From the IMG/VR virus record IMGVR_UViG_3300030332_001635, positions 1 through 35,311 of that record: a DNA stretch of 35,311 nt, one strand, 5' to 3'. The position numbers were made by a program, and so were the translations under genes. Under the pieces are notes generated by a model. It ran no database searches and was not told where the DNA came from. It worked only from the letters and a program-made list of their open reading frames with translations. Below, piece after piece: positions 1 to 35,311 of the stretch (positions are counted from its first letter, which is position 1; each line of letters begins with the position of its first letter). This DNA is from a virus (lineage: Duplodnaviria > Caudoviricetes).

Positions 1-90
1 GCGTGGAAGTTTCGAGTTCAGTCTGCTAATGACGGCGCAACAATAAGACACTCATGCTTTGTCGATCAAGTTGATCACATACTAGCCTAA
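1..90 (+). CDS. C-terminal end of tail fibre protein (continuation of 34328..35311 across the circular junction)
   Basis: Frame 1 reads AWKFRVQSANDGATIRHSCFVDQVDHILA* (TAA at 88-90). It is in frame with the open ORF at the right end of the window (984 nt = 328 whole codons). Not in the ORF track. Confidence 0.75.
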   Translation, partial: AWKFRVQSANDGATIRHSCFVDQVDHILA

Positions 91-102
91 GGAAATTAGA
101 AA

Positions 103-453
103 ATGGCAGCGACATGGAATATCTCAAACTGCGAAGACTGGAAATTAAAAGAAGGTAAGCAAAAAGTAATTTTCAAACTGCACTGGAATTGCACAGACGA
201 GCGGGAGTATCCGAACCCAGACCCCGAGGAAGGTCCCTTGGTGGCATACGGAAGTATTAGAGGAACGTGCGCCCTGGACATCAGTGACATCCAAGAATTC
301 ACGCCCTACGCAGAGGTCACAAAAGAGCAGGCTCTTGAATGGCTCTTCTCTGTGATGACTGTCGAGCAAAAAGCGCAGTCGGAAGCTCACGTCGAGAAGC
401 AGATTCTGAATAAGATTGACCCGCCGACTGAGTCTGGATTGCCTTGGAGTTAG
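103..453 (+). CDS. Tail-fibre-associated (assembly/chaperone-like) protein, DUF7936-like
   Basis: Shows the WNI...LHWNC...YG...FTPYAEVTKEQALEW...GLPW pattern typical of small proteins that follow tail-fibre genes. AAGGA RBS upstream. Confidence 0.7.
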   Translation: MAATWNISNCEDWKLKEGKQKVIFKLHWNCTDEREYPNPDPEEGPLVAYGSIRGTCALDISDIQEFTPYAEVTKEQALEWLFSVMTVEQKAQSEAHVEKQILNKIDPPTESGLPWS

Positions 454-456
454 CGG

Positions 457-744
457 ATGGACCCAGTACAGACGGGAGCTATTGCAGCAATTGTCTCAAT
501 CGTATTGGGAGCATTCAAGCTCGTCGAGGCTATAAGCAAGAAGAAGAATGGTGCAGGGTCAGAGACACAGCTGGCTCTGCTTGGGCAGAGAGTAGAGTCT
601 CTTGAGAAGAATATCGAGGAGACTCATGCGAAGATGGTCGAGCTTTTGAAAGAGTTCTATGTCTTCCGAGAAGAAACTAGATTATGGCGCGTGAGCTATG
701 AGGCAAAGAGCGGGAGACTTCAAGATGAAAAAGACAGGCATTAA
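457..744 (+). CDS. Membrane protein with N-terminal TMD and coiled coil (lysis cassette; holin/antiholin-like)
   Basis: Hydrophobic AIAAIVSIVLGAFKLV followed by KKK and a heptad-rich helix. Lies between tail fibre and holin. Confidence 0.6.
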   Translation: MDPVQTGAIAAIVSIVLGAFKLVEAISKKKNGAGSETQLALLGQRVESLEKNIEETHAKMVELLKEFYVFREETRLWRVSYEAKSGRLQDEKDRH

Positions 745-964
745 GAGTACAGAGTTCTGGATTAGTATTGTCGGTATGCTCGGCGGGGTAATTCTTGCGT
801 CAATGGAAGGCAGCCAATGGACTCAGGTAATAGGAGCTATCCTGGCTGCTGTCTGCGGGGGGAGCTATACAATGGGGCGCAGCCTTGTAAAGTCCAATGA
901 AGCTAAGGCCGGTATTATTGGTGAGGCAATAAAAAAAACATCGAAATTAAAAAAAAGCTCCTAG
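725..964 (+). CDS. Putative holin (two TM segments)
   Basis: MKKTGIKSTEFW N-terminus, two hydrophobic segments and a basic C-terminus, upstream of the endolysin. ATG at 725 preferred over 698. Confidence 0.7.
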   Translation: MKKTGIKSTEFWISIVGMLGGVILASMEGSQWTQVIGAILAAVCGGSYTMGRSLVKSNEAKAGIIGEAIKKTSKLKKSS

Positions 965-1155
965 ATGGCCTCTCGGATAGCGAAAGCATGCTGCGTCTCG
1001 CTGGCAATATCGATAGGGGTGGCTGGCTTGGGAGTGTTGGTCTTGGCTCAAAGCCTACAGAAGACATTGAACTGTTTGTTGAGGGATTCGCGGGTTCCGA
1101 GTGGGGTCAGGAAGTCAACTGGGGAGCAACAGCGGGACTGAAGTTTCGCTGGTAG
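925..1155 (+). CDS. Hidden -1 frame ORF overlapping the holin 3' end; beta-strand-rich tail ending GATAGLKFRW (probable frameshift extension of the holin)
   Basis: Open from 925 to TAG at 1153-1155: ...KKLLDGLSDSESMLRLAGNIDRGGWLGSVGLGSKPTEDIELFVEGFAGSEWGQEVNWGATAGLKFRW*. It fills the otherwise empty 965-1178 gap. A8 tracts lie at 931-938 and 949-956. Confidence 0.6.
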   Translation, partial: GNKKNIEIKKKLLDGLSDSESMLRLAGNIDRGGWLGSVGLGSKPTEDIELFVEGFAGSEWGQEVNWGATAGLKFRW

Positions 1156-1178
1156 TTATAACAAGTGCGAGGTAACCG

Positions 1179-1559
1179 ATGGCTGATTATTCAAAACTAG
1201 AAGTAACGAGCGTTTATTCAAAGAACTCTGACTACTCTTCTCCGAAGGCATCGTTTAGCCCTTCGGTCTATGAGCTTAGGCCTGATGAGTATATGCATTT
1301 CGAGGTTAACTGTGATGACAACGGGGAGACCTTTGATCTCTCTATGTTCTCTGGTGGCATCACCATGCTCATGGTTAAGAACAATGACACAGCTATCAAT
1401 GTCACAGTGAGGGTTAGCTCGGCTGCTACAACTAATATCGATGTTGTTCTTCCTCCTGGGGGCATCTATGTTACTCCAGATGTAACCATCGGCAACGACC
1501 TTAAGCTTACTTCAGCAAGCGGTGTGCCTGAGTGTGAAGTCTTCATCATAGGAACATAA
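1179..1559 (+). CDS. Hypothetical beta-rich protein, possibly virion-associated
   Basis: GAGGT RBS. Composition rich in S/T/V/D/N with predicted beta-strands. Located in the late arm. Confidence 0.6.
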   Translation: MADYSKLEVTSVYSKNSDYSSPKASFSPSVYELRPDEYMHFEVNCDDNGETFDLSMFSGGITMLMVKNNDTAINVTVRVSSAATTNIDVVLPPGGIYVTPDVTIGNDLKLTSASGVPECEVFIIGT

Positions 1560-1564
1560 TCATT

Positions 1565-2008
1565 ATGGGCATTACTCCGGATAGCAAATACGTCGGTCAG
1601 TATTTCCAGGCCAAGGAGTTTGCTTGCGGATGCGGGTGTGGGGCTATGGACGTTCGCCCTGAATTAATCCAGATACTTGATGATGTCAGGAAAAGCTTAG
1701 GCACCCCCCTCCGGATAACTAGTGGACTTCGTTGTATCAGCCATAATAAAGACTCGGGAGGTGCATTAAATAGCTACCACATGGCTCGATCAGATGGCAA
1801 GGGATATGCGGCTGACGTGACCTACTCTGCTGGAAACATGAAGGCCCCAATAAATATTATTAGGCTTTATACTTTGCTGGATAAGTTCTCGGGCGATATG
1901 CCCACCGGGATAATTGCATACCCTTCTTGGGTACATGTCGACGTAAGGGGAGTGGGAGGAAGGGAGAGGTATAGATCTCTCTCTAAGTTTCCCTTTCCTA
2001 AACTATAA
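1565..2008 (+). CDS. Endolysin, peptidase M15A family (Zn D-Ala-D-Ala carboxypeptidase fold)
   Basis: Motifs EFACGCGCG, SGLRC..HN...GG...SYHM, AADV and WVHVDVR (His/Asp/His zinc ligands). Confidence 0.9.
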   Translation: MGITPDSKYVGQYFQAKEFACGCGCGAMDVRPELIQILDDVRKSLGTPLRITSGLRCISHNKDSGGALNSYHMARSDGKGYAADVTYSAGNMKAPINIIRLYTLLDKFSGDMPTGIIAYPSWVHVDVRGVGGRERYRSLSKFPFPKL

Positions 2009-2288
2009 AAGTGTCCCGAACAACCTTCTTGTCTACGCTGTTTAAGACTAACTTATATTCCCATATACCATTGCTGCACCTGCGCTTGTCCACACGCATG
2101 CTGCCGAATTGACCCTCTCTGAGTGCTCTTACGCGACGCCCCCATTCAGATCCCCCCACCTCCATAAGCTCTGTGGAAGGATGCCACTTTCCGTCAAGAA
2201 GGCAAATCAATACCCTCTTCTGATTGGTCTTTACCCGGCTCTCGTCCAGAGACACACTGTACGAATCTCCCCAAATCTTTACTTTCAT
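1998..2288 (-). CDS. Putative winged-helix/HTH DNA-binding protein
   Basis: RVLICLLDGKWHPSTEL...GRRVRALRE...WEYKL winged-helix-like pattern. AAAGGA RBS before ATG 2288; the ORF-track start at 2408 runs through a hairpin. Confidence 0.6.
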   Translation of the reverse strand: MKVKIWGDSYSVSLDESRVKTNQKRVLICLLDGKWHPSTELMEVGGSEWGRRVRALREGQFGSMRVDKRRCSNGIWEYKLVLNSVDKKVVRDTFIV

Positions 2289-2315
2289 GTTTATTCCTTT
2301 GTTTGTTCGAGTTAA

Positions 2316-2368
2316 AGCCCGCCCCCGGCACCAGCTAGAGCTGAGACCTAAAGAGCAAGGGACGGGCT
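2316..2368 (-). other. Intergenic GC-rich RNA hairpin (terminator-, processing- or sRNA-like)
   Basis: 10-bp stem AGCCCGUCCC/GGGGCGGGCU that is fully paired only on the minus strand (G-U pair), with an inner CAGC-UCUA-GCUG hairpin. Confidence 0.55.
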
Positions 2369-2382
2369 GGATAGGATGCTGG

Positions 2383-2508
2383 CTACGAAGACTTACGGTT
2401 GAAGTCATCTATCGTGCGCGACAGCCAGACATCTTTAATTTTCCTCATCACTGCGGCAGATAGGACTACCGAAGTGACCAAGATCACGTTAAAGACTATT
2501 ACTTCCAC
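2383..2508 (-). CDS. Small membrane protein (41 aa)
   Basis: GTG start after a GAGGGGG RBS. Sequence MEVIVFNVILVTSVVLSAAVMRKIKDVWLSRTIDDFNRKSS*. Below the ORF-track length cutoff. Confidence 0.55.
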   Translation of the reverse strand: MEVIVFNVILVTSVVLSAAVMRKIKDVWLSRTIDDFNRKSS

Positions 2509-2794
2509 GATTACCCCCTCTTCTTATCTCCCTCTTCCATGGGCTAAAGCCGCAAACATCCTCATCGCCCTTGCATTCACTCCAGGTTACAGACCATCTC
2601 CCATTGCGAATTTTGATATACTCGGGAGCCTTTGTTATGTTCCTGAAGTTAGAGCATTCATCAAATGCATCTCTAGCCTTGTTCTTAGTCTTGGCATACT
2701 TAGTGATAGAGACATCGGAGCTTGGCGAGCCCTTTTCACTGATGCTTCGTATCCTCAACCTCTGTCTTAAAATCATTCTGTCCATCTCCCCCAT
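2489..2794 (-). CDS. Hypothetical protein
   Basis: 101-aa ORF with an AAGGGG RBS, packed in the early operon. Confidence 0.55.
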   Translation of the reverse strand: MGEMDRMILRQRLRIRSISEKGSPSSDVSITKYAKTKNKARDAFDECSNFRNITKAPEYIKIRNGRWSVTWSECKGDEDVCGFSPWKREIRRGGNRGSNSL

Positions 2795-3134
2795 TAGGTT
2801 CCCCTTTATAGATTAGCTTTAATAGCTGGATAAAAACATCTATTCTCATAGATGCTATCGCCTCGTCCCTGTCCCATTTGCATATGGCTACAGGAGTTTT
2901 AATTGATCTGCTGCTTTCTCTGGCTTCTTCTGCTTGCTCGAGTGCGGCTTTGATGTTTGGTCTCTTGCCAACTTTGCACTCGACCCAGAAGTCTGGGCAG
3001 TCAACGTCTGCTCTTGTGTCCCCTGAGAAGCATTGTCCTGAGCTTCTTGTGACTCTTGGGCCAAAGACCTCTTTGAGTCTATTTGCAATCTCTCGTTCGA
3101 ATCTAGCTCCCTTATCTCTACTGTATTTCCCCAT
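2736..3134 (-). CDS. Holliday junction resolvase, Hjc-like PD-(D/E)XK nuclease
   Basis: KGARFEREIA...ADV...VECKVGKR catalytic E/D/ExK motif, downstream of the replication genes. Confidence 0.8.
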   Translation of the reverse strand: MGKYSRDKGARFEREIANRLKEVFGPRVTRSSGQCFSGDTRADVDCPDFWVECKVGKRPNIKAALEQAEEARESSRSIKTPVAICKWDRDEAIASMRIDVFIQLLKLIYKGEPNGGDGQNDFKTEVEDTKHQ

Positions 3135-3229
3135 CGAACCCCCAATGCACGCACTTGCTCCTCAAGGGTCATTGGGTACTTCGAAATAGCCAATGACCAA
3201 TCATCGTGTTTTCTAACTCTGAATTCCAC
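2888..3229 (-). CDS. Possible overlapping gene (113 aa) ending in QLKLL
   Basis: GTG at 3229 just after the DnaC-like stop. Fills the 3135-3239 gap and overlaps the resolvase in another frame. Confidence 0.35.
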   Translation of the reverse strand: MEFRVRKHDDWSLAISKYPMTLEEQVRALGVRWGNTVEIRELDSNERLQIDSKRSLAQESQEAQDNASQGTQEQTLTAQTSGSSAKLARDQTSKPHSSKQKKPEKAADQLKLL

Positions 3230-3239
3230 GGATCGTATC

Positions 3240-3938
3240 TTACGCTCTGAGTGATCCCATATCAATCTCGACATATGCTCCGCCGTGCTTGAACCCTTCT
3301 CGGATTCTATCAGCAACTCGAGCACCGTATCTAGCCTGGAAATCTTTTGCGTTTAGATTGGTGGTGATGACTGTCTTTCTGTAATTCGCATATCTCTCAT
3401 CAATTAACTCATCTAGCCGGTGGTTGAAATAACCATTCTTATCGAGATACTCGACACCAAGGTCATCAATAACAATGACCTTCTCTCGCATGATCTTCTC
3501 AAGGTGAGAATCGTATCCGCTTACCCTGCTAATCCTGGAAGATGTCCACCACCGTATACTGTTCGGGGGCGATTTAGACCTAGGCTTCGTTGACTCAGAC
3601 AGGAACATACCCGCGGCGGTACTCTTGCCACAGCCCTTAGGCCCGGCCAGGACCAGGCACCACGCCTCTCTCCCCGACGAAAGAAAAGAGATGACAGCCT
3701 CAGTCGCCTTTGTTTGCTTCATGTCTCTAAGCGTTTCTATGATGCGCTGTGGCATCCCCTGCCTTCTAAGGGAGGACTCTAGATCTTCCCCTGTCAGCTC
3801 TTTCTTTTCCTCGAGGATCTTCAGTGGGCTGGCTCTCTTCATCAGAGCTTTTATCCTGTCACTAAATTCAATCTCCGAACCCTGCGCGACTACCCCCGCA
3901 GAAATCATCACTCCCTGAAGTGTATCCATATCTTGCAT
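3240..3938 (-). CDS. DnaC/IstB-like AAA+ ATPase (helicase loader)
   Basis: Walker A GPKGCGKS, Walker B VIVIDDLGVE, sensor ITTNL and YGARVADRIRE motif. Confidence 0.9.
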   Translation of the reverse strand: MQDMDTLQGVMISAGVVAQGSEIEFSDRIKALMKRASPLKILEEKKELTGEDLESSLRRQGMPQRIIETLRDMKQTKATEAVISFLSSGREAWCLVLAGPKGCGKSTAAGMFLSESTKPRSKSPPNSIRWWTSSRISRVSGYDSHLEKIMREKVIVIDDLGVEYLDKNGYFNHRLDELIDERYANYRKTVITTNLNAKDFQARYGARVADRIREGFKHGGAYVEIDMGSLRA

Positions 3939-4317
3939 TACTGCTTTCCCCTTTTATGAAGTTATCCAAGTTCCCATCTTTCCCAAAGACATCCTTAACC
4001 GAGTGTCTCCCATTCTTCACCCACCAGTCGCTGCGAGCATTTTCAATGATAGCACGCTTTAGCTCGTCAGGTTTATACCCATCGACCAATCTTTTCTCTA
4101 TCAACTTCCAGTCAGGATGGTCGGGGTTAAGCGCTCTTCCTCTTCCTGGGTGGGTCTCTTGGTAATGGGAAACAATTGATTTCACATCTTCAAGGTGCTT
4201 CGACTTCGCCTTTGGCTTCTTGACCGGTGGATCGATCAAAGATTCTATCTCGTCTGCGGTTTTGCGCAGATATGCAGCAAGCCTTTTAATGGCCTTTGCG
4301 TTTACGTCAATTTTCAT
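3868..4317 (-). CDS. Putative replication initiator / replisome organiser (phage conserved C-terminal helical domain)
   Basis: IEKRLVDGYKPDELKRAI...WW...VFG...DNF motif. Immediately upstream of and overlapping the DnaC-like gene. ATG at 4317. Confidence 0.6.
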   Translation of the reverse strand: MKIDVNAKAIKRLAAYLRKTADEIESLIDPPVKKPKAKSKHLEDVKSIVSHYQETHPGRGRALNPDHPDWKLIEKRLVDGYKPDELKRAIIENARSDWWVKNGRHSVKDVFGKDGNLDNFIKGESSNARYGYTSGSDDFCGGSRAGFGD

Positions 4318-4337
4318 GGGATTACCTGAGGAAAGAG

Positions 4338-4407
4338 TGGGGGAGCAGACCGGTGTCAACCAAAGGAATGAAATGACACCGGAAAGTTCGCAGCTTCTGC
4401 CCCCCCA
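4338..4407 (-). ncRNA. Candidate antisense regulatory RNA (stem-bulge-stem-loop)
   Basis: 12-bp outer stem (4338-4349/4396-4407, G-U on the minus strand), 9-bp perfect inner stem (4350-4358/4374-4382), 13-nt bulge and 15-nt loop. Bulge and loop are complementary to the leader at 11457-11484. Confidence 0.7.
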
Positions 4408-4416
4408 GTTATCTAT

Positions 4417-4445
4417 ATACTACAGATCATGTGTTTAAAATGGAA
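4417..4445 (-). promoter_or_regulatory. Putative sigma70-type promoter for the hairpin RNA and replication genes
   Basis: TTCCAT-17 bp-TAGTAT on the minus strand. Predicted start ~4410, at the base of the hairpin. Confidence 0.45.
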
Positions 4446-4899
4446 TCTTTGATGAGTCGTCATCGCTGCTCATGAGAACGGACTCGAGATTAGGCTTTTG
4501 GGCAAACGGCCCCATCTCTTCAATCTCGGCTTCAGCTCGAGTGAAGTATTGCCCTACCTCCATATACTTAGAATCCTTTCGCTCTCTGAGGCGGAGCTTC
4601 CCATCTTTCCCGAGTAAGTCATCAGTGTCTAATGACTCAGTTGCATCCAGCCCGATAGAATCAATAAACCGAGCATACTTCCACTTGGCTTTCTCTGTTA
4701 GCCAGATATCATCAAAGACTTTATAGTCGTTGCTGTCATGATTAACGAGCAGGGTTATCTTGATTCCTCTCGTACCCTTGCTTGATGTTACCAGGCTGGC
4801 ATCGCCTACCTGAAACTCATAGTTTCCAGGGCCGAACTTACCTCCTGCGGATTCTTTGAAGTCCAGGTCGCTTTCTTCTACATTAAAATCAATTTCCAT
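4435..4899 (-). CDS. DUF669-like single-stranded DNA-binding protein
   Basis: PGNYEFQV...SSKG...I.ITL...VFD.IWLT..A.WK OB-fold pattern with an acidic C-terminus ending IPF. Follows the Sak4-like gene. Confidence 0.75.
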   Translation of the reverse strand: MEIDFNVEESDLDFKESAGGKFGPGNYEFQVGDASLVTSSKGTRGIKITLLVNHDSNDYKVFDDIWLTEKAKWKYARFIDSIGLDATESLDTDDLLGKDGKLRLRERKDSKYMEVGQYFTRAEAEIEEMGPFAQKPNLESVLMSSDDDSSKIPF

Positions 4900-5635
4900 T
4901 ATTTTTCTCCATTGCTTGCTGGTACTCAGACCAGTTCAGTTTTATCTTATCCGGCATTTCATATCCGGCCCTACATCCTGCGTCTCTTCCTGGACTACCC
5001 CGAAAGTGGACATAGCGGTCTTTCCCTCCCCTGGCCTTGCCATCCATGACAAGGAAGTCAGATTGAGCGTGTCCTATTTGGTCGGCCCAATCTCGTATCC
5101 GATTCCAAGAGTACTTGCTTAGATTCGGAGCCCACTTCTTGAAGTCGTCACCTAGGGCATTAGCTCCCGGCGCAAGTCCATCGTGAGCCAACAGGATGAT
5201 CCTCATCGTTCTTTTCTTTCTGATGTGATCTAATGCCATCATTAGCGTCTCCATCATCTCTCCTGCCATTACAGGGCCTTTGTGGTAGGCCATATACTTT
5301 TCCTTATTCCCATCGAATGTGGTTTTCAGGATGTGCTTTGCTGCCAATGCCTCGCACAGATCTAAGGTGTCTATAACCAGAGTCTCTCTGTCGTGGCTTT
5401 GTTGCAATACACCCCGTAGACACCCCATTAGGTCATCCCATGACTGGCAAGGGCTATCAGTAGGGATCTTTACTACCGGCAATCCGTCTGCCCCATCTTC
5501 GGTGCATACGAATATTGGCTTTGGAGCTGCTGCTCCGAATGATGACTTCCCAATCTTAGGTTGCCCATAGAGGACAAGTCTTGACGGAAGCATTTGCGGT
5601 TGAACCGGGGCAGATCCGATCATAAAGCGGTCCAT
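4889..5635 (-). CDS. AAA_24 / Sak4-like ssDNA-annealing ATPase
   Basis: LYGQPKIGKS Walker A, TEDG, TLVIDTLD Walker B, LLAH and WADQIG motifs. Confidence 0.85.
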   Translation of the reverse strand: MDRFMIGSAPVQPQMLPSRLVLYGQPKIGKSSFGAAAPKPIFVCTEDGADGLPVVKIPTDSPCQSWDDLMGCLRGVLQQSHDRETLVIDTLDLCEALAAKHILKTTFDGNKEKYMAYHKGPVMAGEMMETLMMALDHIRKKRTMRIILLAHDGLAPGANALGDDFKKWAPNLSKYSWNRIRDWADQIGHAQSDFLVMDGKARGGKDRYVHFRGSPGRDAGCRAGYEMPDKIKLNWSEYQQAMEKNNGN

Positions 5636-5644
5636 AGTATCTCC

Positions 5645-6568
5645 TTACTTGTGTGTGTTGTAAAACTTTTGACTCTCTTCGAGTCGTTCATTGCCGAGGC
5701 ATACCTCTAAGTATTCGCACCCTCCGAAGTTCTTACAGGAGCTAATGTTCCTTATCGGGGGTGATCCTATCATCCTGTTGGCTACCTGAATTAGCTCATT
5801 CATTCTCCTTTCCCTGTTGTGATCAAGTATCGGGATGAGCTGCCTGATGTATTTATCTTTACCGTTCTCGACATAATCAATAGTCAGCCTCTCCTCGAAT
5901 TCTTCCAGGGTCTCTGGTCTTCTGACCTTCTTCCCTTTCTCTCCATCCCAGATGGATTTGATTCTAGAATTAGGCGACGTGATCGTTACGTCGTAGTATA
6001 CCCAGACCGGCTTATCGTAACGCTTCGTGAAGTAGTCGGCGTATATTGCTAGCTGTGTATCCATGCTGAGGCCTCTCCAGAATGAAGAGCTAAGGTCAGT
6101 AGCATCTTTACTGCTAACGTTCTTGTGCTCTAGGACAATCACTCTGTCATTGGCTTCATCCAGATAGACACCATCAATCTTTCCCACGAAAGGGAATAAT
6201 GACTTAGCTTGCTCATCTGGCACGTAGGTAAACCAGCCTTCGAGGTCTATCATCTCAGAGTCAGTAAACCATTGAGGCTGATTGCCACTCCATGCCTTGT
6301 AGTACCCTTTGATATACGCTCGCACCTTCGGAAGGAACAATGGATCTTCATCCCATCCCTCCGAGATGGCATCTTGCTCTACGCTATCTATCGCAGCGTC
6401 CAAGTTATCTCCCTTTAAAAATAACTCCTGAGCTTCATGCATTGCGAGCCCTGTCAGGAGGCCCTTCCCCTTCTTCTTTACCCGCCATCCTTGATGGTAC
6501 TGATACCACCATTTCGCTTCGCATTGCTGAAAACAGCTAAGGCTACTTGCACTAACATGCTTAATCAT
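5645..6568 (-). CDS. PD-(D/E)XK exonuclease, Cas4/AddB-like with Fe-S cysteines
   Basis: SASSLSCFQQC, G...H, GKIDG, LEHK, QLAIY and a C-terminal CKNFGGCEYLEVC. Start at ATG 6568 after a GGAG RBS. Confidence 0.85.
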   Translation of the reverse strand: MIKHVSASSLSCFQQCEAKWWYQYHQGWRVKKKGKGLLTGLAMHEAQELFLKGDNLDAAIDSVEQDAISEGWDEDPLFLPKVRAYIKGYYKAWSGNQPQWFTDSEMIDLEGWFTYVPDEQAKSLFPFVGKIDGVYLDEANDRVIVLEHKNVSSKDATDLSSSFWRGLSMDTQLAIYADYFTKRYDKPVWVYYDVTITSPNSRIKSIWDGEKGKKVRRPETLEEFEERLTIDYVENGKDKYIRQLIPILDHNRERRMNELIQVANRMIGSPPIRNISSCKNFGGCEYLEVCLGNERLEESQKFYNTHK

Positions 6569-6581
6569 TTCCACTCCCTTC

Positions 6582-6845
6582 TTAGTGGCAAGTATGCTTT
6601 GATGCGTACTCGTCATGAGCCTCATCAAAGAGCCTGTCAGCTAGCTCCCGCATGGTTGTTGTCTTGCCGTACCTGACGCACAGTGCATCAATAATATCCA
6701 GGTTCTGTGTCACAATCACAGCTGACCGAGAGTTGGCACCGTTCACGACTTTTCCAAGCCCAGCTTTCAGCTTTGTCAATGTATCCCTCATCTGCCCAAG
6801 ACTCGTCAGATCTCGGATTTGCCCATCTAAATTTTTCAAACTCAT
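6582..6845 (-). CDS. Hypothetical protein
   Basis: 87-aa helical ORF with an AAGGA RBS in the early operon. Confidence 0.6.
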   Translation of the reverse strand: MSLKNLDGQIRDLTSLGQMRDTLTKLKAGLGKVVNGANSRSAVIVTQNLDIIDALCVRYGKTTTMRELADRLFDEAHDEYASKHTCH

Positions 6846-6863
6846 ATTCTTTCTTTTCCTTCA

Positions 6864-7364
6864 TTATGCAATTGCCAGCGCACGTTTGCGCTTACTTTCT
6901 TTGGGCTTGTAAGACCCGTAGTTCCCACGAATTTGCTCCATAGAGATTTCTTTCCCCGAGAACTTTCGCCGTCCAGGAGGAGCAAGATACCAAGAAACTT
7001 TCTTGTGGTGGTATCTCAGACCTGCTCCCTTGAGGGCTTCTTTGTGTTTCTTTGTTTCGCCTGTAACCCATAGCCAGGTCCCACATATCTCAAACTCTAA
7101 GCCAAGCAAGTCGCTCAATGCGAACAATGCTGTTCCTATATGAGCTGTGATGTTGGCATCTGTTCCTTGGCCCAACTCCCCACTGAAGCCCTTAAGGGCC
7201 TCGTAGGCGTTATTAATCATGGATTGCATGTGCTGGCCGTTTGGCCATAGATCGGGGTGGTATTTCAAGCTTAGCTCTCTATACCTTGCCTTTATTTCCG
7301 CGGACGTTATGCTCCCGGAGAGGCCGAGGACTTCTGCGGCCTTCTCCTTACTCATTTTTGACAT
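6864..7364 (-). CDS. J-domain (DnaJ-like) protein with C-terminal alpha/beta domain
   Basis: AAEVLGL...EIKARYRELSLKYHPD...INNAYEAL is a canonical J-domain with HPD. C-terminal EICGTWLWVTGET...WY. Confidence 0.9.
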   Translation of the reverse strand: MSKMSKEKAAEVLGLSGSITSAEIKARYRELSLKYHPDLWPNGQHMQSMINNAYEALKGFSGELGQGTDANITAHIGTALFALSDLLGLEFEICGTWLWVTGETKKHKEALKGAGLRYHHKKVSWYLAPPGRRKFSGKEISMEQIRGNYGSYKPKESKRKRALAIA

Positions 7365-7368
7365 CTGT

Positions 7369-7743
7369 CTATTCCTCTTCTGTTGGTAATGTTTCCTCCA
7401 CCAGTAACGCTGCTAACTCAGCCGGACCCACTGCTCTTTTGCTCCTGTGTCCGCTTAGGGTGCGGTTATGCCGTACCTCCTGGCATATTAGGTATTTTCC
7501 TGATGCGCACATTTGCGTTATCAAGAACCCTCTTTCTCTTAAGAAGTCTGCGGCTAGGTACTGGAAGTGTCTTCCTGCCGCACGCATCATTGGGATCTCC
7601 TCTTCCGTCAGCTCAACCCTGTCCCCGTAAAGGGCATCCTCTATCTCCCAGTCTTTTATTAGTTTTTTTTCTATTGTTTTATATATTTGACCTATTCGAA
7701 AGATTCTAACCAGGTCCAGTGGGACTGCGTGTGCTACTTCCAT
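7369..7743 (-). CDS. Hypothetical protein
   Basis: 124-aa ORF tightly coupled to its neighbours. Confidence 0.6.
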   Translation of the reverse strand: MEVAHAVPLDLVRIFRIGQIYKTIEKKLIKDWEIEDALYGDRVELTEEEIPMMRAAGRHFQYLAADFLRERGFLITQMCASGKYLICQEVRHNRTLSGHRSKRAVGPAELAALLVEETLPTEEE

Positions 7744-8012
7744 TCTTCATTTTCCTCTTCATCCAGGACCAATTCCCAGGTTGCTACAACGACTGGCTTG
7801 TCGTCAATTATTACGGCATCTCCATCCTCGTTCATAATAAGAATGTCTCCGCCATCATCTCCGTCTGCTATCTCTTCGAGCAAATAGTCTTCAACACCAT
7901 GGCTGTCGTACTTTGACACCTCTTTTATGGTTTTCTCTATCTTTCCAGATCCTATTTTGACCTGGTTGAATTCAAACATTTCTCCGCTTATGTAAAGCTC
8001 TAGTGTCTTCAT
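7734..8012 (-). CDS. Hypothetical acidic protein (92 aa)
   Basis: GGAGA RBS before ATG 8012 (MKTLELY...). The ORF-track extension to 8186 overlaps a better small ORF in another frame. Confidence 0.6.
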   Translation of the reverse strand: MKTLELYISGEMFEFNQVKIGSGKIEKTIKEVSKYDSHGVEDYLLEEIADGDDGGDILIMNEDGDAVIIDDKPVVVATWELVLDEEENEEWK

Positions 8013-8014
8013 TG

Positions 8015-8143
8015 CTATCTCCAGTACAGCACAGCTGCGGTGCCGGTAAGGGCTCCTAGTATAAAGAAAAACACGTCTAATGGAGATGCCCTTCTTTTGA
8101 AGCGTTTTTGTATCTTTCTCCTTAGCATCCTGTTTCTTTTCAT
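8015..8143 (-). CDS. Small basic membrane protein (42 aa)
   Basis: AAGGAGGTGAT RBS. Sequence MKRNRMLRRKIQKRFKRRASPLDVFFFILGALTGTAAVLYWR*. Stop lies 2 nt before the next ATG. Not in the ORF track. Confidence 0.6.
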   Translation of the reverse strand: MKRNRMLRRKIQKRFKRRASPLDVFFFILGALTGTAAVLYWR

Positions 8144-8194
8144 TCTGGGTCATCACCTCCTTGAAAGCAGCATTTGTCCCATACATAGATTACG

Positions 8195-8222
8195 ATGATA
8201 TATAGTGCGCTGAAGCAAGCAA
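8195..8222 (-). promoter_or_regulatory. Putative sigma70 promoter (internal early)
   Basis: TTGCTT-16 bp-TATCAT on the minus strand in the intergenic gap. Confidence 0.5.
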
Positions 8223-8240
8223 GTATGGCATCTAGCTCCA

Positions 8241-8612
8241 TCAGATCACCACTTTCTGCGCAATGGCGTAGACCATTCCAGCAGCCAAGAGGACGAGTAC
8301 CCCGAATCCCGCTTTGACACTCTTGGGCGTCTTTGGGGTGATGGCTTCTGCAAATGCCTTTGCCTCATCGAGTGTGTGTCTTGACTCCCGAATGTCGATT
8401 ATTAACCCCTCCATTACTTCCACCCATTTGCGATGATTCAAGAGGGGATCTATATCATCCGTCTCTGCGCCTTTGGACTTCTCGATAATTGCCTTGGTGG
8501 CCTCATCTAATTTCCCCTGTGTCTCGGCTTTGGCCTCAATAACATTGGCCAGCAATGTCACTAGGTCCTCATCGATAACTTTCCAGTACATCTCTGCGCT
8601 TACTTCTTTCAT
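8241..8612 (-). CDS. Hypothetical protein with C-terminal TM segment
   Basis: Helical N-terminal part and a hydrophobic AGFGVLVLLAAGMVYAIA tail. GGGAG RBS. Confidence 0.65.
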   Translation of the reverse strand: MKEVSAEMYWKVIDEDLVTLLANVIEAKAETQGKLDEATKAIIEKSKGAETDDIDPLLNHRKWVEVMEGLIIDIRESRHTLDEAKAFAEAITPKTPKSVKAGFGVLVLLAAGMVYAIAQKVVI

Positions 8613-8616
8613 GTTG

Positions 8617-8916
8617 CTACTCCCCCACTGTTGCTAGTAATGAATTAAGCCAATCTCTGTCATCCCCTGAGATTTCACCGGCTTCCTCCTTTTTCTCTCT
8701 CTTCCCTTGCTCCCTCATCTGATCGAGGACTTCAGCCAGCCTAAGCCTTTCCATTCCCTTTTGAAGGACATTCTTTTGGACTTTGAGATAGTCCTTGTCC
8801 GGCATGCTTGCTACTGCCTCAATCCTCTCTTGCTTCCTCCATTCGATGATGTGGATCCACCCAAGAGAAAGCGCAAGTGCTACACATATGATGCTCATTA
8901 CCCCTAAGCCCTTCAC
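8617..8916 (-). CDS. Hypothetical membrane-anchored protein (N-terminal TMD)
   Basis: LGVMSIICVALALSLGWIHII followed by a charged helix. AAGGAGG RBS. Confidence 0.65.
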   Translation of the reverse strand: MKGLGVMSIICVALALSLGWIHIIEWRKQERIEAVASMPDKDYLKVQKNVLQKGMERLRLAEVLDQMREQGKREKKEEAGEISGDDRDWLNSLLATVGE

Positions 8917-8917
8917 T

Positions 8918-9235
8918 TCAGACCTCCTTCCTCAGTCCTCTGATCAGTTTTTTCGCCTTGATCAAGACATTGACAGCCCTTTCACTGTCGAGATACTGCT
9001 CTCCCTCAGAGTCCCTGAGGAGCGCATTAATCTCGTCAGCAAGCCAGGAAAGCCTTAGCTCTCCCTTTTTCGCCAGCAGCCTTGTCTCTGCATCCCTTTT
9101 CTCCATCCACACCCCTATGTCGGCTGTGGCAGCTTTCAGAATCGTCTGGGTGCTTTCGCCTTCCTCAAGCAATTTTTCTATTGTTTCCGCCATGTCATGG
9201 TATAGTGATGACACCCGCCCTCTTTTCTTTATCAT
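8918..9235 (-). CDS. Hypothetical protein
   Basis: AGGGGAG RBS before ATG 9235 (MIKKRG...). Confidence 0.6.
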   Translation of the reverse strand: MIKKRGRVSSLYHDMAETIEKLLEEGESTQTILKAATADIGVWMEKRDAETRLLAKKGELRLSWLADEINALLRDSEGEQYLDSERAVNVLIKAKKLIRGLRKEV

Positions 9236-9246
9236 CTTGTCTCCCC

Positions 9247-9492
9247 TTATTTCTTTTGAAGTAATTCTCTGGCCCTTTCTAAATCCCCTTGAATTGCCTT
9301 GTCGCGCTCCCCCTCCCTCACCCACTCGTTAATACTGCTGCTCACAGACTCTATTAGGTCGTGAATCTGTCCCCCCCCATTGAGGATCCTATCGACGATG
9401 ACGCTTAGGTCATGGAAGCTGATGGCTAGATTCTCCTCCAAGAGGATGTTCCATCTTTCTTCCCAGCTTTTGCTGCTCTCTTCATCTGTCAT
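9247..9492 (-). CDS. Hypothetical protein
   Basis: 81-aa ORF with GAGGA RBS, coupled to its neighbours. Confidence 0.6.
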   Translation of the reverse strand: MTDEESSKSWEERWNILLEENLAISFHDLSVIVDRILNGGGQIHDLIESVSSSINEWVREGERDKAIQGDLERARELLQKK

Positions 9493-9715
9493 TGTTCTTT
9501 TTCCTCTTTCCTGGTAAGGTTTTTATGCCCCCGCTAACACTGCCAGCTGGGGGCGCTATCCTCTCGATCGTATGCTTAACAGTCTCCATGATCATGTGTG
9601 GCTTGCCCCCGAGTTTAACGAGATCTTCCACCTTCTTTATCATCTCCCCCTCTGCCATTAGCCTTTCACGGATGGCGTCTACCCTTTTCTCTCTACTATT
9701 CCTTGCTGTTGTCAT
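9482..9715 (-). CDS. Hypothetical protein
   Basis: 77-aa ORF with AGGAG RBS. Confidence 0.6.
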   Translation of the reverse strand: MTTARNSREKRVDAIRERLMAEGEMIKKVEDLVKLGGKPHMIMETVKHTIERIAPPAGSVSGGIKTLPGKRKKNNDR

Positions 9716-9914
9716 GCCTTCTCCTTTTGTTTTCCTTCAGCGCAAACTCAATGCCCCCTTCAATGATCCCGAGTCTCCCCCCCCAATGGAAGAAATCTTC
9801 TATCCCATCTAGGACTCTCCTGTATGCGAGCATCCTGTTTCTTAGGATCTCTATTTTTTCTGATCTCTCCATGTTATCCCATGCCTGGGAGTCTGGTGTT
9901 CCTTGCTCCTTCAT
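9696..9914 (-). CDS. Hypothetical protein
   Basis: GAGGAG RBS. ATGA start/stop overlap with the upstream gene at 9911-9914. Confidence 0.6.
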   Translation of the reverse strand: MKEQGTPDSQAWDNMERSEKIEILRNRMLAYRRVLDGIEDFFHWGGRLGIIEGGIEFALKENKRRRHDNSKE

Positions 9915-10216
9915 ACTCTCTCCTCCTCGATGAGCACGAAATTGAACCCATCTTGCTCTGCGTTTGATCCCCCTGCGATATGCTTGTAGGGCCACCCAAG
10001 TAGGTCTAAAAGCTTCTTTGCCGCCAAGAGATGGTTCTCTTCATAGCTTAGACCTAGGTCTTCTAGGACCCTCTCTGTCCTGGCAGCTGTTTTTGCTGTG
10101 ATATAGGTGGCTACTGTGTCGTCTTCCTCAACTACAGTCCTCTCTTTTGTCTCTATACTCTGCCGCATCTTCATATTTACTTCCTCTCTTGCAATTGCCT
10201 CTCTTAAAGTTACCAT
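9911..10216 (-). CDS. Hypothetical protein
   Basis: AGGAG RBS before ATG 10216 (MVTLREA...). First gene after the repeat region. Confidence 0.55.
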   Translation of the reverse strand: MVTLREAIAREEVNMKMRQSIETKERTVVEEDDTVATYITAKTAARTERVLEDLGLSYEENHLLAAKKLLDLLGWPYKHIAGGSNAEQDGFNFVLIEEERV

Positions 10217-10351
10217 CCTAATCTCTCCTAATCCTTTCCCCATCTCACTTTCATGAAGCTTAACATGGGAATGTTTTTGAATTTATGGATCTTGGGGTGT
10301 TTGGACTCTTAATAGTAAGTATGGAAAAGCGTCAGTGCAGAGGAGCGCCCC

Positions 10352-10536
10352 AAATCCCTCGCTCGCAACGCCTTCTCATCGAAGCTTATGTCTCGACCTC
10401 GGACCCACTGAATCTCACGTTGGCAATGCACGCGATGGAGGCTTGTGCCTTGGGTTCGGAACCACTGAAGCTCACGCTGGCAACAAACACAATGGAGGCT
10501 TGTGCCACGATAACGGAACCACAGACTACTTTGGCG
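10352..10536. repeat. 57-bp tandem dual-repeat array (~3.3 units) with two alternating variable segments
   Basis: R1 ATGGAGGCTTGTGCC at 10435 and 10492 (degenerate at 10378). R2 CGGAACCACTGAAGCTCACGCTGGCAA at 10457 (variants at 10400 and 10514, partial at 10352). The period is exactly 57. Confidence 0.85.
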
Positions 10537-10734
10537 GCCCCGAGCGGGCTTCCCGCGTCAACAGGGGCAGCCCTAAACAAACAGCAAGGACAAGCACCGA
10601 AGAAGTAACGCAGCGCGAAGCGTTTCCATCGACTTCAAGCGAGTCTTCGAGCGCCCGCGAGCTTGCGAGCGAAAAATTTTTTTTTTGGATTTTAGACGCC
10701 GGTTTGAAGGTACCGGCAAACCTGTTTGATTGGC

Positions 10735-11451
10735 TTATAGGTTTTTCCATTGAATCGATGAGCTCTTGTTGCTCTTTGCAGCAAGGGCATCAATCTTTGC
10801 GTACTCTTCAGCAAGCAATGAATCGAAGTCAGGCTCCGAATTATCGCCAATGACCCGGTCAACCAATAGGTCGTCCATGCCATCGATTTTTGCCGTGTAT
10901 TCTAGGCAATCGTCATCGGAACGCTCACCTTCGAGTTCTTTCTCCAGAAGGGCAACCACTGCTTCCATGTGCTCGACCGTTATTGAATCGAAGTCCAATC
11001 TGCGCGTTTCCTTGTCACGGGTAACGCCGGGCATTTCTTCCAGCTGACCACATATCCAACCGAAGCATCTGCTCATCTCACCACGGTTGATTCCGTGACC
11101 TAATGGCGAATCCTTCCGAAGGTGGAATTCACTCCAGTGGACTTTCAACTCCTTCTTGATTGCCCACTTGTTTGCTTCATGCTTCTGATGGACCGCTTCT
11201 GCTTTGGGCGCTCCGGTCTCTCTCCACAAATAGATTTTACAATCTAAGGCTTCCATTGCCTTCAGCTTTGATTGACGAGGGTCGATATGCTTTTGCTTAT
11301 ATTGCCTGGCTCGAAGCTGAGACTTGGCAACACATAGCCTCTCGGTGACAGGCAATTGCGTTTTCTGGTATGTCTTCTTTGAGTACGACATGTTTGCCGC
11401 GTCAATATCAACTTGCTTAATTAACTCTTCAATATTAAAATCAATGTTCAT
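10735..11451 (-). CDS. First early gene, hypothetical protein (238 aa; basic N-half, acidic C-half)
   Basis: AAAGGA RBS before ATG 11451, directly downstream of a sigma70 promoter. No family recognised. Confidence 0.75.
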   Translation of the reverse strand: MNIDFNIEELIKQVDIDAANMSYSKKTYQKTQLPVTERLCVAKSQLRARQYKQKHIDPRQSKLKAMEALDCKIYLWRETGAPKAEAVHQKHEANKWAIKKELKVHWSEFHLRKDSPLGHGINRGEMSRCFGWICGQLEEMPGVTRDKETRRLDFDSITVEHMEAVVALLEKELEGERSDDDCLEYTAKIDGMDDLLVDRVIGDNSEPDFDSLLAEEYAKIDALAAKSNKSSSIQWKNL

Positions 11452-11495
11452 CTTTTTTCCTTTGGTTTTGGGAGTCTGCGAACTCCATTTCATCT

Positions 11496-11525
11496 ACTTT
11501 ACCACGATATTCTAAGCTATTGCAA
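11496..11525 (-). promoter_or_regulatory. Sigma70 early promoter
   Basis: TTGCAA-18 bp-TAAAGT with a TG extension and an A/T-rich upstream tract. The -35 box lies inside the inverted repeat AAGCT-N6-AGCTT. Confidence 0.65.
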
Positions 11526-12409
11526 GCTTTATCTTTAAAAACCTTAACTATTCTAACCACTTACCCTTGAATAGCTGCCTTCGACCGCTTCGGTCGTCTT
11601 GTGGCGGAGCCTTGGCCGACACGATAGCGGAGCGGTGGCTGTCTTCATGGGCCGAGCTTCGAGGGTCATTCTCTTTGATCTCGTGTTCACGCTTTTGCTC
11701 TCTTTTTGTTAAAAAGCACACGAAAATCATCTCTTTTGCAGTTAAAGGCGACTGTGTTTTGTGTGGATAGAAGATAGGAAAGCTCAATGATTACAAGGTA
11801 TCGCTCTTTTTCTCTTGTTTTATGGGAGTGTTTTACTGGGGATGTGAGGGCTCCGAAGCACGCTAAATAGCTTATATCATTGAGTATATTTCTACCCTTA
11901 TTCTCACTATGAGATTTCTCTCTTCTCTCCCTGTCTTCGTTTCTCCCTCTCTTCTCTCTACGGCGGACACTCCTTAAACATTCTATGTATTCTCTAATTA
12001 AGAGACGCTATCCTTGTACCCCCCCCTACCCCTCTTCAATTTAATCTTCTGCTAGCGGAACACCCTCCATGAATTTTTTTACGATTTCAACATCAACGCA
12101 GCGCATTAAAGTATATATCCTTAGGTCTTAATTAGTAAGAGACATAGATATAAACACCCCCCCCAGACTACATAGTTAGTAACCGCAGATTAGGGAAGCT
12201 GGTATATTCGCTTCATCCGTACTGTATTGTGTTGAATATCTGGTTAGTGGATATCACCATTGCCACAATGCTTATGTGGTGTGTCCCAGTTACTAGCTAT
12301 GCTTCGTTGGGTCATAAGGAGGCAATGGTTCTGTGTCCGCTTAAAGGGGGGTTAATTGCTAACCCCTAGCGTCTACTCCGTAACCGTCTACCTTTAACTT
12401 AGGGCATAG
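11526..12409. other. Large non-coding divergent control region (probable genome end / packaging-start area)
   Basis: No convincing ORF. Contains a pyrimidine tract (11914-11959), C-runs and hairpins. Lies between the divergent early and late arms, just upstream of the terminase genes. Confidence 0.5.
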
Positions 12410-12438
12410 TTGCATATCATTCAATAGCTCTTTAAAAT
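12410..12438 (+). promoter_or_regulatory. Sigma70-type promoter of the late/packaging operon (leaderless start)
   Basis: TTGCAT-17 bp-TAAAAT. ATG at 12445 lies 7 nt after the -10 box and has no SD. Confidence 0.65.
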
Positions 12439-12444
12439 TAGATT

Positions 12445-12879
12445 ATGGAAGAAGCAAAGAAGAAAGAGAAAGTAACGTCTGGAACAAGTTCTACGCCCAC
12501 GACTCGTGCAGGTAGGGCGTCTAAGTTTGGTCGTTCTACTGTGACTAAGCATGGTGTGGTTAAGAAGGCTCGTTCTGCTGGTTCTTATGGTATTGATGGT
12601 AAGAAGGTGCGGGTTGTTCAGAGTAAGGACAAGCATGCTTTATGGGATGATCTCTTTTCCATAACGGAGAGTCAGATCAAAGCCCTTAAGACGAAGGTGG
12701 AGGATGGGGAAGATCTAGACACCAAGGATATGAGTAAGCTTGATAGCTGTTATGGTGGAATGAAGAAACTGCTAGAGATTGAGGTGGTGCTTAAGTCTGA
12801 TGCTATCTCCTCTCTTTCTACTGATGAACTGAAACGTTTAGCCAAGAAGGCTATCCGGGAAGCGAAAGAAAATGATTAG
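12445..12879 (+). CDS. Putative terminase small subunit
   Basis: First late gene. Basic disordered N-terminus, helical core and C-terminal LSTDELKRLA motif. The call is mainly positional. Confidence 0.5.
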   Translation: MEEAKKKEKVTSGTSSTPTTRAGRASKFGRSTVTKHGVVKKARSAGSYGIDGKKVRVVQSKDKHALWDDLFSITESQIKALKTKVEDGEDLDTKDMSKLDSCYGGMKKLLEIEVVLKSDAISSLSTDELKRLAKKAIREAKEND

Positions 12880-13330
12880 AGAGATGAAAAGGATAGATGA
12901 GGATTTTATCTATCACTCCTGGTTGCATTCGGTTAAATGCCCTAACCGTGGTGTGACTAATATGACGAGGTTCCTAATTGATTCAGTTGTTGAAGCTGGT
13001 GACATTCTGGTTTGGTGTCCTGACGATGACGAGAATCATATCGTTGGCTGGCTGGCTTATGGCCGTAATGAAGGTACCAAACTACTGCACTACCTCTTTG
13101 TTAAGAAGAATTTTAGACGCAGCCATGTGGGCACTGAGCTTATCAATGCTCTGTCTTCTGACCCTCCTGTCCAGCTCTTCTGTACTTATTGGTCTCATCA
13201 TATGCAGGCACTAAATGCCCGGGCCAAGTGGAATGTAAAGTTTGTTTCCAATCTTCTGGCCTCTGTTATCCATTCACTCCATGCCGACAAAAATAAAAAA
13301 GGGCAGGAGGTATACGATGGCGCTGCCTGA
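12872..13330 (+). CDS. GNAT-family acetyltransferase
   Basis: LHYLFVKKNFRRSHVGTELI is an acetyl-CoA-binding motif A (V...RR.G.G..L). IVGWLAY strand precedes it. Confidence 0.75.
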   Translation: MIREMKRIDEDFIYHSWLHSVKCPNRGVTNMTRFLIDSVVEAGDILVWCPDDDENHIVGWLAYGRNEGTKLLHYLFVKKNFRRSHVGTELINALSSDPPVQLFCTYWSHHMQALNARAKWNVKFVSNLLASVIHSLHADKNKKGQEVYDGAA

Positions 13331-14798
13331 TCTCACACTCACAGACAGAGAAATATTTGAGGCACTGGCCGTAAGGATAAAGGCACAGAGCGCCCCCAGT
13401 ATGGCGCAGAAGCAACAGAAGAAGTCTAGAGCACTAAACCTCTCAAGGACACTCTTCAAAGAACAGCTCGACTTCATCAATGACGACTCAAAAAGGAAGG
13501 CTGCCATATGTAGCCGACGATCAGGGAAAAGCTACGCAGCAGGCAGATACCTCATGAAAGAGGCCCTGGAGGATGACGGCACCACATGCGTCTATGTCGC
13601 AAGGACACGAGAAGCAGCCAAGAGAATCCTGTGGTCATCCATGAAAGAAGCAAGCATCCGATTTAGGCTTGGGATTAAATTTAATAATGCGGATTTGATC
13701 GCTATCTTCCCAAATGGCTCTAAAATAATCTTTACCGGGGCAAATGATGCCAGTGATATAGATAAACTCCGTGGCGCTGCCTTCTCCCTGGCTGTTCTTG
13801 ATGAGGCTGCCTTCTTTAATATCAAGCTGAAGGAACTAGTTAATGAGGTTATAACGCCCGCACTCCTGGATAGAGACGGAGCACTGGTTATGATCTCCAC
13901 CCCAAATAGCGCATGCCATGGGTTCTTCTATGATCTTACCGAGAAAGGGACCTATAATTTCTCAGTTCACAAATGGACAATCAAAAACAACCCCCACATG
14001 AGACATGCGGTCGCTGCCATCGAGCAGGACATTAAGAATGGGATCTTGGACCCCAGCGATCCCTCCTACAAACGCGAATATCTTGGTCTTTGGGTCAGAG
14101 ACGATCAGGAAATCGTGTATAATTATACTCAAAACAATCTGTTTGAGGAACGACCCTACAGCGATAAATGGGAATTCACCCTGGGAATTGACCTTGGTTA
14201 TCATGATGCAACCGCCTTCGTTGTTACTGCGTGGACTCCTGACTACCCATGTCTTTATATCATTGACGAGTATAAACAAAATCGGATGCTTACGTCCGAT
14301 GTCGAGGACAAAATAAGAAGATTTATGGGGGACTATAAATTCACGTCTATAGTCATGGACTCCGGCGGCGGATCATCAAAGATGCTACTGGAAACGTTCA
14401 AGCAGAGATCTAACATCCCTGTCCAGGCTGCTAAGAAGTCAGGAGATAAGGTTGGGATGATTAAGATCATGAACTCAGACCTTAAACTCTGCAACATCAA
14501 GGTGAAGAGAGGACTCGAGCTGCTCGAGGAATGGGATAAGCTACAATACAATAAGGCAGGCACTGCCGAAGACAGACGGTTCGAGAACCACTTATCTGAC
14601 GCTGCCCTATATGCATGGCAAGAGTCTAGACACTATCTATTTGAAGAGGCGGAATCAGTCCCTATACCGGGCTCTCCAGCCTACTTTAGGCAACTTGAGG
14701 ATGACATGGAGCAAAAACTGCTTGAGGAGCAAGATAAAACCTTGTATGATCCTGATGTATGGGGTGATGGGTATTCTGATGCCGATCTCTTCAACTAG
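13317..14798 (+). CDS. terL: Terminase large subunit
   Basis: Walker A SRRSGKS, Walker B LAVLDEAA, ISTP coupling motif, RNase H-like GIDLG..D and H..DA..Y. AGGAGG RBS before ATG 13317. Confidence 0.95.
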   Translation: MALPDLTLTDREIFEALAVRIKAQSAPSMAQKQQKKSRALNLSRTLFKEQLDFINDDSKRKAAICSRRSGKSYAAGRYLMKEALEDDGTTCVYVARTREAAKRILWSSMKEASIRFRLGIKFNNADLIAIFPNGSKIIFTGANDASDIDKLRGAAFSLAVLDEAAFFNIKLKELVNEVITPALLDRDGALVMISTPNSACHGFFYDLTEKGTYNFSVHKWTIKNNPHMRHAVAAIEQDIKNGILDPSDPSYKREYLGLWVRDDQEIVYNYTQNNLFEERPYSDKWEFTLGIDLGYHDATAFVVTAWTPDYPCLYIIDEYKQNRMLTSDVEDKIRRFMGDYKFTSIVMDSGGGSSKMLLETFKQRSNIPVQAAKKSGDKVGMIKIMNSDLKLCNIKVKRGLELLEEWDKLQYNKAGTAEDRRFENHLSDAALYAWQESRHYLFEEAESVPIPGSPAYFRQLEDDMEQKLLEEQDKTLYDPDVWGDGYSDADLFN

Positions 14799-14806
14799 GA
14801 GCACTC

Positions 14807-15103
14807 ATGGATGAATTAAAGCAAAGAGACATGGGTGCCGGTCCAAGCACCAAGCGCCTTAAAGCAATGTTGAAGCTCATGACCGAGTTTGGAGTCATTA
14901 AGTATAAAGACGATGAAGTCGAAATACAGATGACGCCTCAAGAACAAGCGAGACAGAGAGCCATGCCTTCAGGATTTAGCATCGACCGCTATGAACCAGA
15001 AGCAGGTGTTCTTGATAATGACGATAGCTCACCAAGCCCTGCCATCAGGGATGACCTTGGCTATACAGATGATGACTACCTCTGGCGGAGTGCTGAGACA
15101 TGA
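14807..15103 (+). CDS. Hypothetical protein between TerL and portal
   Basis: AGGAG RBS. ATGA overlap with the portal gene. Confidence 0.7.
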   Translation: MDELKQRDMGAGPSTKRLKAMLKLMTEFGVIKYKDDEVEIQMTPQEQARQRAMPSGFSIDRYEPEAGVLDNDDSSPSPAIRDDLGYTDDDYLWRSAET

Positions 15104-17082
15104 GTTACGGAATATACGGCGATAGCTTTTGGTGGCAGATGGAGCAAGATCCCCATGGTGCCATTGATAAGTTTATCAGGGTGTTAAGAGGCGAGCAGGA
15201 TAGCTACTACCTAGATATGGCTACCTATATGGGGCTCTACAATGGGCGACCCATTGACTCAAGATACTCAAGCGGATCTTCGCATTACGCATTAATGCGA
15301 CAGCCAAGACTCACGTTCAATATCATTCACTCCCTCTGCCAAGCAGCTACATCAAAGATAGCCAAACATAAGCCTGCCGTTAGCTTTCTCACCGAAGGTG
15401 GCACATACTCCCAAAAGCGTAAATCCAAGCTTTTTGGTAAGCTTATCCAGGGCCAGTTCTACTCTATGAGGCTTTACCCCATAGCGCAGAAGGCCTTTCT
15501 TGATGCATGCATCACCGGCACAGGGGTTATAAAGTATTACAACGAATTTGGTAAGATACTGGCAGAGAGGGTCTCGGCAAATGAGATCACCCTAGACCCA
15601 ACGGAAGCCGAGTATGGCGCAACTCCACGCCAGCTTTTCCAGACAAAGAGAGTATCTAGACATGTGCTTGCTGAAATGTATCCGGAAAAGAAAGATCAAA
15701 TCATGGAAGCTGAGGAACATAAAGAGAAAGACTTCTCAGCGGATCAAAGACATAGCGACATGGTTGAATGCCATGAGGCATGGCACCTCCCCAGCGGCCC
15801 AGACGCCAAAGATGGGCGTCATATCATTTGCATCTCAAGCGCCACTCTGGTTGATGAGCCATGGGAAAAAGACTATTTTCCTTTTACGTTCATAAGGTGG
15901 ACTGAAGACCCTATGAACTTTTGGGGCAACGGCCTTGCGAAAGAAATTAAGGGGATCCAAGTTGAGATCAACAAGCTCTTGGCACGTATCCAGGAGCAAA
16001 TGCACCTAGCAACGCCAAAAGTATTCATCGAAGATACGTCAAAGATAGTTACGTCTCATCTTAACAATAGAGTCTTCGGGGCTATCAAGTATAGAGGCAC
16101 ACCCCCTCAGTTCTTTGTTCCTCGAGCTGTCTCCGGAGAAATGTTCGCTCACCTGGACAGGCTGGTCGAGCGTGCTTATGAGATGACAGGAATTTCTCAA
16201 TTAGCTGCACAGAGCAAGAAGCCAGTGGGCCTAGAGTCTGGTAGAGCGCTGAGAGAGTTTTCCGATATTGAGTCAGAGCGATTTATGGTCGTTGGTCAGG
16301 CATATGAGCAGATGTTCCTGGATGCCACTGAGCAGATAATTGACCTTATTAGAGATGCTCATATCGATGGAGATCCCTACACTGTAGCAAGCTTTGATAA
16401 GAAGAGCGGCCTAGAGAAAGTTAAGTGGGCCGACATTAGCCTTGAGGATGATGAATTTGTTATCCAGGTTAAGCCTATTGGGTCTCTGCCTCAGACGCCA
16501 TCAGCGAAGCTAGCATCTGTTAATGAGATGATGTTGAATGGCTTATTCTCAAAAGAAGAAGCGCATAGGCTTTTAGACTTCCCGGACCTTGAAAAGGCCA
16601 ATAGCCTTAAGACGGCATATATTGAAATAATCGATAAGGTGATAGAGGAGATCGTTGAAAATGGGAGATATACTGCTCCCGAAATCTACATGAATCTCGA
16701 ATTCGGAATCACAAGAGTACAGCAGGCTTATACGCTAGCTGTCCTTGATGACGTTCCCCACCCGAAGCTTGAGCTTATGCGCCGATGGATGTCTCAAGCG
16801 AACGAATTGCTAGTTCAGAGGAAGGCACCAGAACCGGCCCCTACCCCTGGCGCGGCCATGGGACTTCCCCCTGATCTAGCAGGGGGCATGCCTCCAGGTA
16901 TGCCTATTGCAGCACCAATGGGTCTGCCGCCAGGCATTGCTCCTGGTATGCCTCCCGGAGGATCTCCTGCCCCTCCTGGGGGGCTACCGCCTGACTTAGC
17001 CATGGGGCCATCACCCGGATCACCCGTGGAGGCAGGGGAGCCTCCTCCGATACCACCTGAATTATTAGCACAACTGTCATAA
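15100..17082 (+). CDS. Portal protein (podovirus/P22-like) with Pro/Gly/Met-rich tail
   Basis: 660 aa after TerL. Motifs D...TGTG, FWGNGLA...IQ.EINK and SGRALR typical of portals. Confidence 0.85.
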   Translation: MSYGIYGDSFWWQMEQDPHGAIDKFIRVLRGEQDSYYLDMATYMGLYNGRPIDSRYSSGSSHYALMRQPRLTFNIIHSLCQAATSKIAKHKPAVSFLTEGGTYSQKRKSKLFGKLIQGQFYSMRLYPIAQKAFLDACITGTGVIKYYNEFGKILAERVSANEITLDPTEAEYGATPRQLFQTKRVSRHVLAEMYPEKKDQIMEAEEHKEKDFSADQRHSDMVECHEAWHLPSGPDAKDGRHIICISSATLVDEPWEKDYFPFTFIRWTEDPMNFWGNGLAKEIKGIQVEINKLLARIQEQMHLATPKVFIEDTSKIVTSHLNNRVFGAIKYRGTPPQFFVPRAVSGEMFAHLDRLVERAYEMTGISQLAAQSKKPVGLESGRALREFSDIESERFMVVGQAYEQMFLDATEQIIDLIRDAHIDGDPYTVASFDKKSGLEKVKWADISLEDDEFVIQVKPIGSLPQTPSAKLASVNEMMLNGLFSKEEAHRLLDFPDLEKANSLKTAYIEIIDKVIEEIVENGRYTAPEIYMNLEFGITRVQQAYTLAVLDDVPHPKLELMRRWMSQANELLVQRKAPEPAPTPGAAMGLPPDLAGGMPPGMPIAAPMGLPPGIAPGMPPGGSPAPPGGLPPDLAMGPSPGSPVEAGEPPPIPPELLAQLS

Positions 17083-17094
17083 TGGAGCATTTTA

Positions 17095-17985
17095 ATGAGT
17101 GAAGAAGCACAAGCAGAATCAGTACCTTCAGCAGAACCGGCCCCGGCGGAGAGTTCGCCTGAGCAAGAGTCAGCACCTCAGGCCTATAATATTTTCTCTG
17201 ATAAGCCTTCCGAGGTGGTGACTGCGGAAGAGCCTAAGCCTGTTGAGGAGCCTAAGAAGAGTAAGCAATTTCTTGAGAACCTTAGGCAGGACAAAGAGGT
17301 CAGAAGGCAGAAGATTGCTCTGAAGGAGCGGCAGGTCGCGCTTGATGCGAGGGAGAAAGAAGTCCAGGCGATGGTACAGATGAAGGAGAAGATGAATGAA
17401 GATCCATCTGAGTTCCTTCGCGCCCAAGGTATCGATCCGATTGAGTACTACAGAAAATGGACTGAGCAAATTATCAGTGAGGATGCAGGTCCAACCGTTG
17501 AATCAAAGATCTCGAATACACAAAAAGAGCTAAATGAGCTAAAGCAGAAGATAGCAGAGAAGGAAAATGCGGAAGCGGAGTCAAGAAGAAACGCTTCTCA
17601 GTCTGCTGCTTATAACTCCCTGTGTGGCAGTATAGAAAAATATGCTACCAGTGTAGAGGGTTATGGTGCTATAAAAGAAACATGCACTGCTAAAGATGTT
17701 GCGAATGGAATGATCCAGCACTATCGACAGACAGGCGAAGAAATGACAGTCGAAGAAGCATTTGAAAAGATTGAAGCCGGACTCCGGGAGCGTGAAGAGA
17801 GTTTTTACTCAGATCCTAAGGTTCTAAGTAAGCTCCAAAAGTATAACCCTGAAGCATTTAGAACAGCGAAAGGCCCGCAAGCAACACTATCGGCCAAATG
17901 GAAGGAACAACCAACGAGAAAAGACCCCGATGAGATGTCCTATGAAGAAATCAGGGACCATTGGAAGGGTAAACTCTTCACGTAA
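17095..17985 (+). CDS. Capsid scaffolding protein
   Basis: Acidic coiled-coil protein with a P/E-rich N-terminus, between portal and MCP. Confidence 0.75.
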   Translation: MSEEAQAESVPSAEPAPAESSPEQESAPQAYNIFSDKPSEVVTAEEPKPVEEPKKSKQFLENLRQDKEVRRQKIALKERQVALDAREKEVQAMVQMKEKMNEDPSEFLRAQGIDPIEYYRKWTEQIISEDAGPTVESKISNTQKELNELKQKIAEKENAEAESRRNASQSAAYNSLCGSIEKYATSVEGYGAIKETCTAKDVANGMIQHYRQTGEEMTVEEAFEKIEAGLREREESFYSDPKVLSKLQKYNPEAFRTAKGPQATLSAKWKEQPTRKDPDEMSYEEIRDHWKGKLFT

Positions 17986-18003
17986 TTACAAAAGGAGGAA
18001 GCT

Positions 18004-19257
18004 ATGGCTTCTTTTAATCTAACAAACTTCGATGCGGCCATGAAGCACATGTACCCGTTTAAGAAGGTCGAGAACATGGTTTACAAGAGCAATCCCTTGT
18101 TAGCTATGATCCCCAAGGACACTAGTTTTCCTGGTCGAAATGCAACATATGCAGTCGAGTATGGGCTAACCACTGGTCGTAGTGCTGATTTTCAGACAGC
18201 TCAAAACAACCGAGGCGGAACAAAGATTGAAGACTTTGTTGTTACTCGCGTAAAGGATTACGCAGTAGTTAGCGTTGACAACGAGACCCTGCTTGCCGCT
18301 GATGGCAGTGAGGGCTCATTGCTTGATGTTGCTAAATCAAAGACTGACTCAGCCCTCCATGCGCTTTCTCGCACGATGGGTCGAGACATTTACCGTAGTG
18401 GTACAGGCTCAATCATGAAGCTTGCTGCCAGTGGTGCTGTCTCTGGAAGCGTCGTTACTCCATTGGCTGGGGGAACGATTCAGGTTGAGGTTGGGATGCG
18501 TCTGAAGGGAAGCGCCACTGATGGCTCTGCTCTTTATGATGGCGTTTTAACTGTTGAAAGTGTTGACCGTAAGGCCAATACCTTCGCAACAACAGTTGCA
18601 CCCGGAACTGCAATGGCATCATTAGGAAATGATGACTTCTTGTATGTCGAAGGCGATGCTAAAAATGATGGCTCCAACATTAAGATGGCGGGCCTTGACT
18701 CTTGGCTGCCCTCATCGATTGCCTCTTCTGGCGATTCTCATTTCGGTGTTAACCGTTATATAGATTCATCCCGTCTTGGTGGTCAACGTCAGGATTTTGC
18801 CGACTCCTCCATTCAGGACACTCTCATCCAGGCCGCTGTATTGGTGGCGCGTGAGGGTGGGCGTCCTGATGCGGTATTTATAAACCCATCTGATTGGGCT
18901 GAATTAGCGGTTGATCTTGAGGGTCGTGCTCTTGCTAATCAGGCTTATAATCGTCGTCGTTTTGAAAATGGTGATGATATGGCTCAGTTTGGATTTGCAA
19001 CTCTTCAGCTTGCCACACCTGCGGGCATGGTTGATATTGTTGCTGACCACAACTGCCCGGAAAATGTTTGCTACATGCTTCAGCTTAACACCTGGAAGTT
19101 TAAGTCTCTTGGACAGGCGCCTCGCCTTCTTGACTTTGATGGCCTTAAGGGGATCAGACAAAGCAATGAAGACGGTGTTGAGTACCGATGGGGCTATTAT
19201 GGAAACCTTCTTTGTACTGCGCCAGGCTTTAACTGCCGCATTGCATTGTCATCATAA
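18004..19257 (+). CDS. Major capsid protein (HK97 fold)
   Basis: 417 aa with a strong AAGGAGGA RBS, following the scaffold. C-terminal YRWGYYGNLLC..PGFN motif. Confidence 0.85.
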   Translation: MASFNLTNFDAAMKHMYPFKKVENMVYKSNPLLAMIPKDTSFPGRNATYAVEYGLTTGRSADFQTAQNNRGGTKIEDFVVTRVKDYAVVSVDNETLLAADGSEGSLLDVAKSKTDSALHALSRTMGRDIYRSGTGSIMKLAASGAVSGSVVTPLAGGTIQVEVGMRLKGSATDGSALYDGVLTVESVDRKANTFATTVAPGTAMASLGNDDFLYVEGDAKNDGSNIKMAGLDSWLPSSIASSGDSHFGVNRYIDSSRLGGQRQDFADSSIQDTLIQAAVLVAREGGRPDAVFINPSDWAELAVDLEGRALANQAYNRRRFENGDDMAQFGFATLQLATPAGMVDIVADHNCPENVCYMLQLNTWKFKSLGQAPRLLDFDGLKGIRQSNEDGVEYRWGYYGNLLCTAPGFNCRIALSS

Positions 19258-19268
19258 GGAGATAAGTT

Positions 19269-19613
19269 ATGGGCTTTCCTAATATGAGTTCTGAAAGCGA
19301 CAATATTGAAATTGTTGCCGGTCATATTGCTGCTGATGGTTCTATTACCGCTGGTAAGGGATTTTCAGTTGTACTGTCAGACACAAGTCTCTACACGATC
19401 CATTTGGACCGTGAGTACAATGGCTTGATTTCAGCAGTGGCAACACCGCTTCATGCAGATGGTGATATTCATGCCACCATTGAGGCCATTAGTTCTTTCC
19501 CGGCAGATGCGCCGGGGGCAACAATTGGCTTTAACCTCTATGATAGTGATGGAACAACTAAGCAAGCTGGTATTTTTTGCTTTGTTCTCGTCCTTACTAG
19601 AGGCGACGCATAA
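19269..19613 (+). CDS. Small virion protein (capsid decoration/fibre-like)
   Basis: AAGGAG RBS, beta-rich composition. Lies after the MCP and before the terminator. Confidence 0.6.
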   Translation: MGFPNMSSESDNIEIVAGHIAADGSITAGKGFSVVLSDTSLYTIHLDREYNGLISAVATPLHADGDIHATIEAISSFPADAPGATIGFNLYDSDGTTKQAGIFCFVLVLTRGDA

Positions 19614-19620
19614 CAATCAT

Positions 19621-19650
19621 GAGGGTCGGGGGCTTCGGCCCCCTTCCTCT
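19621..19650 (+). terminator. Hairpin terminator/attenuator after the capsid genes
   Basis: GGGGGC-TTCG-GCCCCC (cUUCGg tetraloop) followed by a weak TTCCTCT tail. Confidence 0.65.
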
Positions 19651-19665
19651 AGCGGAGGCGATTCA

Positions 19666-19908
19666 ATGAAAGGTCCATCTATCGCTTTGATTCTTGGTGG
19701 TGCTAAATCAATAAAGCACTCAAAGGAAGAAGGGCACGATGATTACAAGGATGCCTTTGATGATGCCGCTCAGGAATGCCTTAGTGCAGTTAAGGATGGC
19801 GATGATGCAAGATTTGCAGACTCCCTGAAGGATTGCATTGAGATATGTCTTGAGGCTCGTGAGGGTAATCCTGGCAAGCAGGATGATGATGACGGTGAGG
19901 GCTACTAA
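19666..19908 (+). CDS. Small acidic protein (80 aa)
   Basis: GGAGG RBS before ATG 19666 (MKGPSIALILGG...). TAATG overlap with the next gene. Confidence 0.65.
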   Translation: MKGPSIALILGGAKSIKHSKEEGHDDYKDAFDDAAQECLSAVKDGDDARFADSLKDCIEICLEAREGNPGKQDDDDGEGY

Positions 19909-20600
19909 TGTCTACCTTGTTAGAGTTAAGGACTAGGGCTCGTAGGATCGCTGATGCGGTGGGGAATAACTTCTTCGCTGATGCAGAGATTAATGATTAC
20001 ATCAATACGGGCTTAGGTGAATTGCATGATATCCTGGTCTTAAAGTTCGAGGATTATTATGTTAGTTCTGCCTCCTTTTCTCTGGCAAGCGGGACGAGTA
20101 CCTACTCGTTTTCAACTATAGGGATTACTGATCTCTACAAGGTGCTAGGCGTCGATATCACCCAGGGATCTGACACTGTTCGGATTCCAAGGTATTCGTT
20201 CAGTGAGAGAAACGCCTTCGCCTCTGATGAGTCAGTATACAACAACAGGGGATTCCCTCTTTATAAATACAATCTCAATGCAAAAGACATTGTATTTATG
20301 CCTGAGCCGACTTCGACAGATACGGTGAAGGTGTGGTATGTTCCATCATATACAAAGCTAAGAACTGACGAAGCAGAAGTGGATGATAGAATTGCCCTTA
20401 ACTGGGAAGAGTACGCAGTTTACTCAGCAGCTATCAAAATGAGACACAAGGAAGAGACCTCAACAACTTCACTTGAGCGCGAGCTAGATCGACTTAAAGA
20501 GAGAATCGAAGAAGCATCAAGCAATAGGGATGCGGGCGAACCAATAGGTATTGTGGATGATTCCGTTGGTGTGCTGCCTGGCCATTGGAGATACGCGTAG
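19908..20600 (+). CDS. Head-tail adaptor (tail tubular protein A / gp4-like)
   Basis: TLLELRTRARR.AD...EINDYIN..L.EL N-terminal helices and a P.P...VKVWYVP motif. Confidence 0.75.
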   Translation: MSTLLELRTRARRIADAVGNNFFADAEINDYINTGLGELHDILVLKFEDYYVSSASFSLASGTSTYSFSTIGITDLYKVLGVDITQGSDTVRIPRYSFSERNAFASDESVYNNRGFPLYKYNLNAKDIVFMPEPTSTDTVKVWYVPSYTKLRTDEAEVDDRIALNWEEYAVYSAAIKMRHKEETSTTSLERELDRLKERIEEASSNRDAGEPIGIVDDSVGVLPGHWRYA

Positions 20601-20609
20601 GGAGGACTC

Positions 20610-20924
20610 ATGGCTTTGCCTAAATATGAGGCTTACAATGTGTCAGACCCTAATCTGACCAAGATTCAATATAAGCTCCAAGAAGCCCTTGGTCCGATTT
20701 TCTCTGTAGATCTCCTGGACGGCAACCTGATCACAGATGTCGATCTTACAACCTCAGCATCAGTCATTGCCCATAAGCTCGGGAGAGAATCCAAGGGCTA
20801 TATCGTAGTGAAGAGAAGTGCCAATGCCGTCGTGTATGATAATGAATCAACAAATACGAGCAAGGCTAGCTTCATTAAACTAATAGCTTCCGCAAGCGTA
20901 ACCATAGATGTTTGGGTGTTTTAA
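20610..20924 (+). CDS. Small virion/tail protein
   Basis: GGAGGA RBS. I.HKLGR...GYIVV motif. Lies between adaptor and nozzle. Confidence 0.6.
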   Translation: MALPKYEAYNVSDPNLTKIQYKLQEALGPIFSVDLLDGNLITDVDLTTSASVIAHKLGRESKGYIVVKRSANAVVYDNESTNTSKASFIKLIASASVTIDVWVF

Positions 20925-23900
20925 TGGCTCTTCAGAAAAAAATAGCGAATATACCATTCAGCAAAGGCATCCAAACGAAGAAGACCGATGTTACATTGGA
21001 GCCGGGAGAGCTTGAGGTCTTAGAGAATGCTATATTCAATAAGCATGGCGAGATAGAAAAGCGAAAGGGTTACACTGAAACCCAGTTCGAATACCCGGCC
21101 GGGGCTGGCACCCACTTCTTTGAAGGATCGTTCCAGTACAAGGGTGCTTATTATGGACTAGAGGCCAGCGGGCATACATGGAGAATTAATCCAGCGTCTC
21201 CCTCAACGAAGAGTCGCCTACAGTCAAAGTGGAGCCCTTTATCTACAGAGGTATTTCCGTTATCACCTCATGATTTCTCTGGCTCTTCTACGTATAATTT
21301 TGTTTATTTCTCTAGTCCAGAGATAGCAATTAGCACAGATGACTCGCTTATATGCATTGCGTCTGCGGTGTTGGTCAGAGAGGGATCGTCAAGCACCGGC
21401 GGCATCGGTTATTCCGTTAACCTCATTGATGCATCTAATATGTCTATACTGAAAACTACTTTCGGGCTATCAGGATCGACATTCGCTAAGACCACTTTCT
21501 ACGGACGCATTAAGCCAGTCGCGATTAGTGCAACACAGTTTGCTGTGTACTACGAGTACAATAAGGAAGGTGCAGATGGTGGTGCAGCAGATGAGCTAAA
21601 CAGAACAATATTCGGCCCTGATAACGATGGGGCAATTGCGTCAAGCTCTGATAGCTTAGTGGCCCTTGTGTCGGATAACTATCTGGAGCATAAGGATCAA
21701 TGTTCTTTTGATGTCGTTGAGTCCTTTACGGCAAATTGCGCTTATGTTGGGTATTACCGGCACGACTCAACGTATAGCGTTCGGATCGTTAAGGATACAT
21801 CAATAACAGATAATGTAGCCTCTCCGTCCCTGACGGGCACCCTGGACACAAGCACTGGCCTTGGCGCTACTGCTCCTCCGGATACCCTTCTTACGTATGC
21901 CCATCTTGCCATGGGTAAGTCTTCGATTGAAGCTGATAAGATCTATATCGGATTCATCACCCCGGGTGTCCCGCATACTATCCGAGTTCATAACTTCACC
22001 GAAGGCGGATCGCTGTCTAGCGCGATAACAAAAACAAGCACAGATACAGAGGCATCATTTAAGCTTCTTTATTTTGTTGATAACAAGGAGGACCCCACAG
22101 TAACGTCTAGTATTGAAACTGTTGATCTCGTTTATAACTCCTATGGTACTGGGGCTTCAGATGGGGAAGTGACCTACAGGATACCCATAAAGACACCTAG
22201 CTCGCTTGCGTTCCATGATGACCCTCAAGAGATAAACAAGGGGTTTGCCGGGTCAGGAGCATTCCAGTTCACATTTGGCAAGAATAACCACAAGACGACA
22301 ATCTTCCCAAACCTAGAAAACAGGGAGGTCTACCCCAGAGGGATTGAGACCCTCAATTACTTCGATCAAGATGGGAACCTGGTCGGTACATCGCTAACCG
22401 CAAACATAGGCAGCACATTTAACGGCCATCCCGGAAGAGCAGTTAGAGCCTCTGACGGTGGCAGTGCCTATGGTGTCATGTCTACGCTTGGTCCGCCTCA
22501 GTCAATTAACGATGCCGCCGGTTTTCAGTTTGTTACCGTTCCAACCATTGTGAAGTATTCGTTTGATGCTGTCCCCACGTATGGGGTCAGAAGGGCGGAG
22601 ATCGGTAAAAACATCTATTGGACTGCTGGAAATGCTCTGTTTCGGGACTCCTTTGACCTCTACCAGGATATTGTTGGCAAGCCAAAGCCATACATAAAGA
22701 CCTTAACGGCGTCTGATGGGGGCATTGCTGGAGGACTGGATAGCAGCAAAACATATAAGTATAAGGTCGTATTCGAGCAGGAGGATAGCCAGGGGAATCT
22801 CTATCAATCCGAGCCGTCCGATTCCAAGTCAGTAGCGACTGGTTCCTCCGATGATACTGTAACGATCGTCGTCAATAGTGCCTCCCAGAAAATCGCAGGA
22901 GGAAAGTATAGGATCCTAGTGTATCGGACCGAGGGTGATGGGAATCTATACTATGCGGCTGGAAATATAAGAGGGCAGCACTCGACGTTTACTCAGACGC
23001 TTGTGGACCAGGCAGAGGATGATGATGTTCTCTCGTCTGCTGCGCTCTATACTGACTCTGGCGAGGTCGCCAATACAAGGTGCCCAGCATGTTTCTATGT
23101 GGCAGCTCATCGAAATAGGCTCTTTATCATCAGTGAAGATTATCGAATATTTTTCAGTAAAGAGTATAGGAATGGGCACGGCACCAACTTCAATGATACG
23201 TTCTTTGTCCCCCTGGATGGCATTCTTGATGACAAGCCAACCGCCCTTGGAAGCTCGGGGGAGACTCTTTATATCTTTAGAGAGAATTCCATATGGGCTT
23301 TGGATGGTGATGGTCCATCTAGGACTGGATCTGGAAGCTACTATACTCCGAGGATAGTGAGCAATAGCATGGGTGCTCTTCGCGGGAGCCCAACTCTTTA
23401 TTCTGATATAGGGCTATTCTTTCAAAACGCAAAGGGCATACACGCGATTACCGGGAGTGGTATTAAGTATATAGGTGCTCCGGTTGAGAGCACTCTTGGC
23501 TCGTCTAGAGTCTTAGATATGATCCAAGATCAAGCCACTTCAACGATAAGATTCCTCCTAAACACAAGCGTCCTTGTTTATAATTATGAATTTGATCAAT
23601 GGAGTCACTTCACGTTCTCTACCCTTGGCTCTGATCGGTTTGTGGGGATGGGGAATAATGACGGAGAGATAATGCTTGTCACTGACTCCAATAAATTTTG
23701 GAAGGAGTCAGGTTATAAGTTAGATACGACCTATCTGGTTACGAAGCTAAAGACGGGATGGATTTCTCTTAACGGGATTCAGGGATTTGCTCGTGCTTAT
23801 CGGTTTTCTCTTTTAGGAAAAAGCAAAGATAAGCATGTTCTGACTGTGAAGGTCTACTATGACTATGACGACAGTGCGGCTATAGACACGTATACGTTTA

Positions 23901-24106
23901 CGACTGACTCTGCTACAGATGCGCTTCTTCAGTTTCGAGCGCACCTATCCAAGCAAAAATGTGAAGCTATAAAATTTGAGATTTACGATGCTGATAACTC
24001 ATCCGCAACTGGTGATGGGTTTGTCATCGAGAACATTGCTCTAGAGGTAGGATCGAAACGTGGTATCTTTAGAACGTCAGAAACCAATACGATAGGGAGT
24101 GCGTGA
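20924..24106 (+). CDS. Tail nozzle / tail tubular protein B (DNA stabilisation, beta-propeller)
   Basis: N-terminal LEN..FNK.G.I.KRKG, HRNRLF and YNYEFDQWS motifs, ~1060 aa. TAATG coupling gives a start at 20924. Confidence 0.75.
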   Translation: MALQKKIANIPFSKGIQTKKTDVTLEPGELEVLENAIFNKHGEIEKRKGYTETQFEYPAGAGTHFFEGSFQYKGAYYGLEASGHTWRINPASPSTKSRLQSKWSPLSTEVFPLSPHDFSGSSTYNFVYFSSPEIAISTDDSLICIASAVLVREGSSSTGGIGYSVNLIDASNMSILKTTFGLSGSTFAKTTFYGRIKPVAISATQFAVYYEYNKEGADGGAADELNRTIFGPDNDGAIASSSDSLVALVSDNYLEHKDQCSFDVVESFTANCAYVGYYRHDSTYSVRIVKDTSITDNVASPSLTGTLDTSTGLGATAPPDTLLTYAHLAMGKSSIEADKIYIGFITPGVPHTIRVHNFTEGGSLSSAITKTSTDTEASFKLLYFVDNKEDPTVTSSIETVDLVYNSYGTGASDGEVTYRIPIKTPSSLAFHDDPQEINKGFAGSGAFQFTFGKNNHKTTIFPNLENREVYPRGIETLNYFDQDGNLVGTSLTANIGSTFNGHPGRAVRASDGGSAYGVMSTLGPPQSINDAAGFQFVTVPTIVKYSFDAVPTYGVRRAEIGKNIYWTAGNALFRDSFDLYQDIVGKPKPYIKTLTASDGGIAGGLDSSKTYKYKVVFEQEDSQGNLYQSEPSDSKSVATGSSDDTVTIVVNSASQKIAGGKYRILVYRTEGDGNLYYAAGNIRGQHSTFTQTLVDQAEDDDVLSSAALYTDSGEVANTRCPACFYVAAHRNRLFIISEDYRIFFSKEYRNGHGTNFNDTFFVPLDGILDDKPTALGSSGETLYIFRENSIWALDGDGPSRTGSGSYYTPRIVSNSMGALRGSPTLYSDIGLFFQNAKGIHAITGSGIKYIGAPVESTLGSSRVLDMIQDQATSTIRFLLNTSVLVYNYEFDQWSHFTFSTLGSDRFVGMGNNDGEIMLVTDSNKFWKESGYKLDTTYLVTKLKTGWISLNGIQGFARAYRFSLLGKSKDKHVLTVKVYYDYDDSAAIDTYTFTTDSATDALLQFRAHLSKQKCEAIKFEIYDADNSSATGDGFVIENIALEVGSKRGIFRTSETNTIGSA

Positions 24107-27045
24107 TGGCCGAGTATTCAACCCCAGAGGAAGAAGAAAGAAGAAGACGAAGGGAGCAAATGAAAGAAGAGGCGGGGTCCGTCTTCGGTCAGGCCAATCC
24201 CGATGGACCGGCAGAGGCAGACTTAAAGCAGAGTTCCGGATATGGCCGCCCTTATGGAGATACCTCTGGGTGGGTGAAAGAGGCGGCAGGCTCATCGCCT
24301 AGAGATCCACTAATTGCATCGCGTGCTCCTGTGTCAACCTTTACTGCGCCAGGTTCTATTAAGTCCGGGCTAGAGGCAAGCCCTGGCCTTGTCCGTCAGA
24401 GTTCTGGCGCTCCTGGCTCTGCTGGCTTTATTGGGGGAGATCCCTCAAGGTGGAGGGCATCAGACCCAGAAGTCCCAAGTACATATGAGCAGATGCAGGG
24501 GTCGCCAACGACTTATCCAGATACCCCCAGGACCCATCAGCAGGACTACATAGATCAGTTTATTGCGGATGCTAGATCTAGACAGGGCATAGCCATTGAC
24601 TCTGCGGCTGCGGGAATAGCGGGCGGTGAGGTAAGCGATACGATAAAGCATCAGCAGGAGAGAGCGAGGCAGTCTGCCTTGTCTGCTGCTGCGGGCGCAA
24701 GAGGTATACCCGCCTCGGCAGTTCATCGGATGAAAACACAGCAGCTGTCTGAGGCAGATAGGGCTGCAACTGAAGCAGCTGCGACGCAGCAGATGCAAGC
24801 CATGCAGATGGTGGATGACGCAAAGAAGGCCGATGCTCAGATCAATGCACAGCTAGAGGGCCAAAGAGACAACATGATACAGACCCTGATTGGCCAGGGC
24901 GTCCAAAGAGATGTTGCCATTATGCAAGTCGATGCTCAATTAGAGCAGCAGCGCAGGGATTTGGCTTATAAGTATTGGGCCGGTAAGCTTGGGGCATCAA
25001 CAGAGGTGGTTAAATCGTCTATTGAGGCAACTGGCTTCTTCTCTGATGAGGTAAGCACCGTTGCAGAGATGGCTCCAATCATTAACGTACTTATGGGCTT
25101 TGGTGTTCCTGGTGGGGATACCTATGGGGTCCCAACGCAAACTGTTGTTGGGTCTAGAGAAGGCGAGATTGGTCTTGCGACGAGATCTGGAGGGGAGGCT
25201 CCCCCTAAGGGCTATGTGAAAAACGAGGCCACAGGGAGATGGGAGCTTCAGGAGGGATACAGCAAGCCGGACCCTGTGATCGTAACCCGTACAAATGCTC
25301 AGGGCAATCTCGTTGAGATGATGAAGGTATGGGATGAAGATAGGGGCACATGGGAATATGTATTCGAAATAGATGCTGATACGGAGGCGTGGCTGGCGGC
25401 GCGTGACCATCGAGACAGGACTTCTAATTCGGCGGGGCTGGCGAATGCGCGGATCGGCATGCAGAATAAATTTCGAGAGGCGGATGGCCTCCCGGAGATG
25501 ACAGAGGAAGAGGAACTCGCCTTTGTGGAGGATAACATAAGGACTTTTGGGGTTGCGAGTGAGAATAAGCGTCGAGTAGCAGATGGCCAGTTCGAGATGA
25601 CGGAATCGGAGGCGGAGGCTTATGTCCAGGAAGTGCTGGCCGCATATGCCGAGAGATTCGGGGGGACTACAAGCGATGAAGTGGCAAAACAAAATATTGA
25701 GCCCACGGGGATTGGAGGCTACACCTCTGATGATCCAGGCCCATCATTTGAGGGGGATAGGAAGGATAGGCTTCTTGGCGGGCTCAGTCCTGACTTGTCC
25801 CAGAAATCAAAGGGCTTACTCCCGTCTAGCCCAGCAGGCGAGGAGGCAGGCGTTCTGCCTTATGACTGGAGAGACACAGCTACTACCGGACTAAAAGCAA
25901 CCAAGGAAGTTCTTGGTGGGATAGGGGCTGCCCTCCCCCTCTTGGGTGCCAAGGGTAAAAAACAAAAAGAAGCTGCGCTCCAGAGGTTTGGAACATACGG
26001 ACTCGGTAAGGCTCTCGAGGGAGGTGCCTATCTCCTTGATGATGGCCCTGAGGACTTAAGCAGAAGAGTCGCAGATCACACTAAGAGCCTCATAGAGGCA
26101 TCAGCTGAGGGCAATGAGGCGCTACTTAATGCCGCCGAAGGCGTAGGTAAGGAGGCTGCCAAGGAGGTGCTCGGCGAGGGGGGATCTATCGTCTCCGATA
26201 TAGCAGCAGCAGCTGGAGATGGTGCTACAGATGTTGCCGCGGATGCAGCAGGGGCAGCCGCAGATGCGGGAGGGGCTTCGATCCCTGTTGTGGGTCCCAG
26301 CATGAAGCTAGCCTCTGGTCTTCTGGGTGGGAAAGATCCAGGAGAGACTGCCGCAAGGGCCACCGGTAGCCTTATCGGGGGTGCAGCTGGTTCTGCTCTT
26401 GGCCCTCTTGGGACTGCGGCTGGAAGTTTTCTTGGAGATCTCGGAGGCAAGGCCTTATCCGGCATGTTCGGCGGTACGAATCTATCTAACTACGACCCTG
26501 ATGCAGCACCTAACCTAGACATAGGTAGCTCGTTGACTCCCCCTGGAGACCTCGCCTACTCCGGATACAGTCCAGCCCGCTTTGTTAATTCTGGGTTTGA
26601 GACAAAGACATCTGTTGAAGGTCTGCATGTGCCGGATGCCCTCTCCTACTCTAGCCCGCAGCCCACCTTAGGCAACCTTGGGCAGCAACTGAGGTGGGAC
26701 TCTCCTGGGACCATAAGCGATGAGGAGGCAAAGTCTGGAGTTGGTCCATCTCAGGATGAGCTATCTAATTTCCTAAGAGAGCTTAACCCGGTAAAGTACG
26801 ACTACAAGCCCGAGTTTGGCGGGGAGACAGATCAATACGGCATCATAGCTCAAGACGCAGAGAAGACTGCTCCGGGTAAATCATTCGTCAGCAAGGACGA
26901 GAATGGTGTGAGAAGGATAGACTCGGGCAAGGCAACGATGGTTGGATTAGCAGCAGACGCAAATCAGCAAAGATTGATCGATTCTCAGTCTATGATGATT
27001 GCGGGTCTGCTTAAGCGATTAGACCGAATCGAAGGAAAGGCGTAG
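24106..27045 (+). CDS. Internal virion (ejection) protein with C-terminal peptidase S74-like intramolecular chaperone domain
   Basis: Ala/Gln/Gly-rich with glycine-zipper segments. C-terminal SDEEAK...LRELNPVKYDYK...YGIIAQDAEK followed by a coiled coil. Confidence 0.7.
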   Translation: MAEYSTPEEEERRRRREQMKEEAGSVFGQANPDGPAEADLKQSSGYGRPYGDTSGWVKEAAGSSPRDPLIASRAPVSTFTAPGSIKSGLEASPGLVRQSSGAPGSAGFIGGDPSRWRASDPEVPSTYEQMQGSPTTYPDTPRTHQQDYIDQFIADARSRQGIAIDSAAAGIAGGEVSDTIKHQQERARQSALSAAAGARGIPASAVHRMKTQQLSEADRAATEAAATQQMQAMQMVDDAKKADAQINAQLEGQRDNMIQTLIGQGVQRDVAIMQVDAQLEQQRRDLAYKYWAGKLGASTEVVKSSIEATGFFSDEVSTVAEMAPIINVLMGFGVPGGDTYGVPTQTVVGSREGEIGLATRSGGEAPPKGYVKNEATGRWELQEGYSKPDPVIVTRTNAQGNLVEMMKVWDEDRGTWEYVFEIDADTEAWLAARDHRDRTSNSAGLANARIGMQNKFREADGLPEMTEEEELAFVEDNIRTFGVASENKRRVADGQFEMTESEAEAYVQEVLAAYAERFGGTTSDEVAKQNIEPTGIGGYTSDDPGPSFEGDRKDRLLGGLSPDLSQKSKGLLPSSPAGEEAGVLPYDWRDTATTGLKATKEVLGGIGAALPLLGAKGKKQKEAALQRFGTYGLGKALEGGAYLLDDGPEDLSRRVADHTKSLIEASAEGNEALLNAAEGVGKEAAKEVLGEGGSIVSDIAAAAGDGATDVAADAAGAAADAGGASIPVVGPSMKLASGLLGGKDPGETAARATGSLIGGAAGSALGPLGTAAGSFLGDLGGKALSGMFGGTNLSNYDPDAAPNLDIGSSLTPPGDLAYSGYSPARFVNSGFETKTSVEGLHVPDALSYSSPQPTLGNLGQQLRWDSPGTISDEEAKSGVGPSQDELSNFLRELNPVKYDYKPEFGGETDQYGIIAQDAEKTAPGKSFVSKDENGVRRIDSGKATMVGLAADANQQRLIDSQSMMIAGLLKRLDRIEGKA

Positions 27046-27049
27046 TAAA

Positions 27050-29860
27050 ATGGCTGATGCGCAGAAAAGAAGGCTTGCGTGGTTGTTTGAGGACTCCCCA
27101 GAGGAGCGAAAAGCGTCCCGACAGGCGTCCTTCGATTTGGTCCAGTCGCTCAAGGAGAGGAGAGATAAGCATTCGCTAGGATCGCTCTTCCCTGGAGGGT
27201 CGGGTCGCTCCCCCGAGCAAGAAGAAAAAGCCTTTAAGGCCTGGATGGAGAGACAGGACGAAGCAAATCAACTGGCCAGGAGGGAGAAGGCGGAGTACGA
27301 AGAGAAGAAAGGCTCGGTGGCCGCTGAGGCTGAAAGATATGGCGAGCTATCTCCAGGCGAGCAAGAGCGCACTGCCGTTCCGGTTCACCCCTTCTACACA
27401 GGGAAAATCAAGTCCGCAGAAGAAGAGGGAAGGCTGAGTTCTGTCCATGAGAGAGCCCATCTGCCGGAGCATTTGAGGAAGGCCTATGCTGGTGCCTCTA
27501 GTGAGGAAGAGGCCAGAGGGATAGATCCCGAAAGAGTCGCACAAAGTGGAATTGCATCCATGCCAAAAGAGGGCGAAGCAATGTCTCCCGAGGAGGCCGA
27601 AATCCTTCTGGCTCCAGGAGAGTTGGAAGAAGCGCAGAGGCAGTTTTACTCAAAGCAGATGTCCGTTGATGACTCCGACCAGATGTCCCTTGAGGACCCA
27701 GAGGTACTGACGCGTCTCGCCAGGGCAACAGGCCTTCCTAAGAAATCAATAATAAAAGCTCGGAAGGCGACCGAAAGAAGCCAGGGTGAAAGGCCTCCTG
27801 GATCTCTCGGAAGATCGCTCGCCATGGATAGCTTCAGAGCCAGAAACAATGAAGATATGCTGGCTCTTGCGAAGGAAAATTCTGAGATAAGGGCGAGGCA
27901 AAAGAAGAATGTCGAAAAGCATGCCCTTCTAAGGGCAGAGGTTCAAGGGGAAGAAGACTACCACCTCTTCATGAAAGACAATGAAGCCATGTGGGCAAAA
28001 GGCGAAAGAGATAAAGCCTTTGAGGCCTGGAGGAAGAGACAGATCAAGGCAAATGAGCTAACAGATCATCTTGTGACGCAGGCAACGACTGAGCGGCAAA
28101 TGTCTGGTTGGGACATCTTCAAGAAATCAGCTCTTGGTATTGGTGCTGTTCTTGCTGCTGCCGGGACTGTGGTCGGTCAGGGAGTTTTTGCGAAGAAGGG
28201 CGCAAAGATGCCAAACGTTCTCATGCCACTAATCATGAAAGCTATCGATGCAGATGTTTTCTCCATGCGGCAAGAGAAGAAATCATTTATCGATAAAGCC
28301 GGTGTTGCGATGAATTATGCGGCAGAGGTCAGGAAGAACTTCAAAAGCGAGGCTGAGTCCATAAAGCATATGAAAAAGGCAGGCCTTCTCTATTGGGACA
28401 AAATGCTCGAAAGGGAGAAAAAACGCCTTAGCCTTAATGGGCAAAAGAACATTAGCGATATTCAGGATGCGATAAATCTCGAGCTAAACAAGAATCAGAT
28501 GGAGTCCATGGATAAGGAATCTAAACTGATTGAGGGAAATATTCAGTCAGCATCGAAAACCCTTAACCAGGAAGCATTAGCTGATTACAACAGATCAAAC
28601 GCAGACGATGCGAGATATAAGGCAACGAAGACCCTAAGGGAGCTACAAAACGCAGACGATTATGGGCTCGATAAGATGCCTGCGAAGGAAGAGGGGCATA
28701 CGACAGAGAGGCTCCATATGCTCCAGGAGATTCCAGAGCTTAAGATGAAGCTGGTGCGGCTCTTTAAGGATACTGCAATGCCTGGAGGCGTCTTTGACGA
28801 ATCAAACCTCAAAGAGGCGCTAACGGTTAGTACTGTTGACTTTATCTCTAAGTGGACACGAAGACAGTATCCCGACAACGAGAAAGTTGCTAACGAGCAA
28901 ACTCAGCGACTGGTAAAGACCCTTAAGACCCTTCAGCGTGTCTATGCCACAAACATAGAGGGCAGAGGGCTGACAAACCAGGATGCTGGTTTTTATGAGG
29001 ACGCCCTTGGCCTCGATCTGGATACCGTATCTATCTTGTCAGTCATCAATGGGCTAGCCCGTGTGGAGTACCACGACAAGCTAAAAGTCATATCATCGCT
29101 ATCCTCACTCAGTGCAAAGGCTCGCGGTGCTTGGGATGATAAGATTAGAACAATCTCCGGAGGGGTTGGCGTCCACGAGGTTATGAGCAATTTTCGCAAA
29201 AGCCTTAGAGCCAATATCGACAGAACTAAAAACATGGTTCCCTTCAATGTTGGCGTTGTGGATATTAACCTTTCTGGCGAGCTTATGGACGCAAGGGTAG
29301 ATAGGCTGGTTAATGAATGGAAAGCAGCCGTCGTAAGCTCAACGTCATCAGACAGGCCACACAAGGGTGATCAAGCAAAGCAGCAGGCGCAGCTAAACGA
29401 AGCCTCTGGGATCGTCAACCCCAGGGACAATAAGCAGTACGAGCTTGTCCCAATACCAACGAAAGATGGGAAAGAGGCCTACCTCCCAAAAGAGAAAGCA
29501 GACAGATGGATTAGGTTTAAGAGATGGGCCAAAAAAATAAACCCAGCGCTTAACTTTGAGGTTACTGGTCACCGATCAGGAGCAAGGACGGCGGAGATGA
29601 CGGCGGAGCTTCGGGCCGAGGGGAAGGAGCCGTCTGACCATGGGCTGCACACCGAACATGGTGGTTATAGAGGTCTTGATATTGCCCTGGGTGGCTTTGA
29701 TACGCCGGAGTATAAATTCATGAGGGAGTATGGAAAGCTCTGGGGAATTGTTCCAGGTCATACACAGCCTGGAGAGCCAGGAACATACAAAGGCTACTGG
29801 CATTGGGTGTTTGAAGATGAGATTCCAAGCGAGGCCTTCAGAGCGCCCAGTAAAGGATAG
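27050..29860 (+). CDS. Internal virion (ejection) protein with C-terminal M15/VanY-like peptidoglycan peptidase
   Basis: Helical, with a hydrophobic LGIGAVLAAAGTVVG segment. C-terminal SGART...H..G..GLDI...YKFMREYG..WG...WHWVF. Confidence 0.7.
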   Translation: MADAQKRRLAWLFEDSPEERKASRQASFDLVQSLKERRDKHSLGSLFPGGSGRSPEQEEKAFKAWMERQDEANQLARREKAEYEEKKGSVAAEAERYGELSPGEQERTAVPVHPFYTGKIKSAEEEGRLSSVHERAHLPEHLRKAYAGASSEEEARGIDPERVAQSGIASMPKEGEAMSPEEAEILLAPGELEEAQRQFYSKQMSVDDSDQMSLEDPEVLTRLARATGLPKKSIIKARKATERSQGERPPGSLGRSLAMDSFRARNNEDMLALAKENSEIRARQKKNVEKHALLRAEVQGEEDYHLFMKDNEAMWAKGERDKAFEAWRKRQIKANELTDHLVTQATTERQMSGWDIFKKSALGIGAVLAAAGTVVGQGVFAKKGAKMPNVLMPLIMKAIDADVFSMRQEKKSFIDKAGVAMNYAAEVRKNFKSEAESIKHMKKAGLLYWDKMLEREKKRLSLNGQKNISDIQDAINLELNKNQMESMDKESKLIEGNIQSASKTLNQEALADYNRSNADDARYKATKTLRELQNADDYGLDKMPAKEEGHTTERLHMLQEIPELKMKLVRLFKDTAMPGGVFDESNLKEALTVSTVDFISKWTRRQYPDNEKVANEQTQRLVKTLKTLQRVYATNIEGRGLTNQDAGFYEDALGLDLDTVSILSVINGLARVEYHDKLKVISSLSSLSAKARGAWDDKIRTISGGVGVHEVMSNFRKSLRANIDRTKNMVPFNVGVVDINLSGELMDARVDRLVNEWKAAVVSSTSSDRPHKGDQAKQQAQLNEASGIVNPRDNKQYELVPIPTKDGKEAYLPKEKADRWIRFKRWAKKINPALNFEVTGHRSGARTAEMTAELRAEGKEPSDHGLHTEHGGYRGLDIALGGFDTPEYKFMREYGKLWGIVPGHTQPGEPGTYKGYWHWVFEDEIPSEAFRAPSKG

Positions 29861-29866
29861 TAGATA

Positions 29867-32800
29867 ATGGCTACCCTATTTAATGAGAAAACCGGAGGCA
29901 TTGAGAGTAATGTCGCAGAAAGCGAAGTGGATGATAAAATCCTTTCCGGGGGCTACAGGTACGCAGGTGGTCCTGGTGACTTGCTTTGGGTCCAAGACGC
30001 TTCTGGCAACCCATTAAAGGTAGAGGCCACAAGGGCAGCTGACTACATACGTGCCGGTACGGCGACTCACGTATCCCCCCTTAAAATCCAGCAATGGCAC
30101 GAGAATCAGGAATTCGCAGACAGTGGGCTTGGTGCGGTCGCTGCTGCTGCACTTGGTGTTGACGACTATCTCCTTGCCGGGCTCCCGTCGTCTATTGGCG
30201 AGGCAACCGGTCTTATCGATGAGGGGCTTACAGAGGCTATTCAGGCTCGAAACCCGTGGATATACCACGGTACGGGTGCTCCCCTCGCTGTTGCTGCCGC
30301 ACTCTACAGCGGTGGAACGTCCCTGATGGGGCGTGCTAGTCTTGCCGCAGGGAGGGGCCTCGTTGGCCAGGCGTCAAGGCAGATTGCCGCAGAGGCCGCC
30401 GAGCATCAGGCAAAGGGTATTGTTAAGAGGGGGTTTAACCAGGCTGGTGAGATCCTCGGGAAATATACCCTTCCCGGAATATCATCAAAGATAGGAGCAA
30501 AGGTAGCAGAAGGCACAACTGCGGGTCTTTTCAAGGCTGGTAATAAATACCTCCCATACAAAATGGGTAATTCGGCTATTGCCAGAAGCCTTGGCGCTGG
30601 TGGATCTAAAGTTGTTGGCGCTATGGCTGGCGGTTTTGTCGAAGGCGGCATGTGGGGTGCCGGTGAAGGTATTAGCGAATCTGTCCTTGGTGAGCCAGAA
30701 GATGCAGCCGAGCACATCCTCAACTCTGTCGGAACAAACGCCTTGATTGGTCTTATGTTTGGTGGTGCTGTATCCTCTGCCGTCCCTATGCTCACAGGTG
30801 CGAAGGGCATGGGATATAGCGTCCTCAATAAAATAATAGATGTTGGTGACAGCGGAGGAGAAAAGGCATTTAGCAAGGTCAGGGACCACATCGTTAAGGT
30901 TGCAGCAGAAACTCATAACCTAAGCCAAACACAGCAAGGAAGACTTAGAGATCTGCTCACCCTCAAAGATAAGGCGGGTGATGATTATCGCACCCTTAAG
31001 GATGTTCGTGACAATATAGAAGGCCATGCAAATGAGATCTTAAAGTATGTCGATACCCAGCTTCTCGCTGACGATTATATCCAGATGGCCGATATGAGTG
31101 GGTTCAGTCGAAAGTTCTTGGCCGATGAAGTGGTTAAATCAAACTACGTGAGCCAGGGCAAAGGCATCCCATCTAATGTCCTCGATATTGTTCGCAATGT
31201 TCGCGACCCATTGAAGGGCTACCGAAGAGAAGTTTTTGAGATTGGGAGGAAACACCCTGCGACCGATGCAGATGGCACCATCACTCGTCTTATAATCGAC
31301 GCAGATATAGCCGAACTTAAGGCTTATAGGTCTCTTTTTTCTGAGTCCGTTGAGGGTGTTGTTAAAAAGGGAAATGCCCAGAGACGCACTGTCTTAATGA
31401 AGAAACGTGCAGCAAAAGATGCGGCAGATAAAAAGGTGGACGCCTTTAAAACATACTGGAGAAGGCAAAGAGAGGAAAGGAATTTAAATCTTCTGAAGGA
31501 CAAGCTTAGGAAGGCCCACGAGGAACGCATTAAGGGCGGAAAAGGAGGCTTTACAGACTTTGATGAGCTTGAGCTTGAGCATGCTTTAAAGCTGGCAGAG
31601 GATACTGGCGACATTGCCGATCTCTTGCGCATAGTCAATGAGGTTAGAGGCAAGGTAAAGGCAAAAGACATCCTTGGCCCAGAGGTCATGGAAGAATGGA
31701 GCAAGGTTAAAAAACTTTTAAAAAAGGATGAGGTAGACCTATCCGAAGACGCAATTAATCACATAGATATGGCCATTCCTCAGCTGCGAAAATCTATTGA
31801 TAGCCATATAAAGATCCTCTCCAAAAGGCGCTCTGCTGATGTGGTAGACCCCGTTGACTCTGGCATGCTCGATTATATGGATGCTACGCTCTCCCCTAAT
31901 GGAAGCACACTTCGCCAGAATCTTGATGACGCGTCGAATAGGCTACAGATCGGCTACCATGATAAAGCCCATGCGGGCATTACCGCAGACGCATACAAGT
32001 CCCTCGAGGTGCTTCAGACGCGGCTCCATAGAGAGATCTACTACGGCAAAAGATTGTCTGATCAGATCCCTGATATCGACTACAGGATCAAGTCTGCGAT
32101 TGATAATCTCCAGTCCGAGATGAAAGATCAAAACAACTGGGGAATTCTTGCGCAGCACAAGGAGCGATTCAACGAGCTAGCCAATACGCTGAAAGATATG
32201 AAGGAGAAGAATCTCTCAAAGTTCACAGAGAGCATCGAGTCTCCTGTTGCAACTACGGGCAAGCTTGTTAGCTACCTGAGGAAGCTCGACAAAAATACTG
32301 CTGATGCAGACACAGCGAAGCTTAAGGTTTATCATGAAAGGTCGTTAGAGCTGATGGAGTTTATCCGTGATAGCTTCGACCCTGCGGCTATGGATGGTGT
32401 TCCTGCTGTAGCCAAGAGCAAGTTGAATGCAAAACTTGCAAGGCTAAAGAAGATCCCCCTTAGAGATAAGCGTCTTGGTAAGATCCCTACAGAGGATGAA
32501 TTCAAGGGCCGGATGGATGATCTAATCGGGTTTTTTAGCCAAAACGCCGAGGACCTTGGGAAGAAGATTGAGTTCATGAGGGAAGAACTGCCTATTGCAA
32601 ATCTGCTCATGGGGCCTCAGGCAGCTGCGGCAAACCTTAATCAGTCCCTCAGGGAAGTTGGTCGCGGCGGGATTGTTGGCGTTGGGACATATGCTTTGAC
32701 TGGATCTCCAACTCTGTCTGTCATGGGAGGGGCCTTGGCCGGGCTTACGGGCATGGCTCAGAATCCAAAGCAGCTGGTGAACATGATGCATCAGCTTAGG

Positions 32801-33664
32801 AGTATAAGGAACGTAAGCAAGAATTCCGTTACTGAGGCATTTGACTCATGGAGTCAGAACGAAATTCCACGAAGTGCAATTCACAGGGGCTGGGAGCATC
32901 AAGCCAGGCAGACATTCCTTATTGCATCATCTCCGCTTCGCAGAGACCCAGCAGGTACTCAGGCTGAGAGACGCAAGAAGGCAGCTAAGACTAGATCTAT
33001 AGACGCATGGCAATCCAGAATACAAGAAGCCCTTGGTTCACCCCTAGAGGCGGATAGCTTCTTTGAGGCTAGGGCATCCATTGAGCAGCTTTCAGCAAGC
33101 AGCATGACAATGGAGAGGTTCCTTGATGAAACTACAAGGGTCTTCGCTGAAGCTCCGGACGTGAGAAAGGCAATGAAGTCTCTCATCAGGAACCATGTGG
33201 AGATTGCAAAGCGCGCTATCCCTAAGACATCAAGAAGTTCTATGTTTAATGAGGAGTATCCCCCAACCCCTGTCCAGCTTCAGAAATTTGCAGGTGTCTT
33301 GCAGATGCTTACAGATCCCGTCGAGACCCTCCTAACAGGAATGCTCACAGGAACCCTTACCACGCAGACAGTTGCAACTCTAAAGGAGGCATGGCCTAAG
33401 GTCTACTCTGACGTTTATGAAAAGGCCATGGATACTCTCTCCGACAAAGACAAGATGAAGAGCCTTAACCAAGGGCAAAAGCAAACCTTGGCAACGCTGC
33501 TTGGTCTTCCGTATGCAAACCAGAACGAGCTATCGAGAATGCAACAAAACTATGAAGGAGAAGAAGAGAAGCCAGGGCCAAGCCGAGGCCCAAGAGGAGA
33601 AGGCATCACCTCTTTCTCGCAAGCGTCATCAGGGGGAACAATGACAGCGATAGTTGAAAGATAA
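29867..33664 (+). CDS. Large internal virion / DNA transfer (ejection) protein
   Basis: 1265 aa, helical, with Gly/Ala-rich hydrophobic segments. Third large gene after the nozzle, as in podoviruses. Confidence 0.65.
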   Translation: MATLFNEKTGGIESNVAESEVDDKILSGGYRYAGGPGDLLWVQDASGNPLKVEATRAADYIRAGTATHVSPLKIQQWHENQEFADSGLGAVAAAALGVDDYLLAGLPSSIGEATGLIDEGLTEAIQARNPWIYHGTGAPLAVAAALYSGGTSLMGRASLAAGRGLVGQASRQIAAEAAEHQAKGIVKRGFNQAGEILGKYTLPGISSKIGAKVAEGTTAGLFKAGNKYLPYKMGNSAIARSLGAGGSKVVGAMAGGFVEGGMWGAGEGISESVLGEPEDAAEHILNSVGTNALIGLMFGGAVSSAVPMLTGAKGMGYSVLNKIIDVGDSGGEKAFSKVRDHIVKVAAETHNLSQTQQGRLRDLLTLKDKAGDDYRTLKDVRDNIEGHANEILKYVDTQLLADDYIQMADMSGFSRKFLADEVVKSNYVSQGKGIPSNVLDIVRNVRDPLKGYRREVFEIGRKHPATDADGTITRLIIDADIAELKAYRSLFSESVEGVVKKGNAQRRTVLMKKRAAKDAADKKVDAFKTYWRRQREERNLNLLKDKLRKAHEERIKGGKGGFTDFDELELEHALKLAEDTGDIADLLRIVNEVRGKVKAKDILGPEVMEEWSKVKKLLKKDEVDLSEDAINHIDMAIPQLRKSIDSHIKILSKRRSADVVDPVDSGMLDYMDATLSPNGSTLRQNLDDASNRLQIGYHDKAHAGITADAYKSLEVLQTRLHREIYYGKRLSDQIPDIDYRIKSAIDNLQSEMKDQNNWGILAQHKERFNELANTLKDMKEKNLSKFTESIESPVATTGKLVSYLRKLDKNTADADTAKLKVYHERSLELMEFIRDSFDPAAMDGVPAVAKSKLNAKLARLKKIPLRDKRLGKIPTEDEFKGRMDDLIGFFSQNAEDLGKKIEFMREELPIANLLMGPQAAAANLNQSLREVGRGGIVGVGTYALTGSPTLSVMGGALAGLTGMAQNPKQLVNMMHQLRSIRNVSKNSVTEAFDSWSQNEIPRSAIHRGWEHQARQTFLIASSPLRRDPAGTQAERRKKAAKTRSIDAWQSRIQEALGSPLEADSFFEARASIEQLSASSMTMERFLDETTRVFAEAPDVRKAMKSLIRNHVEIAKRAIPKTSRSSMFNEEYPPTPVQLQKFAGVLQMLTDPVETLLTGMLTGTLTTQTVATLKEAWPKVYSDVYEKAMDTLSDKDKMKSLNQGQKQTLATLLGLPYANQNELSRMQQNYEGEEEKPGPSRGPRGEGITSFSQASSGGTMTAIVER

Positions 33665-33685
33665 GCCAGACAGAGCTAATATAAT
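33654..33685 (+). promoter_or_regulatory. Putative sigma70 promoter for tail-fibre/lysis genes
   Basis: TTGAAA-17 bp-TAATAT with an overlapping TATAAT at 33680-33685. Confidence 0.5.
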
Positions 33686-33743
33686 ATTACCACTTGGGAT
33701 GAAGATATGTCCCGACTCGCAATAGAGTCCCTAGGAGAGAATA

Positions 33744-34319
33744 GTGAGAATTTTTAAATACAGAGAATCCCTAGCAGCGTCTTCGGCTATCACCGAATTG
33801 AAGGCTATTGACCTTCAGCTGCAGAACCACTCAAAAATTACAGTTGCCCTTTATACAACATCAACAAATGTCCGGATTAAACTGAAGTATATCTTTGGCA
33901 CTGATCAACCCAAAAGTATGGCGGTTGCAGGTGGCGGAGTTCAGACAGTCACTGGCGCTACGGCGGCAAATCCTGTTGTGTTTACATCCGCATCCCATGG
34001 ATATGTCGTTGGTGACATTATAAGGGTTCAGGACAGCACTGTTCAGGACTATAATGTTGAAGGCACTGCTTCGGCTGTAGCGACTAACACTTTTACCCTT
34101 GGCCAGATTAGCACTTCCGGAGCAAGTTCCTTCTCCGGAACCGCAACTGCCACCTATCGCGGAACAGAGACTGACATTCAGACCATCGATCTAACCTCTG
34201 GCACCCTGACTCTTGTCAACTTTGACATGAAGCTTGGGTTTCTTCGAATCACCCGAGACGACACTGGAAGTGCTCCTGGTGGCGGTGCTCTTTATATCGA
34301 CGCCACAGCGGCAAAGTGA
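33744..34319 (+). CDS. Tail-associated virion protein with inserted beta domain
   Basis: AGGAG RBS and GTG start. VTGATAANPVVFTSASHGYVVGD...TNTFTL motif is common in phage tail proteins. Confidence 0.65.
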   Translation: MRIFKYRESLAASSAITELKAIDLQLQNHSKITVALYTTSTNVRIKLKYIFGTDQPKSMAVAGGGVQTVTGATAANPVVFTSASHGYVVGDIIRVQDSTVQDYNVEGTASAVATNTFTLGQISTSGASSFSGTATATYRGTETDIQTIDLTSGTLTLVNFDMKLGFLRITRDDTGSAPGGGALYIDATAAK

Positions 34320-34327
34320 GGTAAGTT

Positions 34328-35311
34328 ATGGCTGATGCAAAAATTATGACCTTTGGCGAGTTATTCTCTGCCACGACTGATGTCATTCCCGACAACAAAG
34401 CGGCTGCTGTGGAGATCGAAGGTCTCGATGGTAATGACTACATTAAGATTAATACAACCAATAGTTCGGAAGCGGTTCAGCTTGTTAGCGGTGGAACTGG
34501 GCGTGTCTCTATCGGGACGCACGATCCCTACACTAATATTGATGCAGCAGCAGATAACTTAGTTGTCGGTGACGGGACAGGGGACGAAGGGATCACGATT
34601 GTCTGCGGATCAAGCGCTGGTGATTATGGTTCTGTCTATTTTGGGGATCCGAGCTCAGGCACTCAAGGGCAGATCAGATACGAGCAGAACAATGAAGTTA
34701 TGTCGTTCTACACTAATACTGCCGAGCGGATGCGAATCGATCTAGATGGCGATGTCACCATGAACGCCGGTCTAAACGTCGCAAACACGGCAGTGTTGGG
34801 GACCGACGGAGTGGCGATTGGGTCAGGATGCACGGCAGCCGGGGCTAATGCCATTTCGGTAGGGCACAACGCCATAGCAAGCAACACTAAATCATTAGCG
34901 CTAGGAAATGGGGCTAACTCAAGCAGTTCTGGAGCTATAGCAATGGGGCCATCGTGTCAGAGCGCTGCGACCAATTCCGTGGCAATCGGAACGAATAGCG
35001 CCAGAACAGAGGGCGCCTATTCTATGGCTCTGGGTTATTTTAGTCAGACCAAGAGGCCCTTTGAACAGACATTTACTAGCGCGACTTATGGGGTTGATAA
35101 AAAAGCTTCATCGCAAAGAAAGTTTGTTTCAGGGCAATGCCAAACCACTGACGATACAGTCACAACCATGCTGGACGCTGAAAATGCAGGTAGCACGGCA
35201 ATGCTAGTGAACACGACGAATTGCCAGACTACTGATAAATCCAGCACAACGTTTTTTAATGTGAGGGTTGTCTCCACGGTGACCGGTGGGGATGAAGATT
35301 CTGATTTTGAG
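34328..35311 (+). CDS. Tail fibre protein with YadA-head-like 14-aa repeats (runs off the window end)
   Basis: GAGGT RBS, ATG at 34328, no stop before 35311. FYTNTAERMRID fibre motif. Repeats GVAIG/AISVG/SLALG/AIAMG/SVAIG/SMALG. Missing from the ORF track because it has no stop. Confidence 0.85.
   Translation, partial: MADAKIMTFGELFSATTDVIPDNKAAAVEIEGLDGNDYIKINTTNSSEAVQLVSGGTGRVSIGTHDPYTNIDAAADNLVVGDGTGDEGITIVCGSSAGDYGSVYFGDPSSGTQGQIRYEQNNEVMSFYTNTAERMRIDLDGDVTMNAGLNVANTAVLGTDGVAIGSGCTAAGANAISVGHNAIASNTKSLALGNGANSSSSGAIAMGPSCQSAATNSVAIGTNSARTEGAYSMALGYFSQTKRPFEQTFTSATYGVDKKASSQRKFVSGQCQTTDDTVTTMLDAENAGSTAMLVNTTNCQTTDKSSTTFFNVRVVSTVTGGDEDSDFE

Follow-up and report, generated by a model that had tools for sequence, protein, structure and literature searches.

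A small holin-like lysis gene from a marine phage very probably yields a second, longer product through a programmed -1 ribosomal frameshift, and the extension gained in this way is probably an outer-membrane barrel module, as predicted from its sequence and model. The window (the whole 35,311-nt stretch analyzed here) is a 35.3-kb virus record with a CheckV completeness of 93%. Profile searches returned terminase, portal and major head protein matches, and the sequencing runs that contain its DNA are marine metagenomes. A slippery holin-like lysis gene with an added barrel module is likely the property of a marine phage family, and a third small membrane gene is likely encoded in the same DNA. 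On balance, we favor the long product as a lipoprotein-free, barrel-anchored spanin substitute that would act by inner-outer membrane tethering.

The lysis cassette lies on a short stretch of the + strand and has the following features:

103-453, + strand: DUF7936 gene.
457-744, + strand: 95-aa membrane protein that overlaps the holin-like gene; one N-terminal hydrophobic helix, then a basic stretch and a likely coiled coil.
725-964, + strand: 79-aa holin-like protein with two hydrophobic helices and a K-S/T-T/S-E-F ... Y-xxx-R motif; the short, unshifted product.
931-937, + strand: slippery heptamer 1, A_AAA_AAA, in register; retained only in the closest relatives (L036, L040-L042).
949-955, + strand: slippery heptamer 2, A_AAA_AAA, in register; equals the family-wide site a few codons ahead of the stop.
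925-1155, + strand: -1 frame extension with a short linker, four predicted amphipathic beta-strands, a near-invariant Gly at -6 and a terminal Trp (beta-signal-like).
About 982-1014, 1021-1053, 1066-1101 and 1117-1146, + strand: predicted strands of the extension.
965-1141, + strand: nested 58-aa ORF3 in the holin's own frame, with its ATG directly after the holin stop TAG; basic, one hydrophobic segment.
1179-1559, + strand: 126-aa ORF without family matches, between extension and endolysin.
1565-2008, + strand: endolysin, peptidase M15_3 (Pfam PF08291, E 9.9e-16; phrog_894 endolysin, E 4.9e-27).

Elsewhere in the window, a stretch of about 950 nt (11493-12445) contains no ORF of 80 aa, and gene orientation switches there. 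In the relative L001, the 126-aa ORF of 1179-1559 is missing from the corresponding place after the extension.

Slippery sites and overlapping frames

The original prediction placed two in-register A8 runs just before the holin stop, and both are located as claimed. The runs at 931-938 and 949-956 are read as ATA AAA AAA and TTA AAA AAA, each containing A_AAA_AAA in register, and they are the only A runs of at least 8 on the + strand of the window; a T10 run occurs at 10677-10686. The -1 frame is indeed open from 925 to 1155, ending in GLKFRW and a stop, and a shift at either site gives the proposed 143-aa fusion (translated for site 2, by arithmetic for site 1). A one-base homopolymer error in the assembly would have made the locus a single ORF. 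Logan contigs from five studies bridge both tracts without gaps in 7 of 8 runs compared: those of X1, X2, X4 and X5 span the whole stretch, the tracts are also bridged in X6 and X10 and, by a relative, in X8, and X7 misses the site (X1 and X2 represent one sample, possibly the source of the record). The bridging contigs carry A8 with no A9 variant and no indel, so the single-ORF alternative fails and assembly error is rejected, at the resolution of contigs, in which rare variants would be invisible, rather than of raw reads.

The holin-like protein has 310 homologues. We examined 116 loci (the window and 115 that were fetched, duplicates of the same contigs included), of which 6 are cut inside the gene, 11 are weak scorers and 99 score at least 60 bits, a cut-off set after a gap in the scores was visible; the spurious matches L009, L010 and L165 were excluded. 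An in-register X_XXY_YYZ heptamer lies near the stop in all 99 close loci, relative to 5 of 268 other ORFs of these loci with such a heptamer in their last 11 codons. Homologues thus retain both the out-of-frame junction and the slippery site, a point on which the original prediction depended. The extension is complete in 89 of the 99 loci (67 distinct), and the heptamers of the distinct loci are A_AAA_AAG (27), G_GGA_AAG (26), A_AAA_AAA (11) and A_AAA_AAC (3); the first two we take to be the dnaX site and the lambda G-T tail chaperone site, respectively. The wobble base ahead of the site tracks the site, with GTG GGA AAG in 24, GCA AAA AAG in 23 and CTA AAA AAA in 7 of the 67, and site type switches several times on a 40-row tree that has few columns and many open forks. 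One relative, L146, has C_CCA_AAG at this site. The downstream site (949-955) is the more conserved of the two, since a single site near the stop is all that L001 and L013 retain. Despite shifts in the position of the slip site, 94-107 aa always separate the conserved Tyr from the C-terminus.

Beyond the stop, the -1 frame remains open for 63-75 codons in the 67 distinct loci, of which 62 have a final W and 5 a final F; the +1 frame of the same loci closes within 1-29 codons. Substitutions in the -1 frame fall on codon positions in the order third, first, second (1377/896/390), and a purifying pattern in both frames accompanies the conserved layout. A DNA search started from the extension returned 15 loci, 9 by chance and 6 true, and all six true loci have a holin upstream and out of frame as well as a canonical heptamer. 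A separate 55-aa protein from ATG 988 had also been suggested. This start exists in the window clade, yet a start for a product of at least 45 aa is lacking more widely, with no ATG in 29 of the 67 and no ATG, GTG or TTG in 6; the extension is therefore not a separate gene family-wide, and the suggestion is disfavored.

Across 12 loci, folding gave no consistent stimulatory hairpin (z -2.0 to +1.6), nor was an upstream motif shared by eye. The SD-like GGTGAGG (920-926) was rejected as a stimulator since a mere 4 nt separate it from site 1 and relatives do not share it.

The window contains a further open frame that was absent from the original prediction. ORF3 (965-1141, 58 aa) is nested in the extension, and its conservation was assessed in 40 non-redundant loci against an expectation from synonymous recoding. 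The holin frame reopens after its stop as an ORF of at least 35 aa in 40/40 loci (12.1 expected), and 37/40 have a start within 8 codons plus a hydrophobic segment (0.5 expected); the loci are related, so these counts are not independent trials. Likewise, stops in the ORF3 frame number 24 relative to 110 expected across the 40 loci. First-position changes of the -1 frame, which are the wobble changes of ORF3, rise in the overlap (651 vs 726 third-position) relative to the last 15 codons (226 vs 412). ORF3 has a median of 60 aa and a net charge of +7; its hydrophobic segment is genuine, and Met is the only conserved residue of ORF3. In L040 (2241-2246), the ORF3 ATG has become CCG, and a GTG one codon on compensates for the loss by preserving a start.

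The predicted barrel module

The four amphipathic beta-strands of the original prediction were borne out by modeling: AlphaFold2 folds the extension into an amphipathic four-stranded sheet with a pLDDT of 93. Hydrophobic and polar columns alternate across 90 aligned members, Gly occupies position -6 in 89/90, and the terminal residue is W in 68 and F in 21 of the 90. Gly(-6) belongs to the beta-signal consensus. The terminal aromatic residue is the BAM beta-signal of trimeric autotransporter (TAA) anchors, in which each chain gives four strands, as described in PMC5670179.

The proposed likeness to a YadA-type anchor stands at the level of fold and fails at the level of family. Foldseek ranks 1-3 in the PDB are Hia translocator/anchor structures (E 0.008-0.017, TMq 0.63-0.67); the YadA anchor comes in at rank 13 and that of AtaA at rank 17, and no match falls below E 0.001. 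A profile match to the last strands of an autotransporter barrel was recorded at E 0.0012, and in the ESM Atlas the L005 homologue, used as the query in place of the window extension, reaches 0.96 to YadA-anchor clusters with 187 shared features. Conversely, Pfam YadA_anchor (PF03895) matches 0/90 members and 0/5 genomes. An Ala-rich, helix-like stretch precedes strand 1 in most members and is short or absent in the window clade. We consider the extension TAA-anchor-like by prediction and not a member of PF03895. Separately, an open-ended ORF at 34328-35311 carries YadA head repeats (PF05658) and is likely a tail fibre that ends in the missing part of the record; the comparisons made show no relationship between it and the anchor-like extension.

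The VIA comparison is less one-sided. There, the gasdermin B pore (Z 7.3) is level with Hia (Z 7.2), in a range the tool calls common, and other gasdermin/MACPF pores are also among the matches. The Hia alignment covers 63 residues, full-length, at 19% identity; the gasdermin B alignment (rmsd 2.2, 59 aligned) has 7% identity over scattered segments, and only the sheet matches. Inward-facing strand positions are often D/E/R, and such charges would sit badly with a helix-filled 12-strand lumen.

The wider family comprises 76 representatives at 50% identity, 71 of which are calls of 38-131 aa that mostly start inside the extension and have no signal peptide evident by eye; the other 5 are long repeat-like proteins. 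A full in-frame fusion occurs in 0 of the 76, and longer in-frame fusions were likewise absent from weak searches with length floors of 140 aa and 175 aa, the latter above the fusion length. P0121, which joins a partial holin start to out-of-frame text, likely reflects an indel. A GTDB scan gave 11 loci with the extension in 0, cultured phages gave no match for the holin or for P0165, and a locus search for P0145 found nothing. Genomic context for distant extension-like proteins (alignment A6) comes from L112 only. This locus (2001-2545) has a distant holin and a clear barrel extension in the -1 frame without a canonical heptamer, ending CTA AAC CCT TCC TAA, and it groups weakly with lipoprotein-fused holins on the tree, subject to a long-branch warning.

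Cassette, topology and competing explanations

The holin-like gene encodes a small TM protein upstream of, and near, the endolysin. Matches to holin families are weak and confined to few relatives, at E 7.5e-5 to 0.09 (phrog_526 7.5e-5, PF23987 4.3e-4); the window protein itself has no PHROG or Pfam holin match, and its nearest named Atlas cluster scores 0.80. The gene at 457-744 has a similar counterpart upstream in L001-L005, L007 and L008 and no significant family in Pfam and PHROG searches. This 95-aa protein may be the true holin, in which case the 79-aa gene would serve the outer-membrane step. Because a different, 197-aa enzyme-like gene replaces the M15 endolysin downstream of the extension in L002 and L004, the endolysin appears exchangeable while the frameshift module stays. 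In L113 (318-815), the holin-like domain is tandemly duplicated in one 165-aa protein. One 48-kb record (G008:C1) holds two copies of the holin-like gene, at 438-671 and 45760-45969, which could reflect a terminal repeat or assembly overlap.

The original prediction saw no Rz/Rz1 lipoprotein spanin in this genome. We agree: our own lipobox heuristic returned 0 lipoprotein candidates in all six frames of the window, a record that is 93% complete. Eight other extension-bearing records (86-100% complete) have 0-2 candidates each, and 0/9 extension-bearing records have a lipoprotein in the cassette, apart from a Cys inside the holin-like gene itself in two. Among controls without the extension, a lipoprotein is fused to or beside the holin in 4/4 near-complete records (G016-G019) and in none of three less complete ones. 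Within 1.3 kb downstream, a lipoprotein candidate occurs at 0/53 extension loci versus 9/24 relatives without the extension, a contrast that is largely one clade (98/94 support) plus L112 against many, with some controls that may infect hosts without an outer membrane; 15/24 of these relatives likewise have no candidate. About 13% of phages of Gram-negative hosts have no identifiable spanin, according to the main survey (PMC6139136). The spanin-substitute idea of the original prediction gains comparative support (0/53 vs 9/24), and its own caveat of a cytoplasmic tail still stands.

That caveat was an N-in/C-in topology. The model of the holin-like protein (helices 8-26 and 30-77, pLDDT 58) is too weak to judge topology. 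Three K/R follow helix 2 in all 40 extension-bearing sequences, and in L107 (1995-2417), L110 (1995-2426), L123 and L130 the same holin-like domain continues, in frame and immediately past helix 2, into a lipoprotein signal; these two observations place the C-terminus in the cytoplasm. The four relatives carry an internal LAGC or VVGC box and a lipoprotein domain, and a cut by signal peptidase II is likely. With such fusions, the holin-like family is coupled to an envelope-targeted module in two ways. Helix 1 is consistently hydrophobic and the stronger segment in the extension clade, where its median dG on an approximate scale is 0.7 vs 2.4 in others (p 4e-4). Helix 2 is marginal in the extension clade (median 2.8, maximum 5.0), and in the L008 group it even contains a Lys; its dG does not differ from that of relatives without the extension (2.8 vs 2.7, p 0.09), and its Kyte-Doolittle value is lower (0.99 vs 1.36). 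We infer that a fraction of the long chains gets to the periplasm.

Under the favored reading, the programmed -1 shift would yield a 79-aa major and a 143-aa minor product, and ORF3 would be made by coupled re-initiation, both of which we infer strongly. BAM is predicted to take the extension as a substrate, and at least three chains would assemble in the manner of a trimeric-autotransporter anchor. In the weakest step, helix 1 would remain embedded in the inner membrane, whereas the marginal helix 2 and the Ala-rich linker would enter the periplasm through an alternative topology or after holes have opened. We speculate that stalled autotransport, or coiled-coil zipping of a chain tethered to the inner membrane, pulls the membranes together; that this would follow removal of the wall by the M15 endolysin; and that ORF3 might serve as an inner-membrane or cationic partner. 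The long form would thereby connect the two membranes and take over from lipoprotein spanins the task of breaching the outer one. More tentatively, the locus could define a third structural class of spanin, in which about 430 nt encode three products, namely the holin-like protein, its frameshifted fusion to the barrel and the membrane peptide nested within; while still anchored in the inner membrane, the fusion would build a small barrel via host BAM, arrested autotransport would drive inner-outer membrane fusion, and the frameshift rate would fix the holin:spanin ratio.

Several other explanations are each considerably less likely. The best placed is that the outer membrane is broken mainly by cationic ORF3 acting like a disruptin, or that the long form uses its beta-signal to jam BAM, in either case without a tether or fusion. 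ORF3 conservation (37/40 vs 0.5 expected) speaks for it, and so does the resemblance of ORF3 (median 60 aa, net +7) to the 56-aa cationic phiKT gp28 (10.1101/515445); however, the hydrophobic segment of ORF3 is a true one, Met is the only residue conserved in it, and all four strands of the extension are conserved, beyond the needs of a jamming peptide.

An unlikely but comparably placed reading keeps the extension on the cytoplasmic side, where it would insert into the inner membrane as a large, gasdermin-like beta-barrel pore seeded by the holin hairpin, with the frameshift setting lysis timing or hole size. The N-in/C-in evidence is then accommodated without a flip, the top VIA row and the other gasdermin/MACPF pores point the same way, and polar inward faces suit an open lumen. 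The near-invariant Gly(-6) and terminal W/F would have no role in such a pore, however, the full-length Hia match exceeds the scattered gasdermin match in identity (19% vs 7%), and the missing spanin is left unexplained.

A shade less probable again is a miniature trimeric autotransporter, in which helix 1 would act as a signal peptide and be cleaved off, so that the long form shows helix 2 and the linker on the surface for adhesion, exclusion or vesicle/cell-cell fusion rather than lysis. The basic N-region and hydrophobic core, an Ala25 invariant in 9/9 first homologues, the weak helix 2, and the succession of linker-helix, PGxG loop and four strands that mirrors TAA anchors are all consistent with it, but Ala25 is not kept in L072, L080 and L089, the same domain is a stand-alone gene adjoining endolysin or spanin-like genes in relatives, and the product sits in a lysis cassette with no passenger-like domain.

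Finally, the absence of any frameshift (an assembly error, a separate small gene with its own start, or polymerase slippage on A runs only) is highly improbable and already largely refuted: ATG 988 in the window clade, a TAATG overlap in L013 and the capacity of A8 runs to slip in transcription fit it, against contigs without an indel, 29/67 homologues without a usable ATG and 6 without any start, 53/67 with the short in-register runs A_AAA_AAG or G_GGA_AAG, and 0/76 full in-frame fusions.

Relation to known systems

The frameshift itself has familiar counterparts. In dnaX and lambda G-T, the same heptamers stand in register just before a stop and give a short major and a long minor product with a shared N-terminus. 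The present case differs in that the slip site belongs to a lysis gene, that a search for a conserved hairpin or SD stimulator found neither, and that the shifted frame shares its DNA with a third ORF.

The unimolecular spanin T1 gp11 and the two-component lambda Rz/Rz1 (PMC6139136) occupy a similar place in the lysis cassette, and in each case the chain or pair would connect the inner membrane with the outer. Nesting of one gene in a different frame of another is also common to both, ORF3 here and Rz1 in Rz for lambda. The window locus differs from spanins in having no lipobox, a predicted C-terminal beta-barrel anchor and a probable origin as the frameshift product of a holin-like gene; T1 gp11 in particular has an N-terminal lipoprotein anchor and a C-terminal TMD (PMC6139136), unlike the long form. 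The word "barrel" is absent from the main text of that survey.

With the TAA anchors Hia, YadA, AtaA and UpaG (PF03895; PMC5670179), the extension has in common a linker helix, a short loop, four strands per chain and a terminal aromatic residue, and these anchors are its top fold and Atlas matches. It differs in having no Pfam match among 90 members, no passenger, a holin-like hairpin as its N-terminus and bulkier polar inward residues, and its oligomer is a prediction. As it fails both the lipoprotein test and the PF03895 HMM test, we file the locus under neither spanins nor TAA anchors.

ORF3 recalls the phiKT gp28 disruptin (10.1101/515445), itself one alternative to spanins, and LambdaSo Lcc6 (10.1101/2024.01.23.576932), which are small cationic or single-TM lysis factors of 56-65 aa. 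The likeness is one of size and general character, and ORF3 differs in being nested in a barrel-coding frame.

A literature search, mostly at the level of listings and abstracts from non-subscription sources, found no holin frameshift or barrel spanin, and even under the rival readings the architecture is without a published match in the literature searched. A device that depends on a frameshift and a nested ORF is invisible to gene callers. To the systems compared above, the locus contributes a candidate lipoprotein-free route to outer-membrane disruption via a beta-barrel-anchored device, and it would also supply an example of a lysis gene with a frameshift and of a minimal natural BAM substrate that keeps a link to the inner membrane.

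Follow-up and report, generated by a model that had tools for sequence, protein, structure and literature searches.

The window analysed here is the whole 35,311-nucleotide IMG/VR virus record IMGVR_UViG_3300030332_001635 (Duplodnaviria; Caudoviricetes), a 35-kb virus with a completeness estimate of 93%. Late genes for terminase, portal and major head protein run rightward from position 12445. The early and replication genes run leftward from 11451 in the order orphan first gene, small ORFs, exonuclease, Sak4, single-strand DNA binding protein (ssb), O-like initiator, DnaC-like loader and RusA. Metagenome runs with DNA of the window are marine or derive from hydrothermal vents, and no RNA run was listed among them. 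No close cultured phage was found, and the top matches of Sak4 and terminase in the phage collection stay below 30% identity. The features relevant for the following all lie on the minus strand:

3240..3938, minus strand: DnaC-like helicase loader (phrog_50, E 8e-21; Pfam IstB_IS21)
3868..4317, minus strand: O-like replication initiator (phrog_18020, E 3.5e-4), starting 20 nt past the RNA stem
4338..4407, minus strand: structured RNA with outer stem, 13-nt bulge, inner stem and apical loop (folding z -6.1; matched by model R2)
4358..4368, minus strand: apical-loop segment complementary to the ribosome-binding (RBS) region of gene 10735-11451 (the window's longest exact complement; 9-nt core hybrid -11.4 kcal/mol, opening cost 2.2)
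4383..4387, minus strand: ACUUU, 3' end of the bulge, from which the pairing could continue into the target hairpin's 5' arm (common to the L007 group; duplex and opening energies)
4388..4393, minus strand: bulge seed CUGCGA, the 6 nt immediately 5' of the conserved ACUUU and predicted specificity element, complementary to the target hairpin loop 11476-11481
4414..4419, minus strand: weak -10-like hexamer (4/6), absent from the promoter scan list; relatives have better boxes at equal spacing
4435..4899, minus strand: ssb, the RNA's upstream neighbour (phrog_378, E 3.9e-6)
10735..11451, minus strand: first early gene, 238 aa, mostly helical, of a small family with 14 representatives in a 50%-identity library
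11457..11467, minus strand: ribosome-binding region of the target, separated by 5 nt from the start codon, predicted single-stranded
11471..11486, minus strand: hairpin of the early leader as predicted target, with a stem of 5-6 bp and the loop UCGCAG, folding with high probability

Many small early proteins of the window could not be assigned to a family by Pfam or PHROG. The 238-aa product of the first early gene likewise had no Pfam or PHROG family; neither PDB nor BFVD yielded a match for it at E<=0.001, and Foldseek and Atlas gave nothing. Further early genes encode a DnaJ-domain protein (6864-7364, minus strand; Pfam E 2.7e-10) and, directly upstream of the exonuclease, a small all-helical protein (6582-6845, minus strand) that is kept across the clade and gave no family or fold match. 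A ribbon-helix-helix repressor was rejected for the latter, its model being all helical and without a PDB match. The starts of ssb (4874-4907) and of the first early gene (11426-11459) have a 34-nt stretch of 82% identity in common, which spans the RBS region and the first codons. Two 57-nt direct repeats (72%) occupy positions 10378-10491 within the GC-rich gap that follows the first early gene, and repetitive GC-rich gaps of like kind are also present in relatives.

The divergent control region harbors a second conserved non-coding element at 12150-12400 (minus strand), which also occurs in L007 (2095-2310), L053, L054 and L063. In five aligned phages 22 of its 43 predicted pairs change on both sides, several motifs are invariant, and a promoter-like pair with 17-bp spacing lies 10-16 nt upstream of the first motif in seven of the nine loci having that motif. 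The element has no match in Rfam. It may be an RNA of about 150-250 nt that has not yet been described, or else serve in packaging or as an origin.

An earlier note, made from the letters of the sequence alone, had proposed that the minus-strand RNA at 4338-4407 folds into a 12-bp outer stem, a 13-nt bulge, a 9-bp inner stem and a 15-nt loop, and had not recognised it as a known family. The fold (outer stem 4396-4407/4338-4349, bulge 4383-4395, inner stem 4374-4382/4350-4358) was recovered with a minimum free energy of -39.6 kcal/mol, which none of 200 shuffles equalled, and z amounts to -5.1 if the flanks are included. The length of the apical region was as proposed, but not its full openness, since a weak 3-bp helix closes the loop; about 2.2 kcal/mol would be required to open its 9-nt core, and the 11-nt apical site extends with its final base into the inner stem. 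The bulge seed is fully accessible. Rfam contained nothing relevant even at permissive thresholds, in agreement with the note.

Viral, metagenome and genome collections were scanned for further versions of the RNA, whereby near-identical copies were counted once and the version of the window was included. Sixteen distinct versions were obtained, with 52-70% identity to the window's RNA and folding z values of -4.0 to -8.0 throughout. All of them lie directly after ssb, and the initiator comes next in each of the 15 contigs that reach that far (L030 stops earlier). Stem covariation, for which the earlier note had proposed a test among relatives, was observed in a sequence-only alignment of seven versions: both partners are changed in 8 of 23 pairs, the paired cells amount to 95% as compared with 44-53% in slid controls, and the covariation score was reached by none of 500 shuffles, a control which ignores relatedness. 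Within this alignment the bulge is identical in six of seven versions and the inner stem varies freely. A model built from 12 relatives with the window left out (R2) matched the window at this element only (E 0.006, filters off) and missed it in the filtered genome search; with a model of seven sequences (R1) the window was not found at E<=1. Positions 4338-4407 represent a conserved structured RNA that heads the replication operon.

Most versions, including that of the window, consist of two helices and a bulge or internal loop between them. The 13 bulge-type versions have at least six different bulge sequences among them; one seed is common to six versions, and in the L034 version one seed letter is changed. 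In the branched versions L008 (3093-3187), L030 (1826-1909) and L029 (3932-4009) one or two small hairpins replace the bulge, which brings them nearer to C4 and CI with their cloverleaf outline. In more distant phages the place upstream of the initiator is taken by long hairpins of other kinds (L068, L070/L094/L097, L077, L082/L089) or by a short one (L096/L098). In L093 (complete genome G004) no RNA was found ahead of the initiator; its first leader nonetheless has a small hairpin, as judged by eye. Eight phages (L066, L078, L081, L085, L090, L100, L075, L084) encode a RusA of 71-73% identity and lack the clade's other replication genes, and weak 46-nt matches of a model in four of these are probably unrelated hairpins. 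L048 (genome contigs) and L046 (metagenome) were discarded as relatives, as they have no gene in common with the clade.

The position of the RNA upstream of the O-like initiator and the DnaC-like loader agrees with the earlier suggestion that it doubles as leader of the replication genes. The candidate promoter which had been assigned to it was found only in part: a -10-like box is present but weak (best 4/6), and the promoter scan lists none. Among the 16 versions, 14 have a -10-like hexamer with at least 4/6 matches that sets the purine run which opens the stem at nt 5-8, by a lenient four-offset test. The RNA is likely to form the 5' end of the replication-operon transcript. No rho-independent terminator was found after the RNA stem, and a small free RNA would therefore require processing; the scan also listed no terminator-like sites on the minus strand at the RNA or its target. 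A stem-N-CCA end is present in nine of the 16 versions, the window's version being without CCA. These tRNA-like ends hint at processing, and the intact mRNA could act equally.

According to the earlier note, the bulge (9 nt) and the apical loop (11 nt, on the RBS) are complementary to two sites 8 nt apart, which lie 7 kb from the RNA in the first early gene's leader, and this leader should be the best partner in the genome. Both matches are present as described. No exact complement to 4330-4415 on the two strands of the window is longer than the 11-nt pairing of 4358-4368 with 11457-11467, and the 9-nt match (4385-4393 with 11476-11484) lies next to it at the given distance. The target of the bulge is partly paired, as six of its bases form the entire loop of the leader hairpin and the remainder belongs to the 5' arm. 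For the six bulge bases 5' of ACUUU, pairing with all six bases of this loop would cost little in opening energy, and ACUUU could then invade the 5' arm. By opening-energy calculation all pairing sites are accessible. A third match of 8 nt (4368-4375 with 11486-11493) was rejected as a main site because its opening costs exceed the hybrid energy.

With a summed duplex energy of bulge and loop of -33.5, the 11451 leader ranked first of 14,038 60-nt windows (runner-up -31.0, mean -15.7, sd 3.5), which confirms it as best partner, and its helix score of 9+11 was reached by none of 629 ORF-upstream regions from the clade. The seed CUGCGA has 17 sites in the window, and the combination of a hairpin loop with a downstream loop complement occurs at a single one of them (11471-11486). 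In L001 the leader shows no differences in 60 positions, as compared with 11 in 150 coding positions. For a metagenome contig across the leader 11 of 12 changes are listed, and all 11 fall into the coding part.

Both the RNA and the first early leader are present in three genomes: the window, the complete genome G001 (L007) and G002 (L017). They were compared by a rule which calls for the genome's own seed in a hairpin loop and a loop complement at most 14 nt downstream, and which was framed on the window after the L007 leader was known. In the window it yields one site, the 11451 leader. The seed of G001 occupies the same register and reads UGUUCC, all six letters being unlike those of the window, and in the whole G001 genome the rule yields exactly two sites, which are the leaders of the first two early genes. 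One of these genes is the ortholog of the window's target (34% identical). G001 has an extra 76-aa gene ahead of this ortholog; the leader sites are L007 3026-3043 and 3343-3360. As the two leaders have unlike stems and the same hairpin loop, one RNA would hit two genes. The seed of each genome gives no rule sites in the other two. Only 25 of 4,096 hexamers pass the rule anywhere in G001, and given the way the rule was framed, these roughly 0.6% are not a blind p-value. The predicted seed and its putative target loop differ jointly between the window and G001.

The apical loop of L007 changes along with the RBS. By energy, the L007 leaders reach only the 3.1st and 6.9th percentile, and in helix length 19 and 70 of 628 ORF-upstream regions do equally well. 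G002 has a different first gene and a U-run bulge which faces a leader rich in A. While the hairpin-loop rule is failed in this genome, the energy test is passed: the first-gene leader scores -25.0 against a best value of -25.1 in the genome, which places it 16th among 12,765 overlapping windows. The window is thereby the only one of the three genomes that passes both the hairpin rule and the energy test. The co-change of bulge and leader which the earlier note had asked for in relatives is accordingly seen in L007, where complementarity is kept, is mixed in L017 and is missing in L098, the shorter hairpin of which has no leader match.

Another match was detected between the branched L008 RNA and the leader of L054, the first gene of which is a 44%-identical ortholog of the window's target. 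Three loops match by 6+7+8 nt, exceeding all 629 ORF-upstream regions, and the leader is first of 5,800 windows with a margin of 1 nt. The link between L054 and L008 rests only on the GC content (0.50), a tetranucleotide r of 0.77 (L077: 0.75), a shared sample series and the elimination of L012, the ortholog of which is a different gene copy. In sum, the window stands as a strong case, G001 as a reciprocal one on structural grounds, G002 as one on energetic grounds and L008 with L054 as an indirect one, against which L098 and L093 are distant negatives. For the L053 leader no partner RNA was found. The distant hairpins L068, L082, L097 and L098 were rejected as two-site partners, having no two-site leader match; the L097 loop matches one early RBS. 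In L009 the apical loop (RNA 4940-5019) is unlike that of close kin and has, by eye, a 9-nt complement at about 1015-1033, the RBS of a middle early gene. The apical loop is largely a generic anti-RBS, and judging from such complementarities apical loops may reach several early RBSs.

The joint change of bulge and leader hairpin in two related phages makes it likely that the RNA switches the first early gene off, and we consider it probable that it does so in trans, as a two-point antisense repressor. From the earlier note's proposal of trans antisense control, the structured RNA, its placement as leader of the replication genes and the two-site complementarity, allele-specific between window and G001, have held; a role in immunity is not supported. 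In the proposed mechanism transcription would be initiated from a promoter just upstream, so that the RNA starts at the stem-opening G run, and the acting form would be either a trimmed small RNA or the 5' domain of the intact replication mRNA. The hairpin loop in the leader would receive the bulge, whereby a kiss of 6 bp confers specificity, and the apical loop would cover the RBS, block loading of the 30S subunit and stop translation. The purpose would be timing, with the earliest gene or genes turned off once the replication genes come on; exclusion of relatives with the same seed may be a side effect.

An explanation in cis, which we regard as rather unlikely, is that the RNA is a 5' UTR element of the initiator gene (a stabiliser, a processing site or a switch on its own RBS) and that the distant matches result from a generic anti-RBS loop and chance. 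The RNA lies 20 nt ahead of the initiator start without a terminator, distant relatives have unlike hairpins at the same place, and the loop pairs best with the RBS of its own initiator in L009 and L044 (rank 1 of 15), this RBS being among the top five in nine of 15 versions. However, it ranks only 15 of 15 in the window and 13 of 15 in L007, and pairing with the initiator RBS in cis was rejected as inconsistent across versions. Nor does a cis element account for matches between seed and hairpin loop 6-7 kb away in two genomes whose seeds differ in six letters.

We give little credence to a C4-like immunity or superinfection-exclusion factor acting in a carrier or lysogenic state, with the seeds as immunity groups. 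The diversity of bulge sequences resembles the variable a' loop of C4, and the stem-N-CCA end also fits, but one seed is common to six versions, and the promoter of the RNA would drive the initiator too, unless transcripts are cut or stopped. Moreover, tyrosine integrase, resolvase, ParA and HTH_3 gave no match in any of five records, two of them rated 100% complete, although the control profiles of this search were positive in 12-14 of 14 genomes. As these lysogeny genes were not found, lysogenic immunity, which the earlier note had put forward, is unsupported, and a timer for early-gene shut-off is more likely.

CsrA/RsmA-like proteins recognise GGA in a loop. That the leader hairpins are such protein-binding sites or stabilise the 5' end, with the RNA or the strand opposite to it serving as a protein decoy or DNA origin element, appears very improbable: ACGGAAC occurs in the leader loops of L007 and L054, a leader hairpin is present also in L093, which is without the RNA, and the plus strand folds as well (-36.0 kcal/mol), but the loop of the window has no GGA and yet matches its own seed, and pairing by way of G-U and A-U alternatives is preserved on the minus strand of the locus, which favours an RNA on that strand over a DNA cruciform.

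Antisense RNAs of phages that act in trans on two short sites set apart from each other are known mainly from the lysogenic immunity of P1/P7 and P4. In C4, as described in PMC5320573, one loop occludes the RBS and another confers specificity, the a' loop being variable, and the RNA is defined by three stem-loops, P1-P3. Like C4 of P1/P7 (RF01695), the trans-acting repressor proposed here has about 70-80 nt and two unpaired segments, one on the RBS and one just upstream for specificity (PMC5320573, PMC12197685). On the evidence of sequence and covariation, an RBS segment and an upstream specificity segment of this type are present in the window and G001, L017 being mixed. Unlike the three stem-loops of C4, the RNA has two stacked helices with a bulge; its target is an orphan first early gene instead of an antirepressor mRNA, and it is encoded in a replication leader 7 kb from this target in phages in which lysogeny genes were not found. 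RNase P releases C4 from a precursor by cleavage at the 5' end of its closing stem. For the RNA described here the predicted transcription start already coincides with the stem, and N-CCA is present in part of the versions and not in the window. RF01695 gave no matches in the window at E<=1, none in 12 loci at E<=5 and none in five loci at E<=1. Motifs of c4 are listed in a table of PMC2864571.

Like P4 CI (PMC4825925), the RNA derives from the leader of a transcript with replication genes and is predicted to pair with two sites; it lies directly upstream of the O-like initiator and DnaC-like loader in 15 of the 16 versions. According to the same paper, seqA and seqC flank CI within its own transcript and cause premature termination, whereas the targets here are located in another transcript and overlap an RBS. 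A seed complement with a loop site was not found in the RNA's own leader, the sole qualifying site of the window being the one 7 kb away. The resemblance to P4 CI and P1 C4 claimed by the earlier note extends to the two-site and RBS logic (C4) and to the placement in a replication leader (CI), but not to membership in either. By analogy, a C4-like action is likely for an RNA that is a member of neither the C4 nor the CI family.

IsrK of the Salmonella prophage Gifsy-1 is similar in that one phage RNA is at once a small RNA and the 5' portion of an mRNA (PMC4825925). It differs in that it activates translation and acts on its own longer transcript, and the RNA of the window has no Rfam match. 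The sar RNA of P22 is transcribed opposite its target, with long complementarity. As described in PMC12197685, this small RNA keeps translation of a phage gene from being initiated, as is proposed for the RNA of the window. Unlike the RNA described here, which would pair with two short distant sites, sar represses an antirepressor. In a survey presented in PMC10690425, which reports 8,495 candidates, IMG/VR was mined for structured RNAs. The RNA was not found in three of its six supplements, the alignment and coordinate files lying outside this search, and it could already be an anonymous candidate there. A literature search returned no paper on this RNA.

As a tentative wider reading, which we consider possible at best, a non-temperate phage family would time its infection by RNA alone: through its 5' domain, the replication mRNA would silence the first early genes via a loop-bulge kiss and RBS pairing, a swappable six-letter seed would create mutually excluding types, and the logic of C4 would have evolved independently and be used without lysogeny. 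The window and L007 provide natural allele pairs, which make the mechanism testable by swapping, without need for a cultured host. If the RNA works in this way, it would also offer a compact, programmable repressor scaffold. The RNA family is absent from Rfam and occurs in marine phages without detected lysogeny genes, where, if the reading as an antisense repressor is true, it ties the onset of replication to the shut-off of the earliest gene.

What the first reader, a model, noticed from the sequence alone, without database searches (positions are those of the whole stretch)
10352..10536. Dual-repeat array with alternating 7-nt and 8-9-nt variable segments (TIGR-like architecture without an obvious Tas protein)
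Seen: [R2 partial] CGCCTTCTC [R1 variant] TCGACCT [R2] TGCACGCG [R1] TTGGGTT [R2] CAAACACA [R1] ACGATAA [R2 partial]. The period is 57 bp; repeats are well conserved while the short inserts differ strongly. The 3' end of R2 (TGGCA) can pair with the 3' end of R1 (TGCC). On the minus strand R1 exposes GCCUCCAU, an anti-SD-like sequence. Known: TIGR arrays of phages have two alternating repeats and two short (~9-nt) spacers, whereas CRISPR arrays have one repeat and long spacers. Inference: this may be a guide/sRNA array, perhaps serving the adjacent unknown 238-aa protein. Alternatives are origin iterons or a 19-aa protein repeat in ORF 10285..10608; 57 is a multiple of 3 and some changes are synonymous in that frame.
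Basis: partly seen in the sequence, partly recalled or inferred. Interest (0 to 1): 0.7.

Follow-up and report, generated by a model that had tools for sequence, protein, structure and literature searches.

The report
Phage split-guide array hitting rival terminase
A marine phage carries a short non-coding array of two alternating repeats with variable 7-9-letter inserts, and one neighbouring pair of inserts together matches 18 contiguous letters of the small terminase gene of a related phage, so the array likely encodes split guide RNAs aimed at competing phages, although no known guide-binding protein was found in the genome.

Summary
The array is real and longer than reported (10321-10537: four R1 and four R2 copies, period 57). 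It is non-coding and lies just downstream of an uncharacterised 238-aa gene in a marine podophage. It is not a TIGR array by definition: repeats are 15 and 27 nt and no Nop/Tas protein is detectable by HMM. It may work like one. On the minus strand the two inserts flanking one R2 hairpin, each read from a CCA/CCG triplet, match 18 of 18 contiguous bases of the terminase small-subunit gene of a related phage, in TIGR geometry (65 of 30,000 shuffles do as well). The phage's own site is the most diverged of 13 variants. Against: only one unit has a target; the inserts flanking R2 are partly complementary, as stem strands would be; an allele seen in two studies deletes one period and makes a chimeric unit; three relatives with the 238-aa gene lack the array. 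Best reading (0.45): a TIGR-like split-guide array against rival phages, with an unknown or borrowed effector. Main rival (0.3): a repeated-hairpin regulatory RNA.

The parts
10321..10338 (-). Degenerate terminal R1 (18 nt; keeps the GCAC start and TCCAT end)
10339..10345 (-). 7-nt insert A0
10346..10368 (-). Degenerate R2 (23 nt); also one arm of the 17-bp inverted repeat
10369..10377 (-). 9-nt insert B1; carries the only insert SNP seen among strains (10372)
10378..10392 (-). R1 variant (11 of 15 identical to R1)
10393..10399 (-). 7-nt insert A1
10400..10426 (-). R2 copy 1 (27 nt; predicted CCA...UGG hairpin, ends in CCG)
10427..10434 (-). 8-nt insert B2
10435..10449 (-). R1 (15 nt; ends CCAU, contains CCUCC)
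10450..10456 (-). 7-nt insert A2; with base 10449 it gives the 8-nt half of the tandem match
10457..10483 (-). R2 copy 2 (27 nt), the predicted loop between the two matching halves
10484..10491 (-). 8-nt insert B3; with bases 10483 and 10492 it gives the 10-nt half of the tandem match (the 10 nt between CCA and UG)
10492..10506 (-). R1 (15 nt, identical to 10435-10449)
10507..10513 (-). 7-nt insert A3
10514..10537 (-). First R2 in transcript order (24 nt, shorter inner loop)
10663..10679 (-). Second arm of the inverted repeat bracketing the array; 17 contiguous pairs with G-U on the minus strand, 13 on the plus
   Evidence: 0 of 300 shuffles reach 17
10735..11451 (-). 238-aa protein of an unnamed small family: predicted coiled-coil hairpin (35-113) plus small helical domain; candidate, unproven effector

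Best explanation
The array likely encodes split guide RNAs that work like TIGR guides and are likely aimed at competing related phages. Shown: the repeat anatomy, its non-coding position after the 238-aa gene, and one perfect 18-nt tandem match in a relative's terminase small-subunit gene. Inferred: the minus strand is transcribed with the early operon; a unit is insert B, the R2 hairpin as loop, then insert A, with R1 as the linker where units would be cut; each spacer starts after a box-C-like triplet (CCA before B, CCG before A); A would pair with one DNA strand and B with the adjacent stretch of the other; a dimeric protein would hold the RNA and block or mark the target. The effector is unidentified: the 238-aa coiled-coil protein is the positional candidate, a protein borrowed from a co-infecting element is the alternative. 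With no nuclease next to the array, blocking or repression is more likely than cutting.
For: Inserts are short, fixed-length and random-like between conserved blocks. Generalised null allowing any neighbour pair, 8 orientations and 0-2-nt gaps: 65 of 30,000 shuffles reach 18 nt or more; fixed 8+10 model 143 of 200,000. The site is a conserved motif in the terminase small-subunit ORF of a phage with 78% TerL identity. The phage's own copy of the site is the most diverged of 13 variants (9 mismatches; others 0-7). The geometry is the one I deduce from the 8-nt 3' overhangs in PMC12045711. Stem-loop tigRNAs can be about 54 nt and can carry a hairpin between the spacers (10.64898/2026.09.09.750476). 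In one metatranscriptome the only 2 contigs laid on 9900-10870 cover 10395-10696 (probably one fragment, could be DNA).
Against: One hit in one phage lineage (L054, L055 and L113 are one sequence); no other insert combination has a match with fewer than 2 mismatches, and under the fixed model none with fewer than 3, in 752,671 distinct 18-mers. An exact 15-nt core alone arises in 944 of 20,000 shuffles, and the 8+10 split was fixed after seeing the hit. No replicate from the variable segments of L049/L052 (5 rows with 1 mismatch, 3.7 expected, none exact, 432 patterns). B and A flanking R2 are partly complementary in one register (12 Watson-Crick + 1 G-U of 18; 39 of 20,000 pooled shuffles, 1,945 of 20,000 within-insert shuffles), whereas TIGR spacers show no obvious covariation. 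A deletion of one period in 2 of 8 runs laid, from two studies, joins B3 to A1 and destroys the matching unit. No Nop or IS110 domain by HMM in a genome estimated 93% complete. Three homologous loci of the 238-aa gene lack the array.
Confidence: 0.45

Rival explanations
1. A structured non-coding RNA (early-operon leader or decoy) made of tandem hairpin modules. The inserts are the two strands of a lower stem whose sequence is free but whose pairing is kept; the conserved parts are protein-binding loops or single-stranded anti-Shine-Dalgarno linkers. The terminase match is chance.
For: B/A complementarity across R2 with three different pair types in one column. R2 hairpin variants mostly keep pairing on the minus strand. 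A 17-bp G-U-containing helix brackets the array on the minus strand (0 of 300 shuffles). Relatives L049 and L052 hold, at the same place and strand, a structured element (z -3.2 and -4.2) with duplicated modules and the same CCA..TGG-WT-CCG motif (shuffle P 0.004 and 0.0085; motif chosen after comparing them).
Against: The complementarity is not significant under within-insert shuffling (1,945 of 20,000) and leans on the degenerate terminal unit; unit folding energies are no better than with shuffled inserts (fractions 0.13-0.89). The window's intergenic region folds weakly (z -1.3). It leaves the 18-nt match and the diverged own site unexplained.
Confidence: 0.3
2. DNA-level protein-binding sites (iteron-like origin or operator cluster): boxes at 28/29-bp spacing with free spacers of fixed length, plus an inverted copy and an A/T run next to it.
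For: Fixed spacer lengths; R1 and R2 cores are related; inverted copy at 10663-10679 and an A/T run at 10672-10694; no iteron-like repeats in the O-like initiator gene.
Against: The core matrix finds no comparable cluster elsewhere in the genome (next best score 14.8 versus 16.3-19.7); relatives lack the array at this position; the strand-specific G-U pairing points to a single strand.
Confidence: 0.1
3. A functionless product of local duplication and gene conversion in a fast-turnover intergenic region.
For: Copy number varies and R2 copies exchange variants; the array is confined to one lineage.
Against: Sharp block-wise contrast between identical repeats and unrelated inserts of constant length is hard to obtain without selection; 4 differences in 217 nt between strains against 45 in 717 nt of the adjacent gene.
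Confidence: 0.1
4. A 19-residue protein repeat in plus-strand ORF 10285-10608.
For: 57 is a multiple of 3; some differences between copies are synonymous in that frame; one R2 is 3 nt shorter (read by hand).
Against: 2 synonymous versus 13 non-synonymous codons between copies in that frame, and no frame above 5 versus 13; 4 of 5 strain differences non-synonymous (by hand); ORF absent from the protein collection and without Atlas hits; the 28/29-nt sub-period breaks frame.
Confidence: 0.03

Closest known systems
Dual-repeat TIGR arrays (Faure et al. 2025, PMC12045711)
   Same: Phage-borne; two alternating repeats with two short variable segments; repeats end in a CCA-like triplet; one unit matches an 18-bp site with the two halves on opposite strands.
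   Different: Unit 57 nt, not 36; repeats 15 and 27 nt, not 8-12; matching halves 8 and 10 nt, not 9+9 or 8+8; triplets differ between the repeats (CCA versus CCG); two intact units, not 5-15; no Nop-domain Tas found.
Stem-loop TIGR arrays (10.64898/2026.09.09.750476; PMC12045711)
   Same: Longer unit (about 54 nt in PateTasR); some clades fold the loop between the spacers into a hairpin, as R2 is predicted to.
   Different: Here the linker is a conserved repeat, not a variable palindromic stem of 5 bp or more; no Tas.
IS110/IS1111 bridge or seek RNAs (PMC12045711 discussion; details recalled)
   Same: Two short guides acting on opposite strands, RNA encoded beside a protein gene.
   Different: No Transposase_20 domain in the genome; tandem array rather than a single two-loop RNA.
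VIPR arrays (PMC13142463, search listing only)
   Same: Phage-encoded repeat RNA proposed for interference.
   Different: VIPR RNAs alternate GGY/NN motifs; nothing of the kind here.

Membership tests
Dual-repeat TIGR-Tas | Two distinct alternating repeats separated by short variable spacers | tested here: met
Dual-repeat TIGR-Tas | Repeats 8-12 nt, spacers about 9 nt, 36-nt unit | tested here: not met
   repeats 15 and 27 nt, inserts 7 and 8-9 nt, unit 57 nt against PMC12045711
Dual-repeat TIGR-Tas | Both repeats start with box D (UG) and end with box C (CCA), or co-varying variants | tested here: inconclusive
   minus strand: CCA/CGA + 10-11 nt + UG around B; CCG + 7 nt + GG/GA around A; the two repeats do not carry the same boxes
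Dual-repeat TIGR-Tas | Adjacent Tas protein with a Nop domain detectable by sequence | tested here: not met
   PF01798 0 matches at E<=10 in the genome, 93% complete, control rang in 5 of 14 genomes; no Nop hit for 14 family members
Dual-repeat TIGR-Tas | Nop-like fold in the adjacent protein | tested here: inconclusive
Dual-repeat TIGR-Tas | Spacers pair in tandem with opposite strands of a contiguous site | tested here: inconclusive
   met in silico for 1 of 2 intact B-R2-A units; no match for the others
Dual-repeat TIGR-Tas | Array processed into unit-length RNAs bound by the protein | not testable with these tools
   only contigs were available
Stem-loop TIGR | Variable palindromic stem (5 bp or more) flanking each spacer pair | tested here: not met
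   flanks are the conserved R1; the consensus fold shows no such outer stem
CRISPR (mini-)array | One repeat type of 25-36 nt with spacers of similar length | tested here: not met
   two repeat types, inserts 7-9 nt; no meaningful Rfam match
IS110 bridge-RNA element | IS110 transposase gene | tested here: not met
   PF02371 0 matches in the genome, control rang in 12 of 14; no IS110 family among 35 ORFs scanned
Iteron replication origin | Repeats bound by the initiator next to an unwinding element | not testable with these tools
   only indirect: no repeats in the O-like gene

The most novel reading that the evidence does not exclude
A Nop-independent split-guide RNA system: the 238-aa coiled-coil protein, of a family with no known sequence or clear fold relative, is the effector for 57-nt dual-spacer guides, and the array records a natural target in an essential packaging gene of a competing phage. 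The structured RNAs beside its homologues in L049 and L052 would be other forms of the same guide scaffold.
Probability: 0.2. Interest if true: 0.9.

Novelty: new variant of a known kind. Interest (0 to 1): 0.62.

Why it matters
The TIGR discovery paper states that genuine targets are hard to identify and that spacer origin is open (PMC12045711 discussion). A TIGR-like unit with a perfect tandem match in an essential gene of a related phage, and a diverged site in its own genome, would be a natural target pointing to phage-phage competition, and it names one exact RNA, one exact 18-bp site and one candidate protein to test. If the 238-aa protein is the effector, split-guide targeting would not be limited to Nop-domain proteins. 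If the rival holds, it is a new family of modular phage non-coding RNA, of lesser interest.

Full report
Setting. The window is a 35-kb virus record, 93% complete by CheckV, of a marine podophage (terminase, P22-like portal, capsid, Sak4, exonuclease, O-like initiator and DnaC-like loader). The array lies in the 490-nt gap between the first leftward gene (238 aa, 10735-11451) and the rest of the minus-strand early operon.

Observation. The repeats and inserts are as described. Mismatches between adjacent copies cluster in the inserts (15 of 18; 0 of 300 permutations). The array runs 10321-10537, with four R1 and four R2 copies, two B-R2-A units intact. R1 and the R2 core are related, giving a deeper 28/29-nt period. 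A 17-bp inverted repeat, fully paired with G-U only on the minus strand, brackets most of it (0 of 300 shuffles). It is not coding.

Variation. One near-identical phage (L001/L016) and 8 sequencing runs were compared; 7 runs cover part or all of the array. Inserts are unchanged except for position 10372 in the rows shown (one search left out 24 difference rows). Two runs from two studies carry a deletion of exactly one period, and R2 copies exchange variants. No diverged copy of the array was found.

The neighbouring protein. HMMER over 1.84 billion representatives gave 12 proteins at E<=0.001 including itself; none is annotated. The model is a long helical hairpin plus a small helical domain. 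That order recalls TasA (coiled coil plus C-terminal domain), but no sequence similarity to Nop or IS110 was found and the fold comparison is inconclusive. Three homologous loci with downstream DNA lack this array: L004 (contig ends after 515 nt), L049 and L052. L049 and L052 instead share a structured element with a module resembling R2 (motif chosen post hoc). Nine further related records searched with the family profile lack the gene; most are fragments.

The target lead. Searching neighbouring insert pairs against 96 fetched records gave one exact core. It sits in the terminase small-subunit ORF of a related phage (L054:518, L055:261, one sequence) and extends to 18 of 18 contiguous bases: the 8 nt after CCG followed by the reverse complement of the 10 nt between CCA and UG. 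This is the geometry I deduce for TIGR from the reported 8-nt 3' overhangs (PMC12045711). In 70 records of the phage and its relatives (752,671 distinct 18-mers; the 44 chance loci were dropped), shuffled inserts give an exact 15-nt core in 944 of 20,000 trials, an exact 18-mer under the fixed model in 143 of 200,000, and 18 or more contiguous bases under a null that allows any neighbour pair, 8 orientations and 0-2-nt gaps in 65 of 30,000. Keeping the B/A complementarity gives 30 of 400,000 per unit. Of 13 variants of the homologous site, the phage's own is the most distant (9 mismatches), as self-avoidance would predict, though 1 in 13 is weak.

Results against. No other unit has a target, and the variable segments of L049/L052 give chance-level hits. 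B and A across R2 are partly complementary (12 Watson-Crick and 1 G-U of 18), significant against pooled shuffles (39 of 20,000) but not within-insert shuffles (1,945 of 20,000), and unit folding is not better than shuffled. The deletion allele fuses B3 to A1. RNA evidence is two 151-nt contigs at depth 2 covering 10395-10696 in one metatranscriptome, probably one fragment, strand unknown.

Mechanism. Most likely (0.45), inferred: minus-strand transcript, cut in R1 into about 57-nt units, each presenting two short guides around the R2 hairpin to a dimeric protein that binds the matching site in a co-infecting relative and blocks it; nuclease-lacking Tas proteins act as repressors (10.64898/2026.09.09.750476 abstract). 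The effector is unknown. Rivals: repeated-hairpin regulatory RNA (0.3), DNA binding sites (0.1), functionless duplication (0.1), protein repeat (0.03).

Comparison and novelty. It works, if at all, like TIGR, but fails membership on unit size, repeat size and the Nop protein, so it is filed as a new variant, not a member. An earlier unchecked AI note reports a canonical 36-nt TIGR array without Tas in another phage (e1-10422772); it shows only that the orphan reading has been proposed elsewhere. Literature seen: PMC12045711, passages and sections 6, 7, 10; 10.64898/2026.09.09.750476, part 1 of 7, passages and section 7; PMC13142463, search listing only. Six searches showed no description of this array or of a Nop-free dual-spacer array; the library lacks most subscription papers. 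Supplements of the two TIGR papers were not read; their locus tables and array alignments could hold arrays with similar boxes or lengths. Points on IS110 guides, iterons and CsrA beyond those passages are recalled.

Noticed in passing
L049:650-900 and L052:3400-3870 (minus): Conserved, strongly folding non-coding element downstream of the 238-aa homologue, with blocks of 18-23 identical bases between two phages and internal module duplications in L052; no Rfam family; found in only these two records.
   Followed up: partly
window 10369-10378; L070:3698, L062:1556: Both strain alleles of insert B1 equal 10-nt stretches at the same site of the terminase large-subunit gene of relatives (synonymous variants); the neighbouring bases fit insert A1 only in the non-TIGR orientation with 2 mismatches. 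Could be chance.
   Followed up: partly
window 10413-10471: Clean one-period deletion in runs X6 and X10 (two studies); R2 copies also exchange single-base variants.
   Followed up: yes
window 11949-11959: L001 and runs X5, X6, X7 carry about 54 extra bases here between 11-bp direct repeats that the window lacks.
   Followed up: no
window 10735-11451: 45 differences in 717 nt from L001 at 95% amino-acid identity, against 6 in the 414 nt of array and intergenic DNA beside it: a real gene, probably with a recombined block.
   Followed up: partly
L010:1381-1477, L011:2314-2410: An unrelated two-copy 57-bp repeat about 700 nt upstream of the small terminase gene, with codon-like differences.
   Followed up: no
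L070:1908-2136, L076:5015-5445: Other short GC-rich repeat clusters in the control region upstream of the small terminase gene in relatives.
   Followed up: no
window 3868-4359 and 6864-7364: O-like initiator gene without iteron-like repeats; a DnaJ-domain gene in the early operon.
   Followed up: no
window 10640-10680 and L004:118-165: Three short related repeats next to the inverted-repeat arm are weakly shared with L004 (9 of 200 shuffles score as well).
   Followed up: partly
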